IMG/VR virus record: IMGVR_UViG_3300022839_000006 | Coordinates: 1 to 64,000 of that record | Reading direction: 5' to 3' (one strand) | Length of the DNA: 64,000 nt | Shown: positions 1 through 64,000 of the stretch, piece by piece | How the letters are laid out: each line of letters starts with the position of its first letter | Numbering within the stretch: the stretch's first letter is position 1 | Program-made: the position numbers and the translations under genes | Notes under the pieces: model-generated | Database searches by the model: none | The model's input: only the letters and a program-made list of their open reading frames with translations | What the model was told of the DNA's origin: nothing

Positions 1-16
1 ACCCTGTTGCAACTTA

Positions 17-289
17 TTGCCGACGCACCAGTCGTGGGGTGGCAGCATGAACTGGCATGACAGCGGTGGGGCCGCGTTCCCGATCCCTCACTCTAACGAG
101 CCGCACGCCCCTTGTGCAGAGCACGGCATGACGCTGCGCGACTGGTTTGCTGGTAAGGTGCTGGTTGGCGTCATTGATGCCTGCAAGGCCGACACGCGCG
201 AGCCGGGAGAAACCGCCGCCCAGATGTTCGCGCGAAAGTCTTTCGCCGTTGCCGACGCGATGCTTGCCTGCCGCGAGGTGAAGCCATGA
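17..289 (+). CDS. Hypothetical phage protein (GMTLRDWFAGK motif family) in a GC-rich patch
   Basis: GGAAFP...GMTLRDWFAGK...ADAML pattern, typical of a small protein family in temperate/siphoviral genomes. Confidence 0.55.
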   Translation: MPTHQSWGGSMNWHDSGGAAFPIPHSNEPHAPCAEHGMTLRDWFAGKVLVGVIDACKADTREPGETAAQMFARKSFAVADAMLACREVKP

Positions 290-405
290 TGACCCCCAAG
301 GAATACAACGCCGAAGTTTACACCGCTGTCATAGATGGCGCGCTGTGCATCATGGGCTGCATCGTTGTGTTTGCGCTTGCCATAGCCGCCACGGTGCTGT
401 TGTGA
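286..405 (+). CDS. Small membrane protein (39 aa, not in ORF track)
   Basis: ATGA overlap with the previous stop; MMTPKEYNAEVYTAVIDGALCIMGCIVVFALAIAATVLL has a hydrophobic C-terminus. Confidence 0.4.
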   Translation: MMTPKEYNAEVYTAVIDGALCIMGCIVVFALAIAATVLL

Positions 406-427
406 GCGGCCCGCCCGACGTCGAGGT

Positions 428-640
428 GTGGCAGATTACAGAAGCGGGGAGAGCACCACGAGACAGCACAACCACCCGTATGACAGCGCGATCGGATACG
501 CCACCATCGTGCTCCTGTGCGGCCTGTTCTGGTACTTCTTCACGGTCGGCGTGGCTGTGACCTACGACAAGGCACAGTGCAACCTCGCGAATATCGGCGA
601 GACCTGCGTCGTCATGGCGCGACCAGAGCCGCTGTTATAA
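428..640 (+). CDS. Small membrane protein
   Basis: One predicted TM segment (IGYATIVLLCGLFWYFFTVGVAV). Confidence 0.35.
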   Translation: MADYRSGESTTRQHNHPYDSAIGYATIVLLCGLFWYFFTVGVAVTYDKAQCNLANIGETCVVMARPEPLL

Positions 641-715
641 GGCGACACGGAGCAGCCCTTTAAAAAGATAGAACAGACCAAACCATAAAAACGGCCATGT
701 TCTAGGGAGTATAAT

Positions 716-1351
716 ATGAACGACGACGACAGTAAAGCATATCGTGAACATCCCAACCTCGTACACTTATTCAATAAGCTGTGGCTTGCAGAGAATCTCA
801 ATTACCATTGCGGACCTGGTGGTGTAGGACCTGAAACGCCAGGATGGTTTGTTTCGAGGCCCATCATGAACTTGCGTGGAATGGGGATAGGTGCAGAGAA
901 AATCTGGATGGACAAGGACGAGTTGTGCAAAGTGCCACCAGGTCACTTCTGGTGCGAATGGTTTGAAGGACCACATTGTTCTGTTTCATATGCTGTGAAT
1001 GGTGGTGTTGTAGTTCAGACATCGTGCTATCAAGGGTTCAATAGCCCGACAGATCTGTCCACGTTCACGTCCTGGAAAAAGATCGAACGTGACAATTTTG
1101 AGATACCGTCGTTTCTGTATAACGACTTGGTAAAGGTTCCTTCGTTCAATGTGGAGTTTATAGGCGACAAAATAATTGAAGTTCACCTTCGTGACAGTCC
1201 TGATCCTCAATATAATTTTTTAATCCCTCTGTGGGAAAAGAACGAAGAAGTTGTTGATATACTACAGAAAAACGGGTATACTTATATCAATGCCCCCGAC
1301 GATGCAGATGGTTTCTTGTTGAAACCAAGGATTGGATTCTTCGTTAAATGA
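716..1351 (+). CDS. Conserved hypothetical protein of T4-like aquatic phages (possibly ATP-grasp-like)
   Basis: RBS agggag; LFNKLWLAE..YHCGP.G...PGWFVSRPIMNL.GMG pattern recalled from T4-like cyanophage hypotheticals. Confidence 0.55.
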   Translation: MNDDDSKAYREHPNLVHLFNKLWLAENLNYHCGPGGVGPETPGWFVSRPIMNLRGMGIGAEKIWMDKDELCKVPPGHFWCEWFEGPHCSVSYAVNGGVVVQTSCYQGFNSPTDLSTFTSWKKIERDNFEIPSFLYNDLVKVPSFNVEFIGDKIIEVHLRDSPDPQYNFLIPLWEKNEEVVDILQKNGYTYINAPDDADGFLLKPRIGFFVK

Positions 1352-1462
1352 AGATGTACAGTCGTATCCTGAACATCGACCATCTCGGTGTAAGATGTCC
1401 TTGATCTAGTTTCACGTAACACAGTTCAGTATAAGCTGAGCGACAGGAAGGAAAAACTTTTT

Positions 1463-1666
1463 ATGGCAATTGTAAAGACGCACATGAAAGAAGCAGATAA
1501 TGTGTCCTTCGAGGCACAGATACACCATACCGACACAATGTTTTCTATAAAATACTTTGTCAACGGCAATCAAGTCAACAGCGAAGATTACCCTGATAAG
1601 ACTGCGAAATTTGTGGAAAGCGCAGCAGCGAGTTGGTTAGCAGCGATTAACGTGTTGAATGGTTGA
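1463..1666 (+). CDS. Hypothetical protein
   Basis: RBS aggaagga; plausible composition; overlaps the next ORF. Confidence 0.5.
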   Translation: MAIVKTHMKEADNVSFEAQIHHTDTMFSIKYFVNGNQVNSEDYPDKTAKFVESAAASWLAAINVLNG

Positions 1667-1868
1667 AAAATATGGCAACTATGAAGTAGATTTTACAGAA
1701 TTGTTTGTCCGTCTAAAGTTGAGTGAAGGTCATTATGAATATGTCATATTTGCAGACATGTATTCTTCAAGACAAGATGCGAGCCGTGCATGCAGGGCAT
1801 TTCAAATTGGTTTTACAGGCGCACAGGAACATACGTGCAGAAAGTTGCAAAATTTATTATGGACATGA
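1659..1868 (+). CDS. Hypothetical protein
   Basis: Fills the gap between upstream ORF and gp33 with short overlaps. Confidence 0.4.
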   Translation: MVEKYGNYEVDFTELFVRLKLSEGHYEYVIFADMYSSRQDASRACRAFQIGFTGAQEHTCRKLQNLLWT

Positions 1869-2107
1869 CAACCTTAGATACTCAAACACCCGAACGCATT
1901 CACCTCGCGATTGAAAAGCGATTGGCGATTGGAGCGTCCTACATAGACGCTTTGGTGGAATATGCTGAGGAGCACAACCTCGAAATAGAAGCTGTGGCTG
2001 ATATCATCAAGAAGTCACCTACCATCAAGGAAAAGATCAGGGTTGAGGCAAAGAATAGGAGACTACTAAAGAACAATGATACTACTTCAACACACTTCTT
2101 TGAATGA
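1859..2107 (+). CDS. 33: Late transcription coactivator gp33
   Basis: YIDALVEYAEEHNLEIEAVADIIKKSPTIKEKIRVEA..RRLLK; canonical 33-59-32 gene order; start moved to ATG 1859. Confidence 0.85.
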   Translation: MDMTTLDTQTPERIHLAIEKRLAIGASYIDALVEYAEEHNLEIEAVADIIKKSPTIKEKIRVEAKNRRLLKNNDTTSTHFFE

Positions 2108-2678
2108 AACAGGCTTCAAAGCATACACAACTTATCTTGCTCTGAAGCGACACTTTACTACTCCATCTTACGACTATCACAAGTACAACGGAAAAGTCAA
2201 TGCATCTTTTGAAAGTTTTGTCCACAGAAAAGACGCCTTTACATTTCAACGGATGGGCAAACAAAAAGATTACGAAGGTTTGATCTTATCAAATGTCATA
2301 CTCAATCCCAAGATCTGGGCAGGTCAATTGTTAGACGAATCAGCACGTGCGGTTCATACAGATTGGGCCAAAAAACAAAGCGCAATCACTCACCACGTAA
2401 AAGAAGGATTGAGCGATCTGGACGACGATCTGCAATCAAACTTCAAAGTGGACAACGGACAATATCCACACATAGTCAATCTTTATCTTCAAAAGCGGAT
2501 CACACTTGAACTACTTACGATAATTACAAAGATGACTAACAGCCAAACATATTGGAACAAGACAGTAACGGACAAAGTTCTGTTTCCTGATATAACACTG
2601 AAGATCGACAAGTATCACCCATTTCTTGTATACTCAAAAGAAAAAGTAACAAAAGTGATAAAAGATCGATTCTTCTAA
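2100..2678 (+). CDS. 59: Helicase loader gp59
   Basis: AYTTYLALKRHFTTPSYDYHKYNGKV...RKDAFTF; lies between 33 and 32; TTG start assumed. Confidence 0.9.
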   Translation: MNETGFKAYTTYLALKRHFTTPSYDYHKYNGKVNASFESFVHRKDAFTFQRMGKQKDYEGLILSNVILNPKIWAGQLLDESARAVHTDWAKKQSAITHHVKEGLSDLDDDLQSNFKVDNGQYPHIVNLYLQKRITLELLTIITKMTNSQTYWNKTVTDKVLFPDITLKIDKYHPFLVYSKEKVTKVIKDRFF

Positions 2679-2776
2679 CTAAACTCTCCAAAAACCACAT
2701 AAATACATTCGTAGCTGCAGAAGGTTACGCAAAACTGTCATATCAAATTCATACATCGCAAAACAAGGAGATATTA

Positions 2777-3700
2777 ATGTCTTTTGCAAATTTAAAGAAG
2801 AACCGTTCAAGCTCACTGGACAAACTTTCGTCACAGCTTGACAAGATGGCCTCAAAAGGCTTCGCAGATCCCCTCAAAGAAAAATACTGGACCCCTACTC
2901 GCGACACTGCAGGTAATGGATTCGCAATCATTCGCTTTCTGCCTGCTGCAGAGGGTGATGACGTTCCTTTCGTTCGTGTGTGGGATCACGCATTTAAGAG
3001 TACAGGTGGATGGTACATCGAGAAGTCTTTGTCCACTATTGGACAAGATGATCCGTTGGGCAAATTCAACGCAAAGCTGTGGAATACAGGGAACGAAGCT
3101 GACAAAGAGCAAGCTCGCAAGCAGAAGCGTCGTCTGAAGTACCATTCAAACATTCTCGTCGTCAAAGATTCAGCTGAACCTGAAAACGAAGGCAAGGTCT
3201 TTCTTTACGCGTACGGTAAAAAGATCTTTGACAAGCTGAACGACATGATGAAGCCACAGTTCGAAGACGAAACGCCAATCAACCCATTCGACTTCTGGGA
3301 AGGTGCTAACTTCAAACTGAAGATTCGTCAATATGAAGGCTATCCAAACTATGATCGTTCAGAGTGGGAAGAAGCGTCTCAACTGTACGATGGTGACGAA
3401 GTCAAGCTTGAAGAGACGTACAAGCAGCTGAATTCTCTTGCAGAATTGATTGCACCTTCACAGTTCAAAACATACGATGATCTGCAGGCACGTCTCCACA
3501 AAGTGCTTGGCGTTTCAGGCAACCTCGGTGAAAGTAGCAATACAACTGCAGAGAATATGGTTGACGAGGACCTCGACATGAGTAAACTCAGCAACGTTTC
3601 AGAAGAACCTGAAAAGAAGAGCTCTACTTCTGACACGTCCCCGTCCGCTGATACAGACGACGACGATTTGGCATTCTTCCGCAATCTCGCCGACAATTAA
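2777..3700 (+). CDS. 32: Single-stranded DNA-binding protein gp32
   Basis: GNGFAIIRFLP, WYIEKSLST, GKKIFDK, NPFDFWEGANFKLKIR motifs; acidic C-tail DDDDLAFFRNLADN. Confidence 0.97.
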   Translation: MSFANLKKNRSSSLDKLSSQLDKMASKGFADPLKEKYWTPTRDTAGNGFAIIRFLPAAEGDDVPFVRVWDHAFKSTGGWYIEKSLSTIGQDDPLGKFNAKLWNTGNEADKEQARKQKRRLKYHSNILVVKDSAEPENEGKVFLYAYGKKIFDKLNDMMKPQFEDETPINPFDFWEGANFKLKIRQYEGYPNYDRSEWEEASQLYDGDEVKLEETYKQLNSLAELIAPSQFKTYDDLQARLHKVLGVSGNLGESSNTTAENMVDEDLDMSKLSNVSEEPEKKSSTSDTSPSADTDDDDLAFFRNLADN

Positions 3701-3707
3701 GATGTAG

Positions 3708-3743
3708 AGGCGAGGCTGCTGTTTCGAAACAGCAGCCTCGCCT
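3708..3743 (+). terminator. Perfect 36-bp palindrome after gene 32
   Basis: aggcgaggctgctgtttcgaaacagcagcctcgcct is its own reverse complement. Confidence 0.75.
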
Positions 3744-3767
3744 ATTATCATTTAGAAAAATCACATT

Positions 3768-4046
3768 ATGACAAAAAAGACAGACTCAGATGTTGAGTTT
3801 GACTTCGGATTTTCGTTCGTTGACGAGAATGTTGAAGCCAAACTCAAAGAACATTCATCACACAAAGAAGAGATGGAAGAATTGCAATCACGTGTAGATC
3901 TTCTATATGATACCATCACTCCGTTTCTTGACAACTTATGCAGAAACCCAAGCAGGTCTACTATTCTTTGGCCTGATAGAGTGGAAAAGATTACTGAATT
4001 TAAGACACGTTTGAAAATGATCACAGAAGGGAAACATAAAAAATGA
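3768..4046 (+). CDS. Conserved hypothetical protein upstream of uvsX
   Basis: FDFGFSFVDE...FLDNLCRNP....ILWPDR pattern typical of T4-like aquatic phages; overlaps uvsX start. Confidence 0.65.
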   Translation: MTKKTDSDVEFDFGFSFVDENVEAKLKEHSSHKEEMEELQSRVDLLYDTITPFLDNLCRNPSRSTILWPDRVEKITEFKTRLKMITEGKHKK

Positions 4047-4951
4047 GTACACTACTTGAAAAGATGCTAAGCACGGGGAGTACCAAATCTTCTGCTGTTC
4101 TATCCTCATCGCCCTTTTTCAATGCAAAGGAAGCAATTCCTACCGACCTCCCAATTCTCAACATTGCATTTAGTGGATCTATTGATGGTGGGCTTCTACC
4201 AGGATTGACTGTTGTTGCAGGTGTATCAAAGAGCTTCAAAACTCTACTGAGCCTCTACTGCATGAAGGCATATTTGGACAAGTACCCTGAGGGCATTGCG
4301 CTACTATATGATTCTGAGTTTGGTATTACACCAGAGTACATTGAGAGCATCGACATCGACATCGATCGCGTTGTTCACATTCCCGTTAAGGATGTGGAGG
4401 AGCTCAAGTTCGATATGGTTCAAAAGTTAGATGCGATTGGCAAAAAAGACAAAGTGTTTATCATGATTGACTCGGTCGGCAACCTTGCATCTAAGAAAGA
4501 GCTAGAAGATGCACAAAACGAAAAGTCTGTCGCGGACATGTCACGTGCCAAGAGCTTGAAGTCGTTGTTTCGTATCATCACGCCATACCTGACAACTAAA
4601 GGAATTCCGTGCCTTGCAGTGAATCACGTATATTCAGAAATCGGCCTATATCCGAAGGCTATTGTTAGTGGTGGGTGTGTAACTGCAGGTACTAATATTC
4701 AGACCCCAACTGGTCTCAAGTCAATCGAGGATTTCAATGTTGGAGAAAGAGTCATTACGCAGTACGGAGACATGGAAGTATCGCATGTCTGGAATCCTGA
4801 TACACTTGATGATGGCAACCCTGAATGTTTTGAAATTGAATTTGAGGATGGTTACATTGTCACGTGTTCTGATGAACATAGGTTCATTGTTGATGGAGAA
4901 TGGGTCGCAGCTAAAGACCTTAAACTTGGTGCCGAATGTCAAGTCGTTTAA
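4043..4951 (+). CDS. uvsX: UvsX recombinase N-extein fused to split-intein N-half
   Basis: Walker A variant GVSKSFKT, YDSEFG, IDSVGNLAS, DMSRAK; sequence switches at SGG|C to a Hint domain and stops. Confidence 0.95.
   Translation: MSTLLEKMLSTGSTKSSAVLSSSPFFNAKEAIPTDLPILNIAFSGSIDGGLLPGLTVVAGVSKSFKTLLSLYCMKAYLDKYPEGIALLYDSEFGITPEYIESIDIDIDRVVHIPVKDVEELKFDMVQKLDAIGKKDKVFIMIDSVGNLASKKELEDAQNEKSVADMSRAKSLKSLFRIITPYLTTKGIPCLAVNHVYSEIGLYPKAIVSGGCVTAGTNIQTPTGLKSIEDFNVGERVITQYGDMEVSHVWNPDTLDDGNPECFEIEFEDGYIVTCSDEHRFIVDGEWVAAKDLKLGAECQVV
4676..4948 (+). mobile_element. Split intein N-fragment (91 aa) in uvsX
   Basis: Block A C1-VTAGTNIQT; block B VTCSDEHRF; ends W.AAKDLKLG as in IntN halves; followed by a stop codon. 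Confidence 0.92.
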
Positions 4952-4970
4952 AATAATGTTATGAGCAGAG

Positions 4971-5026
4971 TAAGAGAGTCCTTAGTTATTATAAATGATG
5001 ATGACAACAATCAAAGGACTCTCTTA
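4971..5026 (+). promoter_or_regulatory. RBS-sequestering hairpin with a late-promoter-like element in its loop
   Basis: taagagagtcctt (4971-4983) pairs perfectly with aaggactctctta (5014-5026), covering AAGGA and the A of the ATG; TATAAATG at 4990-4997. Confidence 0.75.
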
Positions 5027-5895
5027 TGAACATCATTTACAAGATCACATTTCAACACCGTCTGGCTCAGAACATTCAGCCTTATTATTACATAGGATCA
5101 AAAACTAATTGTACTGTAGTCGAAGGTGTTATATTAAACTCTAAAGGTAAACCATATTACGGCAGTTCAACATGGAAAAACTATTATGATATAGTAGAAT
5201 CTGACACTTGCACAGTAGAAATATTACAAGAAGGATTCACGGACCACAAAGAATTGTTAACGGCTGAATGTGCTGTACAGGAAGAGTTAGAGGTAGTAGT
5301 ATCACCAGAATATTTTAATAGATCATTAGCATCAGTCAGCAATTTCAATAACCCTCTATATGCTTCATATAAGCATGCAACGACTGGCAAAATGGTTAGA
5401 TTAGAAAGGACTCACGAAAAGGTTCTTGACGGAACTTATGTGGGTGTATCTAAAGGTGTAAAGTTTACTGAAGAACAACGTAATAGTCGTGGCAGATCAG
5501 GCAAAGAAAACAAGTTTTACGGAAAAACCCACACTGATGAAACCAAAGCTAAAATATCTGCTGCTAATACCGGAAAGGTACGTACTGAAGAGTTTAAGCA
5601 AGCTGTTTCGGACCGTTGTAAGGGTGTACCAAAATCTCCTGAACATCGAGCAAAGATTGGACGCCCTGGTTTGATTATGCTTAAAAATATCAATACTTTA
5701 CAAACAATTAGAATATCAATAGATGATGCTCTATTACTAGATAATACTACGTGGCTTAACCCACAAAAGGTTAATACAAAAGTTAAAAAGCCTTGTAAAT
5801 ATTGTGGTCGTCTGTTCACAAAAGGAAATATGAACAGATGGCATGGTGAAAAATGCAAAAGTAAGAGTTTACATCCAGATGATAGTTTATTATAA
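5026..5895 (+). CDS. Free-standing GIY-YIG (Seg-like) homing endonuclease with NUMOD3 repeats
   Basis: IIYKIT...YYIGSK, YYGSS, conserved E and YFN; NUMOD3-like NKFYGKTHTDETKAKIS and KSPEHRAKIG; C-terminal CKYC...RWHGEKC. Confidence 0.88.
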   Translation: MNIIYKITFQHRLAQNIQPYYYIGSKTNCTVVEGVILNSKGKPYYGSSTWKNYYDIVESDTCTVEILQEGFTDHKELLTAECAVQEELEVVVSPEYFNRSLASVSNFNNPLYASYKHATTGKMVRLERTHEKVLDGTYVGVSKGVKFTEEQRNSRGRSGKENKFYGKTHTDETKAKISAANTGKVRTEEFKQAVSDRCKGVPKSPEHRAKIGRPGLIMLKNINTLQTIRISIDDALLLDNTTWLNPQKVNTKVKKPCKYCGRLFTKGNMNRWHGEKCKSKSLHPDDSLL

Positions 5896-5926
5896 TTGAC
5901 CAATCCAACACACAAAAGGAAACAAT

Positions 5927-6499
5927 ATGAAAATACGCTCTATTAGATCAGTAGGTAAGTTACCTGTATATGATCTATCAGTAAACAGTGACAATTATGA
6001 TGAGCAGCAATATGTGCTGGAAAATGGTGTAGTTACTCACAATACGGGAATCATGTATTCAGCAAATACTGTGTTCATCATCAGCAAGTCACAAGAGAAA
6101 GACGGAACTGAGCTTGCAGGATGGAAGTTCACAATCAACATCGAGAAGTCACGGTACGTCAAAGAGAAATCTAAACTACCATTCACTGTAATGTATGAGG
6201 ATGGTATACAAAAGTGGACTGCAATCTTCGACATTGCGATGGAATCTGGCTTCATCACGAAACCGAAGGTTGGTTGGTACAATCTTGTTGATCCTGAGAC
6301 AGGCGAAGTAGACGAGAAGAACTATCGTCAGGCAGATGTGGTTACTAACAATGCTTTTTTTGAAAAACTTGTTAAAAACGTGGATTTCAAAGAGTTTGTA
6401 GAGCGCAAGTTCAAACTGTCTGCAACTCAAAAGAAGTCGGACGACAGCCACGGAGAAGATGATGCAGATGTGGAAATGGACATGGACACATACGAATAA
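5927..6499 (+). CDS. uvsX: Split-intein C-half (39 aa, 5927-6043) fused to UvsX C-extein
   Basis: Own RBS aaagga; block F VYDLSV; block G VVTHN|T; then TGIMYSANTVFII..KSRYVKEKSK matching T4 UvsX after GG. Confidence 0.95.
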   Translation: MKIRSIRSVGKLPVYDLSVNSDNYDEQQYVLENGVVTHNTGIMYSANTVFIISKSQEKDGTELAGWKFTINIEKSRYVKEKSKLPFTVMYEDGIQKWTAIFDIAMESGFITKPKVGWYNLVDPETGEVDEKNYRQADVVTNNAFFEKLVKNVDFKEFVERKFKLSATQKKSDDSHGEDDADVEMDMDTYE

Positions 6500-6516
6500 A
6501 CAGTGTACAATTGAAT

Positions 6517-6543
6517 GATGGGCAGAGTGATACTCTGCCCATC
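6517..6543 (+). terminator. 12-bp stem hairpin between uvsX and 41
   Basis: gatgggcagagt-gat-actctgcccatc. Confidence 0.55.
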
Positions 6544-6570
6544 CCATTTCCATTATAACAAGAGGTCCTG

Positions 6571-7956
6571 ATGATAGAGCAAACTATTCTTGCTAATCTA
6601 CTTTACAATGGGGAGTTTTGTCGCAAAGTCATCCCATACATCAAAGAAGAGTATTTTGATGATGTTGCTACCAAAAAGATATTTGCATCTTTCTCTGAAT
6701 ATGTCAGTACATACAAAGAACCACCTTCAATTGAGGCTCTCAAGATTACGCTGGAGGCGCGTAAAGATCTCAACGAGGATTTGTTTAAAGCTGTTAATAC
6801 AGCCGTCGACGAGTTGAAGATTGATGCAGCAACTAATCAAGATTGGCTTTTAGGCGAGACAGAGAAGTTCTGCCAAGACAAGGATCTGTTCAATTCAATT
6901 AGAAAAGCAATTTTGATTCTTGATGGGCAAGACAAAGAGTTTGACAAGGGTGCTATTCCTAAGCTGTTGTCTGATTCGCTTGGAATCAACTTTGATAGTC
7001 ACATTGGGCATGATTATATTGAAGATGCAGACAGTCGTTATGATTTCTATCATCGCACAGAAGAGCGAATTCCTTTTGACATTGATCTGTTGAACCAAAT
7101 CACTAAGGGTGGACTGCCCCGCAAATCCTTGACGTTGATTTTAGCGACCACAGGTGGTGGCAAAAGTTTGATGAAATGTCACATGGCTGCAGCTTCTCTT
7201 ATGCATGCCAAGAACGTCCTCTACATAACAGCTGAGATGGCTGAGGAGAGAATTGCAGAACGCATTGATGCTAATCTATTAGACGTCACAATTGATCAGC
7301 TACGAGAAATGCCCAGAGAAATGTTCAATACAAGAATTGCCAAGGTTAAAAGCAGAACGCCCGGAAAACTTGTAGTCAAAGAATACCCTACAGGGTCTGC
7401 TCACGCAGGACACTTTAGACATCTTCTCAATGAGCTGAAACTAAAGAAGGGGTTTGTTCCTGATATTATCTTCATTGATTATCTCAACATCTGTGCATCT
7501 TCTCGTGTGAAGGGTGCAGCAGCCGCAAACTCATACACACTGGTCAAGTCAATCGCTGAGGAAATACGTGGTTTAGCAATGGAGTTTGATTGTCCTATTG
7601 TATCGTCAAGTCAGTACAACCGCGGAGCATACGATTCGAGCGACGTTGACCTCACAAACACGTCTGAATGTATCTACGTTAAAGAAACAGTTACCATGAG
7701 TGACGGAACGTCGAGATGCATATCTGACCTGAAACCAGGCGACAAAATTAAAAGCGAAGACAGTACAAAGCTAGTCACGATGGTCCACCATCCTAAGATG
7801 AAGGATTGTGTCAAGATTAAAATGAACAGCGGCAAGTCAATCACTGTCAGTAAGGATCACGTATTTCCATCTATGTCAAACGACGGTGTTGTGTCGCGAC
7901 TATCTGTCAGTCAGGGACTAAATGTAGGTTACAGTCTTAATGTGGTAGAGGATTAA
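6571..7956 (+). CDS. 41: Replicative helicase gp41 N-extein fused to split-intein N-half (7669-7953, 95 aa)
   Basis: Walker A ATTGGGKS, AEMAEERIAERIDAN, IFIDYLN, SIAEEIRGLA; switches at NTSE|C to Hint (block B ITVSKDHVF). Confidence 0.95.
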   Translation: MIEQTILANLLYNGEFCRKVIPYIKEEYFDDVATKKIFASFSEYVSTYKEPPSIEALKITLEARKDLNEDLFKAVNTAVDELKIDAATNQDWLLGETEKFCQDKDLFNSIRKAILILDGQDKEFDKGAIPKLLSDSLGINFDSHIGHDYIEDADSRYDFYHRTEERIPFDIDLLNQITKGGLPRKSLTLILATTGGGKSLMKCHMAAASLMHAKNVLYITAEMAEERIAERIDANLLDVTIDQLREMPREMFNTRIAKVKSRTPGKLVVKEYPTGSAHAGHFRHLLNELKLKKGFVPDIIFIDYLNICASSRVKGAAAANSYTLVKSIAEEIRGLAMEFDCPIVSSSQYNRGAYDSSDVDLTNTSECIYVKETVTMSDGTSRCISDLKPGDKIKSEDSTKLVTMVHHPKMKDCVKIKMNSGKSITVSKDHVFPSMSNDGVVSRLSVSQGLNVGYSLNVVED

Positions 7957-7959
7957 CAT

Positions 7960-8574
7960 ATGAATGACAGCCAAATGGAAAAGATGCAGAACGATTGTTT
8001 TGTTAAAGCTCATCATATGATCGCCAATAACATGACCAAAGAGATGGACTTGTTTGACCTGACAGATCTGCTGATAAGCATGGAGATGGAGAAGGAGGAG
8101 AAGCAACAGGTTGAAGACAGTAAAATTGATTATAATGATACCATTGTAGAAATTGAGAATGTCGGCATGGTGGAAACGGTAGATATATCTGTAACAGGTA
8201 GTCAATTGTTCTACTGCAACAACATCTTGACAAAAAACAGCATGGGGATTGCTCACACTGCAGATTGTATCCTCGGCTTGATCTCTTCAGAAGAATTGGA
8301 GGCGATGGGCCAAATCATGATCAAGCAGTTAAAAAACAGATGGGGCGATCTTGGATTCTATAGACGGTTTGTTGTTGGAATAGACAGATCAAAAATGAAG
8401 CTGTATGACTTGGAAGAAGGTGCGCAGAGCGATGTTCAAAACGAGACAAGGAAAAAACAACAACCACGAGAGGATGAGGATAAGCCTACGTTCGATACCT
8501 CTAACTTCGGACAAGAGGAATCATTTAGAATGAAACCTTCTTGGAAGAAAACTAAGGCAGACGGATTCATATGA
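7960..8574 (+). CDS. 41: Split-intein C-half (7960-8238) fused to gp41 C-extein
   Basis: RBS GAGGA at 7948-7952; block F TVDISV; block G ILTKN|S; then SMGIAHTAD...KQLKNRWGD..RFVVGIDRSKMKLYD. Confidence 0.93.
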   Translation: MNDSQMEKMQNDCFVKAHHMIANNMTKEMDLFDLTDLLISMEMEKEEKQQVEDSKIDYNDTIVEIENVGMVETVDISVTGSQLFYCNNILTKNSMGIAHTADCILGLISSEELEAMGQIMIKQLKNRWGDLGFYRRFVVGIDRSKMKLYDLEEGAQSDVQNETRKKQQPREDEDKPTFDTSNFGQEESFRMKPSWKKTKADGFI

Positions 8575-8663
8575 TAAGATAGTTGCCTTTTGTGTAGAGG
8601 CGCGCTATGATTAGGTAACAGCTCAACGCGTTGAGTTATAAATACAAACACAGCCGAAAGGAA

Positions 8664-9197
8664 ATGAAGATGATTGACTATGATGTACTGAAGAAGCAGA
8701 TTGACGCGATCAAAGGAACCACGTTTGCTGGTCTGACTACAAAGACCTCTGTCAAGCTCAAGGGTGGCAAGAAGAACCTGCAGCAAGGTCGTGTTACCAA
8801 AACTACAGAGAAGGCAAACATCATGTTGTTTTCCAACTCGTCTGTTAATGGATATGAAGGCATGGTCAAGCGTCGTATGGTTGCAGAAGGCAAAGATCCA
8901 GAGACATTTGTACTCAAGCCAAGGCCATGGGGCAAGCGTATTGACAATAGCCCGTTCATTGAACACAACGGTAAGTATTACCTCGAGTGTTTTTTCATTA
9001 ATGCAGGGACATCTTCATACTTCCTTGACGATGAGCCTATTGACAGGAAAGACGTTGAAGGTTTGGACGATCCGAAAGAGAAGACCGAAACACAAGTGGA
9101 ATCTCAGGGTGGAATTGACGACAAGGTTATACTGAGAACATTTGCTCTCGAGTCTATCCTTTCTATTAAAATCAAGAGTGAGGAGTACACAGCGTAA
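8664..9197 (+). CDS. Conserved hypothetical phage protein
   Basis: RBS aaagga; YEGMVKRRMVAEGKDP..F.LKPRPWG.R..NSPFIEHNGKYYLE pattern. Confidence 0.65.
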   Translation: MKMIDYDVLKKQIDAIKGTTFAGLTTKTSVKLKGGKKNLQQGRVTKTTEKANIMLFSNSSVNGYEGMVKRRMVAEGKDPETFVLKPRPWGKRIDNSPFIEHNGKYYLECFFINAGTSSYFLDDEPIDRKDVEGLDDPKEKTETQVESQGGIDDKVILRTFALESILSIKIKSEEYTA

Positions 9198-10765
9198 TGG
9201 ATACAGATGAGAACCTTGTTGGGTTATATTTGAAAATTGTTGAGACAAAGAAAGATCTCCCTGTCTACAACGATTTTCTTGCACTTGATGTTTCGAGAAG
9301 TACTATCAGACACCACTTTGGTGGCATCGAAAATCTACACGCACAGATGAGAGAAACACACGAAGAGGAGCTCAAGGTGCACTTCTCTACAGTGGAAAGC
9401 ATTTTTGATCCTAATCGATCAATTGACGTATCAACCACCAAGTTTGTGATTACGACAGCAGTTGCTGACTCACCTGCCGATAAAAATTTCCTTGCTGCTT
9501 TAAAGCTATATTGCGATACGAACAGTGCACAGCTCGTAATCATGCCTTGCGAAAGTGTTACCAACAGTTTCGAGAAAAAGACTGCAACATTTGATCCAAT
9601 CTTCAACGAAGCACACTTTAGAGTTGTCAATAGCGATGTTCAGCTCAACAGCAATTTTTCTTTGTGTAGCATTCAGGTATCTGCAAAACAGATCAAATCA
9701 ATCACAGGCCTTTCACGTCTTGGAAATCGTGAAGGTTCGTATGTGTTCGCAAGCCCAAAACAGTTCCTTGAGTATGTTCCATCAGGTAACAACCGTGGTA
9801 AGAACTATGCTATCATGACGCCCGGTGCGTGTACAAAATCATCATACTATACAGACACGTTTGTATCAAAGCGTCTTTCATATATTGCAGAATCAGACCA
9901 CACAATCGGTGCAATCATTGTTGATATTGAAAACGAAACCAAGTTTGATTTTAGACAGATTCAAGCTGCATCAGACGGATCCTTTATTGATGTGGGGACA
10001 CAATACAACTCTGATGGTACTATGTTGCAAGTTCCTGTCAACGTCATTCTTGGCGATCTACACTCGACGTTTATTGATAAGGAGGCTCTTGATTATTTCA
10101 TAGAAAAATTCAAGAGCCTGAAGGTTGATTGCATTTTTCTCCATGATGTCTTTGACGCATATTCAATAAATCATCACGTTAAAGACATTGCCGAGAAGGC
10201 TGCTAGATCAAATAAAGGGGCAGATTCACTAGAAGAAGAGGTGCTTTTGACATTTGACACAGTCAAGTACGTTGCGGACAAATTAAATCCAACGACCGTG
10301 AACATCGTCAAATCAAACCACGATGAGTTTCTCGATCGTTATCTTGCAGCAGGCACGTATGTTGAGGATCCTAAGAACCATCTATTCAGCTTGAGAATAG
10401 CACCGACGCTTTTTGACGAGGGTGAAGATGTGCTAAAGGCTGCTATGAATCTCGTTGAGACTGTTCCTAACAACTGGAGATTTCTTTCACGTGAAGATTC
10501 TCTGAGGATTGGCGGTGTCGAATGCGCCGCGCACGGTGATCTTGGCATGAACGGAGCCAAGTGTTCTCTGAACTCGTTGGAGAAGATTTACGGTGATAGT
10601 GTCACGGGACATACACACTCTGCAGCAATACAAAGATCAATCTTTAGAGTCGGAACCCTTTCTGATCTTAACATGAGATACAACAGAGGTCCGTCTTCAT
10701 GGACCCAGACTTGTTGTTTACTATACAACAACGGTCAGAAACAACTGATCAATTTCATACGCTAA
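9197..10765 (+). CDS. Large calcineurin-like metallophosphoesterase-domain protein
   Basis: GDLHS, LHDVFD, SNHDE, HGD, GHTHS motifs in the expected order. Confidence 0.75.
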   Translation: MDTDENLVGLYLKIVETKKDLPVYNDFLALDVSRSTIRHHFGGIENLHAQMRETHEEELKVHFSTVESIFDPNRSIDVSTTKFVITTAVADSPADKNFLAALKLYCDTNSAQLVIMPCESVTNSFEKKTATFDPIFNEAHFRVVNSDVQLNSNFSLCSIQVSAKQIKSITGLSRLGNREGSYVFASPKQFLEYVPSGNNRGKNYAIMTPGACTKSSYYTDTFVSKRLSYIAESDHTIGAIIVDIENETKFDFRQIQAASDGSFIDVGTQYNSDGTMLQVPVNVILGDLHSTFIDKEALDYFIEKFKSLKVDCIFLHDVFDAYSINHHVKDIAEKAARSNKGADSLEEEVLLTFDTVKYVADKLNPTTVNIVKSNHDEFLDRYLAAGTYVEDPKNHLFSLRIAPTLFDEGEDVLKAAMNLVETVPNNWRFLSREDSLRIGGVECAAHGDLGMNGAKCSLNSLEKIYGDSVTGHTHSAAIQRSIFRVGTLSDLNMRYNRGPSSWTQTCCLLYNNGQKQLINFIR

Positions 10766-10816
10766 AAACAAGGGAGCTGTAATGGCTCCTTCACATGCAA
10801 AAGTGGGTGAAGTATC

Positions 10817-11026
10817 ATGTTCAACAAAACGATCAGAAAAATCCATCTGATCTTAAACCGACTCCAGCTTATTATTATTATACATCTGATGGAGAGATAC
10901 GACACCTCGAGCAGGGCATTAGACAGCGACACAAATCCTGACTCTGTTTGGCAAGGTGTGCAGAGTTCAGAAGACGTTTCTATTAAACAAGCACACAGAA
11001 TATTTAAAAGACGCTTAGGCAAATAG
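10817..11026 (+). CDS. Hypothetical protein
   Basis: Short ORF only; no recognised motif. Confidence 0.3.
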   Translation: MFNKTIRKIHLILNRLQLIIIIHLMERYDTSSRALDSDTNPDSVWQGVQSSEDVSIKQAHRIFKRRLGK

Positions 11027-11459
11027 GAAAGAGTCACCCCTGTAGGGTATGGCTGATGTTCCTATAAAGCCTAGGCTTTTTCCGTTTCTCTGGAATAAAT
11101 ATCGCCATACACGTGCAAAAGGGAAACGACGATGTTCAAAACGATACGCGATTACTTTACATACTTACGAGTGGTTCAAGATCTGTCACAAATGACAGAC
11201 AACCAGTTGAAGGACATAGGAATCACACGAGGCGATATAAGAAATGTAGCAATGTCGTGTCCGCCTTTATCTGGTCAAGAATCGCGATGAAGTACATAAA
11301 AAACTTCTTTGTATCATACGTTAAAGCAAGAGAACGGAGTGTTGCGCGTCAGCTGTTAACACATTATAACCACCTTCTGGATGATGAAGTCAGAAGAAAC
11401 ATTCAAGAACAGCTTAGGGATAAATAGTCGCGTCCGAATGGCCACTGTATTCTTGGAGA

Positions 11460-12677
11460 GTGAACATGAACTACGAATCGGGACTTGATGTTGCCTTGAA
11501 CCTTCTACGTTCAGAGGGACGTTACAGGACGTTTGTTGATATTGAGCGCAAAAGGGGTGCATATCCTACCGCTACGTGGTACGATATAGATGGAGAACGT
11601 CGAGACATTGTTGTGTGGTGTGGCAACGATTATCTCGGCATGGGTCAACATCCTGTAGTTTTAGAGGCAATGGCTGTTGCACTTGAGGCAACAGGAGCGG
11701 GTTCAGGCGGCACGAGAAACATATCAGGAACCACAGTATACCACGGCAGACTTGAAGCGGAACTGTCTGATTTGCATCAGACAGAGGCTGCTCTTGTATT
11801 CACCTCAGCATACAATGCCAACGATGCTACATTGTCAACGTTGCCCAAGCTCTTTCCAGGCCTCATCATATATTCCGATGCGCTGAATCACGCTTCGATG
11901 ATTGAGGGCATGAGACGTAATGGTGGCGCAAAGCGTATCTTTAGGCACAACGATGTTGACCATCTACGTGATCTACTTGCTGCTGACGATCCATCTGCTC
12001 CAAAGTTAATTGCATTCGAATCTATATACTCGATGGATGGTGATTTTGCACCGATAGAAAGAATATGTGATCTTGCGGATGAATTTAACGCTCTTACGTA
12101 CATTGACGAGGTACATGCTGTCGGCATGTACGGGCCACGTGGAGCAGGCGTATGTGAGCGTGACGGTCTGATGGGTAGAATTGATATTATCAACGGTACA
12201 TTGGCCAAAGCCTACGGCGTGGCAGGTGGCTACATCGCTGGATCAGCCAAGATGTGCGACGCAATACGATCTTATGCGCCAGGATTTATATTTACGTCCT
12301 CTATGCCTCCTGCCGTTGCTGCTGGGGCAGCAGCATCAGTACGTTATTTGAAAACCGCGCAACATATGCGCGACACGCACCTACTTCGTGTCAACATGTT
12401 GAAAGGACACTTTAAAAGGATTGGACTACCTTTGATTGATAACGGCAGTCACATTGTTCCTGTACATGTAGGCAACCCCATCCACTGTAAGGCATTGTCT
12501 GACATGTTACTAGAACAACATGGAATTTATGTGCAGCCTATCAACTTTCCTACGGTCCCACGTGGAACTGAGAGACTTCGGTTCACGCCTTCTCCTGTTC
12601 ACAGCATTGGCCAAATAGACCATTTGGTTCAGGCGATGGACGAACTTTGGCATAGGTGCACACTCGGCCGCTCTTAG
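11460..12677 (+). CDS. hemA: 5-aminolevulinate synthase (PLP-dependent, Shemin pathway)
   Basis: [60 protein letters not shown] (PLP lysine), [18 protein letters not shown]. Confidence 0.96.
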
Positions 12678-13009
12678 AAGCTATCGTTGTTATTGGAGCC
12701 TTTTCGTATGCTCATATATGCTTCTTTGCCATAGAACGCAGCCACAATACCTGCCACAGATATAAAATACAAGTCGGCCATCGATGCTAAAATAGAAGCG
12801 TCGAAACTCGTCACAGTCAAACCTATCACAAGCAGCGGATAGGTAACCATCCCGCCAATAGCAACCCACGCCATCTTCCGCTGAGCATCCTCCTTTTTGT
12901 CTGCATTTTCGATTGATGTGAGCTTTTCCATGTTTTTTATTTCTTCGCTATCAATGTTTCCATCACCGTTTGCATCGTGTTCAGAGTTTGTACCTGTGCG
13001 CTTCGACAT
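12674..13009 (-). CDS. Two-TM membrane protein with an EF-hand-like loop
   Basis: [12 protein letters not shown] then AQRKMAW and two hydrophobic helices ending [14 protein letters not shown]; start placed at ATG 13009. Confidence 0.65.
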
Positions 13010-13097
13010 GTTAATACTTCCTATTAAAATTGCCATAACAAAAGATCATCCATAACTTATTTATACTAACAATCTATTACACACGAGTCTAATTTTA

Positions 13098-13105
13098 TAT
13101 AAATA
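13098..13105 (+). promoter_or_regulatory. T4-type late promoter
   Basis: TATAAATA about 35 nt upstream of ORF 13140. Confidence 0.65.
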
Positions 13106-13139
13106 CCTTCAGAACCCATTATTTACTCGAGGATTTGCT

Positions 13140-14696
13140 GTGACAAAAGAACCTGTCGATGTTATTAACAAGGCTGTAGAGAAGATCGACGACGTCGACA
13201 AGGCCGTAAAGAAGAGAAAAACAGACAATTCAAAATTTGTAGAATTGGACCCAACCACAGCTGATGGCGGCGATCCTATTACAGAAGTGTCAATTCTTGA
13301 CGAGAGAGCCCCACTGTCTATCCAACAGCGACGTGCACGTGGAAGGACGATGAGACGGTATAAAGGGCGCATTGCAATGGCACGTAAACGCGCTGCAAAG
13401 CGTAAGGCTTCACCTGAAAAGTTAAAGACACGTGCACGTAAAAAAGCAAGAGAGATTATTAAGAATAGACTTGCAGCGGGAAAGAAATACTCAGAGATGT
13501 CCTCGTCCGAAAAAATACAACTCGATAAGAGACTTCTTAGAATATCACCCACAGCAATTAATCGGATTGCCACAAGGCAGTTGCCAACCGTTCGAAAAGC
13601 GGAAATGGAGAGACTGGCAAGGGTCCGCAGTACCGACGCATCGCCAACCACAAAAGAGAGCATTGATACGCAGTTTGACAATTTCATAAACGAAATGCGT
13701 GAGTGTCCCCCAAAGGTACATCACCGTGCATTCACTAAAGAGGGTCGGGTCAAATTTGACAGAAGATTTAAAATGTACCGTAGCAAAGAAGATAAATTGG
13801 ACGAACTGTTTGCTCAAAATTTTATTGAAGATGCTGCAGATCTGATGAACATCACAGAGAGCAAGTTGCAAAAAGACAAAGACGATCCTTGCTGGGATGG
13901 CCATGTTCAGCTTGGCACTAAAATGAAAAACGGCAAGGAGGTCCCCAACTGCGTCCCGACCGAATCTACTGATCCATATGACCGCGAACAAGGAACTGAT
14001 AGCCTTGTCAGAATATATAAGGGCGATACACCAGGTCAAAACGAAAACTATTACCAAACAGATCTCGGCTCAGATTTCACAAACCTTACAAGAGGCGATC
14101 GTGTAAGGTTTACACAACATACAATGGACGTAGTGACAGATGGTGAAAAACAGGGAACAGTTGTTGGAAGTACTGTAGAACACCTACGCGTACGCGATTC
14201 GGAAGGATTTCTATACCTTGTGCGTCACCGCGACGCACAATTAATTGAGGATTTGAATTCCATTTTTGAATCGCGTTTTAATGAGAATGTGGTAGAATAC
14301 ACCCTAATGGAAGACGATGAAGTATGTGGTGTATTTACTCAGAGCCAGATGGCCTCTTTCGAAAAGGTTGTCGACAAACTTTTTGCAAAATTTGGGATAA
14401 ACTTTGACTTTACACGACACTTCCGCGACCGGATGTCTGATATAAGAAACAACCCCTGTATCAACGTCAAAGAGCTCGCACTGATGATTAACAAAATTTA
14501 CAAAAAGAAGGTTGCAGGGGTTGACCTGTTGTCTAAACATGTGAATACTGAAGTGGTAATTAAAGACATGCAGACGGATCTTAATATGCCAATAGCAATT
14601 GAATATGATAGGTCGAGAGATGAATTGCGTGTAGTTTCAAAAACAATCATGCGCAAAAAGAACTTCCGTACACCAAATCCTGAGGTCAAAGTGTGA
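13140..14696 (+). CDS. Modular probable virion/head-associated protein
   Basis: Late promoter; very basic segment RRARGRTMRRYKG...; CWDGHVQLGTKMKNGKEVPNCVP motif typical of cyanophage-like head proteins; distinct C-terminal domain. Confidence 0.6.
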   Translation: MTKEPVDVINKAVEKIDDVDKAVKKRKTDNSKFVELDPTTADGGDPITEVSILDERAPLSIQQRRARGRTMRRYKGRIAMARKRAAKRKASPEKLKTRARKKAREIIKNRLAAGKKYSEMSSSEKIQLDKRLLRISPTAINRIATRQLPTVRKAEMERLARVRSTDASPTTKESIDTQFDNFINEMRECPPKVHHRAFTKEGRVKFDRRFKMYRSKEDKLDELFAQNFIEDAADLMNITESKLQKDKDDPCWDGHVQLGTKMKNGKEVPNCVPTESTDPYDREQGTDSLVRIYKGDTPGQNENYYQTDLGSDFTNLTRGDRVRFTQHTMDVVTDGEKQGTVVGSTVEHLRVRDSEGFLYLVRHRDAQLIEDLNSIFESRFNENVVEYTLMEDDEVCGVFTQSQMASFEKVVDKLFAKFGINFDFTRHFRDRMSDIRNNPCINVKELALMINKIYKKKVAGVDLLSKHVNTEVVIKDMQTDLNMPIAIEYDRSRDELRVVSKTIMRKKNFRTPNPEVKV

Positions 14697-15748
14697 TACG
14701 TTTCAAACAATATCTTTCTGAGAGCGCTCAAGCAGCTTCTACATTTAAAGATGCGCGAAGTATTGTATCTTATATCAAGAGCGAAAGGACCAAACAAAAT
14801 TATATTGACGCTCTGGCAGCTCTTGAAATGGCAGCAGAGCAAAAAGAGATATACAACGCAAGGTTCTCTGATCACAAATCGGCCATAACACGTGGAATAG
14901 AATATGCGTACAGGACGTTGTTCGACGAAATAAAGGCTGATGTAATCAGATCAGGCCAAGAAACACATGACCTTTGGAGCATGACATCTGCAGGCGACAT
15001 CAAGAGAATAACGAAGATATTTAATAGCATGTCCCCAAAGATTTCTACAGCAGTTGCGTTCACAGATGCTGTTTCAGGAATACACGATGGTTTCAAGATC
15101 TTAAAGGGCTACGTCAAATCGGGGAAGCCACCTGCTCAGCCGAAACCAGGACAGTTCTACAAGCCTATAGCTTCTGTAGACGCAACAAAATTAGCGTTGA
15201 AGTTTATGAGAGAAGCCTCAGGCTCGTTTTCAAAAGAGTTGAAAGTAAGTGTCACTAATCAAATGATGGGCGCGTATGAAAAAATTCTTACCATTACCGA
15301 TCCAAAAAACTTGCCAAAAGATCCTAACACTCAACAAGTTGCTAATACAATCTTTATTGTAAGAGGTACTCGTAGAGATGCTACACTAGAGCTAATAGAC
15401 GGGCACAAGGCAAGAGTAACAAAATTAATTGATGATAGTGTTGCAATGGTCGTTGATAGATTCGTTGCTAAAAACTCTTCGAAGCTTGCGCTCATACTTC
15501 AGAAAAAAGACACGCCAAAGACACACAAAATTATAAAGACAAATATAAACAACGGCATGGTAGAAAATACTATGGTGTTTGAATTTAATGACGGCAGCAG
15601 TTTTGTCATTACGAGCAGTGTGTTGTTCAAGCGGAGTACAAACGGAAAGCTCTTTTTTCAATATCCAACACGTTTCCGAGACGTGAAGATGGCTGATGGA
15701 TCAGCAATGAAAGGCCCATCTGAAGAAAAAATGATTAAAGAATTTTAG
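14693..15748 (+). CDS. Putative internal head protein
   Basis: N-terminus MIRFKQYLSE resembles the T4 capsid-targeting sequence. Confidence 0.55.
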   Translation: MIRFKQYLSESAQAASTFKDARSIVSYIKSERTKQNYIDALAALEMAAEQKEIYNARFSDHKSAITRGIEYAYRTLFDEIKADVIRSGQETHDLWSMTSAGDIKRITKIFNSMSPKISTAVAFTDAVSGIHDGFKILKGYVKSGKPPAQPKPGQFYKPIASVDATKLALKFMREASGSFSKELKVSVTNQMMGAYEKILTITDPKNLPKDPNTQQVANTIFIVRGTRRDATLELIDGHKARVTKLIDDSVAMVVDRFVAKNSSKLALILQKKDTPKTHKIIKTNINNGMVENTMVFEFNDGSSFVITSSVLFKRSTNGKLFFQYPTRFRDVKMADGSAMKGPSEEKMIKEF

Positions 15749-15772
15749 AAATACATAAAAAGGACAATCCTG

Positions 15773-16306
15773 ATGATTAGATATAAGGCATACACACAAA
15801 GAACAGTTACAGATCCAACGTCCCAGTGGAAAAATACAGCTCCTGTGAAATATGCCAGACATCTCAGTATGTTTTTTGGACAACCTGAAGAATTGACCGA
15901 AAAAAGAGCTGTGTGGTACAACAAAGACGGTTTCATAAGAATAGAAGTGTTGGACGAGTTTGTTCTACACGCCTCACCAACCCCACACCACGATTATGTG
16001 TATTGCTATGTCAATTTAAAAATTCCACACGAAATGGCTGATGACCTAGCAATGAGCAGTGAAAGCATTCTTATCGACAATCTCAAGAGTGAGCTTGGTG
16101 CACGGTGTTCAAGTCTGAGCGCAAATGCAACAACAATACAATACGTAATGGATGTCGTCGAAAAAAGAGTCGTTCCATCCAAAGCAGAGTATGAAAAAAG
16201 AATTAAGTCTATGAGTAAAATGTTCGTGGATGGTGTAAAGTTCGAACTTGATTGGTGGCCCGATAAATCAGGCGACACTGATCCTGATAACCCATATTAT
16301 AAATAA
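15773..16306 (+). CDS. Hypothetical protein, possible internal protein
   Basis: N-terminus MIRYKAY; PTPHHDYVY and ELGARC motifs resemble a bacterial family of unknown function. Confidence 0.55.
   Translation: MIRYKAYTQRTVTDPTSQWKNTAPVKYARHLSMFFGQPEELTEKRAVWYNKDGFIRIEVLDEFVLHASPTPHHDYVYCYVNLKIPHEMADDLAMSSESILIDNLKSELGARCSSLSANATTIQYVMDVVEKRVVPSKAEYEKRIKSMSKMFVDGVKFELDWWPDKSGDTDPDNPYYK
16298..16305 (+). promoter_or_regulatory. T4-type late promoter
   Basis: TATAAATA about 30 nt upstream of ORF 16337 and its RBS aagagga. Confidence 0.7.
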
Positions 16307-16336
16307 CCACAAACAACATTTAAAAAGAGGACTACA

Positions 16337-17089
16337 ATGAAAAGTTTCAAGGAATTCAACGTTACAGAGGGTCACGATCGTTACCCTGGCGATGACATGA
16401 CGCAAAAAGAACTTCGGATTGCTATTAACTCTGCAAGCAACATACTTGAAATGATCGACAACGGTGCCACAATCATGCGGTGGCAGATCAGCGCAATTGT
16501 AAAGGCATCAGACGAACTCGCATCTGTTTACACATCAATGAGTGCTGACATGGGTGATTATGACATGGGTGACGACTCTGACGAGATGGAATATGAGTAC
16601 TCCACCATGTATGGCGAAGGGTACGAGGAAGATGACATTGCGCTCGGTGGAACTATAATATACAAGCAAAACGGAATGTACAACCTTGCAAAGGCGACGA
16701 GGAAAGGTCGTGGCGTGGTTCACACGTCAACAAAAGATACAGTGCCCCTACATAACATTGTATCAACAGACCTGTCAGATTGGAATTCCTTTAAGAACAA
16801 GCCGATCAAAGAATCTACAAACGAGGCAAATAGCCCATACAGAAAAGCTGCCACTGCTTTGTGGAATGCAGCACAACCTTTTAAAGGTAGAGACCGTGAG
16901 GATCTTATGATGCATCATAAGCTTCTGCGTAGTGTAGATCCTGCCGATCACAAATCTTCTTCTGAATTCCTAAGGAATCTTGACACAGCAATGGGGGATA
17001 TTGTTAGCGACGCTGTTCATAGAAATAGCAGCAAAGCAAATTCCTTGAAATGGCACAAGGCTGCAAAAACGACGCGCATCAAGGACTGA
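16337..17089 (+). CDS. Putative internal head protein
   Basis: MKSFKEFNVTE closely resembles T4 IPI MKTFKEF; late promoter; MTQKELR...WQISAIVKASDELASVY module. Confidence 0.6.
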   Translation: MKSFKEFNVTEGHDRYPGDDMTQKELRIAINSASNILEMIDNGATIMRWQISAIVKASDELASVYTSMSADMGDYDMGDDSDEMEYEYSTMYGEGYEEDDIALGGTIIYKQNGMYNLAKATRKGRGVVHTSTKDTVPLHNIVSTDLSDWNSFKNKPIKESTNEANSPYRKAATALWNAAQPFKGRDREDLMMHHKLLRSVDPADHKSSSEFLRNLDTAMGDIVSDAVHRNSSKANSLKWHKAAKTTRIKD

Positions 17090-17099
17090 TGTGCAACAA

Positions 17100-17810
17100 A
17101 TGAAGAAGTTCAGCGAATTTCAAAAAGAATGTAAATATGGCCTCTATTTAGAGGCCATATTTCTACACGAAAAAGGTACACTGGACGAGTTTGAAATTGT
17201 AGGGAGACTAAAAAGGTACTACAATTTTATCAAAGACTTTGCCCAATACGCAAAGGTGAGCATCAAGGACGTTGCTGAACTATTAAAAAACAAGAAGGTG
17301 TTTGATTTTTTCAGCAAGATTAAATTCTCTGTGGGCAATATATTCAAGAGGGTTCAATCAGGATTCAAACACTTTCAGGATCTTAAAAAAGCAATCGCAG
17401 ATTATCTCGCATCAACGAAGGTAGTAAAGTGGACCGAAGAAAAACTCAAAGATCTTGACACATTTCTGTCTAAGCATCCTAAAACGAAAAGAATGGCAGG
17501 CATCGCAGTTGGCGCAATTCTACTATACATCTGGCTGAATATGAGTTTCACAGGCGACTTTGATTATGACTTCGATCAGTCAGCATTGCTAGATGCATTG
17601 TTAGGCAAGTTTACGTTAAGTTCTATTTTTGCAGGTCCTGAAGGTGTTAAGCTGATTTCGCTATTCGTAACAGGTACGTTGTTTAGTTTTCCGTGGCCTG
17701 GTCCACAAGCTGCACTGTTCGTAATTTCCTTGTTGTACGGCCTCGCAAAAACATACAAAGTAAGAGATGTTATGGCCAAACTACAAGTAGCGAGACGAAA
17801 CGTAGTATAA
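17100..17810 (+). CDS. Putative internal protein with C-terminal hydrophobic segments
   Basis: MKKFSEFQKE N-terminus; TM-like MAGIAVGAILLYIWL and LISLFVTG...LFVISLLYGL. Confidence 0.6.
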   Translation: MKKFSEFQKECKYGLYLEAIFLHEKGTLDEFEIVGRLKRYYNFIKDFAQYAKVSIKDVAELLKNKKVFDFFSKIKFSVGNIFKRVQSGFKHFQDLKKAIADYLASTKVVKWTEEKLKDLDTFLSKHPKTKRMAGIAVGAILLYIWLNMSFTGDFDYDFDQSALLDALLGKFTLSSIFAGPEGVKLISLFVTGTLFSFPWPGPQAALFVISLLYGLAKTYKVRDVMAKLQVARRNVV

Positions 17811-17883
17811 CAATCCTCGAAATGCGAACTAATATTTGTGATAAATAGTGGTAACGCATACACAATAACAGAGAAGGTTACAC

Positions 17884-18018
17884 ATGTCCTACAAGAATTT
17901 TAAGATTAGGCAGGAGCGGAAAAAGAGTTCTGTTATTGAAGCGGTTGAGCCTATTATTGAAGCGGTTGAGCCTATTATTGAAGCCAAAAAAAATAAAAAA
18001 ACAAAGGGAGTAGAATAA
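17884..18018 (+). CDS. 44-aa microprotein with IEAVEPI repeats (not in ORF track)
   Basis: MSYKNFKIRQERKKSSVIEAVEPIIEAVEPIIEAKKNKKTKGVE; RBS agaagg; 21-nt tandem repeat. Confidence 0.55.
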   Translation: MSYKNFKIRQERKKSSVIEAVEPIIEAVEPIIEAKKNKKTKGVE

Positions 18019-18019
18019 T

Positions 18020-18433
18020 ATGGCTAGTTGGAGTAGAGTTGACGGTCTTGCACTTACAGGTACAGGTTCCATAACAGTAGACACAAACATCGTAACGGGT
18101 ACAGGCACAGCATTCTTAACAGAAGTTGAGCTGAATAGCCTTATTACACTTGACACAAGCGTTTTCATGGTTAAAGCAATCAACAGCGACGTTGAAATAG
18201 AAGTTCTTCCTATTGCTGAAGTCGGCCTTGCGGCACAAGCTGTACTGCTTTCACAGGCACCAAAGTACTTGCCAGTGACACAGATTGACAATGTACTGTA
18301 CGTTGAAGTGGATGAGATTAGTGCTCTCACGCGTGCCGATGGCATTAAGACACCTGGTTGGACGTTGTATGAGGAATATGGAGACGGACGCAAACGCGTT
18401 GAAACTCTAGTTGCGATGAAGTCGACCACGTAA
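18020..18433 (+). CDS. Probable virion structural protein
   Basis: VTGTGTAF beta module and TPGWTLYEEY...KRVETLVAM C-terminus typical of T4-like aquatic phage virion proteins. Confidence 0.6.
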   Translation: MASWSRVDGLALTGTGSITVDTNIVTGTGTAFLTEVELNSLITLDTSVFMVKAINSDVEIEVLPIAEVGLAAQAVLLSQAPKYLPVTQIDNVLYVEVDEISALTRADGIKTPGWTLYEEYGDGRKRVETLVAMKSTT

Positions 18434-18439
18434 TACAAC

Positions 18440-18814
18440 ATGATCTTAAATGATGGAACCTTTCTAATATACGCAATGAACTGTTATGACAATCCTTCGT
18501 GTCATGACATAGCTGAGTTTGAAGAAGACCTGAAACGCTTTCAGTACCTTCGCAAGTTATTTAATCGCTACAAACAATTTGGCGAGTTGCGTGAAAGGCT
18601 TATCCTAAACCACTTGATCGTTTTGTATAACGTGTTTGGTCCAAAGACTACGGATATGTTGTTCATGAAACTCGAAGGATATCATGAACATTTAAACCCT
18701 TTTGTTGATTACTTGAACTACACCACACATCAAGTAGTATACAACGGCAAAGTAATAGACATAGAGAAGATTGAAAACAATCTTCTAATTGAAAACACGT
18801 TGCGGAGAATATAA
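18440..18814 (+). CDS. Conserved T4-like (cyanophage-type) hypothetical protein
   Basis: YDNPSC....EFEEDLKRFQYLRKLF.RY...GELRERLILNHLIVLYNVFG. Confidence 0.75.
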   Translation: MILNDGTFLIYAMNCYDNPSCHDIAEFEEDLKRFQYLRKLFNRYKQFGELRERLILNHLIVLYNVFGPKTTDMLFMKLEGYHEHLNPFVDYLNYTTHQVVYNGKVIDIEKIENNLLIENTLRRI

Positions 18815-18938
18815 AAATGGACATTAAGAGACAGATAGAAAACGCCCTTGACAAAAAACTGAACGACCAAATCTTTCAATTTCAAAAACAGATCACAAGA
18901 TTTGGTCGTTCAAAATTCGTCCTAGATTGTAATATCTG

Positions 18939-19520
18939 ATGGTTGATCTTTTCCTTGTATATTCATTTATTCGTAGACTGTCCACACCTTTTGATGAGTG
19001 GACAGCATATGACCTTGGCATAATAGACGCTGATGGCAAAGTATTAATCAAACGAAAAGATCTCAGGCGACAAGAAGAGCGCAACGCTTTTGGCGTGTTT
19101 GATCTTATGGTTTTAAACTTGAAAAAGCTCCTGGAAAAGGTTCCAGGAGGTAAGACACGTCTTGCATCTTACGCTGCAGCTTTGTTTCTACTTCGCGAAT
19201 GGAACCACTTCACAAAAAATTCGCTCCTAAACGAATCTGTATCAGACGCACAACTGCTAAAGTCCTTAGACTTCTTCATTCTAGAGCATAACTCTATTAT
19301 CCACATGCTCGACAACGATGACAACAGCATAAATGAGGATCTGAACACTTTTTTTGAGCAAAGATTCAAAGAAGAGGGAATGACTGCAGGATCAGGTGCG
19401 ATCGCAGGAATAGGTGTGGGTGCTCAAGGGGAACCAGGATTAACAAAGGCACAACAAACACACTACAAGAGCGGAAACAAAAAAAAGAAAAATCTTAGAG
19501 ACATTATAGGTATCACATGA
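18939..19520 (+). CDS. Conserved T4-like (cyanophage-type) hypothetical/structural protein
   Basis: VDLFLVYSFIRRLSTPFDEW.AY.LGIIDADG...LKKLLEKVPGG...LASYAAALFLLRE. Confidence 0.7.
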   Translation: MVDLFLVYSFIRRLSTPFDEWTAYDLGIIDADGKVLIKRKDLRRQEERNAFGVFDLMVLNLKKLLEKVPGGKTRLASYAAALFLLREWNHFTKNSLLNESVSDAQLLKSLDFFILEHNSIIHMLDNDDNSINEDLNTFFEQRFKEEGMTAGSGAIAGIGVGAQGEPGLTKAQQTHYKSGNKKKKNLRDIIGIT

Positions 19521-20365
19521 TAACATTGCAACAATTCAAAAAAACCATTCCAACCAACAAAGAACCAGAGTTGTGGTTCCCTATAGTGGTTGATTTTTTT
19601 AATAGGTACGATATTAACACTCCTAACAGGATTGCCGGATTCATGGCACAATGTGGTCACGAATCATGTGATTTTACAGCACTTGAAGAAAATCTTAATT
19701 ATTCAACAGGTGCTCTCAACCGTGTGTTTGGTAGATACTTTGGGGCGGGCAAGCGGAATGCTTCTGAATATGCACGCAACCCTGAAAAAATTGCAAACTA
19801 TGTTTACATGGACGAATTTAGAACTACAAGAGGAGCTCTTGGAAACACACGGCCAGGCGATGGATGGAGATTTCGTGGTGGTGGGATCAAACAACTGACA
19901 GGCAGAAGTAACTATTCTGTTTTTGCTAAAGATGTAGGAATGTCTCCTGAAGAGGCTGCTGATTACGTTAGAACAAAACAAGGCGCTCTTGAATCGGCGT
20001 GTTGGTTCTGGAAGAAAAACAACATTGCACGGTTTGCTGATAGAGATGATATTGATGGAATGAGCAAAGCGATTAATGGCGGATCGATAGGTATTGATGA
20101 TCGTCGTAAGCGTTATGCACGTGCTAAATTGACCATGGAATCCAATTCACAACCGTCTACAACGACAAGTGATTCCACAACGATTTCCAAAGGATCAAAG
20201 GGAGATCTTGTAAGGAGTATTCAGGCAGCCTTGAAAATTGGTGCTGATGGGGATTTCGGACCACAGACAGTACGTGCTGTTGAGTCCTGGCAACGTATAA
20301 ATAGATACACATCAAATGGTATTTTGAACCAAAAACAAATCAATCAAATATTAGGGAGAACATAA
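19517..20365 (+). CDS. GH19 (chitinase/lysozyme-like) endolysin with C-terminal peptidoglycan-binding domain
   Basis: AQCGHES, EENLNYS, DGWRFRGGGIKQLTGRSNY, SACWFW, INGG; C-terminal VRSIQAALKIGADGDFGPQT..AV..WQ. Confidence 0.9.
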   Translation: MITLQQFKKTIPTNKEPELWFPIVVDFFNRYDINTPNRIAGFMAQCGHESCDFTALEENLNYSTGALNRVFGRYFGAGKRNASEYARNPEKIANYVYMDEFRTTRGALGNTRPGDGWRFRGGGIKQLTGRSNYSVFAKDVGMSPEEAADYVRTKQGALESACWFWKKNNIARFADRDDIDGMSKAINGGSIGIDDRRKRYARAKLTMESNSQPSTTTSDSTTISKGSKGDLVRSIQAALKIGADGDFGPQTVRAVESWQRINRYTSNGILNQKQINQILGRT

Positions 20366-20367
20366 TA

Positions 20368-20922
20368 ATGTCAATCAAACAGATAATCAAAGAAGCGATG
20401 GATAGAAATCCCCTTGCTCTTAAAGAAGCACTGGAAGCAGAACTGAACGCACGTGTCGCTGTCGTCATTGAAGCAAAAATGCAGAAAATGGAAGACGATC
20501 ATGATGACGATGATGACGATGATGATGATGATGATGATGATGACGACGATGATGATGACGATGATGATGATGACGATGATGACGACGATGACAGTATGGA
20601 CGAAGCTGTTAAGGTAATGAAGGATCTGGGCGGAAATACCAAAGCTGTTTTTGACACCGATGGCAGCATGACTCTTTTCAGTAAAGATTCGTCCGGAAAG
20701 GACATGGTAATTCTCGAGCCGAAGCAAGTGGAAATGGTACATAGTCAGCTAATGAAAAAAGACAAATCCAAGAAGGTAATAAAGGATCTGGGCGGAAACA
20801 CCAAGGCCGTTTTTGACACTGATGGCAGCATGACTCTTGTCAGCAAAGACTCGTCCGGAAAGGACATGGTAATTCTCGAGCCGAAGCAAGTGGAAATGAT
20901 ACATAGTCAGCTAATGAAATAG
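20368..20922 (+). CDS. gp67-like acidic prohead core protein with a duplicated 49-aa module
   Basis: N-terminal helix resembles T4 gp67; 30 consecutive Asp; tandem repeat of a 49-aa unit. Confidence 0.45.
   Translation: MSIKQIIKEAMDRNPLALKEALEAELNARVAVVIEAKMQKMEDDHDDDDDDDDDDDDDDDDDDDDDDDDDDDDDDSMDEAVKVMKDLGGNTKAVFDTDGSMTLFSKDSSGKDMVILEPKQVEMVHSQLMKKDKSKKVIKDLGGNTKAVFDTDGSMTLVSKDSSGKDMVILEPKQVEMIHSQLMK
20503..20592 (+). repeat. GAT/GAC trinucleotide tract encoding 30 Asp
   Basis: Read directly from the sequence. Confidence 0.95.
20611..20919 (+). repeat. Direct repeat, 2 x 147 bp (20611-20757 and 20773-20919)
   Basis: KV(M/I)KDLGGNTKAVFDTDGSMTL(F/V)SKDSSGKDMVILEPKQVEM(V/I)HSQLMK occurs twice. 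Confidence 0.95.
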
Positions 20923-21011
20923 TCCATTAGTCTTGATGAATTTGAGATGGGCGATTCAGAAGTCCTAAACGCTGTTTGCTGCTAATGGTAACTAAAGAAA
21001 GAATAAAGTAA

Positions 21012-21485
21012 ATGAAATTGTGGGTCTTCATAGGACTGCTAGTCGCTTTGATGAGTGGTGCTGTATATTTTTACTACAGCACCACTCAAACTCGTATTGC
21101 AGACCTGACTACTAACAATGCCACGTTAAAAACTAACATTCAGACAATCACAGATGCAAACATCCAAAACGTAAAGGTGGTTGATGAGCTGCAAAACTCA
21201 TACAACACTGTTCAGGACAACTTTTCAGAATTGCAATCGCAATTTCAAATCGCAAGGTTGCAAAACAATGAACTGAAGCAGCGTCTTGGCAGACACGAAT
21301 TAGGTACTTTGGCTGCAGCCAAACCTGTTCTTGTTGAGCGGACTATTAACAACGCATCGGCAAATGTACAGAGGTGTTTCGAACTGATGTCAGGTGCACC
21401 CATTAACAAAAAAGAGCGCGATGCTCAAACTGAGGGTCAGTTCAACTCAGAGTGTCCGTGGATGTGGGAGGAACTGGTCCAATGA
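21012..21485 (+). CDS. Inner-membrane spanin (Rz-like)
   Basis: N-terminal TM, long coiled coil, two C-terminal Cys; overlaps the following lipoprotein gene. Confidence 0.7.
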   Translation: MKLWVFIGLLVALMSGAVYFYYSTTQTRIADLTTNNATLKTNIQTITDANIQNVKVVDELQNSYNTVQDNFSELQSQFQIARLQNNELKQRLGRHELGTLAAAKPVLVERTINNASANVQRCFELMSGAPINKKERDAQTEGQFNSECPWMWEELVQ

Positions 21486-21826
21486 GAAACTTTTTGCTTG
21501 TAATTGTGATGTTTCTAGTGGGTGCGTGCAGTGTTCCTGAACACGTTGAACAAGCCAGGCCGATTGAAGTTAGAACGGTGCAGATATCCAAGCCTGCACC
21601 GATCGTCCCTCTCGTCGATCAGCTTAGACTCAAACCAGTTACGTGGGTCGTCATAACACCTGAAAACGTCGACGCCAAGTTTGCTGAAATACTATCAGGT
21701 GAGTTGGTACTGTTTGCATTGACGTCAGAGGGATATGAGGCACTTGCGCTGAATCTGTCAGACCTTCAAACCCTAATAAGACAACAAAAAGAAATAATAA
21801 TCGTGTATAAATCAAGCTACAAATGA
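21482..21826 (+). CDS. Outer-membrane spanin lipoprotein (Rz1-like)
   Basis: MRNFLLVIVMFLVGA-C lipobox; Pro-rich segment; ATGA overlap with the i-spanin. Confidence 0.7.
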   Translation: MRNFLLVIVMFLVGACSVPEHVEQARPIEVRTVQISKPAPIVPLVDQLRLKPVTWVVITPENVDAKFAEILSGELVLFALTSEGYEALALNLSDLQTLIRQQKEIIIVYKSSYK

Positions 21827-21831
21827 AAAGA

Positions 21832-21839
21832 TATAAATA
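21832..21839 (+). promoter_or_regulatory. T4-type late promoter
   Basis: TATAAATA upstream of ORF 21895. Confidence 0.6.
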
Positions 21840-21894
21840 GACTGTGCAGTTGCTGATTTGGCGTGTATAACATACCAATAGAGGGCCAATTCCA

Positions 21895-22413
21895 ATGGAC
21901 AACAAAGAAGAAGTAGGCGATTTGAAAACAGATATTGCTGTTTTGCGTGTAAATCTACAAAACATTGAGCGTTATTTCAGTTCCATAGAAAAGAACGTGT
22001 TAAAGGTTGAACGCGTGTCTGATCAAATTCTATTGGCCACATCGCGTCTCGATAAAATTCAAGAAGACCTGAAATCTGTAAGAGTTGATGCGGACTTGAG
22101 AAGACGTGAGTCTGAGAATTCTGTTCGCGAGATAAAGCAACAGATGACTTCTATGTCCTCATCCAACGAAAAAGCATTCACAGACAATATTAATTCTGTT
22201 CTCGATGAAGTCAAGATTCTCAAAAATGCTACAGCAATATCTTTTGAAAAGGTATACACAGCAATAGCAAAAAACAGAGACGAATTAGACGATGAGATTC
22301 GAACTCTTGAAAGCAGGGTGTCTAAGTTAGAGCAGTGGAAGTGGTGGGTGATGGGAGCCGGTGCTGTTCTAATCACGTTATCGACGCAGGTCTGGAGCTT
22401 GTTTGTCGGTTGA
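21895..22413 (+). CDS. Coiled-coil protein with C-terminal TM (XhlA-like holin candidate)
   Basis: RVSKLEQWKWWVMGAGAVL ending; next to the spanins. Confidence 0.5.
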   Translation: MDNKEEVGDLKTDIAVLRVNLQNIERYFSSIEKNVLKVERVSDQILLATSRLDKIQEDLKSVRVDADLRRRESENSVREIKQQMTSMSSSNEKAFTDNINSVLDEVKILKNATAISFEKVYTAIAKNRDELDDEIRTLESRVSKLEQWKWWVMGAGAVLITLSTQVWSLFVG

Positions 22414-22468
22414 CGTCAAGCGTTGTCCGTGTTATGGTGGGCAATATTTACAATGAAAGTGACACGCT

Positions 22469-23491
22469 ATGGCAGATTTTGTCGACGTGCAATATGTCAG
22501 CCTTCTGGCAGGACAGTTGCAAAAATATGTGGTAAAACATCGGAACCCATTCAAGGCAAATTTCAGATGTGTGATATGTGGAGACTCGCAAAAATCTCAA
22601 ACAAAAGCACGTGCATGGATCATCGAGAGTCCCAAGACAGGCGCATTTCAATATCACTGTTTCAATTGTGGTGCAAGTCAAGGATTCGGAAGTTTTCTCA
22701 AAGCGAACTTCCTTCCAATGTATGCAAACTACATTGCAGAAAAATACATCAGCAAAAGTAAGGACAAGCCTTCTACACACTCGATCGACGAGTGTGCAAA
22801 AACACCTAAACCCAAGTTCAATAGAAACCCCTTGTCCTCTATCAAAAAAGTCAGCCAACTGAAGTCTGATCATCCTGTCAAACTATACATTCAAAAGAGA
22901 CAGATACCATCACATCAACATCACAGGCTGTATTACGCTCCCAAGTTTAAAACGTGGATCAACACAATTCTTCCAAACAAATTTGAACACGTTGACAAAG
23001 ACGAGCCGAGATTGGTCATGCCTTTGTTTAGCAAGGAAGGAAAGGTGTTTGGCGTCTCTGCACGTAGTTTTGATCCAAAAAGCAATTTAAGATACATTAC
23101 CATCATGTTTGAAGAAGTGCCAAAGATATTCGGTCTTGATAAGGTGAACTTCAACAAGAATTACTTCATAACTGAAGGAGCTCTTGACTCCATGTTTCTG
23201 ACAAACGCTCTTGCTATGGTAGGTGCAGATACAAACGTGTATGGGCTGGAACAAATAGAGAATGCAACTTTTGTCCACGATGCTGAGCCAAGGAACCTTC
23301 AAATTTGTAACAGAATGGAAAAGCTTTTGACGATGGGTCACAAGGTCTGTATATGGCCATCTTCTGTTCCCGCTAAAGACATTAACGATATGCATCTAAA
23401 TGGTATGCAGGACATTGAAGGTGTGATCAAATCAAACACGTACAGCGGTCTTGAGGGACAGTTGAGATTTCGCACGTGGAAGAAGTGTTGA
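22469..23491 (+). CDS. 61: DNA primase gp61
   Basis: Zn-finger RCVICGDS...YHCFNCG; TEGALDSMFL; DAEPRN; KDINDM. Confidence 0.95.
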   Translation: MADFVDVQYVSLLAGQLQKYVVKHRNPFKANFRCVICGDSQKSQTKARAWIIESPKTGAFQYHCFNCGASQGFGSFLKANFLPMYANYIAEKYISKSKDKPSTHSIDECAKTPKPKFNRNPLSSIKKVSQLKSDHPVKLYIQKRQIPSHQHHRLYYAPKFKTWINTILPNKFEHVDKDEPRLVMPLFSKEGKVFGVSARSFDPKSNLRYITIMFEEVPKIFGLDKVNFNKNYFITEGALDSMFLTNALAMVGADTNVYGLEQIENATFVHDAEPRNLQICNRMEKLLTMGHKVCIWPSSVPAKDINDMHLNGMQDIEGVIKSNTYSGLEGQLRFRTWKKC

Positions 23492-23516
23492 CATCCTGAT
23501 GAAAAGGGCGCATGCT
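23488..23516 (+). promoter_or_regulatory. Sigma70-type early promoter
   Basis: TTGACA-17 nt-CATGCT. Confidence 0.45.
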
Positions 23517-24699
23517 TTCTTTAGAGACGTACACAAAGGTAGATCCGATGAAACTTGCAACTTTTACGATTCCACTTTTCTCCAAAGTACAAATTGAAAA
23601 GCGTCTTCAGAAGCTGGTTAAAAAAGCTTTGAAGTACGGGAACGAGGATATTGTATATTCGTTCGGCAGCGTGACAACAGAAACCGTTAACACAGAAAAC
23701 GGGCCGCGCGAATGTGAATATGTTGAGATTACTGTTTCAGGTGAGGCCCCACAAATAGGCGGCTATAATCTTCTTGCACGGATTGAGCTGCTTGAAGGTG
23801 GTGAGAATCTCGTCCATTGTGTTCCAGGCGTTGATGTTTCCTTAGATACGTCCTTTCGCACACATAACGGTCACTGTGACCACTGCAACACAGATCGTCG
23901 TCGTAACGATGTATATGTTCTTACAGACGGGACACAGCAGATTGCTGTTGGTCGGACATGTCTGCGTGACTTTCTCGGAATTGATGATCCTAAGTCGATC
24001 GTTGAACGTGCTCAGTTCTTTGAGGAAATCCAAAACATCAGAGACGAAGATTTCTCTAATTTGTTTGGTAGTTTTGGCTATGTCGATCTTCGTAGCGTCC
24101 TGGTGATCGCAGCAGGATTGATCCGCACTGTAGGATATGTTTCAAATGCCAAGCAGGCCGAGACGGGTGATGTGGCTACAGGTGAAAGTGTGTTGTTTGT
24201 GATGGATGGTGTACCAGGATTCGATGTAGAGACCACTAACGAGGATACAACATGGACCAACAAAGCCATTGAGCTTTTTCGGTCAACAGACTCATTTGGC
24301 AATGATTATATGGACAATCTTCGCGTGTTGTTTAAGCAAGATTTTATAAAGCGCGGTCACGTAGCGCTGGTTTCAAGTGGCGTTCTGGCTGCTCAAAGGC
24401 GCCTAGCACCAAAAGACAAGACACATGATGTGACAAGCGACTTTGTGGGCGTTGTTAAAGAGCGAATCAGAGGGATGGAATTGGTTTTGGAAAAAATCAT
24501 CTTTCTCGGTTCAGGAGCCTATGGTCCAACTTATCTTCACACAATGAAGGACATTCAAGGCAATGTATTCACATGGGTTACGGGGAACAAAATGGAAGCG
24601 GATGGGGGATCGGTGGTCAAACTTGACGCCTCAATCAAAGAACATAAAGTATACAACGGTGCGAAGCAAACAGTGCTGACACGTGCAAAACTAGTTTAA
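23512..24699 (+). CDS. Conserved phage protein with Zn-binding CxxC and C-terminal OB-fold-like domain
   Basis: CDHCNTDRRRN...VGRTCLRDFLG; C-terminal LDASIKEHKVYNGAKQTVLTRAK; true start may be a few codons downstream. Confidence 0.65.
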   Translation: MLSLETYTKVDPMKLATFTIPLFSKVQIEKRLQKLVKKALKYGNEDIVYSFGSVTTETVNTENGPRECEYVEITVSGEAPQIGGYNLLARIELLEGGENLVHCVPGVDVSLDTSFRTHNGHCDHCNTDRRRNDVYVLTDGTQQIAVGRTCLRDFLGIDDPKSIVERAQFFEEIQNIRDEDFSNLFGSFGYVDLRSVLVIAAGLIRTVGYVSNAKQAETGDVATGESVLFVMDGVPGFDVETTNEDTTWTNKAIELFRSTDSFGNDYMDNLRVLFKQDFIKRGHVALVSSGVLAAQRRLAPKDKTHDVTSDFVGVVKERIRGMELVLEKIIFLGSGAYGPTYLHTMKDIQGNVFTWVTGNKMEADGGSVVKLDASIKEHKVYNGAKQTVLTRAKLV

Positions 24700-24721
24700 T
24701 CAAACAGCTTGTATGAAGAAT

Positions 24722-24742
24722 GGGGCCTTCGTGGGCCCCTTT
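24722..24742 (+). terminator. Rho-independent terminator candidate
   Basis: ggggcc-ttcgtg-ggcccc-ttt. Confidence 0.55.
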
Positions 24743-24763
24743 AACCAATTGTAGAGGGACATT

Positions 24764-25246
24764 ATGAGCATAAAGGCAATATTAGCATGTGATGCACATT
24801 GGGGCATTGGTAAGAACAACACCTTGCCTTGGCCAAAAAACAGCGAAGATTTAGAGTGGTTCAAGCAATGTACTGTCAACGGTACGGTTGTAATGGGTAG
24901 GAAAACATGGGATAGTCTTCCTTTCAAGCCCCTCCGTAAACGCCACAACATCGTTATATCTAACACAATGAAGGCCTCACGCGACGTTGAAGTCATCACA
25001 TCAGAGAACCTTGTAGGAAAGCTGAAATCGATCGAAGATCAAAACGTGTGGATCATCGGAGGTGCGAGTCTTCTCACAAGTTGCATCGACATTGTGGACG
25101 AGCTGTGGCTAAATAACGTTGGAGGAGATTACAAGTGTGACGTCTTTCTTCCAAAGAAAGCAATAACAGCAGGGTTTGAAGCTTCAACCACAGATATCAG
25201 GTCTTTCGGAATCATCACCAAATGGAAAAGGAAAAGTGCTGTATGA
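24764..25246 (+). CDS. frd: Dihydrofolate reductase
   Basis: GIGKNNTLPW..NSEDLEWFK, VVMGRKTWDSLP..PL..RHNIVIS, WIIGG. Confidence 0.96.
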   Translation: MSIKAILACDAHWGIGKNNTLPWPKNSEDLEWFKQCTVNGTVVMGRKTWDSLPFKPLRKRHNIVISNTMKASRDVEVITSENLVGKLKSIEDQNVWIIGGASLLTSCIDIVDELWLNNVGGDYKCDVFLPKKAITAGFEASTTDIRSFGIITKWKRKSAV

Positions 25247-26133
25247 GGCAATATCATGACTTGTTGGAAGACATTTTAGAGCGTGGGGAAGATGTAAAAA
25301 ACCGTACAGGAATAGATACACGGTCATTGTTTGGCTGTCAAATGAGATTTAACCTTTCTGAAGGGTTTCCTGCTATTACTACAAAAAGGCTTGCGTGGCG
25401 ATCTGTAGTAGGTGAGCTACTTTGGATGCTTGAAGGTAGTACTGATGAAAGGAGACTTGCAGAGCTGACCTATGGGAAACCAAGAACAGATCTTATTGGA
25501 AAAACTACAATATGGACATCAAATGCAGATAACCAAGGTGTTCAACTAGCATACACTAACAATGACACCACAAAAGAACTGGGACCAATTTATGGATCTA
25601 GCTGGAGAGACTTTGGTGGCTTCTTCGATTTGGAGCCTGGGACCGATCAGATAGAATATATCATCGAACAAATCAAAACGGCACCTAACTCTAGAAGAAT
25701 CTTACTGTCTGCATGGAATCCAACATTGCTATCTGAGATGGCTTTACCACCATGTCACTTCGCAGTCCAATTTCGCGTGTATGGTGACAAGCTAAGCTGC
25801 ATGATGACACAAAGATCTGGGGATTTCTTCTTGGGAGTTCCTTTCAACATCGCATCGTATTCTCTACTGACTCATATTATTGCTCGTGAATGTAGCTTGG
25901 AAGTTGGAGATTTTATACATTCTATTGGCGATGCACACGTATATAATGACCACTTCGATCAAGTTAGCGAGCAACTGAGTAGAAAAGAATATCCGCTGCC
26001 TACGCTAATGATTGACGAATCCTTTGATCTGATGGATAGGCTCAAGAACGGCTTCCGGTTGAACGACGTTGACCTGTTTACTTTGGATGGATACCAATAC
26101 CACCCAACTATAAAAGCACCGATGGCAACGTAA
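25243..26133 (+). CDS. td: Thymidylate synthase (ThyA type)
   Basis: ELGPIYG..WR, SRRILLSAWNP, MALPPCH, QRSGDFFLGVPFNIASY, GDAHVY; Asn of PFN conserved. Confidence 0.97.
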   Translation: MRQYHDLLEDILERGEDVKNRTGIDTRSLFGCQMRFNLSEGFPAITTKRLAWRSVVGELLWMLEGSTDERRLAELTYGKPRTDLIGKTTIWTSNADNQGVQLAYTNNDTTKELGPIYGSSWRDFGGFFDLEPGTDQIEYIIEQIKTAPNSRRILLSAWNPTLLSEMALPPCHFAVQFRVYGDKLSCMMTQRSGDFFLGVPFNIASYSLLTHIIARECSLEVGDFIHSIGDAHVYNDHFDQVSEQLSRKEYPLPTLMIDESFDLMDRLKNGFRLNDVDLFTLDGYQYHPTIKAPMAT

Positions 26134-26182
26134 ATATATTTATTTTTTTGTTTAAACACAAGCTAGTTTAAACACGTTCAAT

Positions 26183-26190
26183 TATAAATA
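26183..26190 (+). promoter_or_regulatory. T4-type late promoter
   Basis: TATAAATA upstream of nrdB. Confidence 0.5.
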
Positions 26191-26294
26191 CCGCACTGTG
26201 TCGCAAAAACATTTGTGACACAACGGACATCATATCATTTGTGACAGTGGACACCTAGCGTTCAGTTACATCAACAACAACAAGGAAAGACAAG

Positions 26295-27533
26295 ATGCAG
26301 GTAAGAAAAAGAAACGGAACGCTAGAAGAATTCGGTTCCGTTAAAATAGAGAACGCTGTGTCAAAAGCGATGAAATCTATTGGGATAAAGAGTAAGTCTA
26401 TTCCTGTGGAAGTCGCAACAGACGTCACAGATAAAATAATGAAAGAGTATGATGGATTGAGTGTCGAGGTTGATGTTGTTCACCTTGCTGTTGAAAATGT
26501 GTTGATGGATATGGGGCTGCATGACCTTGCACGTGAATATATTCTTTATCGTCACAAAAATATGCCTGACATCTTTCGGAAGCGTACAAATCTAAAACCT
26601 TACGAATATCCACAACTTATAGAATATGTTGATGCAATTCGCCACAGCTATTGGACCCACACAGAATTTAATTTCACGTCTGATATCCAAGACATGAAAG
26701 TTAAGATGACACCATCTGAGGTAGAAATTGTGAAAAGATCTATGCTTGCTATTTCGCAGATTGAGGTACAGGTGAAAACTTTTTGGGCTAAGATTGGTGA
26801 CAAGATGCCAAAGCCGGAAGTTCAAGCTGTTGGCATAACTTTTGGCGAATCAGAAGTTCGACATGCAGATGCGTATTCGAATTTAATTGAAATAATGGGG
26901 CTGAACGAAGAATTTGAAAAAATTGTTGAAGTTCCTGCCATCAGAAAACGCATTGCATATCTTGAACAATCAATACAAGCGCCAATAGACGATAAAGATT
27001 ATTTTTATAAAATAATTCTATTTTCAATGTTTGTGGAAAACGTATCTTTGTTTTCCCAGTTCCTAATTATCATGGCTTTCAACAAACACAAGAACATCTT
27101 GAAGGGTATTTCCAACGCCGTAGAAGCAACGTCGAAAGAAGAAGATGTCCACGCACGATTTGGGTTTGAAATTGTAAACATCATCAAGGCCGAAAACCCA
27201 GAATGGTGGACCAAGGACACGACGACAGAAATTAACCGACTTGCACGTGACGCATTCAAGGCAGAATCTGCAATTGTTGATTGGATATACGGCGACGTAG
27301 ATCTTGATTTCATGCCAAAAGACACTGTAAAAGAGTTTCTCAAGTACAGGTTCAACCAGTCTTTGGTTGCAATTGACATGAAGCCATTGTATGATGTAGA
27401 CGAAGAGAAGGTACGAACAACAGACTGGTTCGTAGAAGAAATTCTTAGCACAAAAAATTCCGACTTTTTTGTTAAAAAATCCACTAGTTATAACAAAAAA
27501 TCTAAATCTTTTTCAGAAGATGACCTGTTCTAG
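26295..27533 (+). CDS. nrdB: Ribonucleotide reductase beta subunit with N-terminal ATP-cone (NrdBi / class Id-like)
   Basis: ATP-cone MQVRKRNG...LAREYILYR; ligand motifs SQIEVQVKTFW, ESEVRHADAY, VENVSLFSQF, KEEDVH. Confidence 0.93.
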   Translation: MQVRKRNGTLEEFGSVKIENAVSKAMKSIGIKSKSIPVEVATDVTDKIMKEYDGLSVEVDVVHLAVENVLMDMGLHDLAREYILYRHKNMPDIFRKRTNLKPYEYPQLIEYVDAIRHSYWTHTEFNFTSDIQDMKVKMTPSEVEIVKRSMLAISQIEVQVKTFWAKIGDKMPKPEVQAVGITFGESEVRHADAYSNLIEIMGLNEEFEKIVEVPAIRKRIAYLEQSIQAPIDDKDYFYKIILFSMFVENVSLFSQFLIIMAFNKHKNILKGISNAVEATSKEEDVHARFGFEIVNIIKAENPEWWTKDTTTEINRLARDAFKAESAIVDWIYGDVDLDFMPKDTVKEFLKYRFNQSLVAIDMKPLYDVDEEKVRTTDWFVEEILSTKNSDFFVKKSTSYNKKSKSFSEDDLF

Positions 27534-27539
27534 ATCCCA

Positions 27540-27577
27540 AAAGATGTTGGCGAAATTCAGATCTCGCCAACATCTTT
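27540..27577 (+). other. 14-bp stem hairpin between nrdB and nrdA
   Basis: aaagatgttggcga-10 nt-tcgccaacatcttt. Confidence 0.6.
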
Positions 27578-27627
27578 CTACACCCATCATCAACACACAC
27601 CCCAACATTTAAACCAAAGAGGATCCT

Positions 27628-29724
27628 ATGGATAGACGAGAACCATTTTATTGGCTAAACGAAGACTCGCGCAAATTCTTGTCACGAGGATATTTGAGCG
27701 AATCGGAAACACCTGAAAGTCGCATTCGCGACATTGCAAACACTGCAGAAAAATACCTTAACGAACCAGGATTTGCAGATAAATTCTACGAATATATGAG
27801 TCGTGGATATTATTCATTGGCTTCGCCTGTGTGGGCTAACTACGGCAAAGCGCGTGGTTTACCTGTTTCGTGCTTTGGATCATACATTGACGATCACATG
27901 GAATCGATTATGTACGGTGTTGCTGAAAACGGCATGCTAATGAAAAACGGTGGCGGGTGCTCTGGTTACTTCGGTGCAGTACGTCCACGTGGTTCCCATA
28001 TTAAGGATTCAGGCGAGTCCTCAGGATCTGTTCACTTTATGCAGCTATATGATACACTGTCGTCTGTAATATCGCAAGGGTCTGTTCGCAGAGGGTTCTT
28101 CACAGCATATCAAGACATCGATCACAAAGATGCGGACGAGTTCCTTGATATCGGTTCAGAAGGCAATCCGATTCAAGGTCTGACAACAGGAATTGTTGTA
28201 TCGGACGATTTTATTCGTCAGGTCAAGGCAGGTGATGCAGAGAAGCGTCGTCTTTGGGCTAAGGTTCTTCAACGTAGATCAGAGATGGGATATCCATACA
28301 TCCTATTTGGCGATAATGTAAACAATAACAAGCCACAGGTTTATAAAGACAAGGATATGCGTGTTCATGCTAGTAACATGTGCCTTCGTGGGGACAGTGT
28401 TATTACAATACAACTTCCTTCCAACACGCTTCCTGAAGTCGTTGAAATTGAAACATTCTGTAAGTTGTGGGCTATTGGCGGTATCCCATCTGATACAAAG
28501 GTTAAAACAGAACATGGTTTTCAAGTGGTGACTGCTGCTGCTCAAACAGGGTCCACTAAAGATATGATTCGAATCACAGACGATGTTACAGGAAAAGTTG
28601 TTGAGTGTACGCCCAACCACAAGCTATTCACTCAAAATAGAGGTTGGGTCGAGGCTCAAGATCTTACAGAAGAAGATCAATTGCTGATTGATGGTTCGTC
28701 GAGCAAAACAATCAAAACAGAAAGAATTACGTACGAAGAAGAAATCCCTGTGTACGACATCACAGTGCCAGAAACGCAATCATTTTTTGCTAATGATGTA
28801 TTAGTACACAACTGTGCAGAAATTTCCCTACCATCTTCTGTCGATGAGACGTTTACGTGTGTGCTTTCCTCAATTAACGTACTCTTTTGGGACGAACTCG
28901 CTCAAACAGATGCAATTGAAGTGATGACTAAATTTCTTGATACGGTATGCGAAGAATTTATCATCAAGACAGAGGGCCAAGAGTATCTCAAACGTGCACG
29001 AAACTTTGCAATTAATCACCGTGCATTGGGCGTAGGCATTCTTGGTTGGCACTCGTATCTTCAATCAAACATGATTCCTTTTGAATCGAAGGCAGCCTCC
29101 AAAAAGAATCTTGAGATTGCTAAGACGCTTCAGGAAAGATCGCATGCAGCCTCACGCGAGCTCGCTGTGTCGCTGGGCGAGCCTCCACTGCTTGAAGGCT
29201 ATGGAATGCGTAACGCAACTACCATGGCAATTGCGCCGACGCGGTCTAGTTCGTTTATTTTAGGACAAGTCAGCCAGTCCATTGAACCTGAATTCTCCAA
29301 CTGTTACGTCAAAGATCTTGCTAAGATTAAAGTAACAATCAAAAACCCCTACCTTGACAAACTACTTAGTGAAAAAGACAAAAATACGTATGATGTGTGG
29401 GAGTCGATTAAGACAAACGACGGATCAGTACAACACCTTACGTTTTTGACTGATGAAGAGAAGGAAGTGTTCAAGACGTTCTCGGAGATAAATGCATATG
29501 CAGTAATTGATCACGCTGCAATCAGACAACAATACATCGACCAAGGACAGAGCTTGAATCTTATGCTAGATCCTGACATGTCTGTAAAGGAAATCAACGC
29601 ACTGTATCTGTATGCACACGAGATGGGTGTAAAGAGTCTGTATTACAGCTTCTCAATGTCTGCTGCACAAGCGTTGACACGTAAGCGTGTACAATCGATG
29701 GACTGTGCTGCTTGCGAAGCCTAA
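27628..29724 (+). CDS. nrdA: Ribonucleotide reductase alpha subunit lacking an ATP-cone, with a cis mini-intein
   Basis: SPVWANYG..RGLPVSCF, GGGCSG, VRRG, SNM|C..HN|CAEI, RALGVGILG, AIAPT, QGQSLN, KSLYY, C-terminal CAAC. Confidence 0.95.
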   Translation: MDRREPFYWLNEDSRKFLSRGYLSESETPESRIRDIANTAEKYLNEPGFADKFYEYMSRGYYSLASPVWANYGKARGLPVSCFGSYIDDHMESIMYGVAENGMLMKNGGGCSGYFGAVRPRGSHIKDSGESSGSVHFMQLYDTLSSVISQGSVRRGFFTAYQDIDHKDADEFLDIGSEGNPIQGLTTGIVVSDDFIRQVKAGDAEKRRLWAKVLQRRSEMGYPYILFGDNVNNNKPQVYKDKDMRVHASNMCLRGDSVITIQLPSNTLPEVVEIETFCKLWAIGGIPSDTKVKTEHGFQVVTAAAQTGSTKDMIRITDDVTGKVVECTPNHKLFTQNRGWVEAQDLTEEDQLLIDGSSSKTIKTERITYEEEIPVYDITVPETQSFFANDVLVHNCAEISLPSSVDETFTCVLSSINVLFWDELAQTDAIEVMTKFLDTVCEEFIIKTEGQEYLKRARNFAINHRALGVGILGWHSYLQSNMIPFESKAASKKNLEIAKTLQERSHAASRELAVSLGEPPLLEGYGMRNATTMAIAPTRSSSFILGQVSQSIEPEFSNCYVKDLAKIKVTIKNPYLDKLLSEKDKNTYDVWESIKTNDGSVQHLTFLTDEEKEVFKTFSEINAYAVIDHAAIRQQYIDQGQSLNLMLDPDMSVKEINALYLYAHEMGVKSLYYSFSMSAAQALTRKRVQSMDCAACEA
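28381..28812 (+). mobile_element. 144-aa mini-intein without endonuclease at the catalytic cysteine of NrdA
   Basis: C1-LRGDSVI; block B ECTPNHKLF; block F VYDITV; block G VLVHN|C; excision restores SNMCAEI. Confidence 0.95.
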
Positions 29725-29744
29725 AGCGACGGCGAATAAAAATT

Positions 29745-29771
29745 AAAAACGGGCTTCACAGCCCGTTTTTT
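29745..29771 (+). terminator. Rho-independent terminator after nrdA
   Basis: aaaaacgggct-tcac-agcccgtttttt. Confidence 0.8.
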
Positions 29772-29772
29772 G

Positions 29773-29801
29773 TTGACACGAGATTGTCTGTTCTGTACAA
29801 T
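29773..29801 (+). promoter_or_regulatory. Sigma70-type early promoter
   Basis: TTGACA-17 nt-TACAAT. Confidence 0.7.
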
Positions 29802-29830
29802 AATAAATATCAACAAAGGAAGAATGTAAT

Positions 29831-30352
29831 ATGCTTATTGGACTTGTTACAACTGCCGCCAAGATTGTCAATGTGCTTGTTGTTGCAAGCATGGTTGGGA
29901 TCGGTGTTCACTCTTACAACGACGTCAAAATCTCCAATTTACTGAGACAAATATCTGATGAACAAGCATTGTGTCTTCAACAGAATGTGTATTTTGAAGC
30001 GCGCAACCAGAGTAGTCTCGGGCAACGTGCTGTTGCATGGGTTACTCTGAACCGTGTCAAACACACAAGATATCCTGATACCATTTGTGATGTTGTGTGG
30101 CAAACAAAACAGTTCAGCTGGACACATGACGGCAAACCAGATCGGCCATCAACGGGTGTAGTTGAACAGCGCGCATGGGAAAAGGCAAAAACAGTTGCCA
30201 ACAAGGCACTGATTCGTTGGCTCCAAGACGAAGAGGGTCCTGTCGAAAGTGCAACAATGTTCCACGCTGACTACGTGACGCCCTTTTGGACAAGCAGCTA
30301 CGATCGTGTAGCCCAGATCGACGCACACATTTTTTATAGTTCCGACCGTTGA
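29831..30352 (+). CDS. SleB/Hydrolase_2 cell wall hydrolase
   Basis: CLQQNVYFEARNQ...AVAWVTLNRV...YPDTICDVV.Q..QFSW; FHADYV.P.W; IDAHIFY. Confidence 0.9.
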   Translation: MLIGLVTTAAKIVNVLVVASMVGIGVHSYNDVKISNLLRQISDEQALCLQQNVYFEARNQSSLGQRAVAWVTLNRVKHTRYPDTICDVVWQTKQFSWTHDGKPDRPSTGVVEQRAWEKAKTVANKALIRWLQDEEGPVESATMFHADYVTPFWTSSYDRVAQIDAHIFYSSDR

Positions 30353-30398
30353 TTGACCACTCACTACATAATGTGATATACTGGAGCTCTATGACACC

Positions 30399-30677
30399 AT
30401 GAGAATAACGATAGACGACATCACATACGAATCTGTATACTATCCATATTACCGCCTAGAAAAGAATGACGATTTCTCTGTTTATGGGATCAGATATCCG
30501 TCAGGGTTTAATGAGACAGTGTTGGTGTTTGGTGTGGACGAACCCTTGAAAGAACTCCACGTATATTCTGAATTTCTCATAAGGGAATATGCTTTGGAAG
30601 ATGATGATGCTTTGACACCGCGTGCAATGAGATTAAAGCAAGATGTAAAAGACTTGTTTGTAGTCGTGGTGCCATGA
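30399..30677 (+). CDS. Hypothetical protein
   Basis: RBS ggag; EFLIREYALEDD..LTPRA..LK pattern. Confidence 0.55.
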   Translation: MRITIDDITYESVYYPYYRLEKNDDFSVYGIRYPSGFNETVLVFGVDEPLKELHVYSEFLIREYALEDDDALTPRAMRLKQDVKDLFVVVVP

Positions 30678-31027
30678 TTGAATTTAGAATTCTTGTCTGT
30701 GGTGGTAGATACTATGGTGACAGATATAAGGTTTGTAGTGTGTTGGACAGTGCAACAAAAGCTGTTGGTGACGTAATTATTATACACGGCGCTGCGACAG
30801 GAGCAGACACACTTGCAGCAGAATGGGCCAAAGATCGTGGTTTTGAGGCCGAGGCCTACCCTGCTGATTGGGCCAAATACAAAAAATCTGCAGGATTTGT
30901 ACGAAACACGTTGATGCTCAAACAAGGTAGACCTAAATTGGTGATAGCATTCCCTGGCGGAATTGGCACAAAAATGATGATCGGTCTTGCCGAAAAAGCT
31001 AATGTTCCTACAAGGATATACACATGA
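30674..31027 (+). CDS. DUF2493 / YspA-like SLOG-family protein
   Basis: RILVCGGR.Y, IIHGAATGADTLA..WA, PADW..Y.KSAG.VRN..ML, AFPGG.GT..M. Confidence 0.85.
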   Translation: MIEFRILVCGGRYYGDRYKVCSVLDSATKAVGDVIIIHGAATGADTLAAEWAKDRGFEAEAYPADWAKYKKSAGFVRNTLMLKQGRPKLVIAFPGGIGTKMMIGLAEKANVPTRIYT

Positions 31028-31308
31028 TAGATACTTATACTAAGATAGCATGCATTGTGTGCTCAAAAGAGCTTCACAATTTGAACCGCAATACTAGAGA
31101 TGGAATACCGATTGAAGTGCATCCTATGTCTGGATTGCACTTCTCGACAAGTGGACATTACGGATCAGGAATATTCGATCCAATGGGCACACGAGAAACA
31201 CTTGATGTTGCTATTTGTGACAAATGTGTGATGGAAAACCTTGATAAAGTTCGTGGTACAGGTAAAGCAGGCTTGTTAGATGTCGACACGGACGATTTGG
31301 ATCTTTAA
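31024..31308 (+). CDS. Hypothetical Zn-binding protein
   Basis: CIVC...GHYGS..FDP...ICDKC. Confidence 0.55.
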   Translation: MIDTYTKIACIVCSKELHNLNRNTRDGIPIEVHPMSGLHFSTSGHYGSGIFDPMGTRETLDVAICDKCVMENLDKVRGTGKAGLLDVDTDDLDL

Positions 31309-31412
31309 CCAAATCGTCCTCGCTTGTATTATGTATAAGTGTTGATGTACAATTAAACTAATAGAATACAGGACCGTAAACCCAGGTTTGATAATACAAA
31401 GGCGTTAAAATA

Positions 31413-31787
31413 ATGTTCGATATAGAAAAACTCAAAGTTGGTGATGTCTTCTTTTCCATAGACGAAGATAACAATATCATACGTCGTAAAAAAATCCACA
31501 AAGTGATTGATGGCCAAGATTGGTGGAGATATGATATCCATATAAGAACATATTCAATCGCCACGCACGAGGTACTTGGAATTGTGAGATCCACGCTGCA
31601 GGGTGTGTGGATCGAAGGCGGTGCGTGGGATCTACTCGCGAAACATCATGTTAAAACCGAAAGTCGTGGTGAAACCTCGTCCTATTTTATAACAGATGAT
31701 GAACCGGAACATGGATATTTCCATCGCAAATCAGACGCGACGGAAGCAATGAAACTTCTAGAATTTGAGGCGAGGGGCGCGGCGTAA
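31413..31787 (+). CDS. Hypothetical protein
   Basis: ORF with upstream aaagg; no recognised family. Confidence 0.5.
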   Translation: MFDIEKLKVGDVFFSIDEDNNIIRRKKIHKVIDGQDWWRYDIHIRTYSIATHEVLGIVRSTLQGVWIEGGAWDLLAKHHVKTESRGETSSYFITDDEPEHGYFHRKSDATEAMKLLEFEARGAA

Positions 31788-31945
31788 GTGTTTGTTTTTG
31801 AACAGGTTCGCAAAGCTACCAAGTAAAACGAAAAGTCCTACGTACGACGAGTATCGTAGTCTGACACAGTTAGGCGAGCTTTCAAGCACCAAGGTGCTTG
31901 AGCTACATATAGGCACTATTAAGAAATCCAAACGGAGACAAACAA

Positions 31946-32671
31946 GTGAAAGTGAAAATAGGAAAATATACATCTTGGTTCGGTCCATATCAACTTGCAA
32001 GTGCACTTTGTTTTTGGGCCAAACCTGTCAAAGATGAACATGACATGATGGGCGAACCTGATTGGGTTCATAAGTTTGGTGAAATGCTCGCTTATGGAAG
32101 CGCTGCGCCTGAATCAGATGATCTTGTCTGGGAGGATAAACGTCGTAAAACGTGGCTGTATAGATTTCTCGATTGGATCCAATCAAAAAAGAAACGCAAG
32201 GTGATTGTGAAGCTTGAGCCTTATGATACGTGGTCAATGGACAATACACTTGCTCTAATCATCTTGCCTATGTTGAAACAGATTTTGGACCAGAAACATG
32301 GTTCACCGTTTGTAGATCATGAAGACGTCCCTTTGGAAATGAGACCAACAAAGGAACAATATGATGGGCACATGGAAACAGGAGACACAGATCTAGACCC
32401 ACTGTTTCACGACCGTTGGACCCATGTAATATCTGAAATGATTTTTGCTTTTGAAACAGAGGCAGGGTCCACACAAAACTGGGAAGAAGGTTTTGTCACT
32501 GGGCACAACGACGCGAGATTCGAAAAGATTGATGAAGAAGGTACACTAGAGCTTGTATACGGACCTGATCATACAGAAGTGATAGATCAAGAGTCCCGGG
32601 ACCAATACCAACAACGGATTCAAAACGGATTCAGACTTTTTGGCAAGTATTATTCGAATCTTTGGTCATGA
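31946..32671 (+). CDS. Conserved T4-like hypothetical protein
   Basis: WFGPYQLA...YDTWSMDNTLALIILPMLKQ...KHGSP.VD.EDVP...RW..V..EMIFAFE...NGFRLFGKYY. Confidence 0.75.
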   Translation: MKVKIGKYTSWFGPYQLASALCFWAKPVKDEHDMMGEPDWVHKFGEMLAYGSAAPESDDLVWEDKRRKTWLYRFLDWIQSKKKRKVIVKLEPYDTWSMDNTLALIILPMLKQILDQKHGSPFVDHEDVPLEMRPTKEQYDGHMETGDTDLDPLFHDRWTHVISEMIFAFETEAGSTQNWEEGFVTGHNDARFEKIDEEGTLELVYGPDHTEVIDQESRDQYQQRIQNGFRLFGKYYSNLWS

Positions 32672-32888
32672 AAAGAAAATTTCCCATCCTAATTAAAAGC
32701 AAAGGCTGTTCATCTTCTGGAAAGCTGACTGTTAAATGTGTGTCTTCAAGTTGCATCACGTAGTTATACAGTTTCAAAGAGCTCCTTAAAGGACTAAATA
32801 TGTGCAGAAGAGGCAAAGCATACACGGTGGAGTTTTAGTATGAAAACCACGACTACCTCTCGTGAATGTGTGTACTGTAAAAGGGTAG

Positions 32889-33305
32889 ATGGAAATGGTT
32901 AAAGTGATTTGGTTTGTGTTGGGGATTCTGCTTCTCGGTGTTGCATATCTTGGCGTAGTCCTACCAGGAATCCCATGGAGCACACCTGCTGTGGGTGCTG
33001 CTTATTGTTTTGCAAAATCCAGCACAAGGATGCACAAATGGATATACAGTCACAAATTGTTTGGTCCTTTCTTGGTTGGTTGGCAAGAAAAAAGAATATT
33101 TCCACTAAGATTCAAGTTTTTTATGGTAGCAACAATGTCAACTTCACTAATATCTCTGTGGTTCACTACAGGTAACATACTTGCAGTGATGTGGTCTGGT
33201 GGGTTTATGTTGTTGGTTGGGATTTGGGGTTGGAGATACCCAAGTTCGGACGACGAACACCAAAAAAGAGTAAAAAATCAAAAACGTATAGGGTGGTTAA
33301 AATAG
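32889..33305 (+). CDS. YbaN / DUF454 membrane protein
   Basis: LGVVLPGIPWSTP.V.AAYCFAKSS.R.HKW...H.LFGP. Confidence 0.8.
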   Translation: MEMVKVIWFVLGILLLGVAYLGVVLPGIPWSTPAVGAAYCFAKSSTRMHKWIYSHKLFGPFLVGWQEKRIFPLRFKFFMVATMSTSLISLWFTTGNILAVMWSGGFMLLVGIWGWRYPSSDDEHQKRVKNQKRIGWLK

Positions 33306-33429
33306 ATGGAAATGGTGCGCTAAATATGTTATATACTGCATCGAACCACCTTCAATTTCGATGCAGTATATAACGTTGGCTATTAATAATCAGTGGACTG
33401 TGTGTCCGCGTACAATTGAAGGAAAAACA

Positions 33430-34038
33430 ATGAGTAAAAAAGCATCAAATTTCGACTTGGCTGATATTTTTGGCAAGCAGACAAAACAAGACGACAAAAG
33501 TTTCTGTAAGCCTATTGTGCACATACACGAATTTTATCTGAGCGGTGTGATAGAATCCGCTGATGCTTATATCCAGTGGTTTGACACAATTCGCCATGCT
33601 GGGTCCAACGACGCAATAAAAATATACATAAATTCGTATGGTGGAGATATAAATACTGCAATTCAAATGTTGAGAATTCTTAACGATACAGAAGCGACCG
33701 TAATTGTATCTATCGAAGGTGCGTGTATGTCGGCAGCTACTATGGTGTTGATGGTAGCGGACAGTGTTGAAGTTTCACCACATTCGCAAATTATGTTCCA
33801 CAACTATTCAGGTGGTACTATCGGAAAGGGCAGTGATATGCATTCGCAGATAGAATTCGAAAGAATGTGGTCTATCAAACTGATGAACGGTGTGTATGAA
33901 GACTTTCTGTCGAAAGAAGAAATCCAAAAACTTTTAGATGGTAGTGATTTGTGGATGGATGGCGACGAAGTTGTTAAGCGATTGGAAGCAAAAAACAAGA
34001 AAGATAAACCTAAGTCCAAGTCCAAGAAAAAATCATAA
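33430..34038 (+). CDS. clpP: ClpP-like serine protease
   Basis: IYINSYGG, EGACMSAAT (catalytic Ser), IMFHNYS (His), DLWMD. Confidence 0.85.
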   Translation: MSKKASNFDLADIFGKQTKQDDKSFCKPIVHIHEFYLSGVIESADAYIQWFDTIRHAGSNDAIKIYINSYGGDINTAIQMLRILNDTEATVIVSIEGACMSAATMVLMVADSVEVSPHSQIMFHNYSGGTIGKGSDMHSQIEFERMWSIKLMNGVYEDFLSKEEIQKLLDGSDLWMDGDEVVKRLEAKNKKDKPKSKSKKKS

Positions 34039-34065
34039 GAACAAACTAAAATATGCACATGCCTG

Positions 34066-34094
34066 TTGACAAGCCCCACGAATTATCATATAAA
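34066..34094 (+). promoter_or_regulatory. Sigma70-type early promoter
   Basis: TTGACA-17 nt-TATAAA. Confidence 0.65.
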
Positions 34095-34112
34095 ATAGAT
34101 AAAGAAAAGGGG

Positions 34113-34373
34113 ATGTCAATGCGTATCACTGCTGAAAATATCACTTCTATCGCAATCGGAACCAGAGTTGTTATGAACTGGGGTGCATACTACCCAACAG
34201 AAGAAGGTCTTGTAGTTGATTATAAAATTGTACCTCCTTCGAAATTCTTTCCAGCCAAATACGTGGTTGTTGTAGAAGGTTCTAACGGTCGAATCCACGA
34301 CACGTCAGAATTTATAAATTCCGGAGTGGGTGTTTATCTTGAGAGTGTTTTTATGCAACCGAAAAGCTACTAA
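34113..34373 (+). CDS. Hypothetical protein
   Basis: Follows the early promoter and RBS aagggg. Confidence 0.55.
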   Translation: MSMRITAENITSIAIGTRVVMNWGAYYPTEEGLVVDYKIVPPSKFFPAKYVVVVEGSNGRIHDTSEFINSGVGVYLESVFMQPKSY

Positions 34374-34502
34374 GAAATAGCGTAACCCACTGCGCAGAAA
34401 GAAAAGATAACGATTTTGGATTTAATTTGGATGCTATCCCAGCGCTCACTGACCTGCAACAACAACACTGTATCAAGATCTGTGCCATTAGGAGGATAAA
34501 AG

Positions 34503-34712
34503 ATGACAAATAATCGCAGTCGCATTGCTACTCTCATGCAGGTTAGTTCGGCAATAACAGTTGATGAAATTTCTGAGATAACAGGAATTTCTACTCTGGA
34601 AGCGCAGGAAATACTGATAACAATGGACGATGATGGAGACGTGTTGATGCGTAACGGATTTTACCGCGCATCTGAATTACTCAAGACCAAGAGAATACAA
34701 CAAGGAAAATAA
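34503..34712 (+). CDS. Small winged-HTH-like protein
   Basis: RBS aggagg; ITVDEISEITGIS...AQEIL..M...G.V. Confidence 0.5.
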   Translation: MTNNRSRIATLMQVSSAITVDEISEITGISTLEAQEILITMDDDGDVLMRNGFYRASELLKTKRIQQGK

Positions 34713-34716
34713 TCAG

Positions 34717-34899
34717 ATGAGACTTTTTTTTACTGAGCACACAATAATCAATTTAAATTCGATTTGCTCTGTTGACATCAAAAATAACATCGTCAACACC
34801 GTGGACGGTAACCATACAGTAATGCTGAGTCTACAAGAAACAAAAAATCTCGTTTCTGCCCTGAGAGAGATCCACAATCAAAACTATCGAAGAACATGA
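34717..34899 (+). CDS. Hypothetical protein
   Basis: Short ORF adjacent to the previous one. Confidence 0.4.
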   Translation: MRLFFTEHTIINLNSICSVDIKNNIVNTVDGNHTVMLSLQETKNLVSALREIHNQNYRRT

Positions 34900-35079
34900 T
34901 CGAATTCGTACCGTGATGGTCGGCATGCCTGTTGCATGAAAAATATCCCATTAACAAGCATGTATTGCCCCACATGTTAATGAAGGGCTCGGTAATTATG
35001 CCTCTGTTGGTAATTATGGTAGATGTGGGCGATTAATACGCACACAAAAGAATTTTGATGTAAAACAAAGGAACGCACC

Positions 35080-35244
35080 TTGATACACTTTCTAATTGTA
35101 CTTGCCGCACCTATTATCGCACTTGCGGTAGGTTATTTGTATGGCTGCAATAATATCGAACCAGATTTCGATTGGAAAAATGACGATGCTCTTGAAAATA
35201 AAACTACTGAAGAAATTCAGGCAGAAATTGAAGCACTAGCATAA
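35080..35244 (+). CDS. 54-aa membrane-anchored protein sharing its C-tail with ORF 52778 (not in ORF track)
   Basis: RBS aaagga with TTG start; TM followed by KNDDALENKTTEEIQAEIEALA. Confidence 0.5.
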   Translation: MIHFLIVLAAPIIALAVGYLYGCNNIEPDFDWKNDDALENKTTEEIQAEIEALA

Positions 35245-35252
35245 TACAAAGC

Positions 35253-35285
35253 CAAATGGCAACAGTGTGATGTTGTTGCCATTTG
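35253..35285 (+). terminator. 12-bp stem hairpin
   Basis: caaatggcaaca...tgttgccatttg. Confidence 0.55.
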
Positions 35286-35348
35286 AAAATCCAAGAAACA
35301 AAAAATGTTTTTATTTTGGCATGACGCCAGTGTAAGGATTGGAGCAAA

Positions 35349-36032
35349 ATGAGTAAAACAAGATATATAGGCGATGTGCACGGCCACGTTCATGAACTAC
35401 AACTGGTCCTAAACAATCTTCCTGAGGACGTCACGTCTGTTGTTCAAGTTGGTGACATGGGCGTGGGGTTTGGCAAAGGCGAATATTGGCACACGTCTCT
35501 TGATGAAATGATGGTCCACAACAATGCAAAATTCATTCGAGGAAATCACGACTCGCCCGATGAATGCAAGAAGATGGAATCGTGGATTCCTGATTCAACA
35601 GTTATTAATGATGTAATGTATGTGGGAGGCGCGTGGTCAATTGACCACCATTGGAGGACTATGGGGATTAATATTTGGGAGGATGAAGAGCTCTCTTATA
35701 CTGATCTAGACATTGCTATCGACACGTTTAAATTTGCACGGCCAAGAGTAATGGTTACACACGATTGTCCTGAAGAGATCTCTCTCGAACTGTTTATCAA
35801 AACGGGAAACAGTATAGGCGGCGGAATCCAATTCAAAACTAGGACCGCATCTGCACTACAAACCATGTTCAAACATCACCAGCCTGATTTGCACATTTTT
35901 GGTCATTGGCACACGGATGTTGATGAAGTTGTAAATGGGACAAGATTCATTTGTCTTGGCGAACTCAGTTATTGTGATGTGGACGACGACACTCTCGAAA
36001 TTGTGTGGCAAAAAACGATCAGATCGTTTTAG
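35349..36032 (+). CDS. Metallophosphoesterase
   Basis: IGDVHG, QVGDMG, RGNHD, VTHDCP, FGHWH. Confidence 0.88.
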   Translation: MSKTRYIGDVHGHVHELQLVLNNLPEDVTSVVQVGDMGVGFGKGEYWHTSLDEMMVHNNAKFIRGNHDSPDECKKMESWIPDSTVINDVMYVGGAWSIDHHWRTMGINIWEDEELSYTDLDIAIDTFKFARPRVMVTHDCPEEISLELFIKTGNSIGGGIQFKTRTASALQTMFKHHQPDLHIFGHWHTDVDEVVNGTRFICLGELSYCDVDDDTLEIVWQKTIRSF

Positions 36033-36047
36033 AATTAAGGAGCAGGT

Positions 36048-36413
36048 ATGAGCAGTTACAGATTTGAGAATTGGGTCATTATAAAATTTAATAGTGCGGA
36101 CCCACACTACAGAGTTCTTGGCGGAAGATCAGGCAGCTACCTTGATGGTAGCAGTTGGCGCATGAACAGCGGCGTCACAAGTGTTGAAAGTAGAATTGAC
36201 CATTACGTGAGTCAAGGCAAAAGGAAAGAATTCCTTTTGTATGAATTCTATGGTGCGAGCGGATCTTGTTACACATGCAACAAAGAATCTTACGGTCTCA
36301 AAATGAACAACGCACATGTTTGGAACGAGTTGGAAGAAATCTACGGCGATAAAGTCGAACTAATGGACGAAGATACAGATTGGCTGAACATGGATTGGCT
36401 GATCAAAGCGTAG
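36048..36413 (+). CDS. Conserved hypothetical phage protein
   Basis: YRVLGG.SGSYLDGSSWRMNSG...F.G.SGS.Y.C.K..YG. Confidence 0.7.
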   Translation: MSSYRFENWVIIKFNSADPHYRVLGGRSGSYLDGSSWRMNSGVTSVESRIDHYVSQGKRKEFLLYEFYGASGSCYTCNKESYGLKMNNAHVWNELEEIYGDKVELMDEDTDWLNMDWLIKA

Positions 36414-36418
36414 TATTA

Positions 36419-36802
36419 TTATGGGTTCCAGTATCCCATTTCTCCAGTTGTCGGATTGTAAACAGTGTAGAAGAAACCTGTAGGCAATGTGCTAGTTGGT
36501 GCTGTACCTGTGGTGTTTTCTCTAACTGGTTTGACAATTAGTGTATTTGCTACTACGTTGTCCAATTGGATGTTGGTTGCATTAATAACAATACTATTCG
36601 CTGCTTGACTGGCCAACCCAGCTCTAGCACCAATTGCTATTGCAGCCGTGCCTTGATTGTTTCTGCCCGCTTCGATGCCTATTGCTATTGCTAACGTGCC
36701 TTGGGATTGTGTTGCTGCATAATTACCAATCGCCACTGAACTCACCAGTTGTTGTACTTGACCAGCACTGTGGCCGATAGCAATGGCGTTTTCGTTTTGG
36801 TT
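36419..36802 (-). pseudogene. 5'-deleted tail-fibre-like fragment with AIAIG (YadA-head-like) repeats
   Basis: Frame NQNENAIAIGHSAG...AIAIGIEAG...AIAIGARAG is open upstream of the GTG at 36745 but has no ATG; an in-frame TAA lies just 5'. Confidence 0.6.
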
Positions 36803-36817
36803 GTCCTCTATGTATTT

Positions 36818-36839
36818 TTAAGATACTTTTATACTATTT
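36818..36839. repeat. 22-bp element identical to 38929-38950, part of a duplicated leader
   Basis: ttaagatacttttatactattt at both sites, each next to a near-identical RBS segment (minus strand catagagga(c/t)aaccaa). Confidence 0.9.
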
Positions 36840-36855
36840 CTTCTATGAGTTTGCT

Positions 36856-37755
36856 TTACCAAAACTTTAGTTTCTTGGCTGCTTTTTTAGCTGCATTTGC
36901 CGTGGCTTTGGCTGCATCTTCTGCTGCTCTACCTGCCTCTGCCGCTGCTTTATCAGCTGCACGTTTTGCACCTGCGGCAGCTTTAGCGGCTGCATCTGCT
37001 CGTCGCTGTGCTTCTTCAGCGGCTGCGTGTTCTGCGTCTGCCGCGGCTTTAGCAGCCCGCGAGGCTTCAGCAGCCCGCGAGGCTGCCGCCACTGCTGGCT
37101 TTGTATCTACGCTGACACTTAGGTCAACATCAACACCTGCTAGCACAGCAACTTCGCCACTTACTCCTATAGTAGCAACACCGTCGTCCATAGTTGCTCC
37201 GCCGCCAACTTCAGCACCTGCTTGAACACCGATACTTGTACCACCAGTTGCAGCACCACCATTGCCAGAGCTGTCATAAGCACTAGAAGTATTGTCAACA
37301 CCTACACTTGCTCCAGCAGTTGCACCTGCATGGCCTTCTGCACCGTCTTTGCCGATTTGTGCAGATGCACCGGCACTTGCTCCTGCTTCTGCATGTACTG
37401 AGGTTTCATTCTTAACTTGAACACCCCCAACTTGTTGGCTTACACCAGCAGTTGCTTCTGCACTTGCACCAACTTCTGCACCAACTTCTGCATAAGCATT
37501 ACCACCACTCACGCCTGCACTTGCACCAGCCTCAGCATGGGCCTCTGCACTAGCACCTGCTTCTACTGTTGTGTCCCCATATGATGTACTAGCACCCGCC
37601 TCTACACTGACTCCAGCTCCTGCTGTCGCGGATGCTGTAGTGTCAGTTACTTCAGTGCTAGTTCCAGCATGTGCTTCTGTGCCGGCATGTGCTTCTAAGT
37701 TAACACCGCCTACATTTGTTTCTGCGCTTGTACCTGCTTCTACTTCTTTATTCAT
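36856..37755 (-). CDS. Ala/Gly-rich repetitive protein with an Ala/Lys helical C-tail
   Basis: RBS gagga; GASAEA/GAEVG repeats; start ATG 37755 overlaps the holin stop. Confidence 0.7.
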   Translation of the reverse strand: MNKEVEAGTSAETNVGGVNLEAHAGTEAHAGTSTEVTDTTASATAGAGVSVEAGASTSYGDTTVEAGASAEAHAEAGASAGVSGGNAYAEVGAEVGASAEATAGVSQQVGGVQVKNETSVHAEAGASAGASAQIGKDGAEGHAGATAGASVGVDNTSSAYDSSGNGGAATGGTSIGVQAGAEVGGGATMDDGVATIGVSGEVAVLAGVDVDLSVSVDTKPAVAAASRAAEASRAAKAAADAEHAAAEEAQRRADAAAKAAAGAKRAADKAAAEAGRAAEDAAKATANAAKKAAKKLKFW

Positions 37756-38068
37756 TGTAATTGTCCTCTTCTTTTCTTTTTGCCAAAGCACTGCCTGTTA
37801 ACAACGCACCAAACGCCAGATGAAACATACCAGCGCCTTTAAGTGTAAGTGGTTCATAAGGCGCCCACACTAATTCTATTAATTGCATTTGGATGTCATG
37901 ATCTACTTCTGATTGTCCAAATACAGATGTATCTAATTGATCTCTGGTTGCTACAATCCAAGTAGGAATAATTACAAAATCAAATACACATATTAATGCA
38001 TATATGAGAGCAAGAAGAGGTTTCCAACCTTCATTTTTTTGTAGCCATACGAAAAATCTTTTCATCAC
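37748..38068 (-). CDS. Holin-like membrane protein (3TM GTA-holin family-like)
   Basis: WKPLLALIYALICVFDFVIIP...PLTLKGAGMFHLAFGALL. Confidence 0.65.
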   Translation of the reverse strand: MMKRFFVWLQKNEGWKPLLALIYALICVFDFVIIPTWIVATRDQLDTSVFGQSEVDHDIQMQLIELVWAPYEPLTLKGAGMFHLAFGALLTGSALAKRKEEDNYNE

Positions 38069-38178
38069 TATTCCTTATCATGTAATATTGATAGATTTTT
38101 TATAATGATGAATCATTATCATTCTATCTCTCTTTGTTTAATTCTAATATATTGATGATACGTTATATAAACTGAATG

Positions 38179-38904
38179 TTAGATTCTAAAATCTGTGTAC
38201 AAATCCGCAGTTGTTGTGCCAAAACTAGTAACGATCAATTGGCCTGTTGCATTGTTTTTTATGCTACCAGTCCCAAATCCACCTGTCGAATTAATGTCGC
38301 TCACACCACTGTCTACGTCTAGATCAGTACCACTAGCATTTTTAAACATCACCACTACCTTCTTACCAAGAACAATGTTTGTATATGCCACGGTAACAGT
38401 TTCTCCTGTTATTGTGGCCAATACGTAATTGTCAGTAGCGAAGTCAATTGTAAGTGTTGAATCAGCACCAAACGAACCTGCGTTGCGCGTCCCGCCTTTA
38501 TACGTTGTTGCTGCAATCATTGCATTTGCGTCACGTGCAACAATTTTGTTAGCAGTTGGTGTAGCTGTCGCATCGACAGCTAGTGTCCCTGATGCAGTTA
38601 TGGTACCATCTGAACTAATGTTGACACCTGGGCCTACTTTGATCCCGCCAATTCTATTCTCTGTTCCAGGAAGCAAATTCATGATGCTGCCGTCCATGTT
38701 GAATTCAGGGCCTGGCTGGACAGAACCAAGCGTTGCTGCTGTTGCTGCTGCTATGGTCTGTGGTATGCCACCAACTGTTTCACCATCGGAAAGCCTTAAC
38801 AGCCCTACGTCTAAATCGAAGAACATTTCACCCTTCACACCAATATAACTTGCAGCATCAGTGCCACCCATATTATCAGTAAAAATCTTTGATGTTGTGG
38901 TCAT
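38179..38904 (-). CDS. Tail-fibre/structural accessory protein
   Basis: N-terminal YIGVKGEMFFD....LRLSDG.TVGG module; fibre repeats ATLGSVQPG and NRIGGIKVG. Confidence 0.6.
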   Translation of the reverse strand: MTTTSKIFTDNMGGTDAASYIGVKGEMFFDLDVGLLRLSDGETVGGIPQTIAAATAATLGSVQPGPEFNMDGSIMNLLPGTENRIGGIKVGPGVNISSDGTITASGTLAVDATATPTANKIVARDANAMIAATTYKGGTRNAGSFGADSTLTIDFATDNYVLATITGETVTVAYTNIVLGKKVVVMFKNASGTDLDVDSGVSDINSTGGFGTGSIKNNATGQLIVTSFGTTTADLYTDFRI

Positions 38905-39002
38905 CTTGGTTATCCTCTATGCATCTTATTAAGATACTTTTATACTATTTATGTGTTTTGTAAATTTGATCGAATTGACATTAAGCTAAGTAGCCATGTA
39001 TT

Positions 39003-39320
39003 GTGAATGACACAAACAGGAGAATTACAATGCCGTCTAATAAACATCTAAAGCATTCCTTAGATATAGCTTATGAAGATATCATGGCTTCTGAACAGCT
39101 TGTCAAAATGGTCAGACAAGGTGGAAAATCAGAGCAACTAGCTCAATACATCAACTTTATTTTGTCTGAAAATGTAGAACATGTCAGACCCTTTTACGAT
39201 AATGTAAACACCAAGGGCTGGGAGTCAGTTGTCCCAGATCCAGATCCTTTTGTGAGACCTGTATCGAACCCATCAAAGAAAAAACGCAATCAACTACGTG
39301 CAAAGCGAAAGAAAAAATAA
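39003..39320 (+). CDS. Hypothetical protein
   Basis: Basic C-tail; RBS aggag suggests a start near 39030. Confidence 0.5.
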   Translation: MNDTNRRITMPSNKHLKHSLDIAYEDIMASEQLVKMVRQGGKSEQLAQYINFILSENVEHVRPFYDNVNTKGWESVVPDPDPFVRPVSNPSKKKRNQLRAKRKKK

Positions 39321-39616
39321 AAATGTCTGTCACTGTCTTGTTTAAAAGGAATTTGAAAAATGTTCTACCGCTTTAATTCTGGAAATTTTGTAGAAGCTGA
39401 CAGCTTCCAAGAAGCTCAAGAGATTGCTATCCACTTGATACAGCAAGAAACAGAAGAGCCTAGAAAATGGCACAAATGCACGTGCTTAGGCTTTCAACAT
39501 CGAATTGGTTGTCCGGAACACAATTGGGTCGATTGAACAGCCAAAACCGCTGCACAAGAAATGATTGAGCATCTTGATGAAGTGTGGATTTGTTTGATGC
39601 TCTGCTAAATTGGTGG

Positions 39617-39645
39617 TTGACTTCGCCCTTTGCAAACGGTACAAC
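39617..39645 (+). promoter_or_regulatory. Sigma70-type early promoter
   Basis: TTGACT-17 nt-TACAAC. Confidence 0.55.
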
Positions 39646-39675
39646 TAAGGCATAGGCAAACAAGAGGACAATGAG

Positions 39676-39867
39676 ATGAACGGTTACAAAGCTTTCTGGA
39701 AAGACAAAGAATGTGAAGTTTATGCAGACACTTCATATGCTGCACAAACCCAGGCAGTGGTTCAATTCCAGAAAATGGCTGGGCGCAAGAAAGTCAAATC
39801 ATACGACGTCACAGTTGTGATCTGCGAGAAGAACGACTCACTAATCACGCATACTTTTTCGGAATGA
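39676..39867 (+). CDS. Small early hypothetical protein
   Basis: Promoter and RBS gagga; MNGYKAFWKDKECEVYADTSYAAQ. Confidence 0.6.
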   Translation: MNGYKAFWKDKECEVYADTSYAAQTQAVVQFQKMAGRKKVKSYDVTVVICEKNDSLITHTFSE

Positions 39868-39969
39868 TGGCTGACACTGAAGTGTCCAAGTTAATGTGCT
39901 GACAGATCAAGGAGAAATGAGATGATTATCTGGAAAGATGTTCCAATTGAAATTGTCGAAAAGGGCACG

Positions 39970-39998
39970 TTGACACCTGACCATCCATCTGCTATAAC
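39970..39998 (+). promoter_or_regulatory. Sigma70-type early promoter
   Basis: TTGACA-17 nt-TATAAC. Confidence 0.7.
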
Positions 39999-40031
39999 TG
40001 ATGTATAGAGCAAGTCAAAAAGGACAATGAC

Positions 40032-40319
40032 ATGGGTCGTGGAAAATATAGTGTTTCAGGTTACAAAAAATGGCCAGAAGGTTACGAGTTCAGTTACAAT
40101 CGTTACGGACAAGAATGTGCTCCTTGGACCGCTGAAATGATTAAGGACCCAGACCAAACCTATGACTCCAAGACAATGTTTGGCAATTATGATGAAGATG
40201 GATATGATAGCTATGGTTATTCATGTTTCGATGAAAATGGAACTGATGTTGGCTGTGGAAATGGGATCGACCGAGAAGGCTACACAGAACACGATTACCT
40301 GTCAGAACAAGACTGCTGA
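40032..40319 (+). CDS. Hypothetical protein with YDxxGY motifs
   Basis: YDEDGYDSYGY...GIDREGY. Confidence 0.6.
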   Translation: MGRGKYSVSGYKKWPEGYEFSYNRYGQECAPWTAEMIKDPDQTYDSKTMFGNYDEDGYDSYGYSCFDENGTDVGCGNGIDREGYTEHDYLSEQDC

Positions 40320-40390
40320 CACGGCCTAACGACTTCACTATAGTCTTCCTATATGTAATTCACTCCCTCTGCACGAAAGGCACCGTCCAC

Positions 40391-40738
40391 ATGAGTAATG
40401 ACACAACACGTGATAAGATTGCATTGATTCACGCACACGAGCGCCGCTCTGAATGGCCTGACGCACAAGACTTTTATGCAGCAGATGCTATCATCGCGGC
40501 TTTGTCAAGTGTGATTAAGCCACTGGCATGGGAGAAATCCGAATGTTATAAAGCCTTCGTTTCAGGTGATATGGTTGTACAGCATGAACACGACGAAAAA
40601 GGCAAAGGGACATGGACATTCGGACTCATGGACAATCAACTAATATCCGAGCACCCAACATCAGACGAAGCCAAAGCCGCAGCCAACAACCACTATTGCG
40701 CTGCATGTCTGTTGCCGTTTGGTATAGTGTTGTCATGA
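40391..40738 (+). CDS. Hypothetical protein
   Basis: ADAIIAAL...KPLAWE...SDEAKAAANNHY resembles alphaproteobacterial phage small proteins. Confidence 0.5.
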   Translation: MSNDTTRDKIALIHAHERRSEWPDAQDFYAADAIIAALSSVIKPLAWEKSECYKAFVSGDMVVQHEHDEKGKGTWTFGLMDNQLISEHPTSDEAKAAANNHYCAACLLPFGIVLS

Positions 40739-40848
40739 CCGAGTGCCGAGCGTGATGTGTTCTGCTATTACATTGTGACTCTATCAGTCAAAGACAGTAG
40801 AGGATCGTAATAATTATGCATGTCCATACAACTCAAAAGGATAATCTA

Positions 40849-41121
40849 ATGAACATTGATTACAGCAAACTTCCCTTTCACATGCAAGACGGAACAGGCG
40901 TTACATCGAGAATGGTATCCCACCAGGAGGATTCCTGTCAGCAGTAATTTGCAACGACTTGAGCGGGTGCATACGGTAAAGCAGACCACCACAATCGCAG
41001 TGTAATTGAAGACTGGATTAGGTTCTTCCACAATGATGCTCCAGCAGATTGTTCGGGAAGCGTAGTCGCATTTAACGATTGGTGCAGGTCAGGCGGAACG
41101 ATGAAAGGTGTTATGACATGA
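40849..41121 (+). pseudogene. Doubly frameshifted small phage gene (YIE.GIPPG.FL family)
   Basis: Joining three frames gives MNIDYSKLPFHMQDGT..YIENGIPPGGFLSAVICNDL.GAYGKAD..N...IEDWIRFFHNDAP..C.GS. Confidence 0.6.
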
Positions 41122-41690
41122 AAGTTTACATTTACTTAAATAACTGGCACATTGATTAGGAGACGTTTGGGACTGATATCGTCTGGGTGTCAGATCAACT
41201 ACATCCACCATATTCCAGATCTGAAATTAATGCATGACCAAGTGGAGTTTTGGGAAGATGGGACCAAACAATGGTCCAAGGAACATGACGGAAAAATGTC
41301 ACTAAATTGGATCTGATAAATAGAAGACAACCCAATGTCTAAACTTGCATTCATGGATGCAGAAACAAAAGAATACTTTGTCAACGAGAAATTTGACAAG
41401 TTTAATTTCTCGTTGGACATCAACAGGGCAAAACTTTACTTTAGAACTCCTGGGGTTTTGAGTGGGTCAAACTCAAAACAAAAAGACAGTTGACATTGGT
41501 TGAAGTTAAAATTGATAATAGAGGCACATCACTATTTCTCGATGAATTACATGATGGTCGACTCAAAGAGTTCCAGCGTCTAGATCTATTGGCAACAAAG
41601 AACTTGGAAGAAATGGAGACATCGTCATATTATCGGTGGCGAACACCAAGGAAAGAACTTACAACTTAATTAACCAAAGGAGTTTTGGTA

Positions 41691-42704
41691 ATGACTAAAG
41701 AATTTGATACACTTGTAACGGTAATGAGGATGCAACCATTCCACCTTGGTCACCAAGCAGTGATCGGCGCCGCATTGAAAAATGCACACGAAGTAATAGT
41801 GGTAATTGGATCTAGCTTCCAACCACGAACCACAAAAAACCCATTTACATTTGAAGAACGCAAAGCCATGGTGCTTGCATGTTATCCTGATCTACCAGTC
41901 CGAGTGGTTGGGGTTCGGGACTATCCTTATGACGACAATGCTTGGGTGTCTGCTGTTCAACATGTAGTGGATTCGGTTAAGACTGGTACTCGAACAGGGT
42001 TGATTGGGCACTCCAAAGATTCAAGTTCATACTACTTGAAAATCTTTCCGAATTGGCGGAAACATGTGGAAGTTGAGAATTATCAGGGCATTAACGCAAC
42101 TGATATCCGATCGGATTTATTCTCCAATGGAGTATATTTTACGAGTGGTGTTTTGATGCCGCGATCGGCGCTGGCCTCCATGTCGATGGCATTGTTGGAA
42201 GGAACGTGGTGGCCTGATCTCAAAGAAGAACATACGCAGATTAAAGCATACCACGAGAAATGGGAATCAGCACCATATGCACCAACCTTTGTGACAACGG
42301 ATGCAGTGATTGTGCAATCTGCTCATGTGTTGCTAATCAAACGTGGCAACTTCCCGTTCAAAGATTGTTGGGCATTGCCAGGTGGGTACCTCGAAAAAGA
42401 CAAGACAATTGAGGAAAACGTGATCAAAGAGCTCAGAGAAGAAACGTGCATCAAACTTCCTGCTAAGGTTCTTAAAGGTTCCATCAAGTCAACTCAAGTG
42501 TTTGATCACCCTGACCGTGATCCCAGAGGTCGTACCGTTACACACGCCTTTTATATTGATCTTGGATTTCCAGATGAGAAACTGCCCCGAGTAAAAGGTG
42601 CGGATGATGCAGTCCACGCAGAATGGGTTCCTCTCAGTCAAGTGTCAAGTGACATCATGGCGTTTGACCACTACTCTGTTATTTCACACTTTGTAAAAAT
42701 TTAA
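41691..42704 (+). CDS. nadM: Bifunctional NMN adenylyltransferase / ADP-ribose pyrophosphatase (NadM-Nudix, NatV-like)
   Basis: RMQPFHLGH, IGSS, KNPFTFEERKAM, NATDIR; Nudix box LPGGYLE..KTIEENVIKELREET; DPRGRTVTHA, GADDA. Confidence 0.95.
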   Translation: MTKEFDTLVTVMRMQPFHLGHQAVIGAALKNAHEVIVVIGSSFQPRTTKNPFTFEERKAMVLACYPDLPVRVVGVRDYPYDDNAWVSAVQHVVDSVKTGTRTGLIGHSKDSSSYYLKIFPNWRKHVEVENYQGINATDIRSDLFSNGVYFTSGVLMPRSALASMSMALLEGTWWPDLKEEHTQIKAYHEKWESAPYAPTFVTTDAVIVQSAHVLLIKRGNFPFKDCWALPGGYLEKDKTIEENVIKELREETCIKLPAKVLKGSIKSTQVFDHPDRDPRGRTVTHAFYIDLGFPDEKLPRVKGADDAVHAEWVPLSQVSSDIMAFDHYSVISHFVKI

Positions 42705-43068
42705 ACAAGTCACACAACGGAGAAAAATTATGGAAAATCTGATCGAGGCATATTGAGCGAGAAAACAAAAGGAAACAATAAATGACAGCTCAGCAGAAAT
42801 GAAATCAATTGACGACAATCTTTATTCTGGCCATGGAAGATACCGTGGTGTGTATATTGAATTATATGAGGGATAAAATGAAACGAACAGTTAGAATTGC
42901 ATTGAGAATTATTGGTTAACTATTACATGGAATGGGCATGTGACGCGGGACTGGCCGGTGGGGAACAATATACTCGATATTGCCAAGACATTACTGTTCT
43001 ATATTTCCAGAAGATGTACTTTATGAAGATGTAACAAAAGAATACAGTTGACAACCAACACACTATAA

Positions 43069-43076
43069 TATAAATA
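43069..43076 (+). promoter_or_regulatory. T4-type late promoter upstream of nadV
   Basis: TATAAATA about 30 nt before the start; a TTGACA hexamer lies upstream at non-canonical spacing. Confidence 0.5.
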
Positions 43077-43105
43077 ACAATATCATTAACTAGAGGAGTT
43101 CTATA

Positions 43106-44605
43106 ATGAAAAATATTCTAAGCCTGCTTACTTCCATCATGCGTACCGATGGATACAAGACTTCACAATTCTTACAATACCCAGCTGACACGCAATACAT
43201 CAGCTCATATATTGAATCGCGCGGCGGCGCTGACACCAGTGTATTCTTTGGTCTACAAGCATTCATCAAAGACTATATGCAAACCCCCATTACTCAATCC
43301 GATATCAACTTTGCAGAAGCAGTTTTTACAAAGTACGGTACTCCCTTCAACCGAGAAGGTTGGGAGATCATCGTCAACGAGTTTGATGGGTATCTGCCAC
43401 TGGAGATTGAAGCGGTTCCAGAAGGTACTGTTATGACAACCAGAAACATCCAAGTTCAAGTTGTAAACACTGATCCCAGAATGGGATGGTTGACATCATA
43501 CGTTGAAACTGCTCTGCTACGTGGGGTATGGTATCCTTCAACAGTGGCAACCAAATCTCGCGAGATGAAGGTGATGATTGCACAGGCACTGTTCAAAACC
43601 AGTGACATCCCACTTGATATTCTAATGGGGCCTGTGTTGAATTTCACTCTCAATGACTTTGGTGCTCGTGGTGCGTCATCCACAGAGACTGCCGTTCTTG
43701 GTGGGATGAGTCACCTTGTAAATTTCTGGGGCAGTGACACAATTGAGGGCATGATTGGCACACATGTTTACTATTCTGCTGATATTACAGACGTGTCTAC
43801 ACCTGTTGTTGCAGGGTCAATCGCGGCAAGTGAGCATAGTAGTATTACCAGCTGGGGCAAGGAAAACGAAGGTAAAGCATATGCCAATATGATTGACCAG
43901 TTCTCTGCGCCTGGTAAAATTTACGCCTGTGTCAGCGATTCATACGACATCTACAATGCAACCAAAAACATTTGGGGATATGAACTCAAGGTTCAAGTAA
44001 TTGAATCGGGAGGCACTCTGGTTGTACGTCCAGACTCAGGTGATCCCGTTACTGTGCCAATCGAAATCCTTGACATTCTGGCAGAGCAGTTTGGATACAC
44101 TGTAAACAGCAAGGGATTCAAGGTTCTTGCGCAGCGTGAAGATGGGTCCGCCATTGTGAAAGTCATCCAAGGTGATGGTCTTGATGTGGTCACCATGAAA
44201 CAATTACTGGACAATGTGATTGAGGCTGGATACAGTGTGGAAAACATTGCGCTGGGCATGGGCGGCGGACTCTTGCAAAAAGTAGACCGTGACACTCTGA
44301 AATATGCCATGAAGGCTTCTGCCAGATGCGATTCAGATGGAGTATGGCATGATGTGTTCAAAGATCCTATTGCAGATCCTGGCAAGACTTCCAAGAAAGG
44401 TCGGCTGGGACTGATCTACGAATGTGGAGTTGGTTCATGTGGTTACCGGACACTGCCCAAGGAATTTGCAGATGAAAAAGGCAATATCCTGCGTACAGTG
44501 TACCGGAATGGCGTGCAATTAATTGACGATGATTTTGAAACTGTTCGAACACGGGCAGGTCTGAAAGAATCAGAATACAATCCACAACCAATTGAACGAT
44601 TCTAA
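43106..44605 (+). CDS. nadV: Nicotinamide phosphoribosyltransferase
   Basis: TDGYKTSQ..QYP, FFGLQAFIK, LNDFGARG, AASEHS, VSDSYD, VRPDSGDP, IQGDG, GMGGGLLQKVDRDT.KYAMK, KTSKKGRL. Confidence 0.97.
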   Translation: MKNILSLLTSIMRTDGYKTSQFLQYPADTQYISSYIESRGGADTSVFFGLQAFIKDYMQTPITQSDINFAEAVFTKYGTPFNREGWEIIVNEFDGYLPLEIEAVPEGTVMTTRNIQVQVVNTDPRMGWLTSYVETALLRGVWYPSTVATKSREMKVMIAQALFKTSDIPLDILMGPVLNFTLNDFGARGASSTETAVLGGMSHLVNFWGSDTIEGMIGTHVYYSADITDVSTPVVAGSIAASEHSSITSWGKENEGKAYANMIDQFSAPGKIYACVSDSYDIYNATKNIWGYELKVQVIESGGTLVVRPDSGDPVTVPIEILDILAEQFGYTVNSKGFKVLAQREDGSAIVKVIQGDGLDVVTMKQLLDNVIEAGYSVENIALGMGGGLLQKVDRDTLKYAMKASARCDSDGVWHDVFKDPIADPGKTSKKGRLGLIYECGVGSCGYRTLPKEFADEKGNILRTVYRNGVQLIDDDFETVRTRAGLKESEYNPQPIERF

Positions 44606-44614
44606 ACAAAACCT

Positions 44615-44646
44615 AATAGTCCAAGTGGGTGTCTACTTGGACTATT
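44615..44646 (+). terminator. Terminator after nadV
   Basis: aatagtccaagtgg-gtgt-ctacttggactatt followed by tt. Confidence 0.7.
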
Positions 44647-44662
44647 TTCGTGACAATAACAG

Positions 44663-44691
44663 TTGACATCATGCTTTGTAGACTGTAAAAT
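44663..44691 (+). promoter_or_regulatory. Sigma70-type early promoter
   Basis: TTGACA-17 nt-TAAAAT. Confidence 0.65.
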
Positions 44692-45195
44692 TATATTAAC
44701 AGCAACAAAGGAATGTGTAACATGAAGATCTTAGCAACAAACAAAGATTTCAGAGTTGAGTTTAACCAGTCCTCAACATATTTCGTTATAGACAACAACG
44801 GAGATTGCTGGAAAACCTACAAGAGTGAAAAAGCCGCAATCAAATATATGGACAGCGTCGCATAACAGTTTTCATGTGGCACCAAAGGAAATTACACCAC
44901 GATCTATTATTTTCGTTGATAATGAAATGAATGAATATGATCAAGGTCGAAAAGACGTTCTTCTGGAACTGCTGACAAAGTTCAAGCCCTCACGAACTTT
45001 ACGGACATGCGTAATTACCCAGTGTGATTGTTGTGGGCGACAGCTTCACCCATTGAACACTTCAGGATATGGCACGTGTGATGCTTGTAAAATTTCACAC
45101 AACTATGGTCAGGATTCGTTTGACATTCGATTGGCATATATGCTAATAAAGCGCGCAAACAGTATAACCAATTTGGAAACTGATAATAGATAAAG

Positions 45196-45399
45196 GTGAC
45201 TGACATGACGAAAAAACTGCACCCACACTCGGAACTAGAATATGTCAAGTGGCAGGCTGAAGTATTCAAACAGAATGACCGAAATAACAAGGAGAAGATA
45301 AAGAATGAAATGGAAGACCAAATCCAAAATCAAAGCTGGCTCACGAGACAACATGCATCCCTGGTTCGTTCGTGTAAAAAGCTATACTATATCTTTTAA
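45196..45399 (+). CDS. Hypothetical protein
   Basis: Short ORF with RBS aaaggt. Confidence 0.4.
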   Translation: MTDMTKKLHPHSELEYVKWQAEVFKQNDRNNKEKIKNEMEDQIQNQSWLTRQHASLVRSCKKLYYIF

Positions 45400-45502
45400 G
45401 TAATTGCTTTGATGATGTACTGTGATAACTCGTTATGTCCACACTAAGCGCTTAGTGACGCTAAAGGACTGACTCAGTACATCTTCTAAGCATTGCCCAA
45501 GT

Positions 45503-45578
45503 ACTCAAGTAGCTGATGTGGTCTTAGCGCCGAGTTGAAGCCTCGGAGATGTCTGTTCGATTCGGACCTTGGGCCCCA
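45503..45578 (+). tRNA. tRNA-Phe(GAA) with an atypical acceptor stem
   Basis: D stem GCTG/TAGC, anticodon stem CCGAG/CTCGG with loop TTGAAGC, T arm GTCTG-TTCGATT-CGGAC, 3' CTTGGGC-C-CCA; 76 nt from 45503. Confidence 0.75.
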
Positions 45579-45621
45579 TATTACAACTGTCCTATAACTT
45601 ATGTACTAAAGGAGAAATAAG

Positions 45622-46068
45622 ATGATTGAGTATACAGTTAAAGTTAATGACACCGGAACTAAGTCTTGGTATCTCAACGGTAAGCTACACCGAGAAGACG
45701 GTCCTGCTGTTGAGTTGGTCAACGGTAATAAGTTCTGGTACCTTAACGATAAGCAACACCGAGAAGATGGTCCTGCTATTGAGTATGGCAATGGTGATAA
45801 GTGGTGGTACCTTAACGATGAGCAACACCGAGAAGATGGACCTGCTGTTGAGTACATCAATGGTTATAAGTCTTGGTACCTTAACGGTAGGCGACACCGA
45901 GAAGATGGTCCTGCTATTCAGTATAGCAATGGTAATAAGTCTTGGTACCTTAACGGTAGGGGCCTAACGGAGGCAGAACATAAAGCTGCTACTTCACCTA
46001 AGGATACTTGTAATGGTAAAGAAGTAGTAATTGATGGTATTACTTATGTATTAAAGGAGAGTAAATAA
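45622..46068 (+). CDS. HREDGPA beta-hairpin (MORN-related) repeat protein, paralog 1
   Basis: Four 22-aa units WYLN...HREDGPA.E..NG.K. Confidence 0.85.
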   Translation: MIEYTVKVNDTGTKSWYLNGKLHREDGPAVELVNGNKFWYLNDKQHREDGPAIEYGNGDKWWYLNDEQHREDGPAVEYINGYKSWYLNGRRHREDGPAIQYSNGNKSWYLNGRGLTEAEHKAATSPKDTCNGKEVVIDGITYVLKESK

Positions 46069-46069
46069 G

Positions 46070-46450
46070 ATGATTGAACATACAGTTAAAGTTTATGACA
46101 ATGGCACTAAGCAGTGTTACCTTAACGGTAAGCTACACCGAGAAGATGGCCCTGCTATTGAGTGGGCCAATGGTTCTAAGTGGTGGTACCTTAACGATGA
46201 GCAACACCGAGAAGATGGACCTGCTGTTGAGTACATCAATGGTTATAAGTCTTGGTATCTCAACGGTAAGCTACACCGAGAAGGGGGACCAGCTATTGAG
46301 CATAGCAATGGCGATAAGTATTGGTATCTTAACGGTAAGCTACTAACGGAGGCAGAACATAAAGCTGCTACTTCACCCAAGAAGAAGCCTAGTTGTAGTG
46401 GTAAAGAAGTAGTAATTGATGGTATTACTTACACCCTAAAGGAGAAGTAA
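46070..46450 (+). CDS. HREDGPA repeat protein, paralog 2
   Basis: Three units; same N- and C-termini as paralog 1. Confidence 0.85.
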   Translation: MIEHTVKVYDNGTKQCYLNGKLHREDGPAIEWANGSKWWYLNDEQHREDGPAVEYINGYKSWYLNGKLHREGGPAIEHSNGDKYWYLNGKLLTEAEHKAATSPKKKPSCSGKEVVIDGITYTLKEK

Positions 46451-46451
46451 G

Positions 46452-46508
46452 ATGATTGAGTATACAGTTGAAGTTAGTGGCAGCGGTGCCATTGGAAGTT
46501 ATAATTGA
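46452..46508 (+). pseudogene. Truncated third paralog
   Basis: Same leader and start (aaggagaagtaagATGATTGAGTATACAGTT), then stops after 18 codons. Confidence 0.6.
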
Positions 46509-46901
46509 TACCATGAAACAGGCGCATTTGACGTAGAGGGCACAAATTAATTCGTTTCGCATGCCGATTATGCTTGTGGTCTGTGTCGCGTCACGCTATA
46601 AGTAATGCATAGCAAAGAAGCACACACCGGAGAATGACAATGACAAACCCAGCACACACAAAAGAGCAGATCGCAGCAGCAGCCGATTGTGAAAAAACAT
46701 TCTTGCGCTTGATGAAAAAAGCAGGAAAGCCGGTGCGCAAATGAGCGCCGCACAGGACTACATCAACGATGCCCAAAACCGAATGGAAAGGTTGCATCGT
46801 ATCTCGGAAATGTACGCAGGCACGGAACGAGCGTTTGCGGCCATCCGATGTATTGAAAAGCGAAAAGCGCGAATGGAACCCACTACCACAGGAGACAGAA
46901 A

Positions 46902-47459
46902 ATGAGTGACATCCCAAACAGCCGCCGCAGTCCGATGGAGCACGAACGGGACATGCCGGACGCGCCGACGAACCGCATTGGGCTGCATGCGGACATAATT
47001 AACATCCCGATTAAAGAGATCAACGGCCCGTTTTACGGACAGTGCGAGTTGGCATACAAGAATGGCCACCGCGATGCGCGACACGCGGCGGCTGAATTGG
47101 CGCTATCGTTTGAACGCGAAGCCACCGCCGCGCAGGCCGAGATTGCTAGGCTGCGGGAAACTAACCGCTCACTTAACCGCAGAACGCAACAAGCCGAGAG
47201 TGTCGCATACAACAACGCGGGTCGATGGAAGCGAAAGCTAGAACGAGTGAAGGCATTTGCTGATCATATGCTTACCACCAACATGCGAGTCAATAAGCGG
47301 GAACGCGAGGCAAAGGCTGAGGTTGCCGCACTGCGCAAGCGAGTGCAGGCGGCGGATGCAATGGCGGATTCGTGCGAAACATACTTCGAAAGCGCATGTG
47401 ACATGACCTTTGTACTTGAAAAGCTAAAAGCCTACTGCGACACGGACGCCAAGCCATGA
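46902..47459 (+). CDS. Hypothetical coiled-coil protein in a GC-rich patch
   Basis: RBS aggag; YKNGHRDARHAAAELA motif typical of alphaproteobacterial phage proteins. Confidence 0.55.
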   Translation: MSDIPNSRRSPMEHERDMPDAPTNRIGLHADIINIPIKEINGPFYGQCELAYKNGHRDARHAAAELALSFEREATAAQAEIARLRETNRSLNRRTQQAESVAYNNAGRWKRKLERVKAFADHMLTTNMRVNKREREAKAEVAALRKRVQAADAMADSCETYFESACDMTFVLEKLKAYCDTDAKP

Positions 47460-47607
47460 CCGCAGCAGAGCGCAACCGCCGCAAGCGCCGCAGGGTTTAA
47501 AGCGCTACCTGCGGGGTGGATGCCAGTGGTGTACGCTGCAAAGGTCGAGGCATACGCCACTGGGGCGACCGAAGGCAAAATCGAACAATTCATAAGGGAA
47601 AAAAGAC

Positions 47608-47856
47608 ATGGCCAAATATTTAACCGACGAACAACTTTCCGAAATGGTGCGCCCAGCGACTGAGGCCGTTCCGACAGGTTCGCGATGGCGGCACAGCAAA
47701 AGCGGCGGTGTCTACATCGCGATGCAAGTTGCTCTGTCTGAGGGCGGGCATGAACCTGTTGTTATTTACCGTGAGGATCGCAAGGACGCACCTATTTGGG
47801 TGCGCGTGGCACGTGACTTCTTGGACGGGCGTTTTATTCGCGCTGACCTTACTTAA
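47608..47856 (+). CDS. DUF1653-like protein
   Basis: WRHSKSGGVY...ALSE...PVVIYR......WVR...DFLDGRF. Confidence 0.75.
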   Translation: MAKYLTDEQLSEMVRPATEAVPTGSRWRHSKSGGVYIAMQVALSEGGHEPVVIYREDRKDAPIWVRVARDFLDGRFIRADLT

Positions 47857-48134
47857 TAGGAGCAAGCGCAGCCAATGACTTGCCGCTGGGGCGATTAATT
47901 TAATAATGGAGTATGACAGAATGCAGCACACACTACAGACTGACCTTAACCACGAGATTAACGATCTCATCGAGGAGTGGATTGCCGAAAACCCCGATGC
48001 GACAGTGGCCACAGTTGAAAACGCGATTGTTGACGCCGGTAATGACTATTCTGCCCGTGTGTACCAGAAGTTGACGACGTGAACAGACACCTCTTCGTGC
48101 CGGGTATTACCACAGTCTAATACAAGGAGCAAGT

Positions 48135-48530
48135 GTGAGACTTGCATTTTGTGACGTCGAAACTAATGCTATTGATAACCCAGATAGTATTTGGCTCGTT
48201 GGTGGCAAGATGGCGTGTACTGGTGAGGCATTCAAGTTCGATAATATCCACACTGACTTGGTTGCCCGTAAGGCAGCTACACAGTGGCATCTATCACTAG
48301 ATAAGATGGTTGGTCATAACTTCATTTCGTATGGTCTTCCCCTCTTAAACAAGTGGCTAGACACCAAGCTGGACCCTCAGAAGGTCCTTGATACCCTTGT
48401 CCTATCACGTACCATCAACTTCAACATCGAGACGCCACACCACCAGGCTAAATTCAGGCACACTATTTTAAGGGCTACATTTGCCATGATCCATCAACAA
48501 AATGCTCTTAGATGTGCAAATAACACTTGA
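48135..48530 (+). pseudogene. N-terminal 3'-5' exonuclease fragment of a T7-like family A DNA polymerase
   Basis: ExoI CDVET; ExoII VGHNFISYGLP (Asp changed to Gly); LDTLVLSR; homology ends after about 100 aa. Confidence 0.7.
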
Positions 48531-48586
48531 CATGTAGATGCGAATAACATAAAAAGGTGTTATCAACAAAGCATAGGATATGCAAA

Positions 48587-49396
48587 ATGACAGATGTGAT
48601 TGAAATTCAAAAAACAGATGCTCGTACCAAGATGCTTCAACGTGTTCTGAATCTGCGAGCAAGAGCAGAAGATTCTGGTTCGTCCGAAGCAGAAATGAAC
48701 ACAGCATTTGTTATGTGTGAGAAGCTAATGGATTCGTACAACATCGAGGAAGCAGAGCTCGCGATTGCAGAGGCCTCAGGCGAAATCAAGCTAGATGTGA
48801 TCACAAAAGAAGTTGACACTTCCATTCGCAAAGGCAAGAAACAGCTTCACAAAGTCCTCAACTGTCTAACTGGAATTGCAGCCTTCACTGAGACGCAAGC
48901 GGTATATTCTAAATGGGCAGGAACAGCGACGTTCACAGGTCACCGTCCAGATGTTGCGCTTGCAGATTTTCTTGTTGCGGTGATTAAAGAGGCCCTTGAC
49001 CGCGAGTACGATTCATATCGGCGGAATACACCTGCAGTAGGATATGGAGCAAAAACATCGTTTACCAACGCCATGTCATACCGTGTCAATTGTCGACTTA
49101 AAGAAATGGTAGCAGAGCGCACTGCGACTCGCGAATCAAATAAAGTAAAAGCAAAACAGCAGATGATCGAGAACGAGGCAACAGCAACATCTACAGCACT
49201 TGTAGTCTCAGAGATTGCGGAACAAAAAGCAAAAGAAGTTTCGTCTGAATTCGCTAAAGCACATCCCCGAGTCCGTTCTGTGTATACGCACTCCCGCTCA
49301 TCAAACGGCACTGCACATGGTGCAGGTCGAACAGCAGGTGATAGGGTCAATCTGGGCCGTGCAATTGGTCAAGGGACAACAAAGTCTCTTGCATAA
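48587..49396 (+). CDS. DUF2786-domain protein
   Basis: KMLQRVLNLRARAED..SSEAE...A....EKLM..YNI; C-terminal AHGAGRTAG.RVNL. Confidence 0.75.
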   Translation: MTDVIEIQKTDARTKMLQRVLNLRARAEDSGSSEAEMNTAFVMCEKLMDSYNIEEAELAIAEASGEIKLDVITKEVDTSIRKGKKQLHKVLNCLTGIAAFTETQAVYSKWAGTATFTGHRPDVALADFLVAVIKEALDREYDSYRRNTPAVGYGAKTSFTNAMSYRVNCRLKEMVAERTATRESNKVKAKQQMIENEATATSTALVVSEIAEQKAKEVSSEFAKAHPRVRSVYTHSRSSNGTAHGAGRTAGDRVNLGRAIGQGTTKSLA

Positions 49397-49398
49397 GG

Positions 49399-49427
49399 TT
49401 GACACCAAACGGTAGGTGATGTATAGC
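49399..49427 (+). promoter_or_regulatory. Sigma70-type early promoter
   Basis: TTGACA-17 nt-TATAGC. Confidence 0.7.
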
Positions 49428-49457
49428 TTGTAGTGTAGAAGCGGTGGAGAAATTGAC

Positions 49458-49907
49458 ATGCTACATACGATTGATTCGACAGGTTGGGACACACTCACAT
49501 CTTGGTGTGTCCCAACCGCGATCAGTTTTCTTTCTGGGATTCCTCTGATCCATTCTCACTCTCGTGCCGCGTTTATTCAAGACAAGGCCTTGAAAGAGGT
49601 TAAGGGCGTGTACGCTGCAGAGGCGCTGTTGATGCTCAGAGAACAGGGATATAAAGGCGAGAGGGTCGATCTCAGCAGCCGATACAATGATGCCCCCAGG
49701 CTCAAGAAATTTCTCGAAGGTCGTACATCATGGGAGAAGGGCATGCCTCTCATGATTCAAGTTGAGGATTCCAAAGATTTCTGCCATATGATTGCAAGTC
49801 ATTATGGATATGCCGCTGACAATCATACAATGAAGCCTGTTGCAATTGACAAATTCCCTCACCTTAACAAATATGTGACATCAGCTTGGGTTGTGTCAAA
49901 ACTTTAA
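49458..49907 (+). CDS. Early hypothetical protein
   Basis: Follows the promoter and RBS ggag. Confidence 0.6.
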   Translation: MLHTIDSTGWDTLTSWCVPTAISFLSGIPLIHSHSRAAFIQDKALKEVKGVYAAEALLMLREQGYKGERVDLSSRYNDAPRLKKFLEGRTSWEKGMPLMIQVEDSKDFCHMIASHYGYAADNHTMKPVAIDKFPHLNKYVTSAWVVSKL

Positions 49908-49918
49908 TGGAGAATAAT

Positions 49919-50092
49919 ATGAAACTACTTTTAGGACTACTGTTTGTTCTTATGGTTACGTTCGTGCCGTTTGTACTGATCTGGGCAGTGAACATTCTAT
50001 TTCCGATTGCTGCCATCCCGTTTACATTAGAGACTTGGTTGGCTGCATTTGTGATCGGCTCTCTGTTTACTAAAACCACTTACACGAAATGA
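49919..50092 (+). CDS. Small membrane protein
   Basis: Two hydrophobic segments; RBS ggag. Confidence 0.55.
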   Translation: MKLLLGLLFVLMVTFVPFVLIWAVNILFPIAAIPFTLETWLAAFVIGSLFTKTTYTK

Positions 50093-50343
50093 TGGAGAAC
50101 ACTGTGAATGGACACAAATTGGACGGCAATGCGATAGCTGTAGATGCGTATTACAATCAAAATATAGTGACAGACAATGCAATGAACATTCTTGAAGCGT
50201 TGTCAAATTCGGAGTTTGAAGATATTGCACAGGAGCTGTCTGATTGTGACGACAATTTTGATTATGCTGCACCAGAAGATGCAGTACTTGATTATATCGT
50301 TGCCAATATTGGGTTGTTTAACCCAGACCTCGAAGAAAGATGA
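50089..50343 (+). CDS. Small acidic protein
   Basis: ATGA overlap with the previous gene. Confidence 0.45.
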   Translation: MMENTVNGHKLDGNAIAVDAYYNQNIVTDNAMNILEALSNSEFEDIAQELSDCDDNFDYAAPEDAVLDYIVANIGLFNPDLEER

Positions 50344-50421
50344 ATCACATGGACAGCAAACCAACCGTAACGGAAGTAAAGCTAAGCGAAAATACAATTA
50401 CTGAGATGTTTACTGTACTAG

Positions 50422-50691
50422 GTGCACACGTTTCTGGAACCACGCCTCTTGATTATTTTGATCAATGGGGTGATGAGGATGAATAAAGTATTGGAGTTTC
50501 TAAAACTGTGGATGTCATCTGTTGCTGTCATAACTGCCATAATCCTGGTGCTCCTTATCTTCATTTCAATAGTAGTGTGGAGCTTTCCTATAGCAAATCC
50601 GTTCACCTGGTTGTTGCTGCGACTCGTCCTATCAATTGGTTTTATTTTTGCATGTATCCTCACACTTTTCGACATTTTTGAGGGATTGTAG
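50422..50691 (+). CDS. Small membrane protein
   Basis: Two TM segments. Confidence 0.45.
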   Translation: MHTFLEPRLLIILINGVMRMNKVLEFLKLWMSSVAVITAIILVLLIFISIVVWSFPIANPFTWLLLRLVLSIGFIFACILTLFDIFEGL

Positions 50692-50747
50692 TTCACATTA
50701 CACGTCTAGTCAGCTATGTTGTATGAGCAGCAACCTGCGTTTTAATT

Positions 50748-52766
50748 ATGAAAACAATGAGGAACTTAATGACAAACTTTTTAATCTTTTCGAGGCTTGT
50801 ACGTGACCAATTCGATAAAATGTCGGAGGGTGAACTACACGTCACAGACATCTCCACAGACGTTCTGTGGGACACGTACATGTCGTCGTTCCCAGAAGGA
50901 ACGGATCCGATGTACAAAGAACGGACCGAACACGATTGTAATTGCTGCAAGCAATTTATTCGTAACATCGCAAACGTGGTTTCTATTAAAGATCTAGCAG
51001 TCACAACTGTTTGGGACGTTGCGGTGCGTGACGCTCCATATCCATACAACAAAGTTGCACAAGCAATGTTTGAGATGGTACAGGCAAGTAATGTCCATAC
51101 GATTTTCCACAAGTCTGAATCGCATTATGGTCAAGAAACAAATTTTCAACAGCTTGAAGACAAACAGGTGATCGAGTGGCATCACTTCGAAGCTAAGTTG
51201 AAGCCAAGATTTGTGTCTGATGATGGTCCCACCTTGATCTCTGAAGCAAATTCGAACGCTCAGGTGTTCCGTCGTGGTCTTGACGAGCTAAGACTGTCGG
51301 CAGTCGAATCGGTTTTGGATCTGATCAATTCCAACAGCATTTATCGTGGTGAAGAATTCACATCAATCGTGTCTGAGTTCAAAAAACTGAAAGCTGCATA
51401 CAGCAAATTGAACTCTGACAATGCAAGAGCAACGTTCATCTGGGAAAACTTGTCCAGCTTTGCATCGCGTTTTCGCAACACTGCTATTGGAACTTTGGTT
51501 CAAGACCTATCCAACGATGTCGAACTGGAGTCGGCAGTCCGGATGTTCGAATCCAAAGTCGCGCCGGACAATTACAAACGGACGACATCACTCATTACAC
51601 CTAACATGATTAAAGATGCAATGAAGACGGTTGATGATTTGGGAATTGCAGACAGTCTACAGCGCCGCTTCGCAATCCTTGCTGATGTAAGTGTGAATGA
51701 TGTGCTTTTTGTCGATAATCAATCGCGAAGTCTGATGAAAGACAGTGGTCTCACTCAATTGCTTATGGAGGAGGTAAAACCAAAGCAGGTGTCGACAGAC
51801 CGTGCAACCAAGATCACCATTGAAGACTTCCTTGAGACTGTTCTCCCCCGTACAGAATCTGTAGAACTTCAGATGAAAAACACAATGTCAGGCAATTTGA
51901 TGAGTCTGACTGCTCCAATTAACGAAGATGCCCCCAAACTGTTTAAATGGAACAACGGTTTTTCATGGTCCTATAACGGCAATGTGGCCGACTCCATGAA
52001 AGAAAAGGTAAAGCGTGCAGGTGGCAATGTTGATGCCCAACTACGTGTAAGTCTCAATTGGTTCAATACGGACGACTTGGACATTCATGTAAGAGAGCCT
52101 GATGGTAACACCATCAACTTTAGTAACAAGTCTGGCAAACTTGATGTAGACATGAATGTTAGCCAGCCTGTTCGTGATGCTGTAGAAAATGTTCGCTGGC
52201 TGTCAAAGCCTGCAGACGGGACATATACTGTTTCGGTGAAGAATTACACAGTTCGCGAACGTGTAGATGTTGGCTTCAATCTTGAAGTAGAGTCGGATGG
52301 GATACTGTATGAATTCTCTTATGCTAAACCTGTCCATGGGATGGTGCAAACTATCGAAATTGATGTTCGAGACGGCAAAGTGATGAAAATCGAAAAGCTC
52401 GCTGGTGTAGTAGAAAACTCTTCGGCCAAGGACATCTGGAACCTCAAAACAGAAGCGTTCGTCAAAGTCAACACCATCGTTACAAGTCCAAACTACATGG
52501 AAGACGATGGTGTAGGGAACAAGCATTGGTTCTTTGTACTTGATCAGTGTGTAAACCCTGACGCAACACGCGGATTCTACAACGAGCAGCTCCGTGGCGA
52601 TCTTACAAAGCACCGAAAGGTATTCGAGATCCTTGCAGACAAATTAAAATGTGAGCACACGACGGATCAGATGAGCGGAGTGGGATTCTCGTCTACAAAG
52701 AAAGATGCTGTTGTCGTTCACGCTAAAGGTAGTACACTTAACCAACTATATGAAATCAACTTTTAA
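50748..52766 (+). CDS. Large conserved phage protein of unknown function
   Basis: HDCNCCKQFIRN, FRNTAIGTL, LQRRFA, LFKWNNGFSWSYNG, DDLDIHV.EP, NKHWFFVL, RGFYNE. Confidence 0.8.
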   Translation: MKTMRNLMTNFLIFSRLVRDQFDKMSEGELHVTDISTDVLWDTYMSSFPEGTDPMYKERTEHDCNCCKQFIRNIANVVSIKDLAVTTVWDVAVRDAPYPYNKVAQAMFEMVQASNVHTIFHKSESHYGQETNFQQLEDKQVIEWHHFEAKLKPRFVSDDGPTLISEANSNAQVFRRGLDELRLSAVESVLDLINSNSIYRGEEFTSIVSEFKKLKAAYSKLNSDNARATFIWENLSSFASRFRNTAIGTLVQDLSNDVELESAVRMFESKVAPDNYKRTTSLITPNMIKDAMKTVDDLGIADSLQRRFAILADVSVNDVLFVDNQSRSLMKDSGLTQLLMEEVKPKQVSTDRATKITIEDFLETVLPRTESVELQMKNTMSGNLMSLTAPINEDAPKLFKWNNGFSWSYNGNVADSMKEKVKRAGGNVDAQLRVSLNWFNTDDLDIHVREPDGNTINFSNKSGKLDVDMNVSQPVRDAVENVRWLSKPADGTYTVSVKNYTVRERVDVGFNLEVESDGILYEFSYAKPVHGMVQTIEIDVRDGKVMKIEKLAGVVENSSAKDIWNLKTEAFVKVNTIVTSPNYMEDDGVGNKHWFFVLDQCVNPDATRGFYNEQLRGDLTKHRKVFEILADKLKCEHTTDQMSGVGFSSTKKDAVVVHAKGSTLNQLYEINF

Positions 52767-52777
52767 GGATAAAAAAT

Positions 52778-53176
52778 ATGAATATGTTTGAACGTGCAAC
52801 ACGTAGTAAATATACTTTTGCGACAAGTGTTGGCCTCATCGGTGTAACAGATCTTTGGGACCTGCCACTGACCTCACAGCGTGGTGCAAACCTGAACGAC
52901 GTAGCGAAAGAAATCAATCGTGTTTTGAAATCGCAAGACGAAGATGACTTTGTGTCCATGTCTATCAATGTGAAAAAGACACAAAACGAGTTCAAGCTCG
53001 AACTGGTTAAGTACATCATCTCCGTAAAGCAGGCAGAGAATTCAGCAAGCCTCGAGAAAAAGACCAATGCAATGCGCAAAGAGAAGTTACTTGCGTTGTT
53101 GGCTAAGAAAAACGACGATGCTCTTGAAAGCAAAACCATCGAAGAAATTCAACGGGAAATCGAAGCTCTGGCATAA
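52778..53176 (+). CDS. Conserved partner protein of ORF 50748
   Basis: MFERATRSKYTF...TDLWDLPL...LNDVA...EDDFV...KLELVKYII..K. Confidence 0.8.
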   Translation: MNMFERATRSKYTFATSVGLIGVTDLWDLPLTSQRGANLNDVAKEINRVLKSQDEDDFVSMSINVKKTQNEFKLELVKYIISVKQAENSASLEKKTNAMRKEKLLALLAKKNDDALESKTIEEIQREIEALA

Positions 53177-53259
53177 GAAAAAGAGTGGTGATGGCAAACA
53201 CTATCACCACTCCATCTACTGACACGCTTTCCACACAAAAAACAAATCGGAGAAAAGTA

Positions 53260-53553
53260 ATGGAAGATCAAACACAAAACGTCGAAGATTGCTCGGGACA
53301 GAGCGAGTACGCCACTGAAGAGGATGCGCGCGCTGATCTGATCAATACCAACGCAGGAACTGTCCTCGAGGAGATTATGAACTTGCTCGAAAACGGCACA
53401 TTGGACGAAGATACACTTTTGGCTGACACCTATGGGAGAATGGCTGCTCTTGAAATGATTGGGTTTTCTACTCTTGAATTGGCAGAATCTGCTATGGAAA
53501 CATCAGAATTTATGATTGATGTAAATAGCGAACCTGTTGATGGGGAGGAATGA
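53260..53553 (+). CDS. Small acidic protein
   Basis: RBS ggag; resembles the next ORF (LLADTYGRM / FLSETYARV). Confidence 0.55.
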   Translation: MEDQTQNVEDCSGQSEYATEEDARADLINTNAGTVLEEIMNLLENGTLDEDTLLADTYGRMAALEMIGFSTLELAESAMETSEFMIDVNSEPVDGEE

Positions 53554-53557
53554 AAAC

Positions 53558-53791
53558 ATGACCAAAGAATTGCAGAAGCCTGAGACGTTTGTCACTCAGA
53601 TGGTGATGGATATCCTCGCGCGGATTGACAGCGGATCCTTAGATCATGCTACATTTTTGTCTGAGACATACGCACGTGTGGTGTGTGCGGAGATCTTAGG
53701 ATATTCGACAGACAGCATGCAGACAGATGCAAAAATGGCTGCCAAGGAACTAAGTGACATCGCCTACGAAAAAGAGCCGAAAGATTTCTGA
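53558..53791 (+). CDS. Small acidic protein, likely paralog of the previous ORF
   Basis: RBS ggagga; GSLDHATFLSETYARV..AEILGYS aligns with GTLDEDTLLADTYGRM..LEMIGFS. Confidence 0.55.
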   Translation: MTKELQKPETFVTQMVMDILARIDSGSLDHATFLSETYARVVCAEILGYSTDSMQTDAKMAAKELSDIAYEKEPKDF

Positions 53792-53839
53792 TTTGATGTG
53801 GTATAATCACAATTGATAAAGTAATTATGTGTGTAACAC

Positions 53840-53871
53840 AACACACCTCTACTTATAAGTAGAGGTGTGTT
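53840..53871. other. Perfect 32-bp palindrome upstream of dda
   Basis: aacacacctctacttataagtagaggtgtgtt. Confidence 0.85.
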
Positions 53872-53898
53872 CAAACTGAAAAAATGTGAAAGAGTATT

Positions 53899-55014
53899 AT
53901 GTGGAATGATCAACAAAAAGCAGCGCTCGTTGATGTAAATAGGTGGTTCATGGAATACAAATCGGCCCCAAATAAAAGATCAGTAAAACCTTGGTTTTCT
54001 CTGCAAGGTTTTGCGGGAACGGGAAAAACGACACTGGCAAGGCACTTTGCTGAAGGGATTGATACGCCTGTTTTCGCAGCCTTTACAGGGAAAGCAGCTC
54101 TTGTCATGCGTAAAGCAGGGTGTGAAGGTGCGAGGACAATACACAGTCTGATCTACATTGCAGAACAGCATAAGACGACAGGTGCACTCACGTTCAGGCT
54201 AAACAAGCAGAGTGCGTTGGCTGATGCGGACCTGTTAATCATTGACGAATGTTCGATGGTCAACGAGGAGATTGGCAAGGATCTGCTGTCTTTTGGAGTT
54301 CCGATTCTTGTTCTCGGCGATCCAGAGCAGTTGCCTCCTGTCGATGGAGCAGGCTTCTTCACATCACGTAAACCTGATGTTATGTTGACAGAGATCCACA
54401 GGCAGGCTAAGGACAGTCCTATTATTCATCTTGCTACAATTGCAAGGTCAGGGCAGATGCCTGACATCGGAACATATGGCGATTGCAGAGTCGTCTCAAA
54501 GATCTCGTCCTCTGATGCACTTGATGCTGATCAGATCCTTGTTGGGCGAAATGTTACACGAGAAGATTTGAATCGCAAGATGAGAAAAATGTTGAAGTTT
54601 ACGTCTGACATGCCTTCTGCTAAAGAAAAACTGATCTGCCTAAAAAATGATCGCGATCTTGCCATTTTCAACGGTGGAATGTTTACAGTGCTCGAGCCAA
54701 TTCAGAACAAATACAAGACCCAATTCAGCTCCTATATGGTGAATTCAGAGGACGATGAGGATCGTCAGCCATTCACTATCAAAGTCCACAACAGTTTCTT
54801 CGTATCAGACGTCCCTGTACCAAACTGGAAACTACTCAAAGGATCGCAAAGTATGGACTACGCATACTGCATTACGACACACAGAGCTCAAGGTAGCCAA
54901 TGGGGCAACGTCCTTGTGTATGGGTCTGAATCGTACGTGTTTCGTGACGATCAATACAGATGGCTTTACACAGGGATTACACGTGCACAAGAAAAATTAA
55001 CTCTTGTGGTGTGA
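53899..55014 (+). CDS. dda: Dda/RecD-like SF1 DNA helicase
   Basis: GFAGTGKT, AAFTGKAA, TIHSLIY, IIDECSMV, GDPEQLPPV, LTEIHRQA, CITTHRAQGSQW, WLYTGITRA. Confidence 0.9.
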   Translation: MWNDQQKAALVDVNRWFMEYKSAPNKRSVKPWFSLQGFAGTGKTTLARHFAEGIDTPVFAAFTGKAALVMRKAGCEGARTIHSLIYIAEQHKTTGALTFRLNKQSALADADLLIIDECSMVNEEIGKDLLSFGVPILVLGDPEQLPPVDGAGFFTSRKPDVMLTEIHRQAKDSPIIHLATIARSGQMPDIGTYGDCRVVSKISSSDALDADQILVGRNVTREDLNRKMRKMLKFTSDMPSAKEKLICLKNDRDLAIFNGGMFTVLEPIQNKYKTQFSSYMVNSEDDEDRQPFTIKVHNSFFVSDVPVPNWKLLKGSQSMDYAYCITTHRAQGSQWGNVLVYGSESYVFRDDQYRWLYTGITRAQEKLTLVV

Positions 55015-55058
55015 AAGACAATAATGTAAAATGTTTTGAACACAGACAAGGAGAGATT

Positions 55059-55634
55059 ATGAGCAGGGACATTTGGTTCTTCAGCGACCACCATTTTGGA
55101 CAATCGAGTATTTTGAAGTTTACCGACAAGGACGGAAATCTTGTTCGTCCTGGCTTTGCTGATGTCGCTGAGATGGACAACTACATGATTGAAATGTGGA
55201 ACGCATCGATCAAACCAGGCGATATTGTATATCATCTTGGAGACATTGCATTTGACAAGCAAAAGTTCACTGATTCAATATTGAATCAGTTACAGGGAAG
55301 GATTCGATTGGTAGTCGGCAACCATGATGATATTAAGTTGATGTCATCGTTGCCTAAAATTCAAAAGATTTTAGAGAGTCGAAGGTTTGATGATCATATG
55401 TTCATTGCCAGTCATAGACCATTGCACCCTCACAATCTGTGGAACCATAGAAAGATGTGCCCGTTGATTAATCTGGTCGGACACATTCACAGTAACGATC
55501 CTCCACCTGACCAATACATAAACGTCTGTGTTGAGAGGACAGGATACAAGCCAATACACATCGACGACATTGCACAACAAGCACATATAATGATTCAAAA
55601 TTTAGAGGAGGCATACAATGAGCAAATTACCTAA
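55059..55634 (+). CDS. Calcineurin-like phosphoesterase
   Basis: FSDHHFG, YHLGDI, GNHD, SHRP, GHIH. Confidence 0.88.
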   Translation: MSRDIWFFSDHHFGQSSILKFTDKDGNLVRPGFADVAEMDNYMIEMWNASIKPGDIVYHLGDIAFDKQKFTDSILNQLQGRIRLVVGNHDDIKLMSSLPKIQKILESRRFDDHMFIASHRPLHPHNLWNHRKMCPLINLVGHIHSNDPPPDQYINVCVERTGYKPIHIDDIAQQAHIMIQNLEEAYNEQIT

Positions 55635-56769
55635 GAATCCGCTTCCGTTTTCGGTTCCTGGTTGCTACCTTGCGGGTGGGGCGATTCTTTCCACAGTAAC
55701 CAAAACAGAAATATCAGATTATGATCTTTACCCAAAGTCTAAAGAGGCGATGATCACGCTGTTCTACATTTTGCAAGAATCGAACTGCTTTGTGGTCAAT
55801 TATTCGGACCGAGCGGTGACATGGAAGTGCAATGACGTTGTAAAAGACAATGGCGAGCGCGGCATCATTCAGGTGATGACGTTTGACACATTTGAAAATC
55901 CCGAAAAGATTTTTGACTTTTTCGATTTCTCTGTTTGTATGGGCGCATTTGACACAGATACGCTTGAATACCATTTTCACAAAGACTTCTGGCCTTCTGT
56001 GGCAAGCAGAACACTGTACTTCAATCCTAAGACAAAATACCCATTAAATAGTCTGACACGCGTCAGTAAGTACACGTCCAAAGGATACCACTTACCTAAG
56101 ACACAGTCGATCAAAATGTCTCTTGCTGTGATCAACTCAGGGATGCCAACATCGTGGGAAGAACTTGAAGCAGCCATTGGCGGATCTTACGGCAGACAGA
56201 TCAAAATTATGGTTACGGATAAAGAATTCTCATACGAAGCTGCATTGGAAATTCTGGGCGATCTTGTTCTTGATATCGATGTAGTGACTGAATCGTACGA
56301 CAAGATTAAGGCCGAACACCTTGAGGTGAGCGTCACTGGCTCGACTGTTCCAATTCTAACAATTCCATACAGTAACAACAGCATGAATTCAAGCTCCAAA
56401 ACATATAAAATAGTTAATGGCGCTGCTGTTCCTATGGACGCTGCTGAAAAGACTGCTTTGACGTTGCTCGGCGTCAATATGGAGGAAATTGACCCTAACA
56501 CGATGTTTAACGGATACAAGTGGATGACACATGTAGATGGCAACACGTATGAAGGACTCTTCAACTTCAAAAGGGTTCAATACACAATGAAAGAAGAAAC
56601 CGGTGAGATCACAGGACTATACAACACTCCTGAAATGGCACTTCAGCCGCCAAGTTCAGCACAAACTTCACTGTGCATGTTTTCATTCGTTGCATCAGAC
56701 ATAACCAGTGCAACGTCGAGAGATTTTCACGTCAAGCGTTCCACATTTCAAGAGGTGGTCAAATGTTGA
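55618..56769 (+). CDS. Pol-beta-superfamily nucleotidyltransferase-like protein
   Basis: YLAGGAILS...ISDYDLY (GG..DxD), FDFSVC, R..KY..KGY. Confidence 0.7.
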   Translation: MSKLPKNPLPFSVPGCYLAGGAILSTVTKTEISDYDLYPKSKEAMITLFYILQESNCFVVNYSDRAVTWKCNDVVKDNGERGIIQVMTFDTFENPEKIFDFFDFSVCMGAFDTDTLEYHFHKDFWPSVASRTLYFNPKTKYPLNSLTRVSKYTSKGYHLPKTQSIKMSLAVINSGMPTSWEELEAAIGGSYGRQIKIMVTDKEFSYEAALEILGDLVLDIDVVTESYDKIKAEHLEVSVTGSTVPILTIPYSNNSMNSSSKTYKIVNGAAVPMDAAEKTALTLLGVNMEEIDPNTMFNGYKWMTHVDGNTYEGLFNFKRVQYTMKEETGEITGLYNTPEMALQPPSSAQTSLCMFSFVASDITSATSRDFHVKRSTFQEVVKC

Positions 56770-57053
56770 AACTCGTAGAAATAGTCCTCCATGTTGTTAG
56801 TTTTCTCACAATGGTCTTGATTAGTCTAGCATTGTGCGGTTTGACTATCTCTGTGTTGTTGGGGATCACAATGTTCTTGACATGGACCGTGCCTGCAGGA
56901 GCGCTGTTCCATTGGGGCATTCTTAGAGGGCTGGTTGTAATATCAATAGGAGTCTCGTTGTGTTGGGCCATTTCGTCTGAAAGCAAGGAATGGGTGGACG
57001 AATCACTTGAGACATTAAAAAACGGACCAATTCAATTTTCAAAGGGAGAATAA
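56763..57053 (+). CDS. Small membrane protein
   Basis: Two hydrophobic helices. Confidence 0.5.
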   Translation: MLKLVEIVLHVVSFLTMVLISLALCGLTISVLLGITMFLTWTVPAGALFHWGILRGLVVISIGVSLCWAISSESKEWVDESLETLKNGPIQFSKGE

Positions 57054-57055
57054 CA

Positions 57056-57223
57056 ATGGCTACAGCAGAACAATACGCAAACTGGTGCATGGGACTAATT
57101 CGAGGAGACGATCACATTGTTGATGATATATATTCAGCAATGTACGATGATGGTTTTATGGACGATGATCAAGAATGGACTATCGTCGATGCCGATGCCG
57201 ATGATGATGATGATGACAGCTAA
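57056..57223 (+). CDS. 55-aa acidic protein (not in ORF track)
   Basis: RBS ggag; MATAEQYANWCMGLIRGDD...DADADDDDDDS. Confidence 0.5.
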   Translation: MATAEQYANWCMGLIRGDDHIVDDIYSAMYDDGFMDDDQEWTIVDADADDDDDDS

Positions 57224-57228
57224 GTTAA

Positions 57229-57260
57229 AATGTGGAGTGTCATAAAAAGCACTCCACATT
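57229..57260 (+). terminator. 11-bp stem hairpin
   Basis: aatgtggagtg...cactccacatt. Confidence 0.55.
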
Positions 57261-57386
57261 ACTGTTGGTTATGTATACGGACGAAGAGCCCAAGTTTGAC
57301 TACAAGGAGCAAGGACTTCCTGTTGCAGATCGCACAGATCTGAAGTAAAGTCAGAGAATATAATTATTAGTTAAGGAACAAGGCAT

Positions 57387-58733
57387 ATGCACGATATTAT
57401 CAATGCTCTGTGTGAAAACAACAGTGCAAACTACAAGCTCGGCGTTCTGAAGGAACATAAGAGCAACGAACAGCTCAAGCGTGTTTTGATGATGACATAC
57501 GACAAGGTTGCATATCGTTACTACATTACGATGAACCATTGGAACAAACCTGAGACATCTCCGTTTGTTTCCAACTCAATCCCAACATTGTCTTTAGACG
57601 ATGCTCTCGACTTTCTGGAGACTAAGCTGTCCACAAGAGAGGTTACAGGCAACGCTGCGATTGAACAGATGGATGTGGTTTTTAGGTCTCTCTCTGATGA
57701 AGATCGCAGTGTAATGACGAAGGTGTTGAACCGCGATCTTCGGATTAATTGTGGACGAACACAGATTAATAAGGTGTTTCCGAGCCTGATTAATAGGCCC
57801 GTTTACATGCGCTGCGGAATCTACAACAAAGACACTGCAAAGAAGATTAATGTTGTAGGGGCCATTGTTCAGCTCAAAGCGGACGGCACGTATCGCGAGT
57901 TCGTGTGTGATGCAAGTGGCACGTCATCAAGCTCGCGATCGGGTGAAGAATATGAATATCCTGTGCACTTTGATCTAATGAAGGATTATCCAAACGGACA
58001 CTATTTTGGAGAATTGACAGTGATCAACGAAGACGGCACTGTGATGAATCGCGCTGAGGGCAATGGTCTTATCAACAGCAGTGCACCTCCTCATAGTCAA
58101 ATCGTGTTCGACGTTTGGGATTACGTCACTCCCGAAGAGTATGCGACAGCTACGAAGAAAGAGAAGTGCAAGACACCATACGCCACACGATTGGCAGAGT
58201 TGCGCAAAATTCTTATTGACAATACATCTCCACAAATCAGACTGATCGAAACGCATGTTGTAAACACCATGAGCGAAGCTCTTGGACACTGTATGAAATG
58301 GATGAACGATGGACTTGAGGGTGCAATTCTAAAGGACTCGAACTCTGTGTTCCGTGACGGCACCAACCCACAACAATTGAAGTTGAAGCTGGTCATTGAT
58401 CTTGATTTGAGGATTGTAGGATTCCAAGAAGGCACTGTTGGAACGTCACGCGAAAAAACATTCGGTGCAATTGTGTTTGAGTCTGACGATGGCAAGATTA
58501 AAGGTCGAACATCAGGGTTCACAGATGCACTATTGAAAGATTTCAATTCCCGTCGTGCAGAAATGATCGGCAAGATTATTACAGTCCAATGCAATGATAT
58601 TACAAAGGGACGAGACAACGATTTTTACGCTCTCTCCCACCCACGGTTTATTGAGGTTCGTGATGATAGAACAGATACAGACACGCTCCAACGTGCTCTC
58701 GAGACCAAGAGAATGGCAATGGATCTGTCTTGA
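57387..58733 (+). CDS. 30: ATP-dependent DNA ligase gp30
   Basis: QLKADG, YFGEL, FDVWD, LEGAILK, LKLK, FGAIVF, GRTSGF, SHPRF. Confidence 0.93.
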   Translation: MHDIINALCENNSANYKLGVLKEHKSNEQLKRVLMMTYDKVAYRYYITMNHWNKPETSPFVSNSIPTLSLDDALDFLETKLSTREVTGNAAIEQMDVVFRSLSDEDRSVMTKVLNRDLRINCGRTQINKVFPSLINRPVYMRCGIYNKDTAKKINVVGAIVQLKADGTYREFVCDASGTSSSSRSGEEYEYPVHFDLMKDYPNGHYFGELTVINEDGTVMNRAEGNGLINSSAPPHSQIVFDVWDYVTPEEYATATKKEKCKTPYATRLAELRKILIDNTSPQIRLIETHVVNTMSEALGHCMKWMNDGLEGAILKDSNSVFRDGTNPQQLKLKLVIDLDLRIVGFQEGTVGTSREKTFGAIVFESDDGKIKGRTSGFTDALLKDFNSRRAEMIGKIITVQCNDITKGRDNDFYALSHPRFIEVRDDRTDTDTLQRALETKRMAMDLS

Positions 58734-58776
58734 AAATGTCGTTGATTTACATCTTTAACTGGCGTAAGATGTAAGC

Positions 58777-58959
58777 ATGGAACAATACTTCTTGCTGTTA
58801 TCCCTTGCTGTTTTAATCGTGATCTTCGTCAGGGGGACATTTATCGTGTTCAGTCAAAACTTCTTGATGGCAACAATGTTGCTCTTCGTGCTCCCCCCAT
58901 TACTTTTTGTTTGGATCGTGTATGTGGGCATTTTCATGAGAACTCAAGATCCAACATAG
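58777..58959 (+). CDS. Small membrane protein
   Basis: Two TM segments, LPPLLFVW. Confidence 0.5.
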   Translation: MEQYFLLLSLAVLIVIFVRGTFIVFSQNFLMATMLLFVLPPLLFVWIVYVGIFMRTQDPT

Positions 58960-59586
58960 TAACAACATAAAGGACGAATAAAATGAACGATTTAGTATAT
59001 TACATTGTCGGAAACGTGGTTTTGTTTGGATCAGCGTATGCATTTGGCACTGGTCTGCAACGTTGGTACGACAAATATGCAGAGTCATGGATGGAGCGTG
59101 ACGAGAAAAATTGATCGTGTGGCGGACCTATCCGAGAACAGGCCACAGCAGACCACTTGTACAAAAAATGTACAAGTGGCCACCAAAATCGTTTTTGAGT
59201 GTGTGGCGTACCCATTAAAGTAGGAGATTGTGAACAATGACAAAAGATCTACCAACACTACCACGATGTGGGCATTTTCATGAGAATTCAAGATCCAACA
59301 ACGACGTGCAAAATACGCCACCAGAAGCATATCTTGAGGGAATAAAGGCTTTGGGTCGAGTGATAAACGATTATCGTGATTGTCTGGCATTTAAAGGCTA
59401 TATTCTACACGGCAGCGTCGAAAGTTCTGATCTGTACGCGAAGAAAGAGATCTTCGTACTGTGAAAGTCAACTGTTGACTTGGACGATCGAACCTTCATT
59501 GTGCGTTGAGAGCATGAAAGAATCACAGCTGGAACGCGGTCAAGAAACTACAAACACGTCCACAATTTTTAACAATGAGGTAAATT

Positions 59587-60051
59587 ATGAGACAACTATT
59601 TTTAGACTGCGATGGCGTTCTTGCTGATTTTGACAAGCAGTTTGTATTGCTTGCAGGGACAACAGGTCAAACATACGAAGACGAACACGGTTCTGGAACT
59701 TTTTGGAATCTGATACAAAATTCCAAAAAGTTCTTTGAGGACATGCCTCTTATGTCCGACGCTCTTGAGCTGTATGCTGCTGTAAAACATCATCGCCCTA
59801 TCATACTCACAGGATGTCCACGCGGGACCTGGTCTGTTCAGCAGAAGCTGATCTGGCGTGACAAACACTTCAAGGGCGTTCCAATGGTCACGTGCTTGTC
59901 TAGGGATAAGGTAGATTACTGTCAGCCAGGAGACGTCCTCGTCGATGATTTCTTGAAGCACAGCCAGAAGTGGATTGATGGCGGAGGAGTGTTTGTTCAC
60001 CACACCAATACACCTTCGACATTGCAACAATTGAGCCAAATTGACCTTTGA
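59587..60051 (+). CDS. HAD-family 5'(3')-deoxyribonucleotidase-like protein
   Basis: LFLDCDGVLADF, ILTGCP, QKLIW, LVDD, WIDGGG.FVHH. Confidence 0.85.
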   Translation: MRQLFLDCDGVLADFDKQFVLLAGTTGQTYEDEHGSGTFWNLIQNSKKFFEDMPLMSDALELYAAVKHHRPIILTGCPRGTWSVQQKLIWRDKHFKGVPMVTCLSRDKVDYCQPGDVLVDDFLKHSQKWIDGGGVFVHHTNTPSTLQQLSQIDL

Positions 60052-60288
60052 CATGGTAGGAGAACAAAAAATACTGATTGACACTCCTTGACAGATATGC
60101 TACGTTTAATGTATAAGGAAGGGGAATCACTATGTAAACCTTCTACAGAAACGATTTCTTTGTAGAAGGTAGGCATTATGAGCGGTTCAGTGGAAACAGT
60201 ATGATAGATGAAGTGTTTTACTTGAAGAGTATGGGTTATACAGTCGAGTGGTGAAAAACTTCTTTGTGAAACAGGTTTAGGAAAAACT

Positions 60289-60543
60289 ATGAAAATGGCT
60301 GAAAACGATTTCAACCAACTCAAAGAGATTATTATTGAAAATGATAATATCCACGGTCTAAAAACATCAGATTGGGTTGAACAAGCTAAAATTAATGGCT
60401 GGTCTGATAAACGTATGCGGTGGGATATGGTTTGGAGTGTAGGCCGTGAAAAGCGGCAAACTTGGTTCGACAAAGTTTACCAGTATCTTGATGACGATCA
60501 CATTGATACCGCGCTTCGTAAAATTGTACAGCAAATGACTTGA
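60289..60543 (+). CDS. Hypothetical protein
   Basis: RMRWDM.W...YQYLDDDHIDTALRKI pattern. Confidence 0.6.
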   Translation: MKMAENDFNQLKEIIIENDNIHGLKTSDWVEQAKINGWSDKRMRWDMVWSVGREKRQTWFDKVYQYLDDDHIDTALRKIVQQMT

Positions 60544-60870
60544 CACTATATGTTAAACGAGTTGAAAAGTTGATGATGTTATGATTCGTCCAGCAAACAA
60601 TTTTTTCAATATCAGTGAGCGTGAAGGATTGAAAAATGAGTAAATTATCCTATCCTGCAAATAAACCATATGTTGCTGGATATTATGGCGTTCTATACAA
60701 CAACCCTGAAAAAGACGGCCAGGAATATCCAAATGTTTGTGGTGGAACACACATCATTTCGTGTGGCATATTCCTGGCACGGACCAACATGTCACTGTGT
60801 TTTTCCTGAAACATGCCACAGATATTACACTACAAGTGTGCAATTATTAACAACATAAAGGACGAATAAA

Positions 60871-61350
60871 ATGAACAAATTGACATGGGCACGTGATGAA
60901 TTGCGACGTGCGGGATATAGCACAGACGATCCTGAAGACGGTCCAGACAAGTGGATCGCCGAGAATGTAATTCAACTGCTCCAAGTATTTTCGGAACAGG
61001 GACACAGTGGCTCTTCAGCACCGTTTGCAATTAGAATTTTTGAGCAGCTTGCATCATGGAAACCGCTTACACCGCTTACAGGCAATGATGAAGAGTGGCA
61101 ACATTTCGACAATGAAAGTATCAGCCAAAATATTCGCGATTCGTCAGTGTTCAAAAACATTGACGGTGTTGCATATTGGACTGAAGGTAAAGTGTTCTGG
61201 GAATGGTTTTCTTATGAAGGTGGTGAGCCCTACAAATCGTATTTTACAAATTCGGAGAGTAGTGTGGACGTTGCATTTCCGTGGTCGAGACCTGACTCCC
61301 CCCAGTACGTTTTCAAACCAAATAGCACTTACCCAAACGAAGAGCGCTAA
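60871..61350 (+). CDS. Conserved hypothetical phage protein
   Basis: FSEQGHSGSSAPFA...LASWKPLTPLTGNDEEW...QNIR.SSVFK. Confidence 0.75.
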   Translation: MNKLTWARDELRRAGYSTDDPEDGPDKWIAENVIQLLQVFSEQGHSGSSAPFAIRIFEQLASWKPLTPLTGNDEEWQHFDNESISQNIRDSSVFKNIDGVAYWTEGKVFWEWFSYEGGEPYKSYFTNSESSVDVAFPWSRPDSPQYVFKPNSTYPNEER

Positions 61351-61466
61351 TTAGAAAGAACAAAAGAAAATGGTGATACTTGCCTTACTTGGCGCTATTA
61401 TGGTTGGTTGTATTGTTGGATATGGAGTAATGACTCTTTCCTACAATCTCATGCTAAAGAACAAAA

Positions 61467-62336
61467 ATGGAAAAGGAACAAAAAACGATGATAATTAAAA
61501 TTGTCAGTGCAGTGTTTGCAGGGATTCTAGCTCTTACAGTCGTAGGTGGAAGTTGGTACACGGTCGATCAAGGTGAACTAGGTGTCCAGCTCCGCAACGG
61601 TGCTTTGGTTGGTGTGGCTGAGCCAGGGCTTGGTTTCAAAGTGCCCGTGATCGACAAAGTTGTTGACATTGACCTTCGCAGCCAAGTCAAAATCTACGAA
61701 AATGTTTTGACGTATAGCCGCGATCAGCAGACAGCAAGTCTTACTGTTAGCGTAAACTTTCGAGTGCCACCTGGCGAGGTCGTTAGCGTCTATCAAGATT
61801 ATGGAAGTGTGGAACGTCTTGCTGATAGACTACTCGATCGTCAAGTCATGGACGAAACTAAGAATGTTTTTGGTCGGTTTAATGCAGTGACTGCTATTCA
61901 AGAGCGGAGCAGACTTGTAGTGGAGATTCAACAGGCAATTCAAGAAAGTGTCGATGGCCCAATCACAATTGAGAGCGTACAAGTCGAAAACATTGATTTT
62001 GATGATAGCTATGAAAGAGCGATTGCTGCACGGATGGAAGCAGAGGTAGAAGTTCAAAGGATTGGCCAGAATGCAGAGCGCGAAAAGGTGCAGGCGCAAA
62101 TTAAAGTGATTCAAGCAGAGGCAGATGCAGCATCCCGTGTGGCACAAGCGACCGCAGAAGCACAGGCAATCACTCTTCTTGGCAATGCTGAGGCAGAGGC
62201 GATCAAAGCAAGGGGCAACGCACTTCGCGATAACCCAAATCTTGTCAGTCTTGTTCAAGCAGAGCGCTGGGACGGCAAGCTACCAACGACAATGTTGCCC
62301 GATATTACAGTACCATTCATGAACATGAGTAACTGA
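61467..62336 (+). CDS. SPFH/prohibitin (band 7) membrane protein
   Basis: N-terminal TM, GE.GV..R.G, PGLGFK.P..D.V, Ala/Glu coiled coil, ERWDGKLP. Confidence 0.9.
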   Translation: MEKEQKTMIIKIVSAVFAGILALTVVGGSWYTVDQGELGVQLRNGALVGVAEPGLGFKVPVIDKVVDIDLRSQVKIYENVLTYSRDQQTASLTVSVNFRVPPGEVVSVYQDYGSVERLADRLLDRQVMDETKNVFGRFNAVTAIQERSRLVVEIQQAIQESVDGPITIESVQVENIDFDDSYERAIAARMEAEVEVQRIGQNAEREKVQAQIKVIQAEADAASRVAQATAEAQAITLLGNAEAEAIKARGNALRDNPNLVSLVQAERWDGKLPTTMLPDITVPFMNMSN

Positions 62337-62682
62337 TCTTGAACCTTGGCATTGCAATGATTGTCGCGTATATTCCACTCTTCTATTGGATGATACACGA
62401 GGCTGTTAGGCAGAAAAAAGATTTGAAAAAGATTCGACGACAACCTCGTGTTGAGGTGATCACCTCGACATATTATTCCTGACGGAGATGCTAATTTGTG
62501 CTGTACAAACAACACAAAGAATATTACGATGCAATCTGATCGGCACGTTCTCTTATCTGGAAGATTTCACAACTGAAACATCTTGTGAAATCTTCCAGAC
62601 TGGCATCGACGATGTCGTTGTATTTGATTCTGTTGGACAGACTGCTTTTCGAACAAAAAAGACCACACAATAGAGGTGCAAA

Positions 62683-63291
62683 ATGAACTACAAATTTCCT
62701 GAAATTAAAACGCTATCTGATGTTCTCCCTCACGTTGAGGGGAGGTCAGAGTTTGTTGTGGCTGAACGTGTGTTTGGCACTGTAGTCAATTATATGGTTG
62801 CAAAGAAAGACACGTTCGATATGAGTGGTCCTGATGATGTGGGTGGTGCGATTCGTCGTGAATGTCGTGGCATCAAATTTGACTTGGATGGAAACATCAT
62901 AGCAAGACCCTTCCATAAGTTTTTCAACGTCGGCGAAAGAGAGGAGACACATCCTAACGTGCTGGACTTTTCCGTTGACCACACTGTCTATACAAAGGAA
63001 GACGGTAGCATGGCACATCCCATCATGTTCAACGGCACTGTACGGTGGTGCACCAAGATGGGACTGACAGACGTGTCTGCTTATATGGACACGTTCTGCG
63101 CGAAGAACCCCAAATACAATCAGTTTGCACGTGATTGCATTGCAGATGGCTACACGCCACTTTTTGAGTATGTGGGACCATTTAACAAAGTGGTAATTGA
63201 GCACAAAGAAGAGAATATGGTGTTGCTTGCTGTACGAAATACCATTACAGGCGAATTTGTCAACATAAACAAGGAGAATGCTAAATGGTGA
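62683..63291 (+). CDS. rnlA: RNA ligase 1 (Rnl1-like), 5' part
   Basis: RRECRGIKFD, RPFHKFFN, motif I KEDGS, motif III FEYVG, IIIa LLAVR; frame ends before motifs IV and V. Confidence 0.85.
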   Translation: MNYKFPEIKTLSDVLPHVEGRSEFVVAERVFGTVVNYMVAKKDTFDMSGPDDVGGAIRRECRGIKFDLDGNIIARPFHKFFNVGEREETHPNVLDFSVDHTVYTKEDGSMAHPIMFNGTVRWCTKMGLTDVSAYMDTFCAKNPKYNQFARDCIADGYTPLFEYVGPFNKVVIEHKEENMVLLAVRNTITGEFVNINKENAKW

Positions 63292-63667
63292 ATGTTGGAG
63301 CACAAGGTGAACTGCGGGGATTACACTCTATGGATATATTCGTCTCAAACATTCCTTGCACAACTTCCCGAGAGTGTGTACCAGCACCTACCAATTCGCA
63401 CATAAACCATAGAAGTTGATATACAGTGCGACGAGTCGTTAAAGAAAATCGTGTGAAGACTTATTTTGAACAAATTGCCAACAATCGTAAAAGAGCGTGT
63501 TCTTTGGTCTCGCAACTGTGGACAACACGTCCACAATCAGTTATCGTTACCCATCGGACAATAGGTTTATAGACAAATCCTACTCAACGTTCAACATCAG
63601 ATATCAGTCGTCAACTCAACTCAACTGATATCTGATGTAAGTTAATAGAATTATACATTTAAGAGGG
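63261..63667 (+). other. About 400-nt intervening sequence in the RNA ligase gene, group I intron-like (boundaries inferred)
   Basis: P-like GGTGAACTGCGGGGA 63306-63320, Q-like CCAATTCGCA 63391-63400, R-like GTGCGACGAGTC 63426-63437, S-like TACTC 63581-63585, 15-bp stem 63594-63638. Confidence 0.5.
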
Positions 63668-63671
63668 ACTC

Positions 63672-64000
63672 ATGGACATCATAGAAAAAATCAAAACGTA
63701 CGACATTCCTGTTGTAGTGTCACATGGTAGGTATACTTCTGCAGAAGCATTGCTCGAATTTACTCGTCCTCTTGAGGGCATCGAGGGGTTTGTCGTTGAC
63801 TTTGACGGCCACAAGGTGAAGGTCAAGGCTGATCAGTATGTCACGCTTCATAGGGTGAAGGACCAGATTCGAACCGAACGTCACATTCTTGAGATCATCA
63901 TTAATGGAAAACTCGACGATGTTCTCCCTATCCTAGACGCAACAGATCGAGTAACCGTTGAAGAATACCAACAGCGTTTTAACGTGGGGTTCGACGCAGT
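63672..64000 (+). CDS. rnlA: RNA ligase 1, 3' part (runs off the window; not in ORF track)
   Basis: MDIIEKIKTYDIPVV...motif IV EGFVV, motif V KVKADQYVTLHR...LDDV. Confidence 0.8.
   Translation, partial: MDIIEKIKTYDIPVVVSHGRYTSAEALLEFTRPLEGIEGFVVDFDGHKVKVKADQYVTLHRVKDQIRTERHILEIIINGKLDDVLPILDATDRVTVEEYQQRFNVGFDA

Follow-up and report, generated by a model that had tools for sequence, protein, structure and literature searches.

A variable-region gene array with putative T4-type capsid targeting sequences in a T4-superfamily phage from a salt lake

Passages in PMC9026906 on the capsid targeting sequences of T4 report from mutagenesis that the first 10 residues suffice, that residues 4 and 7 govern targeting and residues 8 and 10 processing, and that Asp at position 10 stops cleavage, not targeting. 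According to passages in the same source T4 propeptides comprise 7-19 aa, Alt carries a short N-terminal propeptide that is removed by gp21, and some core proteins are cut down to peptides (PMC9026906). Hyperplastic loci for internal proteins (IPs) have been described in T-even phages (Repoila et al. 1994, as cited in PMC3012670 and PMC12373910), and passages in the two citing papers describe each of the IPs 1-3 of T-even phages as an inhibitor of GmrSD-type restriction of hmC DNA. In the T4 genome (NC_000866) ipII and ipIII start with MKTYQEFIAE and ipI with MKTFKEF, which bears out the N-termini that a first-pass annotation of the DNA analysed here had used for comparison.

The whole stretch of DNA that was analysed, hereafter the window, comprises the first 64 kb (64,000 nt) of the complete 208 kb genome of an uncultured T4-superfamily phage from a salt-lake metagenome. 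A second, independent salt-lake run holds an identical array layout, with 15 substitutions over 4.5 kb. The capsid protein is about 63% identical to that of the phiM12/Melnitz/cyanophage-like lineage and retains L-N-E/S (the slash marks the presumed cut) around residue 58, which presumably corresponds to the cleavage site of T4 gp23. Genes for a gp22-type scaffold, the portal and the capsid protein were all found in the genome, and the phage also encodes a Peptidase_S77 prohead protease homologous to T4 gp21 (5JBL, E = 1e-21), thereby combining a gp21-type protease with a gp22-type scaffold core. The prohead protease has His and Ser at two sites that are Ala in the 5JBL chain; presumably they are the catalytic residues, replaced in the inactive variant that was crystallised. 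Replication genes surround the array, which falls into the interval from gene 41 to gene 61; this location and the strong conservation of the ORF1 and ORF2 families described below were counted against the explanation that we favor.

Between positions 14693 and 18018 the first-pass annotation had noted five consecutive plus-strand ORFs with T4-like N-termini, and all five were found there with the starts it had given (Table 1). The bodies, which it had called unrelated to each other, proved to be so in an all-against-all BLASTP, and the leader is the only part that the five proteins share. As to the T4-like character of this leader, the claim held for the targeting residues of ORF1-4, with aromatics at positions 4 and 7 from Met1 (F4/Y7 in ORF1, Y4/Y7 in ORF2, F4/F7 in both ORF3 and ORF4), but not for ORF5, which is off register, nor for the Glu of ORF2, which is missing. 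The processing residues (I/L at P3, Glu at P1) are complete in ORF1, nearly so in ORF3, reduced to the Glu in ORF4, wrongly spaced in ORF5 and absent in ORF2.

Table 1. Features of the array and its flanks (positions in the window)
Feature	Position	Strand	Description
TATAAATA, predicted T4-type late-promoter motif	13098..13105	+	34 nt upstream of the 518-aa operon-head gene
518-aa basic protein, phrog_23027	13140..14696	+	phiM12 gp159 homologue, no leader
ORF1	14693..15748	+	351 aa, pI 9.7, leader MIRFKQYLSE
ORF2	15773..16306	+	177 aa, leader MIRYKAYTQR
TATAAATA, second predicted late-promoter motif	16298..16305	+	31 nt upstream of ORF3, overlaps the ORF2 stop codon
ORF3	16337..17089	+	250 aa, leader MKSFKEFNVTE
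ORF4	17100..17810	+	236 aa, pI 9.6, leader MKKFSEFQKE
Inverted repeat, perfect 13-bp, 4-nt loop	17133..17162		inside the 5' end of ORF4
GATAAATA, late-promoter-like	17840..17847	+	one mismatch to the consensus, 36 nt upstream of ORF5
ORF5	17884..18018	+	44 aa, basic, N-terminus MSYKNFKIRQE
137-aa acidic protein	18020..18433	+	tail-fibre-like N-terminal motif
DUF7207 gene	18440-18814

ORF1 starts with a GTG that overlaps the stop codon of the upstream gene (GTGA overlap) and is translationally coupled to it. With F4, Y7, L8 and E10 its leader (L8-S-E10) agrees with T4 at every targeting and processing position, and in its family (72 metagenome homologues) a set of 60 sequences shows at least 90% conservation of both F4 and E10. 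The leader of ORF2 (T8-Q-R10) has no Glu nearby; since Y4 and Y7 are present but positions 8 and 10 read T and R, the targeting half is retained and the processing half lost. Most of the at least 149 ORF2 homologues carry M[KI]xF[KR]Q[FY][IL]xES, so that I/L-x-E-S is the family norm and is lost in the lineage of ORF2, whose close relatives read I8-Q-D10. In ORF3 residues 1-7 resemble T4 IPI and the V-T-E site (V9-T-E11) is shifted by one residue; the leader is followed by a helix-rich, conserved module of some 60 aa, beyond which come an acidic stretch and a C-terminal part that varies. Its 90 homologues range from 149 to 437 aa, mostly start with MK[STR]FK[EQ]L[IL]EE and cover for the most part only 28-50% of the query.

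The leader of ORF4 (F4, F7, Q8, E10; Q8-K-E10) fits the targeting positions and weakly the processing positions, and its 37 relatives in IMG/VR start with MKSFVEY, MKSYLEYSEE, MKKYSEFTAES and similar sequences. A GTG at 17091 would extend ORF4 by 3 residues but reads GCG in a 96%-identical relative, so we regard the ATG as the conserved start. The inverted repeat in the 5' end of this gene is retained only in the closest relative, with one G:U pair. ORF4 also contains a single strong transmembrane-like segment (residues 132-151), which would be unusual in a head-internal protein. ORF5 has its aromatics at positions 3 and 6 (Y3/F6) and its Glu out of register (I8-R-Q-E11); the two aromatics are spaced as in the other leaders, yet lie one residue too early to count strictly as a position-4/7 pair. 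The gene contains a perfect tandem repeat (21 nt x 2.5, 17933-17984), and the encoded 7-aa repeat yields V-I-E and I-I-E sites, in line with the earlier suggestion that its IEA repeat might be a protease site. As the closest relative has the same ends but a quite different repeat (10-aa x3), this suggestion is only plausible; more distant relatives lack ORF5, which is present only in the phage and its closest relative. On these residues, both targeting and cleavage are most likely for ORF1 and ORF3. Targeting is also probable for ORF4, with cleavage uncertain, and for ORF2, which would remain uncut at the leader, while ORF5 is doubtful as a targeted or cleaved member.

None of the array proteins matched a family in Pfam, PHROG, NCBIfam or PADLOC. 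Neither these searches nor the fold comparisons made for ORF1 and ORF2 showed a similarity to IPI*, IPII or IPIII. AF2 models were made for ORF1 (pLDDT 87) and ORF2 (pLDDT 90), and neither gave a convincing fold match in the PDB; the ORF2 model weakly resembles the type III secretion chaperone / YbjN fold (Z 4-5.5). Residues 1-12 of ORF2 are modeled as disordered, which would fit the expectation for a tag. Mean column identity is 52% in the ORF1 family and 65% in the ORF2 family. The leader is kept at the protein level despite synonymous changes (TTC/TTT, TAT/TAC, CTT/ATT/ATA, GAG/GAA), and it is also conserved at the protein level across the ORF2, ORF3 and ORF4 families. The proposal that each ORF could be an anti-defence factor found no support: the ORF1 and ORF2 families are strongly conserved and not hypervariable, and neither family matches nor, for the two models, convincing fold matches were obtained.

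Four genes beyond the array bear the same leader (g135, g204, g214 and g224), making nine in the genome. Among the 266 genes called in the entire genome, the pattern M..[FY]..[FY][LIV].E, fixed a priori from T4, was seen twice against 0.054 expected (P = 0.0014), and aromatics at both 4 and 7 occur in 8 genes against 1.96 expected (P = 0.001). Five tagged genes in a row among nine have a simulated probability of P = 4e-6. The gene g135 (MKSFKKLIAE) is a core gene of the head module and lies between portal and protease. Outside the window, g204 (MTKNFKSFLGE) encodes 1239 aa with a PARP-type ADP-ribosyltransferase domain (PF00644). The body of g224 shares 50-70% identity with roughly 90-aa proteins from non-T4 marine phages; as this homology starts at residue 12 and the marine proteins have a different N-terminus, the leader appears to be a graft.

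The description of the array as late genes agrees with the promoters predicted in front of them: matches to the late-promoter consensus precede every leader-gene transcription unit. A search among RNA runs found none that contains this stretch. ATAAATA is found 15-50 nt upstream of six of the nine leader genes, the other three lying downstream in the same operons, compared with 15 of 211 other non-structural genes (Fisher P = 2.6e-5). Across the genome as a whole, the frequency of ATAAATA does not exceed that expected from composition; the motif also stands before the capsid, scaffold and protease genes, and the prohead protease gene is preceded by the same one-mismatch variant as ORF5. The late motif of the 518-aa gene, probably the first gene of a late operon, is also present before the homologous large gene of two relatives (L008 at 7131, L013 at 6665), and the motif at 16298 is conserved in a close relative (L002 at 9605). 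Both the 518-aa protein and the g135 protein match some common PHROG families (phrog_4359, phrog_22379). In relatives, too, the 137-aa gene follows the arrays on their 3' side; it and the DUF7207 gene delimit the variable region at its 3' end.

In relatives, 3-8 leader-tagged ORFs with different bodies, one of them an ART-PolyVal candidate, occupy this same locus, which is bounded by the large g17-like gene on one side and DUF7207 on the other. No leader-tagged genes are present at this locus in phiM12, which carries the leader solely on a head-module gene (gp058), and the four larger array families (ORF1-4) were not found in the closest isolates. A strict DNA pattern of the leader matched more than 120 IMG/VR contigs. 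Among the matches listed, we examined 80 loci with 88 matches: 85 of the 88 open ORFs of at least 40 aa, the bodies fall into at least 44 unrelated clusters, and 69 of the 80 loci (86%) carry homologues of genes of our genome, chiefly T4 core genes.

Taken together, we put the probability at roughly two in three that the five genes form a variable-region cassette of late-expressed proteins, each with an N-terminal T4-type capsid targeting sequence. Because all begin with a T4-like head tag, the array proteins would be good candidates for injection along with the DNA. What the sequence itself shows is the anatomy of the leaders, their conservation and modularity, the association with promoter motifs and the presence of the protease; core binding, packaging, cleavage, ejection and any role in the host we infer from the example of T4 IPI-III and Alt. 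Late transcription, starting at the two TATAAATA motifs (13098, 16298) and the GATAAATA motif (17840), would produce the proteins alongside those of the head genes. The leader aromatics at 4 and 7 would bind the assembling scaffold core, enclosing the protein in the prohead, where the gp21-type protease would cut after the Glu of (I/L/V)-x-E and free the mature protein, which would then exit with the DNA at infection.

Alternatively, the leader could target proteins to the prohead as components of the assembly core (cf. gp67, gp68), which would help to form the head or set its size and would later be degraded or expelled instead of injected. The leader of g135 and phiM12 gp058 within the head-morphogenesis module points this way, as do the tiny ORF5, whose many I/V-x-E sites recall the T4 core proteins broken down to peptides, the acidic scaffold-like stretch of ORF3 with its weak BLAST match to scaffold (E = 0.019), and the conservation of the ORF1 and ORF2 families, which resembles that of structural genes. 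We nevertheless consider it unlikely, since the gene content of the locus varies and phiM12 builds heads in its absence. The bodies of ORF2 and g224 form compact folded domains in which no pattern of cleavage sites is seen, and the PARP-type and ART-PolyVal ADP-ribosyltransferases that share the leader would make sense only if delivered.

Quite improbable is a tag for something else, such as a phage chaperone, protease-independent localisation or stability, on ordinary intracellular late or middle proteins. T4 gene 61.1 starts with MKTFKEFIKE, and to our knowledge there is no packaging evidence or head association for its product; a leader-like start alone is therefore no proof. The membrane-associated appearance of ORF4, the missing cleavage Glu of ORF2 and the location among replication genes would also suit such a tag. 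Against this, the residues match one by one the positions that T4 genetics assigns to targeting (4, 7) and cleavage (8, 10), the leader occurs mainly at loci with T4 core genes (69 of the 80 among the matches listed) and is tied to late-promoter motifs, and it is found on the gene in the portal-protease interval and on an Alt-like enzyme. Chance resemblance, or A-rich codons after the start that aid translation initiation, has in its favor that short motifs recur randomly and that Lys (AAA/AAG) is a common second codon in highly expressed genes, but is effectively refuted by an enrichment of 40-fold or more over the internal-position expectation, the run of five, and leader residues kept through synonymous and conservative changes, with F4 and E10 conserved as given above.

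Beyond this array, the leader, written as M-[KI]-[ST]-F-K-x-[FY]-[IL]-x-E, occurs in cyanomyoviruses, among them on a 106-aa family of cultured Synechococcus myoviruses, and also in phiM12/Melnitz-like phages and uncultured lineages. The leader-tagged families (at least 44) include ADP-ribosyltransferases, a secretion-chaperone-like fold and HiPIP-like iron-sulfur modules. We tentatively suggest, at slightly less than even odds, that it serves the T4 superfamily at large, far outside the T-even coliphages, as a capsid-delivery address. If true, the injected proteome of environmental T4-like phages could be read directly from sequence, and the ORF3 family, with its leader, module of about 60 aa, acidic linker and variable C-terminus, would be a modular adaptor-cargo system.

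Among known systems, the giant phages phiKZ and SPN3US reportedly cut head-internal proteins after Glu by a gp21-related protease and then eject them, but in place of a 10-aa aromatic leader at Met1 these proteins are said to use long propeptides with cleavage at S/A/G-x-E. As in T4 Alt, a leader, a late-promoter-like motif and an ADP-ribosyltransferase domain are united in g204, which matches the PARP family and not Alt and may be regarded as a functional analogue, not a shown homologue, of the packaged T4 enzyme. The leader-bearing g135 resembles genes 67 and 68 in its position between portal and protease, whereas the five array ORFs lie outside the head module at a locus that is dispensable in phiM12. 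With the T4 IPs the array shares an N-terminal leader of 10-19 aa with aromatics at 4/7 (ORF1-4) and, most clearly in ORF1, I/L-x-E before the presumed cut, bodies otherwise unrelated, and a gp21 protease in the same genome. It also shares the arrangement of several adjoining genes, which in T4 (order e, ipIII, ipII) and probably here as well are read through from late promoters belonging to a preceding gene. The mature parts show no sequence similarity, the array proteins are larger (20-39 kDa versus 8-20 kDa), and while T4 IPs are basic, ORF2 and ORF3 are acidic or neutral and ORF4 has the transmembrane-like segment. Two array families are conserved across many environmental phages, in contrast to the hypervariable, fast-evolving T-even IPs, and the array belongs to a salt-lake phage and not to one of an enterobacterial host. 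Like the hyperplastic T-even IP loci, as far as these are described in the passages cited above, the array occupies a fixed position that holds different leader-tagged genes in each phage, with the leader alone shared, but it does so in the 41-61 interval, in the phiM12/Melnitz/cyanophage-like lineage and with different families.

The first-pass annotation had reported five consecutive genes (ORF1 to ORF5) with N-termini like those of the T4 internal proteins (IPs) on mutually unrelated bodies. All five are present head to tail on the plus strand with these N-termini (see table), and no similarity could be detected among their bodies. Each is preceded by a ribosome-binding site; ORF1 starts at a GTG overlapping the stop codon of the upstream 518-aa gene (ATG in a 93%-identical relative) and ORF4 at an ATG, the in-frame GTG at 17091 reading GCG in the relative. 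The T4 leaders quoted for comparison are likewise as described in NC_000866, MKTYQEFIAE for ipII and ipIII and MKTFKEF for ipI, where the first I-x-E occupies residues 17-19. The first ten residues of IPIII are enough for packaging, residues 4 and 7 of the T4 leader governing targeting and residues 8 and 10 processing, and Asp at position 10 blocks cleavage while targeting is kept (Mullaney and Black 1996, via PMC9026906); T4 propeptides range from 7 aa (Alt, the packaged ADP-ribosyltransferase) to 19 aa (PMC9026906). Judged from sequence, the best explanation is the one originally proposed, that these would be leader-tagged proteins packaged in the head. Head targeting is probable for ORF1 and nearly as probable for ORF3, an even bet for ORF2 (uncleaved), tentative at slightly below even for ORF4, and doubtful for ORF5. 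If processed as in T4, mature ORF1 is predicted to begin at Ser11 and mature ORF3 at Gly12.

Features of the leader-gene cassette, of the other leader genes and of associated elements (window positions unless another record is named; G000, whole genome record; L-numbers, comparison loci)
Feature	Coordinates	Strand	N-terminus	Targeting residues	Processing residues	Remark
ORF1-ORF5	14693-18018	+				five consecutive genes
ORF1		+	MIRFKQYLSE	F4 / Y7	L8, E10	complete match to T4 signal
ORF2		+	MIRYKAYTQR	Y4 / Y7	T8, R10	targeting fits, without cleavage site
ORF3		+	MKSFKEFNVTE	F4 / F7	V9-T-E11, one residue late	residues 1-7 like those of IPI
ORF4	start 17100	+	MKKFSEFQKE	F4 / F7	E10, with Gln at 8	targeting fits, cleavage uncertain
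ORF5		+	MSYKNFKIRQE	Y3 / F6	I8, E11	off register
g135			MKSFKKLIAE			between portal and protease genes
g204	G000 163562-167281 (L006:163-3882)	-	MTKNFKSFLGE			1239 aa; GATAAATA motif 38 nt upstream
g214			MMSFKQHVNE			perfect TATAAATA motif 30 nt upstream
g224			MNTFKEYIVE			body 50-70% identical to ~90-aa proteins of non-T4 marine phages
Late-promoter motif	13098					before 518-aa gene leading into ORF1 and ORF2
Late-promoter motif	16298					before ORF3 and ORF4
Late-promoter motif	17840					before ORF5
5-aminolevulinate synthase gene	11466-12677	+				TIGR01821 644 bits, cut-off 339
518-aa gene (g17)	13140-14696	+				heads operon
Hairpin in ORF4	17133-17162					perfect 13 bp, 4-nt loop, 33 nt into ORF4
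Poly-Asp protein gene	20368-20922	+	MSIKQII.E..NP..LKEAL
tRNA-Phe	45503-45578					just 5' of paralogue pair
Tandem paralogue pair	45622-46450
Tandem paralogue pair	G000 204637-205603
Tagged ORF of another phage	L052 6744-7085		MKTYKEFLAEA			113 aa; nearly T4 IPIII leader
T4 gene 61.1	NC_000866 18966-19130 (L061)		MKTFKEFIKE			54 aa; adjoins primase gene 61; full CTS-like leader

Leader statistics were computed on our own call of 266 genes for the whole genome. The T4-derived pattern M..[FY]..[FY][LIV].E was observed twice against 0.054 expected from internal positions, and aromatic residues at positions 4 and 7 in eight genes against 1.96 expected, four of the eight being consecutive in the array; a run of five among nine tagged genes has P = 4e-6. 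Among ORF1 homologues the leader residues are fixed while the codons vary synonymously, so selection acts on the peptide. The prohead protease (G000 85725-86486) aligns with T4 gp21 (PDB 5JBL) and has His and Ser where two 5JBL positions read Ala, probably the catalytic residues, replaced in the inactive variant that was crystallised. The capsid protein keeps L-N-E/S, about where T4 gp23 is cleaved at L-T-E/A. TATAAATA is found 21-42 nt upstream of many structural genes, and the genes for capsid protein, scaffold and protease are preceded at 15-50 nt by the core ATAAATA. The same core precedes 6 of the 9 leader genes, the remaining three following within the same operons, compared with 15 of 211 other non-structural genes (Fisher P = 2.6e-5), and relatives retain the motif in front of their large upstream gene. 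On this consensus, the leader genes would be expressed late. The cassette lies in the same helicase-primase interval as T4 gene 61.1.

The virus record is complete (208,230 bp, the window being bases 1-64000), and by its gene content the phage is a member of the T4 superfamily, with T4-type head genes (Peptidase_S77 prohead protease, capsid protein, scaffold and portal) and a gp41-type helicase, gp61-type primase, ribonucleotide reductase and DNA ligase. Capsid-protein identity is 63-65% with Sinorhizobium phages phiN3 and phiM12, Methylophilales phage Melnitz, Stenotrophomonas phage DLP6 and marine cyanomyoviruses, and megablast found no DNA-level match of the region among deposited phages. 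Two salt-lake metagenome runs contain the window nearly letter for letter, and no RNA run was found to contain it. Over 14000-18500 the second run shows 15 substitutions, 8 of them at 16530-16753 in the acidic/variable middle of ORF3, and the tandem repeat of ORF5 is a contig break point in both runs. Directly 5' of the cassette lies a 5-aminolevulinate synthase gene, an auxiliary haem-pathway gene which relatives also have. Two tandem paralogue pairs elsewhere in the genome start MIEYTVKV, MIEHTVKV or MIEATVKV.

Four further genes of the genome (g135, g204, g214 and g224) carry the leader. The nearest isolate whose proteome has been published, phiM12, has it only on the head-module protein gp058, annotated hypothetical, which occupies the same position as g135 and starts MKSFKQLVET. 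Homology of g224 begins at residue 12 and the N-termini of its homologues differ, so the leader has been added by grafting. A PARP-type ADP-ribosyltransferase domain lies above the Pfam cut-off at residues 951-1069 of g204, likely a packaged, Alt-like enzyme. The 518-aa gene shares phrog_4359 and phrog_22379 matches with g135 and with some cyanophage proteins annotated cytidyltransferase; its product, which has no leader, may be head-associated.

Searches of Pfam, PHROGs, NCBIfam and PADLOC gave no family for the five ORFs, only sub-threshold noise for ORF4, and in tblastn against 50,697 phage records ORF1, ORF2 and ORF3 were unmatched while ORF4 had a single match, in Phage NCTB. In metagenomes ORF1 has 72 homologues of about 351 aa, of which 90% or more retain F4 and E10. 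For ORF2 no fewer than 149 are known, mostly starting M[KI]xF[KR]Q[FY][IL]xES, with one abundant clade reading MRISDILFES; the leader Glu was lost in the window's lineage alone. At locus L015 the ORF2 homologue seemed to lack the leader, an artefact of the source's gene call: translation from a GTG preceded by a good ribosome-binding site gives (M)IRYKAYIQD. Each of the 90 homologues of ORF3 (149-437 aa) carries a leader, typically MK[ST]FK[EQ]L[IL]EE, and behind it a conserved module some 60 residues long, then an acidic segment and a part that varies; ten long members had no Pfam domains, and single-linkage clustering of the C-terminal parts of long members lumped nearly all together and was uninformative. 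All 37 IMG/VR relatives of ORF4 start MK[SK][FY]x[EQ][FY], and ORF5 was found outside this phage only in the closest relative, with a different peptide in its tandem repeat. ORF4 contains a transmembrane-like segment; the hairpin near its start persists in the 96% relative, where one of the pairs is G:U, and is absent from more distant homologues. In three ORF1/ORF2 relatives (P0052, P0171 and P0175) a Cys-rich insert between leader and body gives a hit to the HiPIP iron-sulfur domain close to the threshold (PF01355; 25.6, 23.1 and 20.0 bits, Pfam cut-off 22), and other members of these families have an added C-terminal DUF6321. The confident model of ORF1 (pI 9.7) has two domains, a helical bundle and an alpha/beta domain, with no convincing solved neighbour in Foldseek (best E = 3.6e-3, TM 0.11); its best VIA match (Z = 7.0) was rejected as a generic helical bundle over residues 1-143. 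ORF2 is confidently modelled as a compact alpha/beta fold with a disordered leader; Foldseek gave zero matches and a protein atlas unnamed clusters only. Many of its VIA matches (Z <= 5.5) are type III secretion chaperone or YbjN proteins; with Z under the noise level given for the tool, we treat these as no more than a lead.

Six longer contigs have between three and eight leader-tagged ORFs, their bodies differing, in the same slot, bounded by a large g17-like or DUF5824 gene and by a tail-fibre-like small gene plus DUF7207; one of these ORFs has a weak ART-PolyVal match. In phiM12 the two flanks directly adjoin each other, with nothing in the slot. Downstream of the array, the poly-Asp protein combines an Asp run of about 34 residues with an internal duplication and has relatives at five loci (L008, L012, L013, L018 and L021); in relatives, several neighbouring genes that differ in length begin with its N-terminus, which may thus represent another N-terminal module held in common, separate from the leader.

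The breadth of the leader was assessed by a strict back-translation of M-K-[ST]-F-K-[EQ]-[FY]-I-x-E against IMG/VR, for which we roughly estimate well under one chance match under uniform composition. The pattern occurs in more than 120 contigs at the least. The 80 loci listed contain 88 matches, 85 of which begin an ORF of 40 aa or more; the tagged bodies there form at least 44 clusters unrelated at E = 1e-4, at several loci two to four tagged genes stand in tandem, and 69 of the loci have genes homologous to those of this phage, for the most part T4 core genes (sheath, tube, portal, protease, capsid, helicase and primase). The commonest tagged body among them is a 106-aa family starting MKSFKQFISES and found in 137 cyanomyovirus records (Synechococcus and Prochlorococcus phages); in S-SCSM1, where the member is gp030, its gene is next to the terminase gene and flanked by two genes with a virion-protein annotation. 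The 113-aa ORF at L052 belongs to a three-gene tagged array adjoining the tail-sheath gene of another uncultured T4-like phage. A literature search, not exhaustive, found no description of such leaders outside the T-evens.

The head-packaged proteins of T4 are the first phage products acting in the host; all three IPs proved to be specific inhibitors of restriction, and Alt acts by reprogramming the RNA polymerase of the host. No family library names the bodies, and the ORF1 and ORF2 models have no convincing fold neighbour; the anti-defence role suggested in the first-pass annotation is therefore no more than a possibility. If the leader is read likewise in this lineage, five proteins in the window and nine in the genome would be candidates for injection, with no homologues known from cultured phages. 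This simple rule of sequence would then pick out candidate injected proteins in many T4-like phages, marine, saline and cyanobacterial, so that what environmental myoviruses inject would become directly testable, and the leader might be used as a tag for packaging when non-coli T4-like phages are engineered. The principle has been known from T4 since 1994-1996, and the gain is therefore one of breadth and new cargo, not of mechanism: what is added are new families of cargo and a tag that apparently extends across the T4 superfamily. T4 Alt is packaged, trimmed by gp21 and injected (PMC9026906), and g204 is its putative functional counterpart. The changing content of tagged genes in the slot is the behaviour described for the IP loci of T-even phages.
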